Shown here: piece after piece, positions 1 to 35,362 of the stretch
Numbering within the stretch: the first letter of the stretch is position 1
Layout of the letters: each line of letters begins with the position of its first letter
Source of the DNA: a virus
Strand: one strand, 5' to 3'
Virus record (IMG/VR): IMGVR_UViG_3300009537_000082
Coordinates: 1-35,362 of that record
Length of the DNA stretch: 35,362 nucleotides
Translations under genes and position numbers: made by a program
The notes under the pieces: generated by a model
Told to the model about the DNA's origin: nothing
What the model saw: only the letters and a program-made list of their open reading frames with translations
Databases searched by the model: none

Positions 1-99
1 GGGGAATCTTCAACAGTGATACAAGGTATCCCATCACGATCTTCTACGTTTTCAATGTTTTGCCAGCCTCCATCATTATCCAAATATAAAACTACATCA
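1..99. repeat. 99-nt terminal direct repeat, identical to 35264..35362 (circularisation overlap or short terminal redundancy)
   Basis: Base-by-base comparison shows 1-99 equals 35264-35362. Unique sequence length is 35263 nt. Confidence 0.95.
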
Positions 100-146
100 T
101 ATTCGTCAAAGTTGCGTAACTTATTAATTAGATCTTTAACTATCAT
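1..146 (-). CDS. hypothetical small protein (about 56 aa), 5' part; the ORF crosses the window junction
   Basis: ATG at 146 with AAGGAG 6 nt upstream. With the ends joined it reads MIVKDLINKLRNFDEYDVVLYLDNDGGWQNIENVEDRDGIPCITVEDSPLFSES and stops at the TAG at 35245-35247. Confidence 0.55.
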   Translation of the reverse strand, partial: MIVKDLINKLRNFDEYDVVLYLDNDGGWQNIENVEDRDGIPCITVEDS

Positions 147-325
147 AATAACTCCTTTTCTCTTGTAGCTTTCATTGTGTACATTGTCTCTTCCTGTTTA
201 GTGTTTCTTTTAATGTGGACATTCCTGAGACATAATTCTCCCAAGGGTGGATAGCAATAAGGTTTAGACCTTAAAGAACTATCACTGTATCCATATTACT
301 TATTAATAAAAGTACTTAGAAGAAA

Positions 326-463
326 GGTTGTAGACAGGACTCGAACCCGCATAATAGCTTTAAGCATTGTTAATCAGCCCTAACCTATTAGGAAACGCTG
401 AGGCTATTATTTTAACTTCTTTCAATGCGTTGAAGTTGTGTCTACCAATTCCACCACTACAAC
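326..463 (-). tRNA. tRNA-like gene, atypically long (138 nt); anticodon not assignable by eye
   Basis: Minus strand. Acceptor GTTGTAG (463-457) pairs with CTACAAC (333-327). U8 is present. D arm GTGG-AATTGGTAGA-CAC is the type-II Leu-like kind. T arm is GCGGG-TTCGAGT-CCTGT. There are 87 nt between the D and T arms and no encoded CCA. Confidence 0.6.
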
Positions 464-527
464 CTCTCATCTAAATACTCTTACTTGTAATACTAATACC
501 CGCAGAACGGTATTAACTTATCCGGCC

Positions 528-683
528 TTAGTCTGTAGTCTGTTTGGTTAATGCTGCTTCCAGAACTTTCTTTATTGATGACCAGTTTTTTTCTGCTGTA
601 TCAAGATTTGCAGCCATTGGAAATATCCCAAGCCTTACAGCCTCTTTCATTGCAGCAATCAACATTGCGTCTGTTAGTTCCAT
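528..683 (-). CDS. hypothetical small protein (51 aa), below the ORF-track cutoff
   Basis: ATG at 683 with GAGG 6 nt upstream. Translation is MELTDAMLIAAMKEAVRLGIFPMAANLDTAEKNWSSIKKVLEAALTKQTTD. It runs in the same direction as its neighbours. The opposite-strand track ORF 544..741 needs a TTG start and looks like a shadow. Confidence 0.5.
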   Translation of the reverse strand: MELTDAMLIAAMKEAVRLGIFPMAANLDTAEKNWSSIKKVLEAALTKQTTD

Positions 684-858
684 AATTAACCTCACATTCC
701 ACCCATTAACCTTAACCTTTTTACACTTAGTAACACGCTAGTGTAGTCAACCTATATCCGAAGGGTGTGACGATATAGACTGTTTAATGCGCTACGTTAT
801 TCGGAACCAGTTACAAACCGTACCGATCTAGTATTTTGTATTGAGAGAGTAAAAAGTA

Positions 859-889
859 TTGACATGGTAAAAAGTATTTATGCTATACT
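859..889 (+). promoter_or_regulatory. sigma70-type promoter with extended -10 (TTGACA, 19-nt spacer, TGcTATACT)
   Basis: TTGACA at 859-864 and TGCTATACT at 881-889. The 13-mer TTATGCTATACTT is shared with the minus-strand promoter at 32222-32250. A 12-nt direct repeat GTAAAAAGTATT lies at 849-860 and 867-878. Confidence 0.5.
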
Positions 890-895
890 TCTATC

Positions 896-1012
896 ACATC
901 TAGTTCCTTCTCCCAAGAAACCACTAGATATTTCAATCTTACCCCATGTTGTTTTCACTAGCAACTAAGATTGTAAGCCGTACCCCTAGCGGTGAAACTA
1001 GGGGATTTTATT
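896..1012 (+). ncRNA. candidate small non-coding RNA (about 117 nt, or about 152 nt if it reads to the second terminator)
   Basis: Predicted start near A896, 7 nt after the -10. Hairpin 1 is ATCTAGT/ACTAGAT (898-929). Hairpin 2 is CAATCTTA/TAAGATTG (934-973). The terminator hairpin is at 983-1012. The only ORF is 38 aa and has no RBS. Confidence 0.4.
983..1012 (+). terminator. rho-independent terminator (plus strand)
   Basis: CCCCTAG-cggtgaaa-CTAGGGG followed by ATTTTATT. Confidence 0.6.
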
Positions 1013-1208
1013 CATCACTTTTGCCGGACTCACCCTCCGGCTTTTTTAATCCCATGTAAATTGAATCGCTTGATTGTGAAATAACAACATCGCCAATCTT
1101 CAGTTTTACTTTAATTTTTGCTGGCTCATCAAACATTGGACAATCCGTTTCAACATCAACAGAGAGGTTGTCAGCTAGGTATTTTATAACATCATCAAAT
1201 TCACTCAT
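1008..1208 (-). CDS. hypothetical protein (66 aa from ATG 1208; GTG 1217 is an alternative start)
   Basis: ORF track entry 1008..1217. AAGGTGA and GGAGGG lie upstream. The first codons and RBS are identical to those of the next gene (25-nt repeat). Confidence 0.6.
   Translation of the reverse strand: MSEFDDVIKYLADNLSVDVETDCPMFDEPAKIKVKLKIGDVVISQSSDSIYMGLKKPEGESGKSDE
1023..1047 (+). terminator. second rho-independent terminator (plus strand), antisense inside CDS 1008..1208
   Basis: GCCGGA-ctcaccc-TCCGGC followed by TTTTTT. On the minus strand the hairpin is preceded, not followed, by the homopolymer run. Confidence 0.6.
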
Positions 1209-1235
1209 ATCATTCACCTTTGCCCTCCGGCTTTT

Positions 1236-1622
1236 TTAATAAACATATTCAACTTTTACCGGCATCCTTATTCTTTCTTTTTGCCCTGGGTATTTATGTG
1301 TTTTGCTGCACTTTAATAAAATCATGCCGAATACTGTTGCGTGTCTCATTTTACCGATGGTATATCTAATTGACTTAACCTTGCTCCAGTCTTTCGGCTC
1401 AGTGCTTACACAAAAACTTTGCATGGTAACAATTCCTATTAATGCTTTTTGCAACATTTCAATCGTGAATAGCATGGTTCCGTCACCTCCAGATTGACGG
1501 ATTACATTGAAATCACCTTTTTTTAACGTTGGATCATAGGTTATATGTGACACATTCGCTTCAGGCCAGAAACTATCAATCAGCTCCATAGGATTATGCC
1601 TTTCTCTTTTAAATTCACTCAT
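1236..1622 (-). CDS. hypothetical protein (128 aa from ATG 1622)
   Basis: ORF track entry 1236..1631. ATG 1622 is preceded by AAGGTGA. It shares the MSEF N-terminus and the 25-nt leader with 1008..1208. Confidence 0.65.
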   Translation of the reverse strand: MSEFKRERHNPMELIDSFWPEANVSHITYDPTLKKGDFNVIRQSGGDGTMLFTIEMLQKALIGIVTMQSFCVSTEPKDWSKVKSIRYTIGKMRHATVFGMILLKCSKTHKYPGQKERIRMPVKVEYVY

Positions 1623-1623
1623 A

Positions 1624-1800
1624 TCATTCACCTTTTTTAAGTCCTAATTCAATTTTCCGCTTTAGTATTTCCATTATTTCTATTATTTCTATTTTATCGA
1701 GGGCTTCTTTTAATTCATCAACAACGGCTGCAGATTTACCATTGTCAATAAGCCATGATTTAAAACAGGCGTTTATAGCCGCCTCAACAACCTCCTCCAA
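1624..1800 (-). CDS. candidate unannotated small coiled-coil protein (58 aa with TTG start)
   Basis: The open frame fills an otherwise 140-nt gap. Translation ...NGKSAAVVDELKEALDKIEIIEIMEILKRKIELGLKKGE looks protein-like. The stop TGA overlaps the next ATG (TGATATG). The start is uncertain because the only in-frame candidate is TTG 1800 and the SD is poor. Confidence 0.35.
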   Translation of the reverse strand: MEEVVEAAINACFKSWLIDNGKSAAVVDELKEALDKIEIIEIMEILKRKIELGLKKGE

Positions 1801-2009
1801 TGCCTTATTTCTTGGGTTAGCTTTTCGATGGTATCTATGGAGTCTTGAGTATTTCGATTATCAGCCTCAATCTCTTTATCCTTTGTTTCGATCTCATTAA
1901 TGAGCCTACCCAGCAAACCGGTTATCTCTGACGTTTTAACATCCTGAATGACAGAAACTAATCGTTGTTGCATGTTTTTAGCTTCTTCAATTAATTTATC
2001 CATCATCAT
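1773..2009 (-). CDS. hypothetical coiled-coil protein (78 aa)
   Basis: ORF track. Its start overlaps the stop of the upstream gene. Confidence 0.6.
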   Translation of the reverse strand: MMMDKLIEEAKNMQQRLVSVIQDVKTSEITGLLGRLINEIETKDKEIEADNRNTQDSIDTIEKLTQEIRHWRRLLRRL

Positions 2010-2335
2010 TTCCCCTCAATGTATGCGATAGCCGCTAGCGTGACAGCTTCGCTTAACGTTTTGCCGGAAATATTGAATACACATTCACGACGATCATCAG
2101 TATCTTCATCCGTCCAAAATTCAACATGATAAAAGTTTCCAAGCTTGCATATTGAATGACCTGAATTTAATAACATCTCCATCAACTCTAAGCATTGGTC
2201 TGCGTTTTTTAGCGGGTTGTATATATTAGACCCATCAGAGTCAAATTTATCATAATAAACGAGATTATCTCTTGGAATGCTATAAGGGAAATGTCCCATA
2301 TACTCCGCTAACTTTTTAAGCTGTTCTGGTTCCAT
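2006..2335 (-). CDS. hypothetical protein, possibly phage ABA-sandwich-domain-like
   Basis: ORF track. The pattern LAEYMG...NPLKNADQCLELMEML resembles the ABA sandwich family. This is by eye only. Confidence 0.55.
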   Translation of the reverse strand: MEPEQLKKLAEYMGHFPYSIPRDNLVYYDKFDSDGSNIYNPLKNADQCLELMEMLLNSGHSICKLGNFYHVEFWTDEDTDDRRECVFNISGKTLSEAVTLAAIAYIEGK

Positions 2336-2337
2336 CG

Positions 2338-2541
2338 TTATTTCCTCTTTAAATGCTCAAGCAAGTCATCAACAAGTACCCTAATGGCCTGCGTATCCAT
2401 CAATACAGCATAATCAGGTTTACGGTTGTCTCCGCTTCCGAAACGAATAACCAGCCCACAATCCTGCATTTCAAATTGGCCGTGTCCTGATAATAAAGTC
2501 GCGTCTTGGTGTCCTCTTTTGTATTTGACTAATGTGTTCAT
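2338..2541 (-). CDS. hypothetical protein (67 aa)
   Basis: ORF track. Tightly packed in the operon, with ATGA-type overlap to neighbours. Confidence 0.6.
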   Translation of the reverse strand: MNTLVKYKRGHQDATLLSGHGQFEMQDCGLVIRFGSGDNRKPDYAVLMDTQAIRVLVDDLLEHLKRK

Positions 2542-2909
2542 GTGGCCTCCAGTAGTTCAGGGTTTTCGTAAATATTTCCGACAACCTCACAATAAGTTGC
2601 CCACTCTGTACATATTCCAGCGCCAACCCATTCACCTGTTTCTGATTGCTTAACTTGGAAAATGTAATCTTTATCTACAATTTCTGGCCTATACCATTCC
2701 CATGCTTCAAAGGCCAACAGATCAGATTCATAAATCTCTTTACCTTTCTTGTCGAGCAATCCTGTAAACTGCATAAATTCAAAATTATCATTATCTCTTG
2801 AACCAGAATCACATAATTCATCAAAGGTAAAATATTCCAATTCTTGCGGAGTTTCAAATTCCCAATTATTTTTGTACCAGCAACGAAATTTAATATCTCT
2901 CATCCCCAC
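2538..2909 (-). CDS. YopX-family protein
   Basis: IKFRCW..., FMQFTGLLDKKGKEIYESD and EVVGNIYENPELL match the conserved YopX pattern. Confidence 0.75.
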   Translation of the reverse strand: MGMRDIKFRCWYKNNWEFETPQELEYFTFDELCDSGSRDNDNFEFMQFTGLLDKKGKEIYESDLLAFEAWEWYRPEIVDKDYIFQVKQSETGEWVGAGICTEWATYCEVVGNIYENPELLEAT

Positions 2910-3118
2910 CTCCCCCTCAACTGGTTATAAAGTTGCGCTTCCTCTTCATTTGACATTTTCGGTATTTTCCTCGGTTTAGCTGCCACCTTTTTCTTTTTCT
3001 CACTGGCGCAAGTTCTACAAACATTTACTCTTTTAACGCCATAACTTTTCCAATGAAATTCTGTTTCTTCCTGCTCAATTCCTGCGTGCTTACAGTTAGT
3101 TTGGTTGCATATTTTCAT
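2900..3118 (-). CDS. hypothetical Cys-rich, basic protein (72 aa)
   Basis: ORF track. Contains CNQTNC...CRTC cysteines. RBS is GGAGAAGACG before the ATG. Confidence 0.6.
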   Translation of the reverse strand: MKICNQTNCKHAGIEQEETEFHWKSYGVKRVNVCRTCASEKKKKVAAKPRKIPKMSNEEEAQLYNQLRGRWG

Positions 3119-3183
3119 CGTCTTCTCCTATTCCACCACCACTGTTTAAGCTTCTGTAGTTTTATTTTGATGTATTTTTTCAT

Positions 3184-3390
3184 CTAATATTTCTCGCCAC
3201 AAAAAGGGCAAAAGCTAGCAAACAATGCAATAGGTTTCTTTCTGTTTGATTTATCAGCCTTAACAACCGACACCATGACCATCTCTTTACGTAAATTCAT
3301 CCCGCTATTAAATGTGATAGGAATATCAATACGAGCATTATGACCGGCGGCTGAAAGTTTCTCGTTTACCGCCTCTATGCAGTCGCACAT
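3184..3390 (-). CDS. hypothetical protein (68 aa) with CxC...CPFC cysteines
   Basis: ORF track. Adjacent to the HTH gene with a 1-nt gap. Confidence 0.6.
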   Translation of the reverse strand: MCDCIEAVNEKLSAAGHNARIDIPITFNSGMNLRKEMVMVSVVKADKSNRKKPIALFASFCPFCGEKY

Positions 3391-3391
3391 G

Positions 3392-3586
3392 TTATTTCTC
3401 CCCCTTCAATATCTCCAAGAGAGCATTACCAACCTTCCAAGATGGGTTTGTGGTTTTGCCTAGCTTTAAATTAGAAATAAGGTCTTGTGTTACCCCCGTC
3501 TTTTTTTCGATGTCTTTCTGGGTCATGCCGCGAGCTTGTATCTTATTAATAATCGCGCACCAGTCCTTATTTTTTAATTTCTTCAT
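3392..3586 (-). CDS. Cro/XRE-like helix-turn-helix transcriptional regulator (64 aa)
   Basis: GMTQKDIEKKTGVTQDLISNLKLGK is a typical HTH_3-like segment. The gene is transcribed divergently from the plus-strand block. Confidence 0.7.
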   Translation of the reverse strand: MKKLKNKDWCAIINKIQARGMTQKDIEKKTGVTQDLISNLKLGKTTNPSWKVGNALLEILKGEK

Positions 3587-3605
3587 TTTATTTTCTCATA
3601 TTTGG

Positions 3606-3647
3606 TTGCATTATGGTTATTTTAATACTAAAATGTTCATTAATCAA
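3606..3647. promoter_or_regulatory. overlapping divergent sigma70-like promoters (early switch region)
   Basis: Rightward: TTGCAT (3606-3611), 17 nt, TAAAAT (3629-3634). Leftward: TTGATT (3647-3642), 17 nt, TAAAAT (3624-3619). The two -10 boxes form the imperfect palindrome ATTTTAaTAcTAAAAT. Confidence 0.5.
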
Positions 3648-3676
3648 GTAACATTATGAAATTAAAAGGTGATGAT

Positions 3677-3835
3677 ATGAGCGATTGGTATGAAAGAGCA
3701 GAAAAACAACTTGAGGAAGCTTTGGATAATGGCGAAATCAGTGATAGTGAATTTAATGATCAGATGCGTGATCTAAATGCCGAATATGAGCAAGCTAGAC
3801 ATGATGCAGCAGCAGAAGCATACGAAAACTATTAA
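3677..3835 (+). CDS. hypothetical acidic small protein (52 aa)
   Basis: ATG 3677 after AAAGGTGA. Translation is MSDWYERAEKQLEEALDNGEISDSEFNDQMRDLNAEYEQARHDAAAEAYENY. Below the track cutoff. Confidence 0.55.
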   Translation: MSDWYERAEKQLEEALDNGEISDSEFNDQMRDLNAEYEQARHDAAAEAYENY

Positions 3836-3855
3836 TTAAGAAGAACAGGTGACTT

Positions 3856-3954
3856 ATGAAATGGCTTGAAACCGAACTAGCTTACTTACTTAGAATCATT
3901 ATCGTTATCTGTTTTTTGGTGGGTGCGATTGTTATTGCAATATCTGGAGAATGA
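3856..3954 (+). CDS. hypothetical small membrane peptide (32 aa)
   Basis: MKWLETELAYLLRIIIVICFLVGAIVIAISGE has one hydrophobic helix. Packed between neighbouring genes. Confidence 0.35.
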   Translation: MKWLETELAYLLRIIIVICFLVGAIVIAISGE

Positions 3955-3955
3955 A

Positions 3956-4180
3956 ATGAATATATCAGTATTAGAAACGCAATTAGTTATGATTTGGTAT
4001 TTCACTGACACTATTAATGGTTGCCGTGCAGCAGTAGAAACACTGGCAAGACTTGAGCGCACTGTTGACACGATAGAAGCTTCAGACATGATAAACGATG
4101 CAAAAGACTTGGCATTTTACAAAGGTCAAGAAATGCGGTTACGTGATAATCAAATAAGATGGGCGGAGGGTGAAGCATGA
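3956..4180 (+). CDS. hypothetical protein (74 aa from ATG 3956)
   Basis: Track ORF 3923..4180. The in-frame ATG at 3956 follows GGAGAA and avoids overlap with the upstream ORF. Confidence 0.55.
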   Translation: MNISVLETQLVMIWYFTDTINGCRAAVETLARLERTVDTIEASDMINDAKDLAFYKGQEMRLRDNQIRWAEGEA

Positions 4181-4311
4181 ATAATGAAATGGACGCGCTT
4201 TTAGAAAAAGATCGGCTTGATGATAAGCGCCGAGAAGACAAAGAGTACGAAGAAGAAATGTCTGAAGATGAAAACGATGCTTGGGATTGTAATGAGGGAG
4301 ATTATTTATGA
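4177..4311 (+). CDS. hypothetical acidic small protein (44 aa)
   Basis: ATGA overlaps at both ends (4177 and 4308). Translation is MNNEMDALLEKDRLDDKRREDKEYEEEMSEDENDAWDCNEGDYL. Confidence 0.45.
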   Translation: MNNEMDALLEKDRLDDKRREDKEYEEEMSEDENDAWDCNEGDYL

Positions 4312-4571
4312 CTGTAATAAAATACCACGCGCCTTTAGCTTATACTGAAATAAGGACGCGAACAGACGAAGCCGTTAAGCACTGTTCTTATGTAGAACTA
4401 ATGAACGCGCTAATTAACATAGACGATGTGCCGTTTGACCGTGAAGCCCTGATAAAAGAATTTAGAAAAATGTCACAAAGACCAGCACATGACCGAACTG
4501 ATTTTGAATCAACGCTCTTAATGGTCGTTATGCGGGATTTGGAACAAGAAATAATTAACAACGGGAAATAA
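4308..4571 (+). CDS. hypothetical protein (87 aa)
   Basis: ORF track. Operon packing. Confidence 0.6.
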   Translation: MTVIKYHAPLAYTEIRTRTDEAVKHCSYVELMNALINIDDVPFDREALIKEFRKMSQRPAHDRTDFESTLLMVVMRDLEQEIINNGK

Positions 4572-4584
4572 TCTGGAGAAGATA

Positions 4585-4773
4585 ATGTTTGATATAACCG
4601 ACATTAGAAAAATTCAAAATGATCGGCCTGATTTAAGTGATGATCAGGCTAGTGAAGTTTTAGGGTTTTTGATGGATACGTATGCTATAGAGCCTTATAA
4701 CATAACCAACAATCGAAAGCTTTTTAAAGAAACGGCGGATTATATTTATCCAAAGTTAATAGTGAGCGCATAA
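4585..4773 (+). CDS. hypothetical protein (62 aa)
   Basis: ORF track. RBS is GGAGAAGATAATG, the initiation motif that recurs in this genome. Confidence 0.6.
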   Translation: MFDITDIRKIQNDRPDLSDDQASEVLGFLMDTYAIEPYNITNNRKLFKETADYIYPKLIVSA

Positions 4774-4812
4774 AGCAATTTTGCAACAGCGCATAAAATA
4801 GAGGAAAAGAAA

Positions 4813-5418
4813 ATGCCATTAAATGTAAAAGATACCGGCGGCGGTCAAGATTTTGATCCTGTGCCACAAGGAACTCATGCGGCAGTTTGTTATTTGGTTG
4901 CTGACATTGGTATGCAGCCAACAACATACGGGGATAAGCATAAAGTTATTATCGGATTTGAGTTACCAGACAATCAAATTGAATACAAAGATAAGGACGG
5001 GAAAACAGTTAAAGCACCGATGATTATTAATAACTTCTACACGGCTTCATTGTCATCAAAAGCAATCCTTACCGGTGATTTAGAGGGATGGAGAGGACGA
5101 TCATTTACAAAGGATGAACTGAAAGGATTTAACTTGTTTAACGTGCTAGGGAAACCCTGTGTCATTACTGTTGTGCATAATGTTGTAGGTGATAAGACTT
5201 ATGCAAATATTAAAAGCATCGGCCAGATCATGAAAGGCATGGAAGTGGCGCCAGCTACTCGATTGCTGAAATATTCGCCCGATGAGCCGCAGCAATATGA
5301 AGAATTGCCTGAGTGGATTCAAAAGAAAATCGGCGGAGCTATTACGGAAAAGCCGCAAGGTCATCCGCAAAGTGAAAATCCTGCACCTATGGATTTCGAC
5401 GACGACATTCCTTTTTAA
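4813..5418 (+). CDS. single-stranded DNA-binding protein, DUF669-type, with a bacterial SSB C-terminal tip
   Basis: N-terminal pattern G..FDPVPQG.H.AV...D.G resembles DUF669. The C-terminus PMDFDDDIPF is identical to the E. coli SSB tail. Confidence 0.75.
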   Translation: MPLNVKDTGGGQDFDPVPQGTHAAVCYLVADIGMQPTTYGDKHKVIIGFELPDNQIEYKDKDGKTVKAPMIINNFYTASLSSKAILTGDLEGWRGRSFTKDELKGFNLFNVLGKPCVITVVHNVVGDKTYANIKSIGQIMKGMEVAPATRLLKYSPDEPQQYEELPEWIQKKIGGAITEKPQGHPQSENPAPMDFDDDIPF

Positions 5419-5424
5419 TTATTG

Positions 5425-5446
5425 GCTCCCCTCGGGGAGCAACTTT
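5425..5446 (+). terminator. stem-loop after the SSB gene (weak terminator or attenuator)
   Basis: GCTCCC-ctcg-GGGAGC followed by AACTTT. The U-tract is poor. Confidence 0.35.
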
Positions 5447-5459
5447 AAGGAAAACAATA

Positions 5460-6488
5460 ATGAATGATTTAATCGTATTAGAAAACATTAATGCTGTTGA
5501 AGTATTTAGCGGCAATGGGCTTGACGATCTTCTTAAGCAAATAACAGAAGAAGCAAAAAGCATTGTTCCTGACTTAACCTCGAAGAAAGGCCGCGACGAA
5601 ATAGCTAGTATGGCTTATAAGGTCGCCAAGTCTAAAACGTATCTCGATGGATGCCGGAAAGATTTAGTTGCAGAATGGAAAACAAAAGCTAAAGCAGTCG
5701 ATAACGAAGGTAAGAAAATGCGCGACTACCTAGACAACCTGAAGGAAGAAATAAGAAAGCCTTTAACTGAGTGGGAACAGGCTGAAGAAAATAGAATTAA
5801 AAATCATACTGATGCTATTCAATGGATTATTAATATCGGCGAATCTGCGTCTGATTTTCTTCAGTATGACGCAGATGTGATTTTAGGTTGGTTAAGTGAG
5901 CTTGACTCATTAGAGATTAATGAAAACTGGGAAGAGTTTGCTAATGATGCAGCAATAGCAAAGGATAAGGCTTTAAGACAGATTAAAGGGGCGATTACAA
6001 AGCGCGAAGCATACGACAAGGAGCAAGCTGAACTTGCAAAGTTAAGGGCTGAAGCCGCCGAGCGTGAGCAAAAAGACCGTGAAGAACAGTTACGCAAAGA
6101 AGGTGAAAGACGGGCAAAGCTTGAGGCTGAAGCAAAAGCAAACAACGAAAAAGAGCGCGTTAAACGTGATGCTGAAAAAATAGAGCAGGAAAAGCAGGCC
6201 GCGATTCAAGCTCAAAAAGATGCCGAGCTGAGAGCAAAGCAAGCCGAAGAAAACGCGGCTAAAGAAGCTGAGGCAGCGGTAATTCGTGAGCAGGAACGTG
6301 TTGAGGCTGGACGTATAGCAGAAGAATTGGCAGCTAAAAAACGGGAAGCCAACAAAGCGCATAAAACAAAGATTAATAATGCCATTGTTGACGCGCTTAT
6401 TTTGGCCGGACTCGCTAAAGCTGATGCTAAAAAAGCTGTGATTGCTATAGCGACAGGCAAAGTTCCTTACACAACTATTTCATATTAA
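5460..6488 (+). CDS. coiled-coil protein with a Lys/Glu/Ala-rich centre (DUF1351-like?)
   Basis: ORF track. The N-terminal third resembles DUF1351-type recombination-module proteins, by eye only. The central region is a low-complexity KEA-rich helix. Confidence 0.6.
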   Translation: MNDLIVLENINAVEVFSGNGLDDLLKQITEEAKSIVPDLTSKKGRDEIASMAYKVAKSKTYLDGCRKDLVAEWKTKAKAVDNEGKKMRDYLDNLKEEIRKPLTEWEQAEENRIKNHTDAIQWIINIGESASDFLQYDADVILGWLSELDSLEINENWEEFANDAAIAKDKALRQIKGAITKREAYDKEQAELAKLRAEAAEREQKDREEQLRKEGERRAKLEAEAKANNEKERVKRDAEKIEQEKQAAIQAQKDAELRAKQAEENAAKEAEAAVIREQERVEAGRIAEELAAKKREANKAHKTKINNAIVDALILAGLAKADAKKAVIAIATGKVPYTTISY

Positions 6489-6500
6489 AAGGTGAAAACA

Positions 6501-7175
6501 ATGAAACTATATTTTGATTTAGAAACAATACCAACACAACAACAAATATTTATTGATGAGATTGCAAACACTATTACTCATCCTAAAACAATGTCTAAGC
6601 CTGAAACAATCGCGGCATGGGAAAAAGATAAAAAGCCATTAGCAATAGATGAGGCGGTTAGCAAAACCGTGTTTGACGGTGGAATGGGTGAAATTATTAC
6701 TTTTGGATATGCTTTTAATGATGATGAGCCTGAGGTCATACAACGAAACAAAGATATATCTGAAAATGACTTACTAAGCTCTGTTAATGATTTATTTAAT
6801 GATAAATGTATTATAAATAACGCCAGCACACATCCTGTTTGGATTGGGCATAATATCTGTGGCTACGATTTACGCTATTTATGGAAACGTTTTATTGTTA
6901 ATGGAATTAAGCCAGCAATTAAAATTCCTTTTGATGCTAAACCGTGGGCTAGTGAGGTTTACGATACGATGTTTGAGTGGGCTGGAACCGGGAACGATAA
7001 AAAAAGCATGGATTTTGTTTGTAAAGCATTAGGGCTTGAAGGAAAAACAGGGATGGACGGATCAATGGTTTATCAGGCTTGGCTGGATGAAAAATATAAT
7101 GAAATCGCAGAATATTGTAAGCATGACATTGAAATGACGCGCAGTATTTATAAGCGAATTAATTTTATATACTAA
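6501..7175 (+). CDS. 3'-5' exonuclease, DnaQ/PolB-exonuclease-like (RNase H fold)
   Basis: Exo I is FDLET, Exo II is HNICGYDLRYL and Exo III is YCKHDIEMT. ATG 6501 follows AAAGGTGA. The track start at 6492 is GTG. Confidence 0.75.
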   Translation: MKLYFDLETIPTQQQIFIDEIANTITHPKTMSKPETIAAWEKDKKPLAIDEAVSKTVFDGGMGEIITFGYAFNDDEPEVIQRNKDISENDLLSSVNDLFNDKCIINNASTHPVWIGHNICGYDLRYLWKRFIVNGIKPAIKIPFDAKPWASEVYDTMFEWAGTGNDKKSMDFVCKALGLEGKTGMDGSMVYQAWLDEKYNEIAEYCKHDIEMTRSIYKRINFIY

Positions 7176-7190
7176 AGCCTGGAGGCTGTA

Positions 7191-7268
7191 ATGATATTTC
7201 TAGCAGGCCTAGGCATAGGAATAATCATAGGTATGTTTATTAGCAACTATTTAGGAGGGCGGTATTGA
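7191..7268 (+). CDS. hypothetical small membrane peptide (25 aa)
   Basis: GGAGG sits 6 nt upstream. Translation is MIFLAGLGIGIIIGMFISNYLGGRY. Confidence 0.35.
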   Translation: MIFLAGLGIGIIIGMFISNYLGGRY

Positions 7269-7438
7269 TGGAAGTAAACAATGCGACATGGACAATTTAT
7301 TGGTTTTTATTTCCTCAGCATAGAAAGGAAATTATTACTCATGCAAACAAATGGAATATGTCTTTTCGCTCTCTGTCTTACAAGGCAGAAAACCCAAGAG
7401 AATACATAGTGCATATAACTAACGGGGAAATAGGCTGA
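7268..7438 (+). CDS. hypothetical protein (56 aa)
   Basis: Overlapping stop/start codons at both ends (TGATG, one shared base). Translation begins MEVNNATWTIYWFLFPQHRKEIITHANKWNMSF. Confidence 0.45.
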   Translation: MEVNNATWTIYWFLFPQHRKEIITHANKWNMSFRSLSYKAENPREYIVHITNGEIG

Positions 7439-7908
7439 TGAAGCCTGAAAAATACATTCTACGCACCGAGGCTGATCGCAATGAAGTCCTTAAGCGGCTC
7501 CTAGAGCTGCCCTGTGACGGTAAATTAACAGTGTCCCTATCTGATGCGGGAAGTAAATCGAGCCGCCAGCGGGGACTTGACTGGCGCTGGAATACGGATA
7601 TTGCTAATTCAGGCATGGGCGGCAAGTTTGAGGACTCAAAAGACAATGTTCACCGAGTCTGTAAGTATAAATGGGCTATTCCTATTATGATTCGTGACAA
7701 TCCATTCTTTGCTGAACTATACGCGGCTTATATTGCCTTGCATAAAAACGATGCCGACCGGATGAAGTGGTTTGTTGACAATATGGTGCATACCGAATCC
7801 TTTGATTCCCACCAGATGAGCGAATACATGACAGAAAAGCAAAGGCATTATGTGGGGCATGGGTTTACATTAACCGACCCTGAAGATTTATTAACGGCGG
7901 GAAACTAA
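7438..7908 (+). CDS. NinB/Orf-like recombination mediator (tentative)
   Basis: LTVSLSDAGSKSSRQRGLDWRWNTDIA parallels the lambda NinB segment VVTIQERNRSLDQNRKLWACLGDV. The C-terminal acidic GFTLTDPE is also similar. By eye only. Confidence 0.6.
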   Translation: MKPEKYILRTEADRNEVLKRLLELPCDGKLTVSLSDAGSKSSRQRGLDWRWNTDIANSGMGGKFEDSKDNVHRVCKYKWAIPIMIRDNPFFAELYAAYIALHKNDADRMKWFVDNMVHTESFDSHQMSEYMTEKQRHYVGHGFTLTDPEDLLTAGN

Positions 7909-7928
7909 ATACATAACTGGAGGATGAT

Positions 7929-8108
7929 ATGAATGGGAATCTAAATGCAGCACTCATCTTGCTAGATCGAGCGCTGGAAGAAATAGATCGTGGGTTTGTC
8001 CGCTGCGAAACATGCGGAGAACAGGAAGACACTAAGGACTTGGATTTTGTTGACGACATAAAAGCAGCTAAATCAGAATTATTGATAGTTCTTGGTAGAG
8101 GAATATAA
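7929..8108 (+). CDS. hypothetical protein (59 aa)
   Basis: GGAGGA upstream. Translation begins MNGNLNAALILLDRALEEIDRGFVRCETCGEQ. Below the track cutoff. Confidence 0.5.
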   Translation: MNGNLNAALILLDRALEEIDRGFVRCETCGEQEDTKDLDFVDDIKAAKSELLIVLGRGI

Positions 8109-8138
8109 CCACCCAATATAACGCCTTAAGGAGGATTT

Positions 8139-8336
8139 ATGAGTCAAACTGAGCAGATATTAAAAGAACTGAAAAAAGGTCGGAAACTTACCCAGCTTGA
8201 TGCTTTGGCTGAGTTTGGCTGCTTTCGATTGGGCGCGAGAATCCTCGAGATTAAACAGATGGGGTACAAGGTAATCTCTGAAATGGTGTCTTCTGACAAT
8301 GGGAAGCACTTTGCTAGATATGAGTTGATGAAATGA
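8139..8336 (+). CDS. winged-helix DNA-binding protein (HTH_39-like)
   Basis: GRKLTQLDALAEFGCFRLGARILEIKQMGYKV matches the HTH_39 pattern. RBS is AAGGAGG. Confidence 0.7.
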   Translation: MSQTEQILKELKKGRKLTQLDALAEFGCFRLGARILEIKQMGYKVISEMVSSDNGKHFARYELMK

Positions 8337-8710
8337 TTGAATTATTAAATATGGATTGCCTTGTTTACATGAAAACCTGCAAAGATAATGAGTTTGATTT
8401 GGCTTGGCTAAGTTTTAATAAAGGCACAAAACTTTATTGCTTGGCTAAAAATGGAGGCAGTAGAACACCTGCAGCATTGGCGGATATTATTCATCCAAAA
8501 CAAAAGCCGGTTAAATTATATCAATGGCTATTAAAAAACTACGCAGAGAAAGACCAGCGCATTTTGGACACTCACCTTGGAAGTGGCTCTAGCGCAATAG
8601 CTGCCCATTATTTTGGTTGTGATTTTGTCGGAATTGAGATAGACGAGGATTATTTTAAGGACGCTAAAGAACGGTTTTACAATGAGACAAGGCAGGAGAC
8701 TTTATTTTGA
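8333..8710 (+). CDS. beta-class N6/N4 DNA methyltransferase remnant lacking motif IV (DPPY)
   Basis: The N-terminus LLNMDCLVYMK...FDLA and the C-terminal HPKQKPVKLYQWLL...ILDTHLGSGSSAIAA...GIEID (AdoMet motif I) are present. No D/N/S-PP-Y/F tetrapeptide occurs anywhere in the 125 aa. Confidence 0.65.
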   Translation: MIELLNMDCLVYMKTCKDNEFDLAWLSFNKGTKLYCLAKNGGSRTPAALADIIHPKQKPVKLYQWLLKNYAEKDQRILDTHLGSGSSAIAAHYFGCDFVGIEIDEDYFKDAKERFYNETRQETLF

Positions 8711-9009
8711 ACGGAAAGAAGCCGACCAAGGCAGAAACTAAATGGATTGAGTCTATTGTTGAGTACGGTTGCGTTGTTTGTCGTAATGAGGGAAAGCATA
8801 CGCCGCCACAAGTTCACCATATCAATGGCAGCAAAAAAGAAGGGTGTCATTTTGATACCATTCCGCTTTGCTATTATCACCACCAAGGCCACAATGATGA
8901 CTCGGCGTACACGTCAAGGCATCCATTTAAAGCGAGATTCGAGGAAAGATACGGCACAGATTTAGAGTTGTTAGCACAGATTAGAGAGGAGTTAGCGGCA
9001 CGATCTTGA
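8707..9009 (+). CDS. Ref-like HNH nuclease (RecA-dependent nuclease family)
   Basis: CVVC...VHHING...IPLCYYHHQG...SRHPFKARFEERYG matches the P1 Ref-type pattern. The only available start is TTG 8707, which overlaps the upstream TGA. Confidence 0.7.
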   Translation: MNGKKPTKAETKWIESIVEYGCVVCRNEGKHTPPQVHHINGSKKEGCHFDTIPLCYYHHQGHNDDSAYTSRHPFKARFEERYGTDLELLAQIREELAARS

Positions 9010-9033
9010 TTTATGGCGACAAATGTCTACAAT
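9006..9033 (+). promoter_or_regulatory. sigma70-like promoter (TTGATT, 16 nt, TACAAT)
   Basis: Hexamers at 9006-9011 and 9028-9033. The spacer contains GACAaaTGTC. Confidence 0.4.
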
Positions 9034-9064
9034 ATAAGCATACACTTAATAATGGTGCGATATT

Positions 9065-9214
9065 ATGGACATAAATACACAATACTTAATTGCCGAGATG
9101 ATGGGCGAAACTGAATATTCAGAAATACTAAAGGAGCTGGTTATCGCTGAGAATGAGCGTGAGAAGCTGGCTTATGATGCGCGTAATGTTGAATTAGTAG
9201 ATTATGACTTTTAA
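9065..9214 (+). CDS. hypothetical small protein (49 aa)
   Basis: Translation is MDINTQYLIAEMMGETEYSEILKELVIAENEREKLAYDARNVELVDYDF. It is the last plus-strand gene before the convergence point. Confidence 0.45.
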   Translation: MDINTQYLIAEMMGETEYSEILKELVIAENEREKLAYDARNVELVDYDF

Positions 9215-9264
9215 AGACTTAATATGTGTTGTGATTATCGGGCTTGTTGTTCTGTATTTTCATA

Positions 9265-9666
9265 CTATTTCGAGCCTTTCATAACTTTAGCGATCTTTTC
9301 ACCGCTTCTGCCGATTACGTAGCCCGAAAGCCCTAATTGTAACATTGTCCAGGCTTCTTTAGCCAAAGGATTAGGGAGCCATGAGAGACTGTCTGCGACG
9401 ACCAATACAAGAAATGTCAGCATCGTAACAGGTCGCCAGTTACGGGCTATCCATGACGCTGAGTTTGCCTCTGCTTTGATTATGTCGGTTTGTGCGGTTA
9501 GTAATTGGCTCTCATATTCAATAACTTTCAATGTGGTGGCGTTTTCAATCTTGGCTAACGCATTTTGAAGCTGCATTTTCTCTTCTGTTGACGTATGGAC
9601 ATTATCAATTAAGTCCGCAGCCGGTGAGAATATCTCTTTAACAAAACTGAATATTTCTAATAACAT
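9265..9666 (-). CDS. holin, GTA_holin_3TM-like
   Basis: KAEANSASWIARNWRPVTML followed by hydrophobic helices matches the 3TM GTA-holin pattern. It is the last gene of the lysis cluster. Confidence 0.65.
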   Translation of the reverse strand: MLLEIFSFVKEIFSPAADLIDNVHTSTEEKMQLQNALAKIENATTLKVIEYESQLLTAQTDIIKAEANSASWIARNWRPVTMLTFLVLVVADSLSWLPNPLAKEAWTMLQLGLSGYVIGRSGEKIAKVMKGSK

Positions 9667-9878
9667 TATTTAGACTCCAGCTTAGCTATTCGGTATTGCT
9701 CTGAGACTTTATTGAGTTGTTCGTTTAATTTGAAATACTTGTGCAGTAGGTCGATACATTTAGGGCAATTACTTTCGGATTTTGGGACGGTGATAATGTC
9801 AGATCTAGCGATACCAGTAGCAAAAAAGAGTACGGCAAAAACAACAAAACAGATAATGAGTAGGTTTCCGGATTTCAT
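9666..9878 (-). CDS. membrane-anchored coiled-coil protein (70 aa), i-spanin-like
   Basis: N-terminal TM helix LLIICFVVFAVLFFATGIA followed by a coiled coil. ATG 9878 forms an ATGA overlap with the upstream stop. The track start is 9896. Confidence 0.55.
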   Translation of the reverse strand: MKSGNLLIICFVVFAVLFFATGIARSDIITVPKSESNCPKCIDLLHKYFKLNEQLNKVSEQYRIAKLESK

Positions 9879-10222
9879 TCTCCAAGCCCCGGCCAATGGC
9901 CTGTTTTAAGAAACATATAAATTGCAGCATAGGCTGCACCACTTACTGCTGCCCATTTCAAAGCTATGCCTATCCATCCAGAAAAACGAATAAACCCTTT
10001 AAATGTTCTGAATATTGATAGCATTTCATAAAAATCTTTAATGAATTTGTCCCAATCTTCCTTCATTTCCGAGACTATGCTTTGATGATCATCTAGATCT
10101 TGCGTTAAGCTATTGTGCCTTTCTTCAAACTCTATTCGCATGGCTTCGAGTTGTTGGCCGACCTCCGTTTCACACGCCTTTAGTTTTAACATGACGCTAT
10201 CCGGTGTGTGTTTTTCTGGCAT
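9875..10222 (-). CDS. tail-anchored membrane protein (115 aa), lysis-cassette member
   Basis: Soluble helical N-terminus plus C-terminal TM helix WIGIALKWAAVSGAAYAAIYMFL. Confidence 0.6.
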   Translation of the reverse strand: MPEKHTPDSVMLKLKACETEVGQQLEAMRIEFEERHNSLTQDLDDHQSIVSEMKEDWDKFIKDFYEMLSIFRTFKGFIRFSGWIGIALKWAAVSGAAYAAIYMFLKTGHWPGLGE

Positions 10223-10323
10223 AACAGCCTCAATATATTCATGTAAAATACCAATATAGTCGATAATATGACCATATCTTATCTATTGTCTGTGAGTTTT
10301 ACCACTCGAATTGTAAACTATTG

Positions 10324-10749
10324 TTAAAGCTCACCTGTTCGCATGATAACAGAGAGCCGAATAGCTCTACTCCCTACTTGGTCAGCCCATTTTGAATCTA
10401 ACATTTCTTCTGCTGCGTTTTCGTACTCTTCCAGCTCAATATAAGCAATCGTTTTCTTGAATCCGTTAAATCGAGTTAATCCAAGATTAAAAATCATGCT
10501 GCAAATAACAACTTGACGGGCATCATTTAATTTAGGAAACCAATCAAACTTATAACAGTCCTTAATGGCATCTGTTACGTCTTCAGTTAGCAGGGCTTCA
10601 GCTATGGCAGGGCTTATACCTTGCTCAAGTGAATGGCCGTATCCTATAGTTTGCACCCCTACAGAGTCGAGATAAGGCATTAGATTACCGTTCTTAATAG
10701 GGCCCGTACCTTCATCCTCTTTGAGTATTTTTAATAGTTCGTTGATCAT
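10324..10749 (-). CDS. endolysin, GH24 (T4-type) lysozyme
   Basis: LKEDEG (catalytic Glu), PYLDSVG (Asp), TIGYGH (Thr), plus NLG...F and RA.R...TG as in T4 lysozyme. Confidence 0.85.
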   Translation of the reverse strand: MINELLKILKEDEGTGPIKNGNLMPYLDSVGVQTIGYGHSLEQGISPAIAEALLTEDVTDAIKDCYKFDWFPKLNDARQVVICSMIFNLGLTRFNGFKKTIAYIELEEYENAAEEMLDSKWADQVGSRAIRLSVIMRTGEL

Positions 10750-10811
10750 TTTATAGGCCTGTTTCTAAAGCTGTCCGTTTGTGAGTTTCCCCACATGTTA
10801 AATGTTGTTAA

Positions 10812-11063
10812 TTATACGGGAGCCGTCCTTTCCATCAGGCTTTTATATTTCTTTATTTCTTCAGGGGTATGGATAAGCTCACAAATAGCGATAACATCGG
10901 CATGCTCATTAGCATGATCTGCGCCGGGGTTTATGGTATGGCGTAGGATCGTACTAGAGATTTTTTTTTCATCTTCTTTTACTGTCACAATTTCTTGCAC
11001 ATACACACGCTTGTATTTGTCTATTGTAATGCCTGCTAATTTGGTTTCTTTTGTTAAGCTCAT
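10812..11063 (-). CDS. hypothetical protein (83 aa)
   Basis: ORF track. Lies between the tailspike and the endolysin. Confidence 0.6.
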   Translation of the reverse strand: MSLTKETKLAGITIDKYKRVYVQEIVTVKEDEKKISSTILRHTINPGADHANEHADVIAICELIHTPEEIKKYKSLMERTAPV

Positions 11064-11072
11064 TGTATTCCC

Positions 11073-13352
11073 CTATTCTGATATATATGAAAAATTAAAT
11101 CCGATCTGGAAAGCTGTATCCACATCGGCTCCGCCTATATAAGCAACAACCCCAGCATCAGTGACATACCTAAAATACATTGCGCCACTTAACACAAGTG
11201 TTGATTTTTGTCCTGCTATTGAAACTCCATTATTAGCAATAAAAAACGAACTCATGCTGTAGTCTTGATCGTCTGTTAAGTCTGTTGGTGCAAAAGGCAA
11301 AGACATAATAATGTCGCCCACCACTGAGCCAGAGGAAACGCTCAAGCTTCCTTGGCAATCAACCATCCTACCTATTTTTGTGTACGCATAAGTATCCCCG
11401 GTACTGCTAAGGGTGAAAGATCCACTAGTTGAGCCTGTTAATGTTGCTGCGTGACTACCTTCTTCGTAATCATCAAGAGTATTAACATCAGAAGACGGGA
11501 CTTGCGTTGCAGGAAACTGTATACCTTCTGCATAAATATTATTCTCATCATACCCTGACGAAGCCACATATTTTGCAGTTTCATAGATGTTTCTGCCTGT
11601 TTGTCGCCCTGCCCCATATACTAGCTTTTGACTGTTTAGAGTCTGTGTGCAACCTGCTTGCCAAAAACAATTCTCAATACTGGTGGACGTAGCAAACAAA
11701 TTAAGTCCTATATTTGTTGATCCCACATGATAACAATTCTTTAGAGTCGCGGTATTGCCTTTTATATAGAATCCGTTCCTAGTCAGACCCTGATAGCAGT
11801 TTTCAAATAACAATTGCTGAATATTAGTTGATCCGATATAAAACGTATAATCTGTTGCGTTAAGCTCTTGTTCTGCACGAACATTCTTAATAACGATGCC
11901 ATGCGATGTTGCTGCGGTTGTATTTAAAGGATAATAAAATCCATACGTACCACCAACCCAAACTTGGCTACCATCCATAGTAAATTGACTCATATACAAG
12001 TCTTGAACCGTGATAATTGCTGAATTACCAGAGGCTAAATAACAATCGCTGAAGTGGTAGTGATCTGCTGAAATAACATTATTAGGGTTAGCCGATAAGA
12101 AGATAGGTTTATCAGCGTAGCAAAAGAACTTTCTGACTGTTGTATGTTCACGACCGTTAGTCTGTAATCCAATTGATGTACCTGAGGCACCATTAGACCA
12201 AAAGTTTGATGCACCTACCGTTACGCCGCCGCCAATCACAACATTATCAATTAAATAAAAACTAGTATCGACAAGATTTATTGCCGTCTTAGCATAAGTT
12301 GGTTCGGCAGTATAAAATGCCATATCCCGAATTGACCCTTGATAAACAACAACAGCGCCGACAACTTTTATGCAAGTTTGATCGGCTGTTGGCGTGAACC
12401 TTATCTCGGTAGCATATACTCCAGAACCAACTAAGTGTATGCGATGTTGAGCTATAGTAATCTGAGAGGTGGTTAGATATATGCCGGGAGGAATATAGAC
12501 TGTACCGTGACCTGTTGTATAGAAATCTATCGCGGCCTGTATGGCTGCGGTATCGTTAGTAACTGTATCACCCTTAGCACCAAACCATTTAACATTAATT
12601 GTTGCAACATCATCCCTCTCAAGCCCTATCGTTCCATCTCCGCCTGTAGGGATAAAGACTGTGCCGCAATAAGCGCCGCCGTTGTCTGCGTAGGTTCCGG
12701 GGGTGGCGTTATATCTGACTGTGAAGGGGCCACCATCGGCGGAGGTGACAAAGACTTTTTTGCCTGCGTCAGACGATGTCAAACTAATTGATGCAGCAAG
12801 AACTTTGGACGCCACTACAAAGCTGTCCCCGATATTGCTAACGGATAAATTTAGGTTTTCTATTGCGGTTCCAGCAGTATTCCAGCCCAAGGCTGTCGCT
12901 GGTTCTGGAAAAGGCAAGTTTAAATTTGTCACCTTTGAATCAGTCCGGAGAAGTTTAAGCGTTCTAGTTTCTAGCTCGCGCTCATTTTGCTGCATCATCA
13001 TAATGATTTTATCTAAATCATCATTAAATGTTTCGGAAGATAAATCGCCTAAATTTTGATAATCTATAGTTCTTTCTATAGGTAAATCGCGAATGATGGT
13101 GATAATGTCCCCAGCCGTTGCAGCCGCCAACAAAGTGACGTTCCCTCCGCTAGTTGTACCCGCGCCGCTTACTGTATAGTCGGTTGTTAATACAACAATA
13201 TCAGCCGTATCATCTGCCTCATTTCCCGCAGGGGTGAGATAGACTTTTAAGTCTGCATCTTTAAAAATAGCAAAAGGATAGGCAAATACAGCTTGCGCCG
13301 CTGTTGCTGTGTATTGAACGCGAGGCGTTACATCATTAACTAAAAGTGCCAT
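11073..13352 (-). CDS. tail fiber/tailspike with a pectate-lyase-like beta-helix (probable polysaccharide depolymerase)
   Basis: VKWFGAKGDTVTNDTAAIQAAID...GTVYIPPGIY is the Pectate_lyase_3-type signature. The N-terminal roughly 130 aa resemble podovirus fiber adaptor domains. Confidence 0.8.
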   Translation of the reverse strand: MALLVNDVTPRVQYTATAAQAVFAYPFAIFKDADLKVYLTPAGNEADDTADIVVLTTDYTVSGAGTTSGGNVTLLAAATAGDIITIIRDLPIERTIDYQNLGDLSSETFNDDLDKIIMMMQQNERELETRTLKLLRTDSKVTNLNLPFPEPATALGWNTAGTAIENLNLSVSNIGDSFVVASKVLAASISLTSSDAGKKVFVTSADGGPFTVRYNATPGTYADNGGAYCGTVFIPTGGDGTIGLERDDVATINVKWFGAKGDTVTNDTAAIQAAIDFYTTGHGTVYIPPGIYLTTSQITIAQHRIHLVGSGVYATEIRFTPTADQTCIKVVGAVVVYQGSIRDMAFYTAEPTYAKTAINLVDTSFYLIDNVVIGGGVTVGASNFWSNGASGTSIGLQTNGREHTTVRKFFCYADKPIFLSANPNNVISADHYHFSDCYLASGNSAIITVQDLYMSQFTMDGSQVWVGGTYGFYYPLNTTAATSHGIVIKNVRAEQELNATDYTFYIGSTNIQQLLFENCYQGLTRNGFYIKGNTATLKNCYHVGSTNIGLNLFATSTSIENCFWQAGCTQTLNSQKLVYGAGRQTGRNIYETAKYVASSGYDENNIYAEGIQFPATQVPSSDVNTLDDYEEGSHAATLTGSTSGSFTLSSTGDTYAYTKIGRMVDCQGSLSVSSGSVVGDIIMSLPFAPTDLTDDQDYSMSSFFIANNGVSIAGQKSTLVLSGAMYFRYVTDAGVVAYIGGADVDTAFQIGFNFSYISE

Positions 13353-16105
13353 TATCTTGTCTCCAATAAATCTTGCTGTTCTGGCGCCAGATCTTCTATG
13401 CCATACATTAACATATCTTTTTTAGCTCGGCGCGTTTCTAGCCTTAGCCTCAAGTTGTCGTTTTGTTCTTCAAGCTCCATTCTCGCCCACTTATCGAAGT
13501 TTCTTTGCACTTCTTTTAACAGTGTAGACCTCATATCCGGGGTTGCGTCGGCATAAATACTGCTGTTTATCGTTTCATTTAAAGCTTCATGGAATGTGTT
13601 CCCTTCCCCGTCCTGTACCATCTTTCTGGATAACAGAGTTAAATCATAATATTCTTTACTTGTCAGCTTAACCCCGTCGATTCTGCGCGAAGGTTTAGAT
13701 ATAGGGACTGTTCTAGATGCGCTCATTACTCTAACGACTTCAAGCTTTACTTCGTCCTCCGTTTTCTTGGAGTCCGGGAAAGGCGACATAATGCCAAGCA
13801 GGCTGCCCGATGGATGGTATCTTGGGTCTCCATATAAATCTAAGTTAGCTGGTACTTCTTCCGTATAACCCGCAAAACCTGAATTAGCTTTTACTTTTTC
13901 ACTCAATTCCCATGCTGTGCGTGCATAAGGGTCTTGTATTCTTGTAAGGTCTCGACGCGCACCAGAAAAAGGAATTTGGGCGGAAAGTAAGTTCTGACCC
14001 CATGTTTTAGCGTAGCGAGATGGATCATCCATCATTTTAGTGAAATCTGAAACGCCCTGTAAAAAAGTCTTATTCATTGTATTTTCAGCAATCGCAGCAA
14101 CAATCGCTGCCGAAATATCCGACACCCTTTCATCGTCTGTGTCCAGTTCATCATCACCATAATTCTGGATTTCAACTAAATCAGCCACTGCACCGATGAC
14201 GTAGGCTAAAGGCTCGGCTCTTTGATAAGATTGATAAAAGGTCTTTCCATCGGCATTAAAAACAAGCGAGTACGGTTTCCATCCGGTCGCCTCTAACGCT
14301 TGCCTTGCGCGTGGATTGGAAGGGCCACCACCAGTAATTTGACCATTAGCGGCATAACTAGCCACACTAGCAGCGGTAAGGCTTCCCATTGATACACGAG
14401 CCAGAGCAAGGTCACGGGCTGCACCTCCTGCTTTTAAGTCCTGATGAAATTTACGGGTAAATAATGCAACCGGGCTTCTCTCTAAAAGACCGGCTTTAAA
14501 TATATTAATCGGAGTGCGGATAAATGGAGCGACAAAACGCGCCCCGGGCACTTTGTTTATGGCTTTTTGGACAGCCTGCCCTGCCTCACCTAATGGGTTC
14601 TGGAAAGTCTTATAAAGTGCCGCTGCTTGCGCTTCGTCTAATGCTTCTTTGGGCGGGTCACGTAAAAAAGCTTGGATAACTTTTGCTGCATCTTCTGGAT
14701 TTCCAGACAATGAAGCGACCCGATCGCCTTCTCTAAATGCTTGACGGGCGAGGTCTCCGTTTCGGGCAAAAACCTTAAACATTTCATCGACCGGCAACAT
14801 TATTCTTTCAGTCGGAACACGAATAATAGTGCCAAGCAAATCAACAGCACGTCCTAATCCACCAGATAACTCAAGATTGTCAGCGGAAATAGCTTTGTTA
14901 ACAGTACCCTCAAACTTCATAACCTGATCAGAAGGTTCCCCGGTTTTAAAAGCTACTTTTGCTGTCTTTAATGCTTGCCTCCATGAGTGCATCATGCCGT
15001 ACATCTGGGCGCTGGCTTCGCCTACTGCCACACCTTCCTCAGTACCCATGAACCGGCCAATGCGAGCAGCCACCGCTGTTTCGGCGATGTTCATACCTTG
15101 GAATAAAGCATTGCCTGATGTATTAATTATGTGAGTTTTAACGCCTGAAAGGATAGAGTTAATAAAATTCTCGACTAAAACGCTCTGAACTTTCTCAAGT
15201 CGTGATGTTTTGGTTAATTTATTCAATCCTTCAACAGAATCAATATGCTCTAATTGTTTGGCTGTTTCCATTAAGCTTTTAGCGCCGCCTGTTGTCTCGA
15301 CTAATTCAGATAATCTTGCTACTTCACGCGGATCACTTCCCGTCGGAATACCAAAAGCATTTAATGACCGGCCAGCTTCAGCACGCGCGCCCATTAATTG
15401 AGCCTGATATTCTCTGTGAAAGTCTAATTGGCGGCGAAATTGAAGCATTTCACGCTGTGATGCATCGCCCGTTCTGACTTTCCCCGCTAAATCTAAAATA
15501 CGTTTTGCACTTGAGCCTAATACTTGACGGGCTGCAAGGATAACTTCAGGACCAAAGGCTTCGCCGGCTTGGCGTTTCATTACTTGCTCAATGACTTCCT
15601 GATCTGTTCCCAGTTCATCGGCCAATATTTGAAGCTGATCGTGTGAAATTTTGCCTCGGCGCGCAACATTAATGGCGGATTTATTATCTTCGGCCACCAT
15701 GCCGATAACGGATTTAATGTCATCAGTGGTGTCAATTACATCGAAGTTAATTTGATGGTCGTCAAGCTGGTTGTAATCGCCGAAATCTAAATCTAATACC
15801 CGGTTCGCTTCTTTTGATTCGTCTAAAATAACTTTTTCAACAACTTCTTTTGGCTCAACAACAGACTCGGACAGCTCTTTTTTAGATGTATATAACACCT
15901 TTTTAGTGACTTCTTTTTCACCAAGGTCTTTCATGCCCTTTTTAAATAGCTGCTTCATAAATGGGGTTAATGGGGTTAGTGCGCCAGCAACCTGAACCCC
16001 GCCCTCCATTGACGTGTCGGCAGGCTGAACAGGCTGTATTGGCTCTACAGGCTCAATCGGCTCTTGAGCTAATGTAGGCGTTTCTATTGTTGGCTCAATT
16101 ATCAT
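13352..16105 (-). CDS. large internal virion / DNA-ejection protein (917 aa)
   Basis: Size and position match T7 gp15/16 (after the other internal proteins, before the fiber). The N-terminus has (E/Q)P(I/V) repeats. No enzymatic motif recognised. Confidence 0.6.
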   Translation of the reverse strand: MIIEPTIETPTLAQEPIEPVEPIQPVQPADTSMEGGVQVAGALTPLTPFMKQLFKKGMKDLGEKEVTKKVLYTSKKELSESVVEPKEVVEKVILDESKEANRVLDLDFGDYNQLDDHQINFDVIDTTDDIKSVIGMVAEDNKSAINVARRGKISHDQLQILADELGTDQEVIEQVMKRQAGEAFGPEVILAARQVLGSSAKRILDLAGKVRTGDASQREMLQFRRQLDFHREYQAQLMGARAEAGRSLNAFGIPTGSDPREVARLSELVETTGGAKSLMETAKQLEHIDSVEGLNKLTKTSRLEKVQSVLVENFINSILSGVKTHIINTSGNALFQGMNIAETAVAARIGRFMGTEEGVAVGEASAQMYGMMHSWRQALKTAKVAFKTGEPSDQVMKFEGTVNKAISADNLELSGGLGRAVDLLGTIIRVPTERIMLPVDEMFKVFARNGDLARQAFREGDRVASLSGNPEDAAKVIQAFLRDPPKEALDEAQAAALYKTFQNPLGEAGQAVQKAINKVPGARFVAPFIRTPINIFKAGLLERSPVALFTRKFHQDLKAGGAARDLALARVSMGSLTAASVASYAANGQITGGGPSNPRARQALEATGWKPYSLVFNADGKTFYQSYQRAEPLAYVIGAVADLVEIQNYGDDELDTDDERVSDISAAIVAAIAENTMNKTFLQGVSDFTKMMDDPSRYAKTWGQNLLSAQIPFSGARRDLTRIQDPYARTAWELSEKVKANSGFAGYTEEVPANLDLYGDPRYHPSGSLLGIMSPFPDSKKTEDEVKLEVVRVMSASRTVPISKPSRRIDGVKLTSKEYYDLTLLSRKMVQDGEGNTFHEALNETINSSIYADATPDMRSTLLKEVQRNFDKWARMELEEQNDNLRLRLETRRAKKDMLMYGIEDLAPEQQDLLETR

Positions 16106-16284
16106 TTTGACATCTTCTTAATTAGCTCGTCACGACCATCAAGCGCCTCGTTAAGCATCATTTTAACAGCTTCGCGGGAAGCGTCTTTCTGTGTCATTCC
16201 GTCATTTTCCATAAGGTCGGCCATGATTGATTTAGCTTCCGCTCTGCTCTCTGGTGATAATTTTCTAAATGCCTTAGTAATCAT
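16102..16284 (-). CDS. hypothetical protein (60 aa)
   Basis: ORF track. ATGA overlap with the 917-aa gene. Confidence 0.55.
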   Translation of the reverse strand: MITKAFRKLSPESRAEAKSIMADLMENDGMTQKDASREAVKMMLNEALDGRDELIKKMSK

Positions 16285-16441
16285 TAGAATTGTCCTGATT
16301 CATACATTGAGTGTAATAATACTATAATTTCGTTTTCTTCTCGTCTTTTCTTACTGTAATCTGGCCTGTCTACCCATGAATAATGCTCTTTCACCGTTTG
16401 GAAGAAGATGAAGAAGCCGGAACCTTGTGGCGTTACGGAAA

Positions 16442-17068
16442 TCATAATTCATACCAAAAAAACTGGTAAATATAACCTATTGTTACGGTATCGTTATTTG
16501 TTAGCTTTAATAGGTAAGTGTTTCCACCATCAATGATCCATTCTCCTGCTATACCTTCCGTACTGCCCGTTGATTTTTTGTCTCCGCTGCCAACAATGCC
16601 ATCAATATAAAGTCTTGTTCCGTCTGCCGTTACCGTTGGATTTGTATACACGGCTGCCGTAGAAACGGTAGTCGATAATCTATTCCTGTTTAAGGGCGTT
16701 AATGCTGATCCATTAGCTGTAACTGTGGGATTTTCAAATAGTTCAATATCAACAGGCGCACCATCAGTTAAGAATTTATAGTCACGCCAATGTATAGGGA
16801 CAGATGGATCAATTAGAAAGTAGTGTGATGAAGTAGATAATAACCCTGTTATTTTATCCGATAGCTGAAACGCTTTGCCTGAGTGTATACGGGCGTGTTC
16901 TGATTCTATGGTTGTTAATGCTTTTGAATACGGCTCGACAACGTTTGCACCGGTTGCGTCAACCAGCATATATTGAGGATAATGAACACCGGAAAGTTCT
17001 ACAGTGGCGACATCGACTCTATCCGAGTGGCCGCTTGGTTCAACAGCTATATTATCTGCCATCGTCAT
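16442..17068 (-). CDS. putative virion structural protein (208 aa, beta-rich)
   Basis: ORF track. Lies in the structural module. Contains the motif ESEHARIHSGKAF. Function unknown. Confidence 0.6.
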   Translation of the reverse strand: MTMADNIAVEPSGHSDRVDVATVELSGVHYPQYMLVDATGANVVEPYSKALTTIESEHARIHSGKAFQLSDKITGLLSTSSHYFLIDPSVPIHWRDYKFLTDGAPVDIELFENPTVTANGSALTPLNRNRLSTTVSTAAVYTNPTVTADGTRLYIDGIVGSGDKKSTGSTEGIAGEWIIDGGNTYLLKLTNNDTVTIGYIYQFFWYEL

Positions 17069-17291
17069 ACACCGGGATTATTTTAACCATATCGCCTTTA
17101 TTGTCTTTAACTATTAAAAATTCCTTTGGCTTTACAGATAATTGGTGAATAATCTCGCCCATGATGGCCTGATTGTCATTAACCGCGTTTCTCATGGAAG
17201 CAATGGCTTGTTCGGCTAATCTGGCCGTATTATCTGGCTTATCAGGAATATTCCTAATTTCCGCTAATTGCTGTTTAGTGATAGTCCTCAT
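17052..17291 (-). CDS. hypothetical protein (79 aa)
   Basis: ORF track. Overlapping gene ends in the structural operon. Confidence 0.55.
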   Translation of the reverse strand: MRTITKQQLAEIRNIPDKPDNTARLAEQAIASMRNAVNDNQAIMGEIIHQLSVKPKEFLIVKDNKGDMVKIIPVYDDGR

Positions 17292-18436
17292 AATTCTCTT
17301 AATACATCCTCAAGCGATTTAACAAGGTTATCCATGTCTTTGAGCATATCCCCGGCGGGTCTTTGGATAGTCTCCTCAACCCCATCAACCATGACTTTCT
17401 CATCAATCATTAATTTCTTGTTAAGGTTGTCTCTTGGTAATGTCTTCCTAAGCTGTTCAACTTCTTTTGCAATATCGTGAGTACCAAGGATGTTATCTGC
17501 TGCCTCTATTTTAGGTGGCTTTCCTGTGAGGACGCGGTGTGACATATCAGCCTCTCTTTTAGCGACTGCTTTAGCCTCTGCTAGCACTTCTAACGTGTTT
17601 TTAGTGGCTGCCGCAGTCGGCTTTTTAGGTGTCTTGCTTAATCTCCACATTCCTTTCATGGTCATGGCAGAAGCAGCGAAAGCGCCAGCAATCCCCACAC
17701 CGAGCCCGGCATTTTCAATAATGTTTTTTAACCGTCCTTCTGAGTCTGTCTCATTCTCATTGTCAGCTAACCAGCCAATAATTTGATTATCAACGCCCAT
17801 TTGTTTGACCATAGACGAAAATCGTTCCATGTGTGGGTCTAATGCTGTGCCTGACGTGATTATGTCGGCGAGCAAAGCTTCGGTAAACATTCCTGTTTTA
17901 ACACCTGAAGCGGATGACATTGCGCCGATACCTTTCATATAAAGACTGAATGGTGCCATAAACTGCGTCATTTCCTGCGTTATTTCTGAAGCTACACCTT
18001 CCGGACTAATGCCTTTCTCAAACGAATCGGTGAAGCTGGTTAGCCCGGGCAAATTCTCTCTTAACCATTCATTTGCCTTATCGTGGTTTTCTCGTCCTAC
18101 TACTAATGAAAGTGTATTTTCAGTGGCTTTATATAAGCCGCCAGCAATATCACGCGGTACACGGGAAGCAACATCAACCACGCCCACTATTTTTTCGTGT
18201 ATTGACCTCATATCCTGTTGTGGATCAGGTTTTGCATTAATATCTTCGGGCGCTTCTTTTGATGCACCACCTAATACTGGCTCACTAGGAGCGCTAATAT
18301 TTGAAAGCTCAGTCGAAGCAGCTGCTTGAGCGTCAATTTTCCGAGCCTGCTCAAGTTCTTCGCGCTCAATCTCGCCCTCTAAACCAATAGGGGAATAGCG
18401 TGGGCTTGATGCGTAAGCCTCGTAACTATTGTCCAC
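17288..18436 (-). CDS. internal virion protein (382 aa)
   Basis: Position is analogous to T7 gp14/15. Helical, Ala/Gly-rich hydrophobic segment GLGVGIAGAFAASAMTM. Confidence 0.55.
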   Translation of the reverse strand: MDNSYEAYASSPRYSPIGLEGEIEREELEQARKIDAQAAASTELSNISAPSEPVLGGASKEAPEDINAKPDPQQDMRSIHEKIVGVVDVASRVPRDIAGGLYKATENTLSLVVGRENHDKANEWLRENLPGLTSFTDSFEKGISPEGVASEITQEMTQFMAPFSLYMKGIGAMSSASGVKTGMFTEALLADIITSGTALDPHMERFSSMVKQMGVDNQIIGWLADNENETDSEGRLKNIIENAGLGVGIAGAFAASAMTMKGMWRLSKTPKKPTAAATKNTLEVLAEAKAVAKREADMSHRVLTGKPPKIEAADNILGTHDIAKEVEQLRKTLPRDNLNKKLMIDEKVMVDGVEETIQRPAGDMLKDMDNLVKSLEDVLREL

Positions 18437-19991
18437 TTTCGCGCTCCAATCGTTCTATTTGTCTTAGTTTGCGTTCAAGCTGAATAATTAATGTTTTCTC
18501 TTCTTCTGTGCCTAAATCAGCCGCTTTTATTTGCTCGATGGTTTGATACTTCCCTTTGGTTACCAAGTCTTTCCATTTTTGCAGCTCTTTTACATCAATC
18601 TCGCCCTTAACTTCTTTAACTAAGCGATTAGATATTTCTATCGCTTTTATTGATCTCTCTTCTACGGGCAAAGCTTCAACTTCATCAAAATATCTGGTTA
18701 GCACGTTATCTGCGCGCCTTGCATCTTCTGGTGAAATACGTGAGGTATCTGTGCCAGGGATAATACCAAACTGAAAATTAATGCGCCTCGCACCTTCCGA
18801 GCCTGACTGTGTTCGCCTCCAGTTTGCTTTATCTTCTTCAACTTTACGCCGTTCTTCGACTAATTTATCCTTGTCAGCACGACTTAATCTAGGGTTTGTT
18901 TGAATAGAAAACTCAGTCGCGCCGAGAATATTTGCTCTTACAATATTAAGTTCACTTTGGTCTGAGTATTCAGGCCCTTCAAGAAACGCGTTTTTCTTGT
19001 AAGCGTTAGCAACCTTTGGATCAACTTCATCTCTTTTGACCATTTCCTGAAGATGCTCGACAATCAAAGCGCCCTCTAAATCAAGTGTGGCTACCTTGTT
19101 AGCGCCCACTCTCCAGCGTTCTTTGCGATCTGCATCGTCTGCTTTTCTCTGTGCGTCTTCAATACCATGGCTTTTGCTCATCATTCCAATCATGGTATTA
19201 ACCATTTTTGTCCGATAATCTGGATCTCTATCACCAAGCTCTTTAATCTTCTTAAAATTCTCAATGTATTTCACCGCGCGACCGTTTGCCATTTCACGAC
19301 CGAACGCACCATAAATAACTTGATCTTCAATATCGCGGGTAATGTCGTTTCTTTGGACTTCAGCCGCTTTTGGGGTCAATAGTCCGGCGTTTTCTAAAGA
19401 CGTTGTGAGCTGGATAGCTTTGATTTGCGCCTCGGTTGCCGCTAAAATATCGCCCTCAATAGCCTGGTTCTCGCCCTCTGTCCGGTATAAATCAATAGCC
19501 GATGACGTTGTTGCTGCATGTTGGTTGCGTTCAAACGTTCTCAAATCGGATGTAATTTTTGTGCCTGACTTTAAAATAATAGATGATAGCTCATCTTGAA
19601 CGGCTGGCTTCATAGCTTCAGGCACACCTTCAAGTAATCCTTGACTATACGCTTTGGCTTTTACTGTATAACCACCGGGGTCTTTCGCACTTTCAGCCTC
19701 AATCCGGGTAAGGTTGTCAGTAACATCTAGCTTAACGGCCGCTAAGTGTGACGATATAGCACCCTGATTCCATACCTCATCGGCAATCGTTTTGCCATCA
19801 CGCAAAGTAATGGCGGTTTTACCTTGAGCATCAATTAGCCCTTGCTCTTTGGCCTTTTTTGCCATATCACGATCAAGTTCGTCCGCTTCTTTATTAGCAA
19901 AGGCCCGAAACTTGGAGGCTAAACTCTCAAATAACTGCGGCGCATTGCTGTCAATAGGCTGTGGGTTTGTTAATCGTGATTGATATCTCAC
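18426..19991 (-). CDS. internal virion protein (521 aa)
   Basis: Position after the small internal protein. Highly helical and charged. Confidence 0.55.
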   Translation of the reverse strand: MRYQSRLTNPQPIDSNAPQLFESLASKFRAFANKEADELDRDMAKKAKEQGLIDAQGKTAITLRDGKTIADEVWNQGAISSHLAAVKLDVTDNLTRIEAESAKDPGGYTVKAKAYSQGLLEGVPEAMKPAVQDELSSIILKSGTKITSDLRTFERNQHAATTSSAIDLYRTEGENQAIEGDILAATEAQIKAIQLTTSLENAGLLTPKAAEVQRNDITRDIEDQVIYGAFGREMANGRAVKYIENFKKIKELGDRDPDYRTKMVNTMIGMMSKSHGIEDAQRKADDADRKERWRVGANKVATLDLEGALIVEHLQEMVKRDEVDPKVANAYKKNAFLEGPEYSDQSELNIVRANILGATEFSIQTNPRLSRADKDKLVEERRKVEEDKANWRRTQSGSEGARRINFQFGIIPGTDTSRISPEDARRADNVLTRYFDEVEALPVEERSIKAIEISNRLVKEVKGEIDVKELQKWKDLVTKGKYQTIEQIKAADLGTEEEKTLIIQLERKLRQIERLERESGQ

Positions 19992-20437
19992 ACTTCACCC
20001 CGCTTTTTCTTTCGGCTATATGAGCCGTAAGCCTCGCCAGCGGCGGATAACAGGCTATAAGTTGAGATATTCTTAGCATTTTGCTGTAATTGACTCACTC
20101 TTTGTGATGTGGCGCTGGTATCGAGTAAAGAATCAAAGCGTTCATTGCTAATATCTTCATTCGTGACGGCTTGCGCGCTTGACCCTATACCCGCCGTGAG
20201 TCCTGACATACCCGTACGTACATTTTGAAGGGCTAATGCTCTCAATAGGTTACGTTTACGCTCGATTTCCCGATTCTTTGAGCTGGTTTGTTCGGCTCTT
20301 GCCTTAACTTTTATGTTTTCAGCTTGCGTGGCTGAAGCTTGAAATGACGAATAAACCGCCGCGCCTGCTGATGGGCCGCCATAATAAGTTGCCGCCGCTG
20401 TGGCAACAACAGGAACTGCTTTTTTAAAGGCACCCAT
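19988..20437 (-). CDS. internal virion protein A-like (149 aa)
   Basis: Immediately follows tubular protein B, as T7 gp13 does. Gly/Ala-rich N-terminus. Confidence 0.5.
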   Translation of the reverse strand: MGAFKKAVPVVATAAATYYGGPSAGAAVYSSFQASATQAENIKVKARAEQTSSKNREIERKRNLLRALALQNVRTGMSGLTAGIGSSAQAVTNEDISNERFDSLLDTSATSQRVSQLQQNAKNISTYSLLSAAGEAYGSYSRKKKRGEV

Positions 20438-22881
20438 CAGGCTGAAACCTCCAAATCTAAGGCTAGTATTGTCATCGGCACCGGGTCTTCCTGCGTTATA
20501 GTGACCTGTGCTTTTTTTGACCAGCCGTTTAAATATATTTCGGTTACTTCATCTGAGGGTAAAGGCACCGCGTCAAAAGTATCTACGTCTAACTGTCTGT
20601 CCGGCATTCTCTCGCCATTCACAATAACACCTAATGATTGATAACGGTTAATCGTTGCTCTTACTATTCTCTTTTCTCGGTTTAATGTGGGGCCATCCTG
20701 AAAGCTATCACTAACCGGCATTGTCTTAATAGTAGGATTATAGGCTAAACCTACCTCGATTGCCTCTGCATCCGGCGTTCTGGCTAACGTCACCGATCCA
20801 CCAGATACCACCAAATCAAGCTGAACCGCGCCGCCAATCTTCGCTTTTACGGTTTCACCTTCAAGATGGTCTAACCCGGAAACTGTAGCACTGGAATGAC
20901 TTGCAATAGATATCGCGCTATCAGTATATAAGCTCCCGTCGAGTTTTTCTAAATAGTTCCCGGTTATACTGTTAACGGTACGCTCTACAATGAAATAAAC
21001 GTCAAAGTCTAACGTTCCAACTCGCTTAAATTTATCCGCTGTGCCGGTAGTCCAAGGGCCTGACCATGCAGCAATTTGCTGTTCTCTTAATGTGTTTAAA
21101 ACGACAATATCACCAGACGTATTCACGACATAAACATAGTTTGTCTCTGTGGTTTCTGTGCCTTTTATGGCATCAATATCGACAGGGGTATTAATTAAAT
21201 GTGTCGAAAGCTGAGAAACAGAATTGGACACATGAGAATCTTCAGCAAACGAAAAAACAAACTCTCTAAAACCTTGGCCGTTTCTTTGGACATACAGCGT
21301 TGCGCCATCAATGGAGGTAGTATTGACATTTGCCGACCCAAAGCTAGTTTGTCTTGTTGCGCTAAAGGTTTCGGGCGTAATAGGCGCTGAAGTTACAACA
21401 AACTCGCCCCCGCTGGTGTAAATCTCTAACGTCCGGCCTGGTACAATGTTTCTGATCTCATTAACCTGATCAGTATCCAATGCGCCCACGACCGCATCAT
21501 CCGGCAAGCCAGTACCCACATCAAAGTTGTAAAAGTCATTTGTGACGCTCATCCATAACCCTTGCGGACGACTTAACGACCCACCAAAGACCATACGCCC
21601 CTCAAAGAAAGTGACCGTTAAAGGCCAGCCTCGCGCTGTAGACCAGACCGCTTCCGTAACACCTACGCCGTTTGTGGTAGTGGTGACAATATTAGTCCCC
21701 ACTCCGGCGGTGATGGTCATTTGATCCCAGTTCTTTGCCCCATCAGCGCCCCCAAAAGTCACGTCATGGTCATTAGCTGCCCCAGAATAAACCACCGTGA
21801 TGCCCGTTGAGCTGGTGGTTGCTAAAGCTCTTAATGCATTCTGAATATTCGTTGCCGTGATAGTTGCCGTTGCATTATTTGTGATAGTGGATGTAACCTG
21901 CCCCTCTAACGTTAATGTAAAAGTCTCCCCTCCTGTCCATGAATTATCAAGATTAACTTGCTGAATCTCATCAGTTGAAGCAGGGCTTAATGAATCATTA
22001 AAATCATACTGTGGGATCGTAGTGAATGGGACGTCATCGACTACCCATAACCCCTCTGATGCGGTGTTTCTTACAATTCTCTGGGGCGGTACGTTTTTAT
22101 GCGTGATGATTAATGTATCCGCAGTTTGCGTCCAGTGAATCGAGTTTAATTGTGTGGTGGTAAATTGAATCCGAACATTTACCAGTAACGCACCATCCTT
22201 ATAGACAGCTATGTTTTGATCTGTCATTACAAGCATGTAGTTCTGTTCAGTATTAAACGAGAAAGGAATTAATCTGGTATCAGAGATGGTTGTCTCTTCC
22301 CATAAGTTAAACTCTTTAATTGACGCAATCTTAGCACCGAGATTATCTGTCCCTATTCGTGCAACGCGCCAATATTGTGCGGTTATATTCGGCTCTCTTC
22401 TCGCGGTTCCTTTAACCTCGTCGCCCACAGTAACGAAAGTAATATCATCCGTAGAATACTGAATAAAAAAATCGTTAGGGTTATCGTATAAGGGGGCTAA
22501 ATAGGTCGTCATTCCAACAACATCGGCAAACTTGATTGTTTTTGCAGATCCTAAATCATAATGCACGACAACATATGGATCAGTTATCCCGATTGATGTA
22601 GTTGTTTCAAATAGAGTAGTTTCATCGTCGTCATTAGCATTGGCTGTTGTTCCCCCGTTAGGCGCGGTGATGGTTTGGCCTGTTACTCGAGTTATTATTT
22701 TTGCTGCGATATCGATATACCGTGTGCCACCTCTGCGAGTTACGCCGCCTTGTGGGATGCAAAGAGCGTTGTCCAGCTTCTCAGCGCCATCATAATAGGC
22801 TTTTAAGTCTACACGCGCAGCTAGGCGAGGGTCTAACACGCCTGAGTTGAACGATGATTGGATACGTCTTATGCGGGGCAT
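20437..22881 (-). CDS. tail tubular protein B (nozzle), with an inserted discoidin-like domain
   Basis: Follows tubular A. The conserved N-terminus is SSFNSGVLDPRLAARVDLKAYYDGAEKLDNALCIPQGGVTRRGG. Size is 814 aa. Confidence 0.75.
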   Translation of the reverse strand: MPRIRRIQSSFNSGVLDPRLAARVDLKAYYDGAEKLDNALCIPQGGVTRRGGTRYIDIAAKIITRVTGQTITAPNGGTTANANDDDETTLFETTTSIGITDPYVVVHYDLGSAKTIKFADVVGMTTYLAPLYDNPNDFFIQYSTDDITFVTVGDEVKGTARREPNITAQYWRVARIGTDNLGAKIASIKEFNLWEETTISDTRLIPFSFNTEQNYMLVMTDQNIAVYKDGALLVNVRIQFTTTQLNSIHWTQTADTLIITHKNVPPQRIVRNTASEGLWVVDDVPFTTIPQYDFNDSLSPASTDEIQQVNLDNSWTGGETFTLTLEGQVTSTITNNATATITATNIQNALRALATTSSTGITVVYSGAANDHDVTFGGADGAKNWDQMTITAGVGTNIVTTTTNGVGVTEAVWSTARGWPLTVTFFEGRMVFGGSLSRPQGLWMSVTNDFYNFDVGTGLPDDAVVGALDTDQVNEIRNIVPGRTLEIYTSGGEFVVTSAPITPETFSATRQTSFGSANVNTTSIDGATLYVQRNGQGFREFVFSFAEDSHVSNSVSQLSTHLINTPVDIDAIKGTETTETNYVYVVNTSGDIVVLNTLREQQIAAWSGPWTTGTADKFKRVGTLDFDVYFIVERTVNSITGNYLEKLDGSLYTDSAISIASHSSATVSGLDHLEGETVKAKIGGAVQLDLVVSGGSVTLARTPDAEAIEVGLAYNPTIKTMPVSDSFQDGPTLNREKRIVRATINRYQSLGVIVNGERMPDRQLDVDTFDAVPLPSDEVTEIYLNGWSKKAQVTITQEDPVPMTILALDLEVSA

Positions 22882-23429
22882 CAGCGAACCTCAAGGAAAG
22901 GGGCTGATTCTATCGCATTATTAGTGCGGCCTTGGCTGTCTCGATTTGTCGCTAATAAAAATTGTTGTGTTGCTTTGGCGTCGAATGTTTCCGCTAAAGT
23001 TCTGTTATCTGTTACAGAAATAGCAAATTCAGCCGCAAGCATATATTGCATGTATTTCACAAAGTAGGGGGGTAGCGTGGCTTCATTTGGCTCAAACCAA
23101 TAATCAATTTCAACCGTGTCTTGATCTGAGTAAAGGATGTCTTCGTATATTTCAAAGTTTGAGCGCGGATAAGTTCTGTAAACCAGCAATAAATCACCGG
23201 GTAACTGGAATCCGTTTGTCCATTCATTTAATGGTTTTGCAGTTAGTTTTGATAAAGACACCTTTCCCATTGCGAAGCGCCAAGGATAGCTTGTAATAGC
23301 GTCTTGATAGACTGTTTCGTATAAGTTTGATGCTGCCCTTGCGCCTGCGCCGGGGTCAGTAAAAGAATTAATTGTTTCATGCCCGATAAGCAACAAGGCA
23401 TTGGATGACATTGAAATGTCGGTAGCCAT
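22881..23429 (-). CDS. tail tubular protein A (adaptor/gatekeeper, T7 gp11-like)
   Basis: SSNALLLIGHETINSF...ASNLYETVYQDAITSYPWRF parallels T7 gp11 VNDILASIGEPPVSTL...ILNKINRQIQSRGWTF. Confidence 0.75.
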   Translation of the reverse strand: MATDISMSSNALLLIGHETINSFTDPGAGARAASNLYETVYQDAITSYPWRFAMGKVSLSKLTAKPLNEWTNGFQLPGDLLLVYRTYPRSNFEIYEDILYSDQDTVEIDYWFEPNEATLPPYFVKYMQYMLAAEFAISVTDNRTLAETFDAKATQQFLLATNRDSQGRTNNAIESAPFLEVR

Positions 23430-23442
23430 TAAGTCAACCTGT

Positions 23443-23469
23443 AATTAAAGAAAGGGAGCCGAAGCTCCC
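23443..23469 (-). terminator. rho-independent terminator after the capsid genes
   Basis: Minus strand reads GGGAGC-UUCG-GCUCCC followed by UUUCUUUAAUU. Confidence 0.8.
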
Positions 23470-23475
23470 TGTCAG

Positions 23476-23754
23476 TTAATCCGTATCGGTGGCGGCCAAT
23501 ACAGTGCCATCGTTAACATCGATAGCTGTACCTGTGTTGGTCAATACATAATACAGAGCTGCAACAGTGGTCGTACCTGTTGATGTTGTAGCATAGATTA
23601 AATCACCTGCGTTTAGCTCATTGATTGCAAGCAAGAAATAATCAGACGTATTTAAATCAGCTGCGCTGTCAGTTGTCGTGTATGTCCAGATAGTCGGAGC
23701 ATCACTATTAGCTGACGCAGAAGCGCGGTGAAGATTTGGGTGTGAATAAGCCAT
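23476..23754 (-). CDS. hypothetical protein next to the capsid gene (possible head decoration protein, 92 aa)
   Basis: ORF track. Thr/Ala-rich. Co-transcribed with the major capsid gene upstream of the strong terminator. Confidence 0.55.
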   Translation of the reverse strand: MAYSHPNLHRASASANSDAPTIWTYTTTDSAADLNTSDYFLLAINELNAGDLIYATTSTGTTTVAALYYVLTNTGTAIDVNDGTVLAATDTD

Positions 23755-23765
23755 ATCAGTTCTCC

Positions 23766-24623
23766 TTAGGTTTCGTCTGCTAAGATTTCAACAAGACCGT
23801 CAAGGTCACGAATAGCCGCGCCACACTTCATCATGCCGTTGCATAACCATGAAGTCTTTTGAGCAATCCAGTTCACATCGGTTGAGATGTCCATGCCGAC
23901 AGCTAAACCAACGGCGGACTTATGCCAGGCGTAGCAATGGCGAACATCACCAGTAGTAACCGTCAGGCCACCTTCGGTACGTGATTCAACAATGTGCCAA
24001 TGGAAGCCCATCCAGTAATCCAACGTGCCGGTCATTAAAGACTGTACAGAGTTGTAATCACTTGAGCCCACTTGAGTTTCCAGCAACATAGCGCTAAGGC
24101 CATCCGCAGAAACCGCAATATGGCGGTCTTGGTCGATCGGAACACCGAGATCGTTTAAGCCAGCAGAAGCAGCTACCACTTTTTCGATGTTCATGTTGGT
24201 ATCAGCGCCACCGATAGCTGCGGTCACGATAGTGCTTGGCGTGGCTGCGTCCATTGCGTCAATGATAATTTGCTCTTGACGACGATGTAAAGCCCCGGCG
24301 ATTGTTTGCGCCAGTTCTGCTTTTTCGTCAAAGTTTACTTCAGCCGCATCAAATATATCTGTGTATTCTGGAGCGTTCCAGTTACCCAAAGTTGCTGTGA
24401 TTAAGCTGTGTGAGATGTCCATGGGTGTAACATCGGCTTGTGATGGCTTTTGATTAGCCAAACCTTTACCCATAGCGCGGAATTTGTAGGTGTCACCTAC
24501 TACGTTGTTTCTAACTGTAACTGCGTTAACAATGCCGCCGTTTGTCGATCCCATAGTTTCATAGGCATGTTTTACCATATCGTCAAATTCGGTACTTGCA
24601 GCAGCTGAGAGTGTTTTGCTCAT
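23766..24623 (-). CDS. major capsid protein (HK97-fold type)
   Basis: Position after the scaffold. The pattern FDDMVKHAYE...GDTYKFRAMGKG...NWNAPEYTD is typical of podovirus major capsid proteins. Strong RBS AGGAG. Confidence 0.8.
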   Translation of the reverse strand: MSKTLSAAASTEFDDMVKHAYETMGSTNGGIVNAVTVRNNVVGDTYKFRAMGKGLANQKPSQADVTPMDISHSLITATLGNWNAPEYTDIFDAAEVNFDEKAELAQTIAGALHRRQEQIIIDAMDAATPSTIVTAAIGGADTNMNIEKVVAASAGLNDLGVPIDQDRHIAVSADGLSAMLLETQVGSSDYNSVQSLMTGTLDYWMGFHWHIVESRTEGGLTVTTGDVRHCYAWHKSAVGLAVGMDISTDVNWIAQKTSWLCNGMMKCGAAIRDLDGLVEILADET

Positions 24624-24730
24624 GCTGAATCTCCTAAAAAATAAAATATATGTTTTTTTCAGGGTATCCGAACATGATCCGGGCCTATGGGTGTATCAAG
24701 TACAGGCCGATAAGGGGTGTCTGTATAAGT

Positions 24731-24759
24731 AATTTAGCCGGTCATTAACAATAAGTCAA
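24731..24759 (-). promoter_or_regulatory. sigma70-like promoter upstream of the capsid gene (TTGACT, 17 nt, TAAATT)
   Basis: Minus-strand hexamers at 24759-24754 and 24736-24731, in the 149-nt scaffold-capsid gap. Confidence 0.4.
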
Positions 24760-24772
24760 TAACCGGCTTGAA

Positions 24773-25498
24773 TTATCCTATAATTTTGCGCGCCGGTTCT
24801 TTACCAAACAACCGTTCGTACATTTTTGTTGTTTCGTCACGGAAAGTCTTGTCTTTCGCATAACGTGGGTCGTTCATACGCTCTTTAATGTCGCTATGTG
24901 CCATACCGTGATCGACTTCGCCATTATCGGTTGGTATTTTAAGCCCTCGCGTCTTAGCGATCAGAGCTTCGATGGCTTTAACGCCTGCCGCCGTGGTCGT
25001 GGCTTCTAATATACCGTTGTACTCTTCCTCGCTCAGGTTAGCTTTTGCAAAGTCTGCGATATTAGTTAGCCGTTCTTTTGCATTACTGCCTAAAGCGGAT
25101 AGCTCAGACTCACGGTCTACCCCTACTTTACCATTCTCGTTATTGACGTACATGTGGAATAGTTCAGTAAATGCGCCTTGGTCAAGTTGTTTTTCTTTAG
25201 CCCACGTCTGGAATTGTTCCATCATAGGATCGTCAGCAATAAACTCACTGTCGATACCATCAGGTAGGGTAATCTCATACGCTTCCGGTGCGCCGGTAAA
25301 CCCTCCGAGTTTAGCTTCCAGCCCTTTATAGGCTTTGGCTTGGTCGGCTACTGACTTAAACTTGTCGCCCTTATACCATTCTGGGGCATCACCTTCGCCG
25401 TTTATCCCTTCAGCGTATGACCATACTGGGGCATCTACTGTTTCTGTTTCTTCACTAGGTGTCGATTCTGCATCGGCTAGCAAGCTTTCTTCAGCCAT
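24773..25498 (-). CDS. capsid scaffolding protein
   Basis: Acidic, helical, 241 aa, between portal and capsid genes. Contains PEWYKGDKFKSVADQAKAYKGLEAKLGG. Confidence 0.7.
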   Translation of the reverse strand: MAEESLLADAESTPSEETETVDAPVWSYAEGINGEGDAPEWYKGDKFKSVADQAKAYKGLEAKLGGFTGAPEAYEITLPDGIDSEFIADDPMMEQFQTWAKEKQLDQGAFTELFHMYVNNENGKVGVDRESELSALGSNAKERLTNIADFAKANLSEEEYNGILEATTTAAGVKAIEALIAKTRGLKIPTDNGEVDHGMAHSDIKERMNDPRYAKDKTFRDETTKMYERLFGKEPARKIIG

Positions 25499-25510
25499 GT
25501 TTATATCCTC

Positions 25511-25816
25511 TTAGGTTGTTTCACTGTTATGTATTGCGGCTAATATACAGCGAACCAAGTCATCTTGACCGCCTCGCCATACGTCCATGCGTTCTGTACC
25601 TCTTGGATCAATAGCTGGGCGCTTTATCGTCCAGTCCATTAATGTGTTTAAAACTCGCAAACCTAAAGGGGAATCGAGAAAAAGCTCTCTAAAGTCAGAA
25701 TTTATCTGCCTTATTTCCTCGTCCTGTTCTTCTCTCATCAGCCCATAATCGGGGTTGTCGAGGTCTAACGCGTCCCATCCTGTGATTGCGCTCTTTAATT
25801 CTGTAACTGTGCTCAT
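25511..25816 (-). CDS. hypothetical protein (101 aa)
   Basis: ORF track. ATGA overlap with the portal gene. Confidence 0.6.
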   Translation of the reverse strand: MSTVTELKSAITGWDALDLDNPDYGLMREEQDEEIRQINSDFRELFLDSPLGLRVLNTLMDWTIKRPAIDPRGTERMDVWRGGQDDLVRCILAAIHNSETT

Positions 25817-27330
25817 GCTCCCCCCGGTAATTGTGACTGTGCGATTAGGTTAGCTACCATTTCCATTAATGCTTGGCGACCTTCCGGCCCTTCGTCTTCA
25901 CGGATTAATGATTCAGGAACGCCGAGTAATTCGCCAAACTTCGCGGGCAGGTCTTCAACTTTAGCGCCTAACATAAATACTTGCGGCCCTAATGCCCCGC
26001 TCATTTCAACCCATCTTTGGAGGTTCTGGATTTCTTCAGCATCTTGAGCGCGCGCAAGGGGCGATTCATATCGCAGAGTAACCTCTTTACCGTCTACTTT
26101 AAATTTAGGAATCTTCCCCTTTTTTTGTAGGATATAAACGCCAATCTTAACCACTTTCTCAAGTAATTCGGTTTGTAATCGCCCAAAGGTTGAGCCGGAT
26201 ATCTCGATCAGTTCTTGCTGTCTAATACTCATTTCGGCCGCAGACTTAACGGGAGACTCAACGGGGCCTAATTGATTGCTAAATAAGGCATCATTTATGT
26301 CTTTGCGTAAATCAGCCAATATAATCTGACTCACATCAATACCATTACCTGTGTCTAAACGTCTTAGCGTGGGGTTTTCGTTGTTATTGCTTGATACTGG
26401 AATGAGGCTGTTAGGGACTAATTGAATGGTGTACGGGTTTATTGCGCCATCTGACACATGGGTATAAATTCCAGCAATGTCTATGGCTGCGCGTCTTAAT
26501 GTAAATTCTACAACCTTATTCGCCGTGAGAATGGTGGGTAATACCTGAAGGATAGGGCCACGTCCTAGAATCTCCCCGGGCATCACTGAAGTTCTAAAGA
26601 CAATCCAGGGACTCACATCATCCTCACGCTCAACAATAAGCTCCATGCCTTTCTTAATCATGACCTTATAGTCGTATTTCTTGGTTTCGCTGTTATAAAT
26701 CGTACCTTCAATAATTTTATGCTTGGCATCAGGCTTAGATTTTAGGTCGTTTTCAATAGAAGGGGGGATTTTGGCATCAGGCCATTTTCTTAATATTAAT
26801 CGAGCGGGTACATCCCATTCACGGAATACAGTTTCAATAGTCCCGTCCGGGCCTTCTTCTGGCACAAGCTGAGACATTGGAATAGCGACTATATCGAAGG
26901 GCTGTTCGTCATCTCCCTCCTGAAAGAGTAGCGCGCCGGTTGAGATGCCACTCTCAAGCATGGCTTCATGTGTCTGTGTGCCGAGGGCTGAGTGATTAAA
27001 CGCGGTAAATAAGACATTGGTGGCCTTTTCCAGCCCTTCTTTTACTTCATCCTTGTCTTCTTCTGATATTTCCTGACCGGGTGCGAGTTTAGCCCACTTA
27101 CGCCATGGTGGCATGAGGCGAGCTTGCATGCGTGACGCATAAGTCTGGAGTCCGTTGGTTGCGGTGGAGTCATAGACCTCCTGATTCTTTTTCTGCCCTT
27201 CACGCTGGTTTTGATAAAACTCTTCACGCTGGGGTAATGCGTATTGATAGGCTTGTTGCAAGGTATCTATCCATAACCCTTTGCGGCCATTAGCGGAATT
27301 AAACCGCTTTAACATCTCTGCCCCTGTCAT
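25813..27330 (-). CDS. portal (head-to-tail connector) protein, T7 gp8-like
   Basis: Segments GLQTYASRMQARLMPPW, GEILGRGPILQVLPTI and AEMSIRQQELIEISGSTFGRLQTELL parallel T7 gp8 blocks. Confidence 0.8.
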   Translation of the reverse strand: MTGAEMLKRFNSANGRKGLWIDTLQQAYQYALPQREEFYQNQREGQKKNQEVYDSTATNGLQTYASRMQARLMPPWRKWAKLAPGQEISEEDKDEVKEGLEKATNVLFTAFNHSALGTQTHEAMLESGISTGALLFQEGDDEQPFDIVAIPMSQLVPEEGPDGTIETVFREWDVPARLILRKWPDAKIPPSIENDLKSKPDAKHKIIEGTIYNSETKKYDYKVMIKKGMELIVEREDDVSPWIVFRTSVMPGEILGRGPILQVLPTILTANKVVEFTLRRAAIDIAGIYTHVSDGAINPYTIQLVPNSLIPVSSNNNENPTLRRLDTGNGIDVSQIILADLRKDINDALFSNQLGPVESPVKSAAEMSIRQQELIEISGSTFGRLQTELLEKVVKIGVYILQKKGKIPKFKVDGKEVTLRYESPLARAQDAEEIQNLQRWVEMSGALGPQVFMLGAKVEDLPAKFGELLGVPESLIREDEGPEGRQALMEMVANLIAQSQLPGGA

Positions 27331-27521
27331 CCCAGTGTGTCCTGAGTGCCCTGGACACCTGTTTCAGCGCCTGAGATTAAAGAGGCGCGGCCACGTGTTC
27401 TACGTTGTGCAGCGGCGACTTTCTTCGCTTCAATGCCTTTTAGTTTGGCAAGCTCTTCTTCTTGCCTTGCCGCAGCTTGGCGCTGTGCTTCTGTTTCTGT
27501 TGATTTACCGAACATTCCCAT
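27327..27521 (-). CDS. hypothetical basic Ala/Arg-rich protein (64 aa)
   Basis: ORF track. ATGA overlap with the portal gene. Confidence 0.5.
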   Translation of the reverse strand: MGMFGKSTETEAQRQAAARQEEELAKLKGIEAKKVAAAQRRTRGRASLISGAETGVQGTQDTLG

Positions 27522-27936
27522 GATGTGCCTCGCAATACTTAAATAATTGATAGGGAGTAATTACCCAAAAGGCACTTATGCCTAATAAAGCTTTCATTCC
27601 CTCAACGCAAGTATAAGGCGCGAACAATAAACGGACGCGGTATCTTCTTTCTCGCCATGTTTCAACATATTGGGTAGGTGAATCACCCGCTATGTCTTTA
27701 ATTCCATCATGCCAATCATAGCACAATACGTCAACATCTGTGAAACCTAGCATAAAATCCAGTTTAATCCAGAATAACCCATCAAATCTCACTGCATAGA
27801 CGTGTTTATACCCTTTTTTGAAGAAGATTGACCACCAATGAGGTTCTTTATCTTCATACACCAGATATATCCCTATCTTTGAGCGGTCTATAAGGTGCTG
27901 TGATTCTAATAAGCTATGTGGTTTTAGCTTGAACAT
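27505..27936 (-). CDS. hypothetical protein (143 aa) between terminase and portal
   Basis: ORF track. Trp/Tyr/Phe-rich. No motif recognised. Confidence 0.6.
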   Translation of the reverse strand: MFKLKPHSLLESQHLIDRSKIGIYLVYEDKEPHWWSIFFKKGYKHVYAVRFDGLFWIKLDFMLGFTDVDVLCYDWHDGIKDIAGDSPTQYVETWRERRYRVRLLFAPYTCVEGMKALLGISAFWVITPYQLFKYCEAHHGNVR

Positions 27937-29234
27937 TAAAAGATATTAAACCCGCTATTCATTACGATGGGTTGCTCATACGCTTTGTTTCTCTCGTTAT
28001 ACCCTTGAGCGAACTGCATAAATGCATCAGCTATGTCCATGGCCCAGTCATGATGAGGGGTATCCTTGTATCGCTCGTCATTATCGATGTATTTGTATCT
28101 AAAGTTGCAGAGACCTTCCCACGCCTTTTCCATTCTTTGACCTCGTGGGTCTGTGCCATGATGAAACCAGCACTCATTAAATATTTTCTGTGTCAAGCGT
28201 ATAGCCGTTTGCTTCTCCTGTATGCGGGGAACAATCGTAATGGGCTTAATCCCGAGGTCAATCATTTGTTTTCTAACATTCTTAACCATTCCCAACCTGT
28301 CTTGATCAGCATCATGCGGCATGTAGTGACGGCCATAGTTATAATCCAGTTTCTTTAGTATTTTTGCATAGTCTTCTAGTTCTTCCTGTCTGGACATATA
28401 GAAGTCAATGAATCGGTACTCTTTACCAATTCTTTGCATAAACCATATCACCGTATAATCTGATTTACCGATATCCCAGAAGGTATCCACCTCTATGCCC
28501 TTGGCAACTGGTATATTTGTTAGCCTCCCCTCTTTGCGAACATCTTGCACTTGCTTGCCGAATACAGCGCCTTCAGCAAGTAATTTCAGTTCCCCTTCCC
28601 AGATATGCAGGTACTTCTCGTAGTCCCTCTCTTTCATTTCCTCCATTTGCTTGCGTAGCACTTCAGGGAACCAAGGGTTATCCGCATAACTGGCTTTTAA
28701 TATTAGCGAATCTTCAGGGGGTTTATTAACAACAAACTTCTGGTGCATGAAGTCAAATTTGAACCGGGTATTGTAACTAGCCCATATCTCCGATCCTTCC
28801 GCCCTTATGGTGGGGTCAATAATATCAAAGGATGATTCGGACAGACTGTGGGCTTCTTCAATCCACGCAATATTAATGCCCTCTGTTGATTTAATTTCCT
28901 CGGGATTAGCTTTAACGCCAAGAAACATGAACTCAGTCCCGTTCTTACCATAAATGCCCTGCTGCTGAATATCATAGAAACCACTAAGCCCCATGTTTTC
29001 AATTTGGTCTGATAATAATTTATGTACTGATTGCTTGATTGATTTCTGTAATTCGCGAGTGCAGAGGATACGCATCGGCTTTTCAACGCCGCGTATTAAT
29101 AGTTTTCTTGAGATTGTCCAGCTTCGTGCTGCGGCTCTACCACCATAAAGGATTTTGTAACGATGAGGCTCGTCTAATGGACGGTATATTTTAGGAAACT
29201 TAACAACAACTCTATCATTCATAAGTTGTATCAA
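27936..29234 (-). CDS. terL: terminase large subunit (PBSX/Terminase_3-like)
   Basis: Walker A-like YGGRAAARS, Walker B region INIAWIEEA, and the C-terminal nuclease region DIGKSDYTVIWF...PHDAD. Confidence 0.85.
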   Translation of the reverse strand: MIQLMNDRVVVKFPKIYRPLDEPHRYKILYGGRAAARSWTISRKLLIRGVEKPMRILCTRELQKSIKQSVHKLLSDQIENMGLSGFYDIQQQGIYGKNGTEFMFLGVKANPEEIKSTEGINIAWIEEAHSLSESSFDIIDPTIRAEGSEIWASYNTRFKFDFMHQKFVVNKPPEDSLILKASYADNPWFPEVLRKQMEEMKERDYEKYLHIWEGELKLLAEGAVFGKQVQDVRKEGRLTNIPVAKGIEVDTFWDIGKSDYTVIWFMQRIGKEYRFIDFYMSRQEELEDYAKILKKLDYNYGRHYMPHDADQDRLGMVKNVRKQMIDLGIKPITIVPRIQEKQTAIRLTQKIFNECWFHHGTDPRGQRMEKAWEGLCNFRYKYIDNDERYKDTPHHDWAMDIADAFMQFAQGYNERNKAYEQPIVMNSGFNIF

Positions 29235-29496
29235 TACCCGAAGGGATTAAATCTTTGCCGTCTGCTCCTGTTAATTCAGTTATTTTTAAGTCAGGCAGAT
29301 ATTTAGAGATTAACTTTAATTTGATGTCTGCTGCGGCTTTTAACCGCTGTACATCAATAGACTCTAATGCACTAATAGGCTTTGATAAAAGTTCAGCAAT
29401 TTCAATAACATGCTCAACATGCTTTTGCTTAGATAATTGCTCTCTTAAAGCCTCCTGCCTTATTGCTCTATTCTTGTTTGCTGCTGTGGTTGCCAT
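29215..29496 (-). CDS. putative terminase small subunit
   Basis: 93-aa helical protein immediately upstream of and overlapping terL. The motif KAAADIKLKLISKYLPDLK resembles small terminases of some podoviruses, by eye. Confidence 0.5.
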   Translation of the reverse strand: MATTAANKNRAIRQEALREQLSKQKHVEHVIEIAELLSKPISALESIDVQRLKAAADIKLKLISKYLPDLKITELTGADGKDLIPSGIDTTYE

Positions 29497-29768
29497 CAGT
29501 GTAACGGCCTCAATAACATAGTCCCGTTCTTTTGTTCCCTTACTCGTATTAAGGCATTGTGTATTTTGATGGCGACAAAGGTTTCATCTGATAGTTCTGC
29601 GGCCTCTCTTTCGATGTACTCACAAATATCAGCAAACGATTGTCTACCGGCGCCTGATGTCTTCCAAAGAATAGCAAGCTCATAGAGTGCTTCAATGCCT
29701 GAATCAACGCGGTCGTCAGCTAATTGCTTAATAGCCTCGTCTATCATTTTGTTAATATCTGGTTTCAT
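29496..29768 (-). CDS. hypothetical protein (90 aa)
   Basis: ORF track. Overlapping start and stop with neighbours. Confidence 0.6.
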   Translation of the reverse strand: MKPDINKMIDEAIKQLADDRVDSGIEALYELAILWKTSGAGRQSFADICEYIEREAAELSDETFVAIKIHNALIRVREQKNGTMLLRPLH

Positions 29769-30277
29769 CTCCTTGCACCGTGATTCTCATGAAATCCATA
29801 CTCAATCTCTGCTGATTTTCTAGTGCACATAGCCTCAAATTTATCTAAGAAATAACCAAGATGAATACTTTTCCCTTTGACGGCTATTTGTGAATGCCAC
29901 TTTCCATACCTGTCATACCATCTAACGCCAACCACTCCAGATACATTGTCTTTTCTTAGAGGGACATTTTTACTATTCTCTAAAAACCCAACTTCTCTCA
30001 GGTTTTCTATTCGATTATCTATTCTGTCATGGTTAATATGATCAACCTGATCTTTCGGCCACCTTTTATGATTAAGCAGCCAAACTAAACGGTGTGTCTT
30101 ATAGTTAACACCAAACAATCTAACTACCCGGTAGTTATGTGAGTCAATAGTTCCAGACTCCCCATCCATAGGAGCATTAGATCCTCTGCTGACCCTATTA
30201 TATATTTTTCCTCCAACCTCATAAAGAAAGGCGCTTACCTCTTCATAAGTTGGTAGCTTGCTCTCTTCGTGCGCCAT
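29765..30277 (-). CDS. HNH homing endonuclease with an AP2 DNA-binding domain
   Basis: HRLVWLL...VDHINHDRIDNRIENLR (HNH_3) followed by SGVVGVRWYDRYGKWHSQIAVKGKSIHLGYF (AP2). Confidence 0.8.
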   Translation of the reverse strand: MAHEESKLPTYEEVSAFLYEVGGKIYNRVSRGSNAPMDGESGTIDSHNYRVVRLFGVNYKTHRLVWLLNHKRWPKDQVDHINHDRIDNRIENLREVGFLENSKNVPLRKDNVSGVVGVRWYDRYGKWHSQIAVKGKSIHLGYFLDKFEAMCTRKSAEIEYGFHENHGARR

Positions 30278-30493
30278 TTAAGCCACATTTTTTGTAGATG
30301 GCTGTTTGACTTTGTAGTTGTTGCCAAGACTACCGCAATACCCAATCCCGTCCAGTCGCTCGATTAAACATACCCGCTTGTCAGCTCCGTCAACCAGATC
30401 TTTGAATTTGCTTGATTTGCAGCGCGGCAATGGTTTTGTGTTCATCATGTTTGAGCAATTAACACATAATTTGTCAGCTTGTTCATTAGTCAT
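30278..30493 (-). CDS. hypothetical Cys-rich protein (71 aa)
   Basis: ORF track. Cysteines at CVNC...C...C...YC. Confidence 0.55.
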   Translation of the reverse strand: MTNEQADKLCVNCSNMMNTKPLPRCKSSKFKDLVDGADKRVCLIERLDGIGYCGSLGNNYKVKQPSTKNVA

Positions 30494-30538
30494 ATAATTT
30501 TCCTTTTTGTTAGTTTAGCATATATTTGATTATTCTAC

Positions 30539-30955
30539 TTAGTTAAAGGTTAATACATCAATCGTTAAATGTACGACCGCATCAGGATATGGCGCAAACA
30601 ATACGCTAACGGCCTTATATTTAATTACCGGCACTACAAAAGGAAGTACGTTACCCATTGAATATCCTGTTATTAGTCCGGCCTTTAGCCCTAATGTTAC
30701 CTTGCCCACCGGCCACTCGTACCCAATAGCCACATAATTAGAGGTGTTATATTCGCTGTTCTTATATCCGCCCACCTGGACATAATCGAACTGCTTGTCT
30801 TTTACGTAAGATTTAAGGGCTAACCCGTAGTTTCTTTCGTTGTAATTGGCTGCCCGGTTCTCGTGATAGCTAAATGTGTGTACTTGGATAACTGTTTCAG
30901 CCATGGCATAGAAGCAAAACCCAAAGAATAGAACTAAACCTGTTATTATTTTCAT
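30539..30955 (-). CDS. secreted or outer-membrane beta-rich protein with a Sec signal peptide
   Basis: MKIITGLVLFFGFCFYAMA/ET looks like a signal peptide. The mature part has alternating beta-strand patterns and aromatic girdle residues, and ends in F-N. It resembles small proteobacterial outer-membrane proteins, by eye. Confidence 0.6.
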   Translation of the reverse strand: MKIITGLVLFFGFCFYAMAETVIQVHTFSYHENRAANYNERNYGLALKSYVKDKQFDYVQVGGYKNSEYNTSNYVAIGYEWPVGKVTLGLKAGLITGYSMGNVLPFVVPVIKYKAVSVLFAPYPDAVVHLTIDVLTFN

Positions 30956-31245
30956 ATTGCCTCCATATCAATTAGTATTTCATCTAAAGAGCTAACAATG
31001 CGATAATGCCCTTTCCACTCACTCTCAAGCCGTTTCTGGCTCGCTTTCTTCTTTGACTCTAACACTAGCCCTGTTTTCTTACTTACCGCGCTATCGCTTT
31101 TGAGTTCGTACCATAACGTCTTTCCGTTGTATCCAATTAAAAAATCATCGTGGCCTAGCTCTACACTAACGCCTAGTTTTCGTAATGCTTTGACTATTTC
31201 ATTCTGGTTCAAATCACAGTTAGCGGCATATTTAGGTTTACCCAT
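30952..31245 (-). CDS. PD-(D/E)xK nuclease (VRR-NUC / Holliday-junction-resolvase-like)
   Basis: DLNQNEIVKALRKLGVSV...DDFLIGYNGKTLWYELK gives D...ExK. ATG 31245 is preceded by CAGAAGATA and overlaps the upstream TAA. The track start is 31281. Confidence 0.6.
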   Translation of the reverse strand: MGKPKYAANCDLNQNEIVKALRKLGVSVELGHDDFLIGYNGKTLWYELKSDSAVSKKTGLVLESKKKASQKRLESEWKGHYRIVSSLDEILIDMEAI

Positions 31246-31469
31246 TATCTTCTGCCCCTTCTCTTCTTTGGTCGCCTGCAAACTTCACAGCGACATTCTC
31301 CTTTATCGGGCAGCTTACCAACTGAAGACTCACCTTTCGACAACCTAAATTCACCTGTAAAGCCAATTTCATCTCTTAATCTGACAACATCGGCAATAAA
31401 TTCCCGGTCGAACATGGGGTATATTTTGAGTATTGCGGTTATCTTTTCATCCAGAGTCTTAAAGTTCAT
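31245..31469 (-). CDS. hypothetical protein (74 aa from ATG 31469), basic C-terminus with CxC..C
   Basis: Track ORF 31245..31487 starts at GTG. ATG 31469 lies 2 nt after the upstream stop. Confidence 0.5.
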   Translation of the reverse strand: MNFKTLDEKITAILKIYPMFDREFIADVVRLRDEIGFTGEFRLSKGESSVGKLPDKGECRCEVCRRPKKRRGRR

Positions 31470-31471
31470 AC

Positions 31472-31756
31472 TTATAATTTCGCGCACTCATCACAGGGAC
31501 AATAAGGAGCGTGGATAAACCCTGCATATTCAGAATCAACCACAACCTTTTTGGCTTTCTTAGTGCAATGCAATTCTGCACAAGCCCATGATACAGACCA
31601 GCACCTCCATGCCAACTCAAGATTCCAATCATTATAATCACCATTATTTTTCCGATCTAAACAATTAAAGCTTTTATAGTGAGATTCAAATTCACGCCTG
31701 ACAACACGCTCATCATGTCCTTCAGTTTTTAGTCTTTCAATAGTCTTATTTGTCAT
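31472..31756 (-). CDS. hypothetical Cys/Trp-rich protein (94 aa)
   Basis: ORF track. C-terminal CPCDEC. Confidence 0.6.
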   Translation of the reverse strand: MTNKTIERLKTEGHDERVVRREFESHYKSFNCLDRKNNGDYNDWNLELAWRCWSVSWACAELHCTKKAKKVVVDSEYAGFIHAPYCPCDECAKL

Positions 31757-31920
31757 TTTGGTCGCTCCAGTCCCTTTACTATTCTTAACGTTTCAAGTTT
31801 TATCAATTTCTGTATCTTCGGCCAGCTTTTAGGTAAAACCCAGATATTCTTTTCAACATATCCGGCCTTACGTTTATTAGCTCGTCTTATTCGTTTACTT
31901 TCTGCTGCTGATTTACTCAT
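31753..31920 (-). CDS. small basic protein, paralog of 34448..34582 (candidate DNA-binding regulator)
   Basis: From ATG 31920 it reads MSKSAAESKRIRRANKRKAGYVEKNIWVLPKSWPKIQKLIK. It aligns with MKSAAELKRIQREKKRKEGFILKQLWVKPESWKKIQKFIK. Confidence 0.6.
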   Translation of the reverse strand: MSKSAAESKRIRRANKRKAGYVEKNIWVLPKSWPKIQKLIKLETLRIVKGLERPK

Positions 31921-32215
31921 CAATCCACGCTTCCCAACTACCAACGCAGTCATATTTAACCTTGTTTACTGTCACCCTGAAATCTCTACAGCTAGTAGGC
32001 CTATCCTGCCGTTCAACATAATAACCAGCCTCAATTAAAATTAGTCTGATTTCCTTTAATAGCTTTCTTTCGTTGTTCTCGACTGAAAAATCATGCGCAT
32101 AATCTAAAGCATCAACCACATCACATTCACACGTACCTATAAAATAATAGATTTCGGATTTAAGCTGCGCCGATACAGAATTATTAATTAATTGTTTAAC
32201 CTTTTCTCTATTCAT
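31913..32215 (-). CDS. hypothetical protein (100 aa), first gene after promoter 32222-32250; probably leaderless
   Basis: ORF track. The ATG lies exactly 6 nt downstream of the -10 hexamer and there is no SD. Confidence 0.65.
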   Translation of the reverse strand: MNREKVKQLINNSVSAQLKSEIYYFIGTCECDVVDALDYAHDFSVENNERKLLKEIRLILIEAGYYVERQDRPTSCRDFRVTVNKVKYDCVGSWEAWIDE

Positions 32216-32221
32216 AAGTTA

Positions 32222-32250
32222 AGTATAGCATAAGACATGTCTTATGTCAA
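32222..32250 (-). promoter_or_regulatory. near-consensus sigma70 promoter (TTGACA, 17 nt, TGcTATACT) with an 18-bp perfect palindrome in the spacer
   Basis: Minus strand reads TTGACA (32250-32245), then spacer, then TATACT (32227-32222). The palindrome CATAAGACATGTCTTATG is at 32229-32246. Confidence 0.7.
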
Positions 32251-32265
32251 GAAGTCATTTAGGGT

Positions 32266-32871
32266 TTATTTTTCAAAAACTAAAAAATAGCTGTGGAATA
32301 TTCTTGCGTGTTTCTGAACTTTTAACTTTGTGCCTTTTTGTTGTGGTATTGCCATTCTGGATTTTGCAGGCAAGATAAATAAATCTTTAAGTCTTAAACC
32401 GTGCTCTTTCGCCCATTCGATGACATTATTATGAGTGCAGTGCATTTTATGGTTATGAATAATATCTTGACACTTAAAAACTAAAATTCCTTTCTTCATT
32501 AACACTCTTGCGGCCTCTTTTAACGTTCCAATGTAATGAGTTTCTAGTTCGTCATATCTCCAATACCCGCCAAACCGTTTAGCCATGACCATATTGCCGT
32601 TGCCTTCCCTTGCGTTTTTTATATACGTTAGGAACGGCGGATCGAAAACTAAACTGCTTATACATGAGTCAGTCAAAGGTAATTTACTGCTACACGCGCT
32701 TATTACCCCGTTAACTTGTGGTAATATATCAAACTTAAATGCTGGCTCAGGCATCTCTTTATAAAAACTCCCGTTCCCATAAGATATATCAGCATCAAAA
32801 TTATTCAGGTTATTCAGGCTAAGGATACTTTTAAGTATGTCTGCCTGTTTGCTTTCTACTGACTTAATCAC
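32266..32871 (-). CDS. putative SAM-dependent DNA methyltransferase (DPPF motif IV)
   Basis: FDADISYGNGSFY is a motif I-like G-loop. It is followed by LVFDPPF and LKEAARVLMKKGILVFKCQD. The family was not identified. Confidence 0.5.
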   Translation of the reverse strand: MIKSVESKQADILKSILSLNNLNNFDADISYGNGSFYKEMPEPAFKFDILPQVNGVISACSSKLPLTDSCISSLVFDPPFLTYIKNAREGNGNMVMAKRFGGYWRYDELETHYIGTLKEAARVLMKKGILVFKCQDIIHNHKMHCTHNNVIEWAKEHGLRLKDLFILPAKSRMAIPQQKGTKLKVQKHARIFHSYFLVFEK

Positions 32872-33118
32872 TTTCCCTGCGCGCCCCTAACCTTGCCGAC
32901 CACTCACTTTCTGGAAGTACAACCTTTCGTCTGTCGTCAATAAACTCACACAATAAGGCAAGATGGGATAAAAACATCAATACTGCGAAACACTCCCATA
33001 AAGTCGTATTATCAGTGGTTAAAGCAAATACTAAAGCGATAGCGGATAAAGATACTGAACCAACAAAGAACTTAATGTATCTTGATGATGATAGTAGGAT
33101 ATTAATCTCGTCGTGCAT
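32864..33118 (-). CDS. hypothetical membrane protein (84 aa, 2 TM helices)
   Basis: ORF track. Hydrophobic helices FFVGSVSLSAIALVFAL and FAVLMFLSHLALL. Preceded by the conserved 22-nt leader. Confidence 0.65.
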   Translation of the reverse strand: MHDEINILLSSSRYIKFFVGSVSLSAIALVFALTTDNTTLWECFAVLMFLSHLALLCEFIDDRRKVVLPESEWSARLGARRESD

Positions 33119-33148
33119 TATCTTCTCCTATAGAGTTATGCTGGTCAC

Positions 33149-33277
33149 TCATATTAACCACCAAATTAACAACCCAATTAAAGAGGTTATAATAAAAAAC
33201 CTTAATAATAAAATTGTCATCATAAATCTAAATCTAGGTCTATTATGTAAATAAGCTAAAATAAGCTGGTCTATCAC
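33149..33277 (-). CDS. candidate small membrane peptide (42 aa with GTG start, or 24 aa from the internal ATG)
   Basis: GTG at 33277 sits at the same distance from GGAGAAGATAA as the ATGs of neighbouring genes and overlaps the upstream TGA. The C-terminus is MMTILLLRFFIITSLIGLLIWWLI. Confidence 0.35.
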   Translation of the reverse strand: MIDQLILAYLHNRPRFRFMMTILLLRFFIITSLIGLLIWWLI

Positions 33278-33528
33278 TTATCTTCTCCTATATAGTTAAG
33301 GGTTTTATCTATTCCAAAACAATCCTTGCCTGATAAGCCATTATCAACGAAAGCGTACTTATATAATTTATCGTAAGCCTCAACCAACTCAGCCTTGTCC
33401 TTTTGGAGTTGTTCAATTTTTCTACTTGCTTCCATATAGCGCGAATACCGCTGCATTTTATCTATTTCTGAGTTATCCCATAATTCAGGCGGCATATTTA
33501 AAACGCCATGCAACATTAAATCACTCAT
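33274..33528 (-). CDS. hypothetical coiled-coil protein (84 aa), paralogous segment with 34143..34436
   Basis: ORF track. The shared segment is IEQLQKDKAELVE versus IEQLQTDKVELVE, with about 31/37 nt identity, plus a shared ..GED C-terminal motif. Confidence 0.65.
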   Translation of the reverse strand: MSDLMLHGVLNMPPELWDNSEIDKMQRYSRYMEASRKIEQLQKDKAELVEAYDKLYKYAFVDNGLSGKDCFGIDKTLNYIGEDK

Positions 33529-33558
33529 TTATCTTCTCCTATAGAGTTATGTTGGGTT

Positions 33559-34164
33559 TTAACTAACACCTTTATTAAAATCAACGGCCATTTGCTTGGC
33601 ATCTTCCATTGTTTTTGCTGTCCATTCACCTTTGCCGCACTTAATTTCAGTATAATTATCTTCAAACAAAGTCATTTCTGGCAAGCTGTCGAGATTTTCT
33701 AAATCTTCCACAATATTTTCCATTGTCGTCATTGGCAACTTTATTGGGGTATGGAGTATTCTTATTCCACTTCTGTCCGGCAATACCTGACATTCTGCTC
33801 GGTGTTGTTCTGCACATTCTTTGCTTATGTCGGCAAAGAAGTTTGCGTGGTCTTCTATCATTTCTTCGGGTGTGCTGGCTATATAATGACAATCACCTTT
33901 TTTACAGGTTGAGCCAATTTCAAAGCCGTAAATAGCTCTATGGCTCCATCCATACCACTTGTTATCTTTTGGACTAAACCCAACGCCGTGTGTTAATTCT
34001 TCTGTTATTTCCCTTTCGGCCAAGTATTTAATATTATCTTCCATGCCGACTAAAGTTATATAACTACCATCAAATTTGCTCCTGTACTCTTCTGTTCCTT
34101 TAGATAACGACTTTAGAGAGGGAACTACATAAGCAACCTTCTCTAAATACTTTTTAATATCCAT
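33559..34164 (-). CDS. hypothetical protein (201 aa)
   Basis: ORF track. No motif recognised. Confidence 0.65.
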   Translation of the reverse strand: MDIKKYLEKVAYVVPSLKSLSKGTEEYRSKFDGSYITLVGMEDNIKYLAEREITEELTHGVGFSPKDNKWYGWSHRAIYGFEIGSTCKKGDCHYIASTPEEMIEDHANFFADISKECAEQHRAECQVLPDRSGIRILHTPIKLPMTTMENIVEDLENLDSLPEMTLFEDNYTEIKCGKGEWTAKTMEDAKQMAVDFNKGVS

Positions 34165-34436
34165 TCATCTTCACCTACAGAGTTAATTAGGGCTTTAATT
34201 TCTCCGTACATTAATTCTTCTTCATCTTCCCAATTATCAGGATGAATATGTATTAAATCTAATGACTGCCCGAGCTTTTCAACCAGCTCAACCTTATCCG
34301 TTTGGAGTTGTTCTATTTGTTTTTCAAGCACACCTTCCCGTCTTAAAAGTTTAGGGTTTTTATTCTCACATAGCCGTGACACTGTACAGCCTCGTTCGCA
34401 TCGTTCCCCATCTGTACAAAAAATTCTATCACTCAT
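34143..34436 (-). CDS. hypothetical Cys-rich coiled-coil protein (97 aa)
   Basis: ORF track. RBS is GGAGG. The N-terminus has CTDGERCERGC...C. Confidence 0.65.
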   Translation of the reverse strand: MSDRIFCTDGERCERGCTVSRLCENKNPKLLRREGVLEKQIEQLQTDKVELVEKLGQSLDLIHIHPDNWEDEEELMYGEIKALINSVGEDEWILKSI

Positions 34437-34447
34437 CCTCCATACTC

Positions 34448-34582
34448 CTATTCCTTCAAACTCTTAATGAATTTCTGTATCTTTTTCCACGACTCAGGCT
34501 TTACCCACAATTGTTTCAAGATAAAACCTTCTTTACGCTTCTTTTCGCGCTGTATTCTTTTTAGTTCTGCTGCTGATTTCAT
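34448..34582 (-). CDS. small basic protein (44 aa), paralog of 31753..31920; probably translated from a leaderless mRNA
   Basis: Translation is MKSAAELKRIQREKKRKEGFILKQLWVKPESWKKIQKFIKSLKE. The ATG lies 6 nt after the -10 TACACT. No SD. Below the track cutoff. Confidence 0.55.
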   Translation of the reverse strand: MKSAAELKRIQREKKRKEGFILKQLWVKPESWKKIQKFIKSLKE

Positions 34583-34588
34583 GGTTTA

Positions 34589-34617
34589 AGTGTAGTCTAG
34601 GACATGTCTATAGTCAA
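34589..34617 (-). promoter_or_regulatory. sigma70 promoter (TTGACT, 17 nt, TACACT) with a GACATGTC palindrome in the spacer
   Basis: Minus-strand hexamers at 34617-34612 and 34594-34589. The core palindrome is at 34601-34608. The architecture is the same as at 32222-32250. Confidence 0.6.
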
Positions 34618-34748
34618 GTATTATTTTCGGCATAATCAATCAATATCTGCTCAATAAACGCTAATTCGTTATCTTCCCCTGACTCTTCAGATAGCTTTAC
34701 TAATTTGTCAGATATTTCTTTGGTTAGTTCTAGTCTGTATTCAATCAT
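34614..34748 (-). CDS. hypothetical acidic small protein (44 aa)
   Basis: AGGAAA upstream. Translation is MIEYRLELTKEISDKLVKLSEESGEDNELAFIEQILIDYAENNT. The stop TGA lies inside the -35 of the downstream promoter. Confidence 0.45.
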   Translation of the reverse strand: MIEYRLELTKEISDKLVKLSEESGEDNELAFIEQILIDYAENNT

Positions 34749-34761
34749 TGTCTTTTCCTGT

Positions 34762-35070
34762 TTATTTTATAAATTGGCTAACTAATCCAGAAAACATATT
34801 AATCATCGTGTCGTGCTGTCTGTGGTCATAAACAAACAAGTAATCGCTATCGCAATCATGCCTGTCATGCCTTACCCTCATTTCTAACGCGCATATCTCA
34901 AATAGCTCATGGCAAATGAGCATAAACATCTCACTAATATCGTTTCCTTTTGTACCTATTTTTATTTCTTTGGTCCCATAACTAAAGCTGGCAGAATAAA
35001 TAGAGCTGTCCCACTTGACAGTAAAGTTATATGAATTAACTTTTAAACTTCTAATTTTTTTTATGTTCAT
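34762..35070 (-). CDS. hypothetical protein (102 aa)
   Basis: ORF track. HELFE is not a true HExxH motif. Confidence 0.6.
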   Translation of the reverse strand: MNIKKIRSLKVNSYNFTVKWDSSIYSASFSYGTKEIKIGTKGNDISEMFMLICHELFEICALEMRVRHDRHDCDSDYLFVYDHRQHDTMINMFSGLVSQFIK

Positions 35071-35242
35071 CTTTCATCCTATTTATTTTACTGTTGCGCC
35101 AAGCCCAAGCGTCATCATAATTATTTGTTTCTTTCGACTCATATCCACATTTTTTACAAATAGACTTCCATAAATCTTCTTGTAGATCATGGTGCAGCCT
35201 GGTATCAGTGCTTTTACATTTAGGGCATTTATCGTATTTCAT
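35051..35242 (-). CDS. zinc-ribbon protein (63 aa)
   Basis: CPKC...(17 aa)...CKKC. Confidence 0.6.
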   Translation of the reverse strand: MKYDKCPKCKSTDTRLHHDLQEDLWKSICKKCGYESKETNNYDDAWAWRNSKINRMKDEHKKN

Positions 35243-35244
35243 AT

Positions 35245-35362
35245 CTAGCTTTCAGAAAAAAGCGGGGAATCTTCAACAGTGATACAAGGTATCCCATCAC
35301 GATCTTCTACGTTTTCAATGTTTTGCCAGCCTCCATCATTATCCAAATATAAAACTACATCA
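35245..35362 (-). CDS. 3' part of the junction-spanning small ORF (same gene as 1..146)
   Basis: Stop TAG at 35245-35247. Bases 35264-35362 duplicate 1-99. Confidence 0.55.
   Translation of the reverse strand, partial: DVVLYLDNDGGWQNIENVEDRDGIPCITVEDSPLFSES
35264..35362. repeat. 99-nt terminal direct repeat, right copy
   Basis: Identical to 1-99. Confidence 0.95.

What the first reader, a model, noticed from the sequence alone, without database searches (positions are those of the whole stretch)
326..463. 138-nt tRNA-like gene: canonical acceptor, D and T arms but an 87-nt centre with no normal anticodon arm
On the minus strand the outer arms are textbook:
- a 7-bp acceptor, GTTGTAG/CTACAAC, with a possible eighth pair G464:C326
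- U8
- a type-II Leu-like D arm, GTGG-AATTGGTAGA-CAC
- a T arm, GCGGG-TTCGAGT-CCTGT

There are 87 nt between the D and T arms, against roughly 23-40 in real tRNAs. Where the anticodon arm should be, the helix AACTTC/GAAGTT closes a 12-nt loop, AACGCATTGAAA. An alternative fold is TTCAA-CGCA-TTGAA. I could not place a U33-NNN-purine 7-nt loop.

Next comes an 8-bp helix, ATAATAGC/GCTATTAT, which abuts the T stem. It encloses a 45-nt insert that itself folds as TCAGC/GCTGA around CCTAA-TAGG-TTAGG. No CCA is encoded.

Possible explanations are a giant variable arm, an intron-like insertion, a tRNA mimic or decoy (for example against host anticodon nucleases), or a decayed gene. All other long ORFs in the genome read in the standard code, so a suppressor for recoding is not required.
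Basis: partly seen in the sequence, partly recalled or inferred. Interest (0 to 1): 0.7.

Follow-up and report, generated by a model that had tools for sequence, protein, structure and literature searches.

The report
Anticodon-less tRNA-like RNA gene in phage
This phage carries a gene for an RNA with the ends and core of a leucine tRNA but no anticodon and a huge extra arm; it belongs to a large, mostly unannotated group of such genes in phage genomes whose function is unknown.

Summary
Window 326-463 (- strand) encodes a 138-nt RNA with a perfect 7-bp acceptor stem, U8, a leucine-type D arm, a consensus T arm and an 87-nt centre with no 7-nt anticodon loop.

Default ARAGORN and Rfam at its curated threshold miss it. 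The Rfam tRNA model still scores 28.7 bits against a cut-off of 29, skipping 80 nt.

It is not a one-off. A pattern specifying only the D loop and T loop, 72-102 nt apart, hit more than 119 viral contigs. Of 98 distinct hits, 74 also have a 7/7 acceptor pairing. Shell helices covary strongly and centres are unrelated in sequence. The nucleotide before the T stem is U in 68 of 69.

The window RNA also has G-1:C73, the bacterial tRNA-His mark. This recurs in the family (7 of 11 C73 members; p = 6e-7).

No orthologue, no unique intron solution, no tmRNA features and no recurrent partner protein were found.

Best reading: a non-decoding, class-II tRNA-like small RNA matured by host tRNA enzymes, with the giant arm as the functional part. 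It lies in an early, accessory region next to a Thoeris-inhibitor homologue. Its function is inferred, not shown. I rate it a new variant of a known kind.

The parts
464..464 (-). G-1, able to pair with C73 (326). This is the tRNA-His-like eighth pair.
   Evidence: Sequence. In the family, G-1 accompanies C73 in 7 of 11 cases against 1 of 72 otherwise, Fisher p = 6e-7.
457..463 (-). Acceptor stem, 5' strand (GUUGUAG).
   Evidence: 7/7 Watson-Crick with 327-333. Pairing probability 0.92-0.97.
455..456 (-). U8 and G9.
   Evidence: Invariant in all 60 aligned family shells.
438..454 (-). Leucine-type D arm: GUG / GAAUUGGUAGA / CAC.
   Evidence: The D region matches tRNA-Leu far better than any other isotype among 346 ARAGORN tRNAs: mean score 12.6 against at most 8.4. 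The stem covaries in the family.
414..437 (-). Hairpin at the anticodon-arm position: AACUUC / 12-nt loop AACGCAUUGAAA / GAAGUU. It has no 7-nt loop with U33 and a purine at 37.
   Evidence: pairing probability about 0.63. Other family members carry loops of 3-12 nt here.
411..413 (-). AAA spacer between the hairpin and the giant arm.
352..410 (-). Giant variable arm: basal helix (A)UAAUAGC/GCUAUUA around a 44-nt insert (359-402). The insert has two competing inner folds.
   Evidence: basal helix pairing probability about 0.75.
351..351 (-). U immediately before the T stem (the position-48 equivalent). By tRNA-Leu rules it is the likely Levitt partner of A15.
   Evidence: U in 68 of 69 non-redundant family centres. 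More than 90% conserved in the shell alignment.
334..350 (-). T arm: GCGGG / UUCGAGU / CCUGU.
   Evidence: The stem covaries in the family.
327..333 (-). Acceptor stem, 3' strand (CUACAAC).
326..326 (-). Discriminator C73. It is followed by UUU, so no CCA is encoded.
   Evidence: Family discriminators: A 57, C 11, U 8, G 7 of 83.

Best explanation
Window 326-463 (- strand) is a real gene for a non-decoding, class-II (leucine-type) tRNA-like small RNA.

Shown:
- It keeps everything that makes the L-shaped tRNA core and the acceptor/T-arm minihelix: a 7-bp acceptor, U8, A14/A15, G18G19, the U before the T stem, and the T loop.
- It has lost the anticodon loop. A hairpin with a 12-nt loop takes its place.
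- It carries a variable arm of about 59 nt.
- It is one member of a large, phage-enriched set of genes built the same way, in which the shell is constrained and the centre diverges fast.

Inferred:
- It is co-transcribed with the neighbouring early genes.
- Host RNase P and 3' processing cut it out, and the host CCA-adding enzyme adds CCA.
- It accumulates as a stable RNA of about 140 nt that cannot read codons.
- It acts as a tRNA mimic or tRNA-scaffolded RNA on a host tRNA-binding factor, with the giant arm as the specific part.
- It most plausibly serves host takeover or counter-defence.
- Because it has G-1:C73, it may be charged by HisRS. HisRS is one of the few synthetases that need little or nothing from the anticodon.
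For: - Shell quality: the Rfam tRNA model scores 28.7 bits despite an 80-nt skip. The minimum-free-energy fold is a cloverleaf.
- Family: a D-loop/T-loop pattern with a 72-102-nt gap hit more than 119 viral contigs. Of 98 distinct hits, 74 have a 7/7 acceptor pairing and 9 more have 6/7, although the pattern did not specify the acceptor.
- Covariation on 60 distinct shells (selected for at least 6/7 acceptor pairs; D and T stems unselected): 98.6% of cells are paired. Twelve of 15 pairs show changes on both sides. The covariation score is 0.862 against 0.216 in shuffles, and pairing falls to about 40% when partners are slid.
- U48 is kept in 68 of 69 centres.
- Centres have no shared motif.
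- ARAGORN in intron mode gives scattered 'anticodons' across the family, or no call at all, apart from a subgroup read as tRNA-Leu.
- L003 and L119 are syntenic. Their flanks are 77-82% identical and their shells 92-96%. Their centres are only about 58% identical in a forced alignment. Both still keep a 5-bp, 6-nt-loop hairpin with almost every stem position changed.
- Phage enrichment: the same pattern gives only about 20 true cases in 185,579 bacterial genomes. Several of these match phage hits exactly or nearly.
- Cultured examples are unannotated: Achromobacter N4-like phages phiAxp-3 and JWAlpha. The JWAlpha paper reports that tRNAscan-SE found no tRNA (PMC3915230).
- The G-1:C73 association is specific. 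Among members without A73, position -1 pairs with 73 in 14 of 26, against 18 of 75 canonical tRNAs from the same loci, p = 0.007.
- Context: an early region of small orphan ORFs, with a Pfam Tad6 (Thoeris inhibitor) homologue at E = 2e-38 and DNA methyltransferases nearby.
Against: - No orthologue of this particular RNA was found. Its own centre therefore has no covariation support, and selection on it is untested.
- There is no expression data.
- No sigma-70-like promoter was found on its strand.
- Folding energy is not exceptional.
- The family was collected with a pattern that forces a leucine-type shell and a long gap, so its homogeneity is partly by construction. It is also visibly heterogeneous: one subgroup looks like true tRNA-Leu(UAA) with an insert in the anticodon loop.
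- No recurrent partner protein was found, and no antisense target in the phage's own genome. The mode of action is therefore a guess.
- Proximity to an anti-defence gene is weak evidence.
Confidence: 0.5

Rival explanations
1. RNA-processing punctuation (a 't-element'). Only the shell matters. It recruits RNase P and 3' tRNA nucleases to cut the polycistronic early transcript between the upstream 51-aa ORF and the downstream 54-aa ORF. The excised RNA itself has no function.
For: - The RNA sits between same-strand ORFs, with no promoter match of its own.
- The shell is conserved while the centre varies.
- U at -1, the RNase P-preferred leader base (established knowledge), dominates in the family at 41 of 83.
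Against: - A normal-sized tRNA or a minihelix would do this job. It does not explain a centre of about 87 nt kept structured.
- It does not explain the recurrent architecture of a hairpin plus a long arm.
- It does not explain the conserved U48 and D-loop tertiary nucleotides.
- A paired -1:73 is expected to disturb RNase P site choice rather than help it (established knowledge).
Confidence: 0.15
2. A decaying tRNA-Leu gene. An ancestral phage tRNA-Leu lost its anticodon loop and picked up insertions. The shell has simply not yet eroded.
For: - No orthologue exists, so selection is untested.
- C73 instead of the A73 of tRNA-Leu.
- In N4-like phages, an annotated tRNA-Leu with a 7-nt loop (inbricus) has relatives with a 6-nt loop or with 34-38-nt loop inserts, which looks like degeneration.
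- The gene lies in a hypervariable slot that relatives lack.
Against: - Not one mismatch in the acceptor, D or T stems, and every conserved core nucleotide is intact.
- Insertions produced stable helices, not random sequence.
- The same design recurs in at least 83 distinct genes with strong shell covariation.
- The 38-nt insert is conserved at 33 of 38 positions between JWDelta and phiAxp-3, phages of different genera.
- The genome is compact.
Confidence: 0.15
3. A functional decoding tRNA whose extra sequence is removed: an intron, or trimming of the loop or arm.
For: - ARAGORN in intron mode returns tRNA-Ser(GCT) with a 65-nt intron.
- The last 7 nt of the 12-nt loop (AUUGAAA) have the form N-U-NNN-purine-N.
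- A family subgroup (L028, L058, L062, L067, L072, L090, L204) does look like tRNA-Leu(UAA/CAA) with a 41-50-nt insert in the anticodon loop. In the locus examined (L028) it sits in a tRNA array that lacks a normal copy of that isoacceptor.
Against: - The ARAGORN solution has an A.C mismatch, T37 and a non-standard intron site.
- The deletion scan gives 20 different anticodons.
- No group I intron model matches, and the insert is far too short for one.
- Bacteria have no known protein-based tRNA splicing (established knowledge).
- The window has no other tRNA and reads in the standard code.
Confidence: 0.07
4. A miniature tmRNA-like RNA that tags or rescues ribosomes.
For: - ARAGORN in tmRNA mode at 80% threshold proposes the tag ASAFPNRLGLINNA* with a GCC resume codon.
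- The topology is tmRNA-like: a long helix runs into the T arm.
Against: - No G3:U70; the pair is U3-A70, and the 3:70 pair is G.U in only 1 of 83 family members.
- Default ARAGORN finds no tmRNA and there is no Rfam tmRNA hit.
- At 138 nt it is under half the size of known tmRNAs.
- The tag lacks the usual hydrophobic Ala-rich end.
- A checked family member (L094) has no in-frame stop.
Confidence: 0.02
5. The region is really a small protein gene: the 36-aa ORF at 470-360 (- strand), MRGCSGG...LINNA.
For: The ORF starts with ATG and has AAGAG eight nucleotides upstream.
Against: - The ORF is exactly the frame that runs through the tRNA shell.
- The tRNA-like signal is specific and shared with a family whose centres share no motif.
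- No homologue evidence.
Confidence: 0.02

Closest known systems
Bacterial and phage tRNA-Leu (class II tRNA, Rfam RF00005)
   Same: A 7-bp acceptor, U8, a 3-bp D stem with the loop GAAUUGGUAGA, a T arm with UUCGAGU, U48 next to the T stem, and a variable arm that forms a helix.
   Different: There is no 7-nt anticodon loop and no anticodon. The variable arm is about 59 nt against about 13-17 nt. The discriminator is C73, not A73. The Rfam score is just below the curated cut-off, and default ARAGORN misses it.
Phage T4 stable RNAs C and D (species 1 and 2; rnaC is 139 nt)
   Same: Phage-encoded, about the same length, with tRNA-like acceptor and T-arm ends around a non-tRNA centre. Their function has been unknown for 50 years (PMC3014915; PMC9697503).
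   Different: T4 rnaC lies inside the tRNA gene cluster. It has no leucine-type D arm, and its acceptor has two U.U mismatches. Reading it next to the window RNA shows no evident sequence similarity. The window has no tRNA genes at all.
tRNA-like genes of N4-like phages (phiAxp-3, JWAlpha, JWDelta, Axy22; called tRNA-Leu in Pseudomonas phage inbricus)
   Same: A leucine-type D loop and T loop, with an anticodon-arm position carrying a 6-nt loop or 34-38-nt inserts. They are unannotated or missed by tRNAscan-SE.
   Different: There the insert is in the anticodon-arm loop, the variable arm is of normal size, and the acceptor has a conserved AAU bulge. In the window RNA the acceptor is regular and the expansion is in the variable arm.
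tmRNA
   Same: An aminoacylatable tRNA-like shell without an anticodon, with a long helix in place of the anticodon and variable region.
   Different: No G3:U70, no pseudoknots detected, no credible tag, and half the size or less.
YrlA / bacterial Y RNAs (tRNA mimics bound by Ro60; PMC4201824)
   Same: Non-decoding tRNA mimics, also found in phages.
   Different: The topology is reversed, from my recollection of that paper, which I listed but did not read. In YrlA the RNA termini form the Ro-binding stem and the acceptor-like stem is capped. Here the termini form the acceptor. No Rfam hit.
Histidine-accepting tRNA-like structures of plant RNA viruses (PMC8127992)
   Same: A viral tRNA mimic that carries histidine identity without decoding. 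This is an analogy only.
   Different: Those are 3'-terminal pseudoknotted elements of RNA genomes. This is a free-standing gene in a DNA phage with a true cloverleaf shell. Charging has not been tested.

Membership tests
Canonical tRNA (RF00005 / ARAGORN) | 7-bp acceptor, D arm with G18G19, T arm with the T-psi-C loop. | tested here: met
Canonical tRNA (RF00005 / ARAGORN) | 5-bp anticodon stem closing a 7-nt loop with U33 and a purine at 37. | tested here: not met
   The loop is 12 nt. The deletion scan gives no unique solution.
Canonical tRNA (RF00005 / ARAGORN) | Passes the curated detection thresholds. | tested here: not met
   28.7 bits against a gathering score of 29. Default ARAGORN finds 0 genes.
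tRNA-Leu (class II) | Leucine-type D loop and a helical variable arm with U48. | tested here: met
tRNA-Leu (class II) | Discriminator A73 (major LeuRS determinant; established knowledge) and a Leu anticodon. | tested here: not met
   C73 and no anticodon.
tRNA-His identity set | G-1 paired with C73. | tested here: met
   G464:C326. The association is recurrent in the family.
tRNA-His identity set | GUG anticodon; actual histidylation. | not testable with these tools
   There is no anticodon. Charging needs an enzyme assay.
tmRNA | G3:U70 alanine identity. | tested here: not met
   U3-A70.
tmRNA | Detected by tmRNA models; pseudoknots and a tag reading frame. | tested here: not met
   Only a relaxed-threshold ARAGORN call.
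Group I intron in a tRNA gene | Catalytic core matching the Intron_gpI model; intron in the anticodon loop. | tested here: not met
   No hit even at E <= 10. The extra sequence is 44-65 nt.
YrlA / Y RNA | Termini form the Ro-binding stem; the tRNA-like domain is capped. | tested here: not met
   The termini form the acceptor stem. No Rfam hit.
T4 RNA C / RNA D | Located in a phage tRNA cluster; sequence relationship. | tested here: not met
   There are no tRNAs in the window. T4 rnaC, read, lacks the leucine-type D arm.
Phage long-centre leucine-shell tRNA-like genes (set defined here) | D loop AAUUGGUAGAC and T loop GGUUCGAGUCC 72-102 nt apart, closed by a 7-bp acceptor. | tested here: met
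   The gap is 92 nt. Compare the family.
Phage long-centre leucine-shell tRNA-like genes (set defined here) | U before the T stem; a short hairpin after the D arm; a long arm ending at the T stem. | tested here: met
Phage long-centre leucine-shell tRNA-like genes (set defined here) | Common descent or common function of the members. | tested here: inconclusive
   The centres share no motif. The window centre has no match in 1.9 Mb of fetched loci. The set is heterogeneous.

The most novel reading that the evidence does not exclude
Phages carry a widespread, modular class of 'tRNA-shell' RNAs: class-II tRNA cores that hold fast-evolving cargo arms in place of the anticodon and variable region. 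These are matured by the host tRNA machinery. They keep acceptor-end identity marks for synthetases that ignore the anticodon: A73 for LeuRS, and G-1:C73 for HisRS as in this window. They would then be charged but non-decoding tRNA mimics used in phage-host conflict, for example as inhibitors, decoys or adaptors for tRNA-directed immune effectors or for aminoacyl-tRNA-using enzymes.
Probability: 0.15. Interest if true: 0.85.

Novelty: new variant of a known kind. Interest (0 to 1): 0.6.

Why it matters
Standard annotation misses these genes. ARAGORN with default settings, Rfam at its curated threshold, and tRNAscan-SE in the JWAlpha paper all failed on them. Hundreds of phage genomes therefore carry an unrecorded small RNA.

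If the RNAs are stable and functional, they are a natural counterpart of the engineered 'tRNA scaffold'. They would also offer a handle on the 50-year-old puzzle of T4 RNA C and RNA D.

The pattern of a constrained shell and a fast-evolving arm, the tRNA-His-like G-1:C73 mark and the early, accessory-gene setting give concrete experiments: sizing, charging and gene knock-out. Cultured hosts are available in the Achromobacter N4-like phages.

If the RNA is only a processing signal or a dying gene, the result is still useful as an annotation caveat.

Tried and rejected
- Orthologue hunt. Exact-shell and relaxed patterns were run in viral contigs, metagenomes and genomes. I examined relatives found through the large terminase subunit, 76% and 71% identical. 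I examined contigs carrying homologues of the 128-aa neighbour. I searched with the two adjacent small proteins and tried exact-protein look-ups. None produced another copy of this RNA. The gene sits in a slot that relatives lack.
- Intron hypothesis: ARAGORN intron mode and an exhaustive deletion scan gave no unique canonical product.
- tmRNA: see the rival explanations.
- Antisense regulator of the phage's own genes: the longest complementarity or identity elsewhere in the window is 12-13 nt, as expected by chance.
- Conserved partner protein: clustering of ORFs within 3 kb of family members and a Pfam scan of 149 representative neighbours found nothing recurrent. The neighbours are ordinary replication, packaging and structural genes.
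- Shared centre motif: k-mer enrichment gave only weak signals, such as AAAUCC in 8 centres against 1.4 expected.
- Integration site (attP): both halves of the tRNA are present. The genome is a circular assembly with no integrase among the ORFs scanned.
- Literature: eight full-text searches found no description of this class. There was only a general remark that phage genomes hold non-canonical tRNA-like structures (PMC10690425).
- JWDelta at first looked like a tRNA-like gene split by an intron. Reading the sequence showed a free-standing HNH endonuclease gene placed just 3' of an intact gene, with a duplicated T-arm/acceptor fragment.
Full report
WHAT IS THERE

The only correction is that the insert inside the 8-bp helix is 44 nt, not 45.

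The minimum-free-energy fold of the 138 nt is a cloverleaf. It has an acceptor stem, a D arm, a 6-bp hairpin with a 12-nt loop where the anticodon arm should be, a very long arm that runs into the T stem, and a T arm.

Standard detectors mostly fail:
- Default ARAGORN finds no tRNA or tmRNA in the whole window.
- Rfam at its gathering thresholds reports nothing.
- With E-value reporting, the tRNA model aligns end to end at 326-463. It scores 28.7 bits against a cut-off of 29, E = 9e-4 for the 801 nt searched, and skips 80 nt in the middle.

Thermodynamic stability is not unusual. The z-score is -1.2 for the whole RNA and -1.9 for the centre.

THE GENOME

The window is a circular assembly of about 35.26 kb; bases 1-99 repeat at 35264-35362. 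It is a podovirus-like phage. The large terminase subunit, portal, major head protein and tail proteins all lie on the - strand. The portal is about 33% identical to those of Pelagibacter and Methylophilales podophages. There is no nucleotide match among cultured phages.

There are no other tRNA genes, and long ORFs read in the standard code.

The RNA gene lies among small, mostly orphan, same-strand ORFs. About 1.4 kb downstream across the circle junction is a homologue of the Pfam family Tad6, 'Type I Thoeris inhibitor' (E = 2e-38). DNA methyltransferase genes are also nearby. This looks like an early host-takeover or accessory region.

No sigma-70-like promoter matches its strand just upstream. 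Co-transcription with its neighbours is therefore the simplest assumption.

IT IS NOT A ONE-OFF

I searched IMG/VR contigs for the D-loop word AATTGGTAGAC followed 72-102 nt later by the T-loop word GGTTCGAGTCC. The pattern says nothing about the acceptor stem. Even so, among 98 distinct hits, 74 have a perfect 7/7 pairing between the 7 nt upstream and the 7 nt downstream, and 9 more have 6/7.

I aligned 60 distinct shells, selected for at least 6/7 acceptor pairs (the D and T stems were not selected on), and counted pairs for the cloverleaf:
- 98.6% of cells are paired.
- 12 of 15 pairs show changes on both sides.
- The covariation score is 0.862, against 0.216 in shuffles.
- Pairing drops to about 40% when partners are slid by 1-3 columns.

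The centres are 67-96 nt long and share no motif. The window's centre matches nothing in 1.9 Mb of fetched loci.

The nucleotide just before the T stem is U in 68 of 69 non-redundant centres. By the established rules for tRNA-Leu, this is the U48 partner of A15, the Levitt pair. With the invariant U8, A14/A15, G18G19 and T loop, it indicates that the L-shaped core is maintained.

The window's D region is clearly leucine-type. Its mean alignment score to 49 tRNA-Leu genes is 12.6, against at most 8.4 for any other isotype.

ARCHITECTURE CLASSES IN THE FAMILY

Many members, like the window RNA, have two elements. The first is a short hairpin directly after the D arm, with a loop of 3-12 nt that cannot be an anticodon loop. 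The second is a long composite arm that ends at U48.

A second class looks different (L028, L058, L062, L067, L072, L090, and L204 in a bacterial metagenome-assembled genome). It has a normal anticodon stem and a normal Leu variable arm, with a 41-50-nt insert inside the anticodon loop. Removing the insert would restore CUUAAAA. In L028, the locus I examined, the gene sits in a jumbo-phage tRNA array that lacks a normal tRNA-Leu(UAA). That class may be a real interrupted tRNA, and I treat it as a separate matter.

ARAGORN in intron mode gives scattered 'anticodons', or no call, across the rest of the family. For the window RNA, 75 of 1395 single deletions produced a call, with 20 different anticodons. 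No group I intron model matches. There is no unique way to turn this gene into a decoding tRNA.

SHELL CONSTRAINED, CENTRE FAST

Nine or more unrelated centres share the acceptor AGUCAGG. Their flanks are mostly unrelated at the DNA level.

The one syntenic pair is L003 and L119:
- Flanks are 77-82% identical.
- Shells are 92-96% identical.
- Centres are only about 58% identical in a forced global alignment.
- Both keep a 5-bp, 6-nt-loop hairpin after the D arm with almost every stem position changed, and a long bipartite arm.

In N4-like phages there is an orthologous series:
- Pseudomonas phage inbricus has an annotated 95-nt tRNA-Leu with a 7-nt loop.
- JWAlpha has a 6-nt loop.
- phiAxp-3 and JWDelta have a 38-nt loop insert, identical at 33 of 38 positions although the phages belong to different genera.
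- Axy22 has a different insert of about 34 nt.
- All share an odd acceptor with an AAU bulge.

The JWAlpha and JWDelta paper states that tRNAscan-SE found no tRNA gene (PMC3915230). Such genes therefore go unrecorded even in cultured phages.

PHAGE ASSOCIATION

The same pattern in one genome for each of 185,579 bacterial and archaeal species (596 Gb) gave 76 hits. About 20 are true long-centre genes; the rest are tandem tRNAs or assembly artefacts. Several match IMG/VR phage hits exactly or nearly, for example those in Parabacteroides, Bacteroides, Pararobbsia and a Flavobacterium metagenome-assembled genome.

No partner protein recurs next to these genes.

THE ACCEPTOR END

The family discriminator is A in 57 of 83 members. 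That is compatible with leucine identity but no more frequent than in ordinary tRNAs from the same loci, where it is 119 of 194.

The window RNA has C73 with G at -1. In the family, 7 of 11 C73 members have G-1, against 1 of 72 others (Fisher p = 6e-7). More generally, members without A73 pair position -1 with 73 in 14 of 26 cases, against 18 of 75 canonical tRNAs from the same loci (p = 0.007).

G-1:C73 is the major identity mark for bacterial HisRS. HisRS, like LeuRS, depends little or not at all on the anticodon (established knowledge). This is a lead towards aminoacylation, not a demonstration of it.

The three bases after the discriminator follow C-N-A in 50 of 83 members (CAA in 27), but not in the window, which has UUU.

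WHAT IT MOST LIKELY IS

The RNA is a gene for a non-decoding class-II tRNA-like small RNA.

Shown: the shell, the loss of the anticodon loop, the giant arm, membership of a recurrent phage-enriched design, and strong covariation of the shell.

Inferred: excision by RNase P and 3' nucleases, CCA addition, stability, and action as a tRNA mimic or tRNA-scaffolded RNA whose long arm carries the specificity. A role in host takeover or counter-defence rests only on the fast-evolving centre and the gene neighbourhood.

RIVALS

- A pure processing signal, about 0.15. This explains shell-only constraint, but not a long structured centre, the kept tertiary nucleotides or a paired -1:73.
- A decaying tRNA-Leu, about 0.15. 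This fits the missing orthologues and C73, but not a flawless shell in a compact genome or the recurrence of the design.
- A spliced decoding tRNA, about 0.07.
- A mini-tmRNA, about 0.02. There is no G3:U70 and no model hit. Only a relaxed ARAGORN call proposes the tag ASAFPNRLGLINNA.
- A 36-aa ORF at 470-360, about 0.02.

COMPARISON WITH WHAT IS KNOWN

The closest precedents are the T4 stable RNAs C and D. They are 139 and 119 nt, tRNA-like at their ends, and of unknown function (PMC3014915; PMC9697503). T4 rnaC lacks the leucine-type D arm and lies in a tRNA cluster. I found no evidence of homology, so this is a resemblance in kind only.

Rfam 15 has no family for it.

I therefore rate it a new variant of a known kind: phage-encoded non-canonical tRNA-like RNAs.

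VERDICT

The gene is very likely real and part of an overlooked family. Its function is open. Interest is 0.6.

Noticed in passing
window 33559-34164 (-): A 201-aa ORF matches Pfam PF25188, 'Type I Thoeris inhibitor Tad6' (E = 2.3e-38, 131.9 bits). It has no PHROG hit. It lies about 1.4 kb downstream of the RNA across the circle junction.
   Followed up: partly
window 33118-33144, 33278-33304, 33529-33555, 34165-34191: Four copies of a 27-nt element (TTATCTTCTCCTATAGAGTTATGCTGG on the + strand). At least three lie directly upstream of - strand ORF starts (33118, 33528, 34164). On the - strand the element reads ...AACTCTATAGGAGAAGATAA. It could be a shared ribosome-binding site and promoter-like early-gene signal.
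   Followed up: no
window 1-99 and 35264-35362: An exact 99-nt direct repeat at the two ends. The window is a circularly closed assembly of about 35,263 bp.
   Followed up: yes
window 696-1007: About 310 nt without an ORF, upstream of the 51-aa ORF, with G+C-rich hairpins. Terminator-like sites at 983-1004 and 1023-1041 were scored on the + strand. There is only a chance-level Rfam hit: DUF2815 RNA at 704-754, E = 4.2.
   Followed up: partly
window 1197-1221 and 1611-1635: An exact 25-nt repeat covering the starts of two adjacent - strand ORFs. Both begin MNDMSEF / MSEF, so they are paralogous N-termini or a shared translation-initiation cassette.
   Followed up: no
L028 1327-1459; L058, L062, L067 7383-7516; L069, L090, L204: tRNA-Leu(UAA)-like genes, in a jumbo-phage tRNA array where checked (L028). 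They carry a conserved insert of about 49 nt in the anticodon loop. A covarying outer helix surrounds the core CCAGUG...GGGGCAGCACC and ends in (A/U)CCA. Removing the insert restores CUUAAAA. The insert is too short for a group I intron and may be a distinct small intron-like element.
   Followed up: partly
L011 3225-3356; L019 (- strand) 4821-4952; L026, L032, L050: A 131-132-nt 'tRNA within a tRNA'. An outer class-I shell (GGGCGGU UAGCUCAGUCUGGAUAGAGCGC ... GGUUCAAAUCC) encloses what looks like a circularly permuted second tRNA, with its T arm first and its D arm after. It sits next to two leucine-shell long-centre genes in the same phage group.
   Followed up: no
L159, L175, L197 (also L155, L169, L177): Cyanobacterial genomes and metagenome bins (Prochloron, Paraprochloron, Trichormus, Pseudanabaena), including complete chromosomes, carry a tRNA-Leu(UAA)-like gene with a conserved insert of about 50-58 nt (...UUGUCUGAAAAGGCCGUAGAGUUGAGGGUUAUC...). 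This replaces the usual group I intron of about 250 nt.
   Followed up: no
L223 (Achromobacter phage JWDelta) 501-923 and 920-950: A free-standing HNH endonuclease gene sits immediately 3' of the tRNA-like gene. It is followed by a duplicated T-arm/acceptor fragment. JWAlpha is 98% identical overall per the JWAlpha/JWDelta genome paper (PMC3915230), yet carries a different centre. This suggests that gene conversion driven by a homing endonuclease swaps variants of the tRNA-like gene.
   Followed up: partly
family loci L001-L119, 3' trailers: The three bases after the discriminator are C-N-A in 50 of 83 long-centre genes (CAA 27, CGA 10, CCA 8, CTA 5). CAA also follows some ordinary tRNAs in the same contigs. 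This may be a 3'-processing or CCA-repair signature.
   Followed up: no
L145 (phiAxp-3) 1760-2770; L146 (JWAlpha) 2086-2870; L223 996-1113: The roughly 1-kb 'intergenic' region of Achromobacter N4-like phages holds several further T-arm-like and tRNA-like pieces. It also gives a sub-threshold tmRNA model hit (30.7 bits against a cut-off of 47). This may be a cluster of unannotated tRNA-like RNAs.
   Followed up: no
window 360-470 (-): A 36-aa ORF (MRGCSGGIGRHNFNALKEVKIIASAFPNRLGLINNA) runs through the tRNA-like gene. It is the source of the 'tag peptide' in ARAGORN's relaxed tmRNA call and is judged spurious.
   Followed up: partly

What the first reader, a model, noticed from the sequence alone, without database searches (positions are those of the whole stretch)
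32216..32250. Near-consensus promoter carrying an 18-bp perfect palindrome, with a twin at 34589-34617
The minus strand reads TTGACA, then a 17-nt spacer, then TGcTATACT. The spacer and the edge of the -35 are occupied by the perfect palindrome CATAAGACATGTCTTATG (32229-32246).

A second promoter 2.4 kb away (34589-34617) reads TTGACT, 17 nt, TACACT. It has the same core, GACATGTC, at the same place in the spacer (34601-34608).

A palindrome inside the spacer is the classic position for a repressor that blocks RNA polymerase. The two sites therefore look like operators of one dimeric regulator controlling two early transcription units. A plus-strand promoter at 9006-9033 carries GACAaaTGTC in its spacer, which has the same half-sites at a different spacing.
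Basis: seen in the sequence. Interest (0 to 1): 0.65.

Follow-up and report, generated by a model that had tools for sequence, protein, structure and literature searches.

The report
Phage promoter operator with tiny autoregulator
Two strong phage promoters carry the same 8-bp palindrome GACATGTC, and each sits in front of a gene for a tiny basic protein that travels with this palindrome in about twenty other phages, so it is very probably a self-controlling switch for early, anti-defence genes built from an undescribed DNA-binding protein family.

Summary
P1 (32250..32222, minus strand) reads TTGACA-17-TGcTATACT and contains the 18-bp palindrome. P2 (34617..34589) reads TTGACT-17-TACACT. Both have GACATGTC at spacer positions 4-11.

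Within the window this is only mildly unusual: 2 copies against 0.41 expected. The comparative evidence is what settles it.
- Each promoter lies upstream of one of two paralogous small basic proteins (44 aa and 55 aa, 64% identical).
- In 23 independent metagenomic or viral loci with a homologue, 19 carry exact GACATGTC upstream. Three more carry GACATGAC.
- The site is almost always in the spacer of a sigma-70-like promoter. There are 0 copies downstream and 1 copy in 151 kb of control loci.

Seven other loci keep this geometry.

The third site, GACAaaTGTC at 9018-9027, is at chance level and is not conserved.

The protein family has no Pfam model and no solved relative. It includes about 470 clusters, some fused to HNH or GIY-YIG nucleases. 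The logic resembles Arc/Pant and CopG/Pcr. Binding and repression are inferred, not shown.

The parts
32222..32250 (-). Promoter P1: -35 TTGACA (32250-32245), 17-nt spacer, extended -10 TGcTATACT (32230-32222)
   Evidence: 11/12 match plus TG, the best in the window. A near-identical promoter occurs in L036.
32229..32246 (.). 18-bp perfect palindrome CATAAGACATGTCTTATG. Its conserved core GACATGTC (32234-32241) is the proposed operator O1.
   Evidence: Only the 8-bp core (10 bp in many loci) is conserved across the family.
34589..34617 (-). Promoter P2: -35 TTGACT (34617-34612), 17-nt spacer, -10 TACACT (34594-34589). The -35 overlaps the TGA stop codon of upstream ORF 34614..34748.
34601..34608 (.). 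GACATGTC core, the proposed operator O2. It sits at the same spacer position as in P1.
34448..34582 (-). 44-aa basic protein (P0002), a canonical family member with GFILKQLWVKP. It is the proposed autoregulator. Its ATG lies 6 nt after the P2 -10 and there is no Shine-Dalgarno sequence, so a leaderless mRNA is predicted.
   Evidence: AF2 pLDDT 90 with helix-strand-helix. The same geometry occurs in L016, L019, L023, L025, L026, L027 and L033.
31753..31920 (-). 55-aa paralogue (P0001), 64% identical to P0002. It is the second gene of the P1 unit, and its start overlaps the stop of ORF100 (ATGAGTAA). It diverges in the otherwise near-invariant strand (GYVEKNIWV).
31913..32215 (-). 100-aa ORF, first gene of the P1 unit. 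Its ATG lies 6 nt after the -10. The homologue in L036 (59% identical from Met1) has a 12-nt Shine-Dalgarno-bearing leader segment that is missing here.
32266..34436 (-). Cargo of the P2 unit: a 97-aa ORF (34143..34436), a Tad6-like Thoeris inhibitor (33559..34164), two 84-aa ORFs (33274..33528 and 32864..33118), and a DNA methyltransferase (32266..32871).
   Evidence: Pfam Tad6, E = 2.3e-38; phrog_24333 DNA methyltransferase, E = 3e-79..

Best explanation
GACATGTC is the operator of a phage-encoded, roughly 45-residue basic DNA-binding protein. In this genome the protein has two paralogues, at 34448..34582 and 31753..31920.

The proposed sequence of events is as follows.
1. Host sigma-70 RNA polymerase fires the near-consensus promoters P2 and P1 early in infection.
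2. P2 yields a leaderless mRNA whose first product is the small protein itself. Anti-defence cargo follows: a Tad6-like Thoeris inhibitor and a DNA methyltransferase.
3. P1 yields a leaderless 100-aa ORF, with the paralogue translationally coupled behind it.
4. As the small protein accumulates, it binds the 8-10 bp palindrome between the -35 and -10, probably as a dimer. This blocks or destabilises RNA polymerase and shuts both units down, producing a negative-feedback pulse.

What is shown and what is inferred:
- Shown: the sequences, the paralogy, and family-wide co-occurrence of gene, motif, promoter position and leaderless geometry.
- Inferred: that the protein binds the site, that it binds as a dimer, and that the effect is repression.
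For: 1. Paralogy: one paralogue lies downstream of each promoter.

2. Gene-to-motif test:
- 19 of 23 non-redundant loci with a homologue (40-88% identical, 37-63% GC) carry exact GACATGTC upstream: 21 sites in 59 kb.
- There are 0 sites in 56 kb downstream and 1 in 151 kb of control loci.
- The binomial tail is about 3e-20.
- Three of the four loci without an exact upstream copy (L017, L030, L039) have GACATGAC in a promoter-like context. So does L029, whose only exact copy lies inside a large opposite-strand gene.

3. Unbiased 8-mer count: GACATGTC is the top word upstream, found in 16 loci against a background maximum of 5-6.

4. Motif-to-gene test: a promoter-plus-motif pattern scan of viral contigs returned one locus, and that locus carries the gene.

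5. Fixed geometry: TTGACx, 3-4 nt, GACATGTC, 5-6 nt, then the -10. Flanking positions carry about 0 bits, so the core is held by selection rather than recent ancestry.

6. DNA-binding role of the domain:
- It is fused C-terminally to HNH_3 and GIY-YIG nucleases, and it occurs in tandem.
- 24 of 117 distant members weakly hit the N-terminal two thirds of PF11455, MazE-like antitoxin.
- K8, R12 and R16 are invariant or near-invariant on one helix face.

7. Promoter strength: near-consensus hexamers with 17-nt spacers need no activator.

8. Paired operators: L016 and L019 carry two operators 22-23 bp apart, about two helical turns.

9. Precedents for this logic: CopG/Pcr and Arc/Pant (PMC2724298), and ArtA binding ACATGACATG as a single dimer (PMC2777438).
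Against: - There are no binding, transcription-start or expression data. Everything comes from metagenomic sequence.
- No structural or significant sequence match to a known repressor was found.
- The AF2 monomer is helix-strand-helix, not the ribbon-helix-helix order.
- The P1 paralogue differs at two near-invariant strand positions (E22, N24), so it may not bind the same site.
- Loci were chosen by presence of the gene, so linkage of the gene to the motif could in principle reflect a co-transferred cassette bound by another factor.
- The operator variant GACATGAC does not track any obvious protein substitution.
Confidence: 0.68

Rival explanations
1. The small protein binds GACATGTC but acts positively or architecturally rather than as a repressor. 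Examples are positive autoregulation, promoter remodelling, or a roadblock or anti-roadblock for read-through transcription.
For: - Co-occurrence data show linkage, not the sign of regulation.
- The -10 elements in GC-rich relatives are weak (TAGGAT, TAGGGT, CACACT) and might benefit from help.
- P1 and P2 are internal to a long co-directional gene array with no terminator just upstream.
Against: - Spacers are 17-18 nt, not the 19-20 nt typical of MerR-type spacer-binding activators.
- The window promoters are near-consensus.
- The site fills the spacer face that sigma-70 holoenzyme must approach.
- Known small proteins with this gene-first arrangement (CopG, Arc) are repressors (PMC2724298).
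Confidence: 0.13
2. The palindrome is bound by some other factor, either a host transcription factor or the Cro-like HTH (3392..3586). The small basic gene merely travels with the promoter as a mobile cassette.
For: - The cassette looks mobile. L003 has the upstream acidic ORF but lacks both P2 and the small gene.
- The terminase relatives L002 and L003 lack the module.
- The window does encode an HTH protein.
Against: - The motif is invariant in genomes of 37-63% GC from evidently different hosts, which argues against a host factor.
- Where the promoter is separated from the small gene, the intervening ORFs are not a single family. One group (window P1, L036, apparently L017 and L021) shares the ORF100 family, and others have different ORFs. 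The small gene is the only gene common to all loci by construction.
- Half-site centres 4 bp apart are too close for a typical HTH dimer. This is an inference from general knowledge.
Confidence: 0.08
3. GACATGTC is a DNA-level target for mobility. It would be a homing-endonuclease or recombination site linked to spread of the promoter-gene cassette, and its position in the promoter would be incidental.
For: - The same domain is fused to HNH and GIY-YIG nucleases.
- The cassette is present or absent among related phages.
Against: - The stand-alone proteins have no nuclease domain.
- The site has a fixed register relative to the -35 and -10 in about 20 divergent promoters. A mobility target alone does not explain that.
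Confidence: 0.06
4. The two palindromes are a chance similarity, or they act as RNA hairpins or terminators.
For: Within the window alone the excess is modest: 2 copies against 0.41 expected, and 3 of 100 shuffles reach 2.
Against: - Family-wide statistics argue against chance.
- The RNA folds are weak: -5.8 and -1.9 kcal/mol, with z-scores of -0.76 and +0.42.
- No U-tract follows either site.
Confidence: 0.02

Closest known systems
P22 immI: Arc repressor acting on Pant (and Pmnt)
   Same: - A tiny phage protein (53 aa) encoded as the first gene of the operon it represses.
- The operator overlaps a strong promoter.
- It gives early shut-off of a transiently needed function (PMC2724298 for the Arc/Pant description).
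   Different: - Arc is a ribbon-helix-helix protein that binds a 21-bp operator as a dimer of dimers.
- Here the site is an 8-10 bp single palindrome.
- The AF2 model is helix-strand-helix.
- There is no profile similarity to Arc.
pMV158 CopG acting on Pcr
   Same: - A 45-aa autorepressor and first gene of its operon.
- It has a short pseudo-symmetric element with 4-bp inverted boxes overlapping promoter elements.
- It blocks RNA polymerase access (PMC2724298).
   Different: - It is a plasmid copy-control system.
- CopG is a bare RHH whose operator spans about 50 bp and takes four dimers.
- There is no sequence similarity.
pSK41 ArtA
   Same: - A small regulator with an N-terminal basic extension.
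- It binds a CATG-containing 10-bp site (ACATGACATG) as one dimer, over promoter elements of several operons including its own (PMC2777438).
- The PartA operator even contains GACATGTC.
   Different: - ArtA has a true beta-alpha-alpha RHH fold.
- Its site is a direct rather than inverted repeat and lies over the -35.
- No sequence match was found in the PDB profile searches.
Pfam PF11455 MazE-like antitoxin (formerly DUF3018)
   Same: - It shares a basic helix followed by a G-x-x-x-x-x-W-V-P strand.
- 24 of 117 distant family members hit profile positions 2-47 of 65.
- Antitoxins of this kind typically autoregulate through promoter palindromes (general knowledge).
   Different: - All hits are below the Pfam cut-off: 14-17.5 bits in the itemised hits against a cut-off of 22; best E-value among the 24 is 1.3e-4.
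- The window proteins give no hit at all.
- There is no C-terminal toxin-binding tail and no toxin gene.
Lambda cI from PRM (leaderless mRNA)
   Same: Transcription is predicted to start at the A of the regulator's own ATG, and there is no Shine-Dalgarno sequence (geometry).
   Different: - cI is a 237-aa HTH repressor expressed from an activated maintenance promoter.
- Here the promoter is strong and probably early.
- The start site is predicted, not mapped.

Membership tests
Sigma-70-type promoter | -35 and -10 hexamers close to TTGACA and TATAAT, with a 16-18 nt spacer | tested here: met
   P1 matches 11/12 and has TG. P2 matches 9/12. Both have 17-nt spacers.
Sigma-70-type promoter | A transcription start mapped 6-8 nt downstream of the -10 | not testable with these tools
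   This needs 5'-RACE or dRNA-seq. The conserved spacing of 6 nt between the -10 and the ATG in 8 of 9 direct-type promoters (7 nt in L025) is indirect support.
Leaderless mRNA | The start codon lies at or within a few nt of +1, with no Shine-Dalgarno sequence | tested here: met
   - The ATG lies 6 nt after the -10 at P1 and P2, leaving no room for a Shine-Dalgarno sequence.
- The N-termini are conserved from Met1.
- The same geometry is seen in 7 other loci.
- This is geometry only. The start site is unmapped.
Autoregulated repressor-operator pair (Arc/Pant or CopG/Pcr type logic) | A palindromic site overlapping the core promoter of the operon that encodes the regulator | tested here: met
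   GACATGTC lies in the spacer of the promoter upstream of the small-protein gene in the window (twice) and in about 20 other loci.
Autoregulated repressor-operator pair (Arc/Pant or CopG/Pcr type logic) | The protein binds the site and lowers transcription | not testable with these tools
   This requires EMSA, footprinting and reporter assays.
Ribbon-helix-helix (Arc/MetJ/CopG) superfamily | Beta-alpha-alpha topology: an N-terminal strand followed by two helices | tested here: not met
   - The AF2 model (pLDDT 90) has helix 4-18, a short strand within 20-27, and helix 29-43.
- Only one helix follows the strand.
- This is a monomer model only.
Ribbon-helix-helix (Arc/MetJ/CopG) superfamily | Detectable sequence or structure similarity to known members | tested here: not met
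   - hhalign against Arc and CopG gives probability below 1%.
- There are no PDB sequence hits.
- There are no Foldseek PDB hits.
Pfam PF11455 MazE-like (DUF3018) | A score above the Pfam gathering threshold of 22 bits | tested here: not met
   - The window proteins give no hit at E <= 0.1.
- Distant relatives that were itemised score 14-17.5 bits; the best E-value among the 24 hits is 1.3e-4.
- The similarity is remote at best.
Toxin-antitoxin module | An adjacent toxin partner, and an antitoxin with a toxin-neutralising region | tested here: not met
   - In 8 loci the small gene stands alone directly behind the promoter.
- The neighbouring genes differ from locus to locus.
- The protein is only about 44 aa.

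The most novel reading that the evidence does not exclude
The roughly 45-residue protein may found an undescribed minimal DNA-binding fold. It would be helix-strand-helix, possibly a permuted ribbon-helix-helix or a basic-helix clamp. It would read one almost invariant 8-bp word, GACATGTC, in phages of hosts from 37% to 63% GC. It would be expressed from leaderless mRNAs, would time a pulse of anti-defence gene expression (Tad6, methyltransferases, Lar, Mom neighbours), and has been re-used as the targeting domain of HNH and GIY-YIG homing endonucleases.
Probability: 0.35. Interest if true: 0.7.

Novelty: new variant of a known kind. Interest (0 to 1): 0.55.

Why it matters
If the protein binds the site as proposed, the pair gives several things:
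- a portable, very small repressor-operator module: a 44-aa protein, an 8-bp site and a near-consensus promoter;
- a function for a family of about 470 unnamed protein clusters;
- a sequence handle (a promoter carrying GACATGTC) for locating early or anti-defence transcription units in uncultivated phages;
- natural examples of conserved leaderless expression of a regulator.

The regulatory logic itself, negative autoregulation at the promoter spacer, is classical. The advance is a new protein family and regulon, not a new principle.

Tried and rejected
- Megablast of 30000-35362 against GenBank phages gave no match.
- tblastn of the 44-aa protein against GenBank phages gave only two E = 0.8 hits, in a Tn7-like context in an Acinetobacter phage assembly. 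These are not informative.
- The genome-contig scan with the family profile found no confirmed relative. No host assignment was possible.
- P0003's contig could not be retrieved.
- The terminase relatives L002 and L003 have a different early region without the module. Synteny-based conservation of P1 and P2 could not be tested there.
- PDB sequence searches and Foldseek against PDB found nothing meaningful.
- hhalign against Arc and CopG found nothing.
- AF2 on the natural tandem-domain protein P0158, used as a proxy for a dimer, gave pLDDT 57 and is unusable.
- The RNA hairpin or terminator reading of the palindromes is rejected.
- The third site GACAaaTGTC is rejected as at chance level and not conserved.
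- No second, helically phased operator was seen by eye next to P1 or P2. One-mismatch copies elsewhere in the window are at chance.
- No link was found between the operator variant GACATGAC and protein substitutions.
- The 27-nt repeats looked like a T7-like phage-RNAP promoter. I set this aside because no RNA polymerase gene was found among the large ORFs.
- A scan for the putative sRNA promoter in viral contigs gave one unrelated locus.

Full report
**1. The observation**

Read on the minus strand, the window has these features.
- P1 is TTGACA (32250-32245), spacer TAAGACATGTCTTATGC, then TATACT (32227-32222). A TG two bases ahead of the -10 gives an extended -10.
- The 18-bp perfect palindrome CATAAGACATGTCTTATG spans 32246-32229.
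- P2 is TTGACT (34617-34612), spacer ATAGACATGTCCTAGAC, then TACACT (34594-34589).
- GACATGTC occupies spacer positions 4-11 in both promoters.

The plus-strand site is TTGATT, a 16-nt spacer, then TACAAT (9006-9033), with GACAAATGTC at 9018-9027.

Within the window the signal is modest.
- GACATGTC occurs twice against 0.41 expected, and 3 of 100 shuffles reach two copies.
- One-mismatch copies are exactly at chance.
- Promoter-like hits are no more frequent than in shuffles. P1 is the best match in the window.
- GACANNTGTC occurs once, and 22% of shuffles do as well.

**2. What surrounds the sites**

The window is a circular assembly, because positions 1-99 equal 35264-35362. The genome is about 35.3 kb.

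It is a podovirus-like phage.
- It encodes a portal/adaptor, major head protein, tail protein, internal virion protein, tail fibre and endolysin.
- It also encodes NinB, a Ref-like nuclease and an exonuclease.

Both promoters lie inside the long minus-strand gene array.

Two things stand out immediately downstream of the promoters.

First, the ATG of the next ORF lies exactly 6 nt after the -10 at both promoters: TATACT-TAACTT-ATG and TACACT-TAAACC-ATG. There is no room for a Shine-Dalgarno sequence. The A of the ATG is therefore the expected +1, and the mRNAs should be leaderless.

Second, each promoter is followed by a paralogue of one small basic protein.
- At P2 it is the first gene (34448..34582, 44 aa).
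- At P1 it is the second gene (31753..31920, 55 aa). Its start overlaps the stop of a 100-aa ORF (ATGAGTAA).
- The two proteins are 64% identical over 39 residues.

Between P2 and P1 lie a Tad6-like Thoeris inhibitor (Pfam E = 2.3e-38) and a DNA methyltransferase (PHROG E = 3e-79), plus small ORFs. This is anti-defence cargo typical of early regions.

**3. Comparative test**

A promoter-plus-motif pattern scan of viral contigs returned a single locus, L001/L018. It reads TTGACA-TTAGACATGTCTTGTGT-TATACT. An ORF follows, and then an ATGAGTAA-overlapping homologue of the small basic protein.

Searching in the other direction, from the protein, gave more loci.
- Viral and metagenome scans contributed 13 loci, L016-L028, one of which (L018) is the contig of L001.
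- Contig look-ups for database homologues contributed the rest of the set.

The results across these loci are as follows.
- Of 23 non-redundant loci (37-63% GC, proteins 40-88% identical), 19 have exact GACATGTC upstream of the gene: 21 sites in 59 kb.
- There are no copies in 56 kb downstream and 1 copy in 151 kb of control loci that lack the gene. The binomial tail is about 3e-20.
- Three of the four loci without an exact upstream copy (L017, L030, L039) have GACATGAC in a promoter-like context. So does L029, whose exact copy lies inside a large opposite-strand gene. L031 shows no copy within the 4 kb fetched upstream.
- An unbiased count of all 8-mers in the 700 nt upstream ranks GACATGTC first, in 16 loci. 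Its overlapping derivatives follow. Unrelated words reach only 5-6 loci.

The geometry is fixed: TTGACx, 3-4 nt, GACATGTC, 5-6 nt, then the -10. In two loci the motif overlaps the -35 itself as TTGACATGTC. Positions flanking the core carry about 0 bits (the core itself was the anchor). The promoters have therefore diverged completely except for the polymerase elements and this word.

Two architectures recur.
- Direct: the -10, then 6 nt (7 nt once), then the ATG of the small gene. This occurs at window P2 and in L016, L019, L023, L025, L026, L027 and L033.
- Indirect: a promoter, a Shine-Dalgarno-bearing leader, one to three ORFs, then the small gene. This occurs in L017, L018, L020-L022, L024, L032, L036, L038 and L039.

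L016 and L019 carry two copies 22-23 bp apart, about two helical turns.

L036 has a promoter almost identical to window P1 and a first ORF 59% identical from Met1. It keeps a 12-nt Shine-Dalgarno-bearing segment that the window lacks. P1 therefore became leaderless through a small deletion.

**4. The protein**

- The family has no Pfam model and only a weak PHROG hit of unknown function.
- All about 70 close database members are unnamed.
- A profile search of 1.84 billion representatives finds 469 clusters at E <= 1e-3.
- AF2 with a 55-sequence alignment gives pLDDT 90: helix 4-18, a short strand within 20-27, and helix 29-43.
- Foldseek and PDB sequence searches find nothing.
- Near-invariant residues are K8, R12 and R16, which lie on one helix face, and G19-x-x-L-K-Q-I-W-V-K-P-x-x-W.

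Two lines point to DNA binding.
- The domain is found C-terminal to HNH_3 and GIY-YIG nuclease domains and in tandem copies. That is the usual position of homing-endonuclease targeting modules (general knowledge).
- 24 of 117 distant members give sub-threshold hits to the N-terminal two thirds of PF11455, MazE-like antitoxin.

There is no similarity to Arc or CopG. The predicted order of elements is not beta-alpha-alpha. I therefore do not file the protein as a ribbon-helix-helix protein.

**5. Mechanism**

The most economical reading is a negative-feedback early switch.
1. Host polymerase fires P2 and P1.
2. The leaderless first cistron of P2 is the regulator itself.
3. The regulator then occupies the palindrome between the -35 and -10 and shuts down its own unit and the P1 unit.

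The half-sites GACA and TGTC are directly abutting. This suits a two-stranded ribbon or a pair of basic helices, and it is too compact for a conventional HTH dimer. That is why I favour the small protein over the Cro-like HTH at 3392..3586. This last point is an inference.

The logic matches CopG/Pcr and Arc/Pant (PMC2724298). ArtA shows that a small protein with a basic N-terminal arm can bind a 10-bp CATG-rich site as a single dimer at promoters (PMC2777438).

What is shown is linkage, position and conservation. Binding, stoichiometry and the sign of regulation are inferred.

The P1 paralogue departs from the family at two near-invariant strand positions, L22E and Q24N. It might bind differently or modulate the canonical paralogue.

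**6. Rivals**

- An activating or architectural role cannot be excluded from sequence. It is disfavoured by the optimal spacers and near-consensus hexamers.
- A host factor is unlikely given the invariance of the word across very different GC contents.
- A mobility target is suggested by the nuclease fusions and by presence or absence of the cassette among relatives. It does not explain the fixed promoter register.
- Chance and RNA-hairpin readings are refuted.

**7. Third site**

GACAAATGTC at 9018-9027 is at chance level. It is absent from the corresponding intergenic region of L002. No family-linked promoter shows an expanded core. I regard it as unsupported.

**8. Verdict**

- The operator is the 8-bp core.
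- The likely regulator is a new family of about 45-aa basic proteins encoded right behind the promoters.
- The units are predicted to be leaderless.
- The cargo is anti-defence.

The regulatory principle is classical. I rate this a new variant of a known kind and of moderate interest.

Noticed in passing
window 1-99 and 35264-35362: The two ends are 100% identical over 99 nt. The window is therefore a circularly closed assembly of about 35,263 bp. The minus-strand gene array runs from the Cro-like gene (3586) across the junction and on to about 9265.
   Followed up: partly
window 33559-34164 (-) and 32266-32871 (-): There is a Tad6-like type I Thoeris inhibitor (Pfam PF25188, E = 2.3e-38) and a DNA methyltransferase (phrog_24333, E = 3e-79) between the two promoters. 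Family-linked loci elsewhere often carry methyltransferases, Lar restriction-alleviation, Mom or SpoU-methylase genes nearby.
   Followed up: partly
window 859-1047 (+): This looks like a candidate small RNA gene.
- Promoter: TTGACA (859-864), a 19-nt spacer, then TGcTATACT (881-889).
- Transcript: about 150 nt, ending at two intrinsic terminators (983-1004 and 1023-1041, each followed by a T-run).
- Fold: -40.8 kcal/mol, z = -4.87.
- Conservation: the promoter and the 5' hairpin (ATCTAG...CTAGAT) are conserved in L036:45-250.
- The -35 reads TTGACATGGT (TTGACATGTT in L036), a degenerate copy of the operator in the register seen in L028 and L035.
- There is no Rfam hit.

   Followed up: partly
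window 33118-33144, 33278-33304, 33529-33555, 34165-34191: A 27-nt repeat family reads CCAGCATAACTCTATAGGAGAAGATAA on the minus strand and lies directly before the start codons of four early genes. It superficially resembles a T7-type promoter, but no phage RNA polymerase gene was found. The GGAGAAG in the repeat is complementary to the CUUCUCC in the loop of the candidate sRNA's 5' hairpin. That link is speculative.
   Followed up: partly
window 32216-32221, compared with L036:2080-2100: Relative to the near-identical promoter in L036, the window lacks a 12-nt segment (CAAGAGGTGAAA) that carries the Shine-Dalgarno sequence. This puts the ATG of the homologous first ORF at the predicted +1. 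It looks like a recent switch from leadered to leaderless.
   Followed up: yes
P0097, P0140, P0130, P0158, P0177 (database proteins, not in the window): The roughly 40-aa domain occurs at the C-terminus of HNH_3 and GIY-YIG nucleases, and as tandem duplicates. This suggests re-use as a modular DNA-targeting domain.
   Followed up: partly
window 34614-34748 (-), compared with L003:2678-2800: The acidic 44-aa ORF just upstream of P2 has a homologue in the terminase relative L003. There it is followed directly by another gene, with no P2 and no small basic gene. The promoter-plus-regulator unit therefore behaves as an insertable cassette. In the window the P2 -35 overlaps this ORF's TGA stop codon.
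   Followed up: partly
window 31913-32215 (-): The 100-aa first ORF of the P1 unit has a clear homologue in L036 (59% identical). By eye, the first ORFs in L017 and L021 look related as well. In these loci it precedes the small basic gene, so the two may form a recurrent cassette. There is no Pfam or PHROG assignment.
   Followed up: partly
window 30539-30955 (-): A 138-aa protein with an apparent signal peptide matches a PagP-like lipid A acylation moron family (phrog_3600, E = 8e-15). This hints at a Gram-negative host.
   Followed up: no
window 31753-31920 (-): The P1-linked paralogue has E and N where more than 90% of the family has L22 and Q24 (GYVEKNIWV against GYVLKQIWV). It also has an 11-residue C-terminal extension. 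It may have altered specificity or act as a modulator.
   Followed up: no
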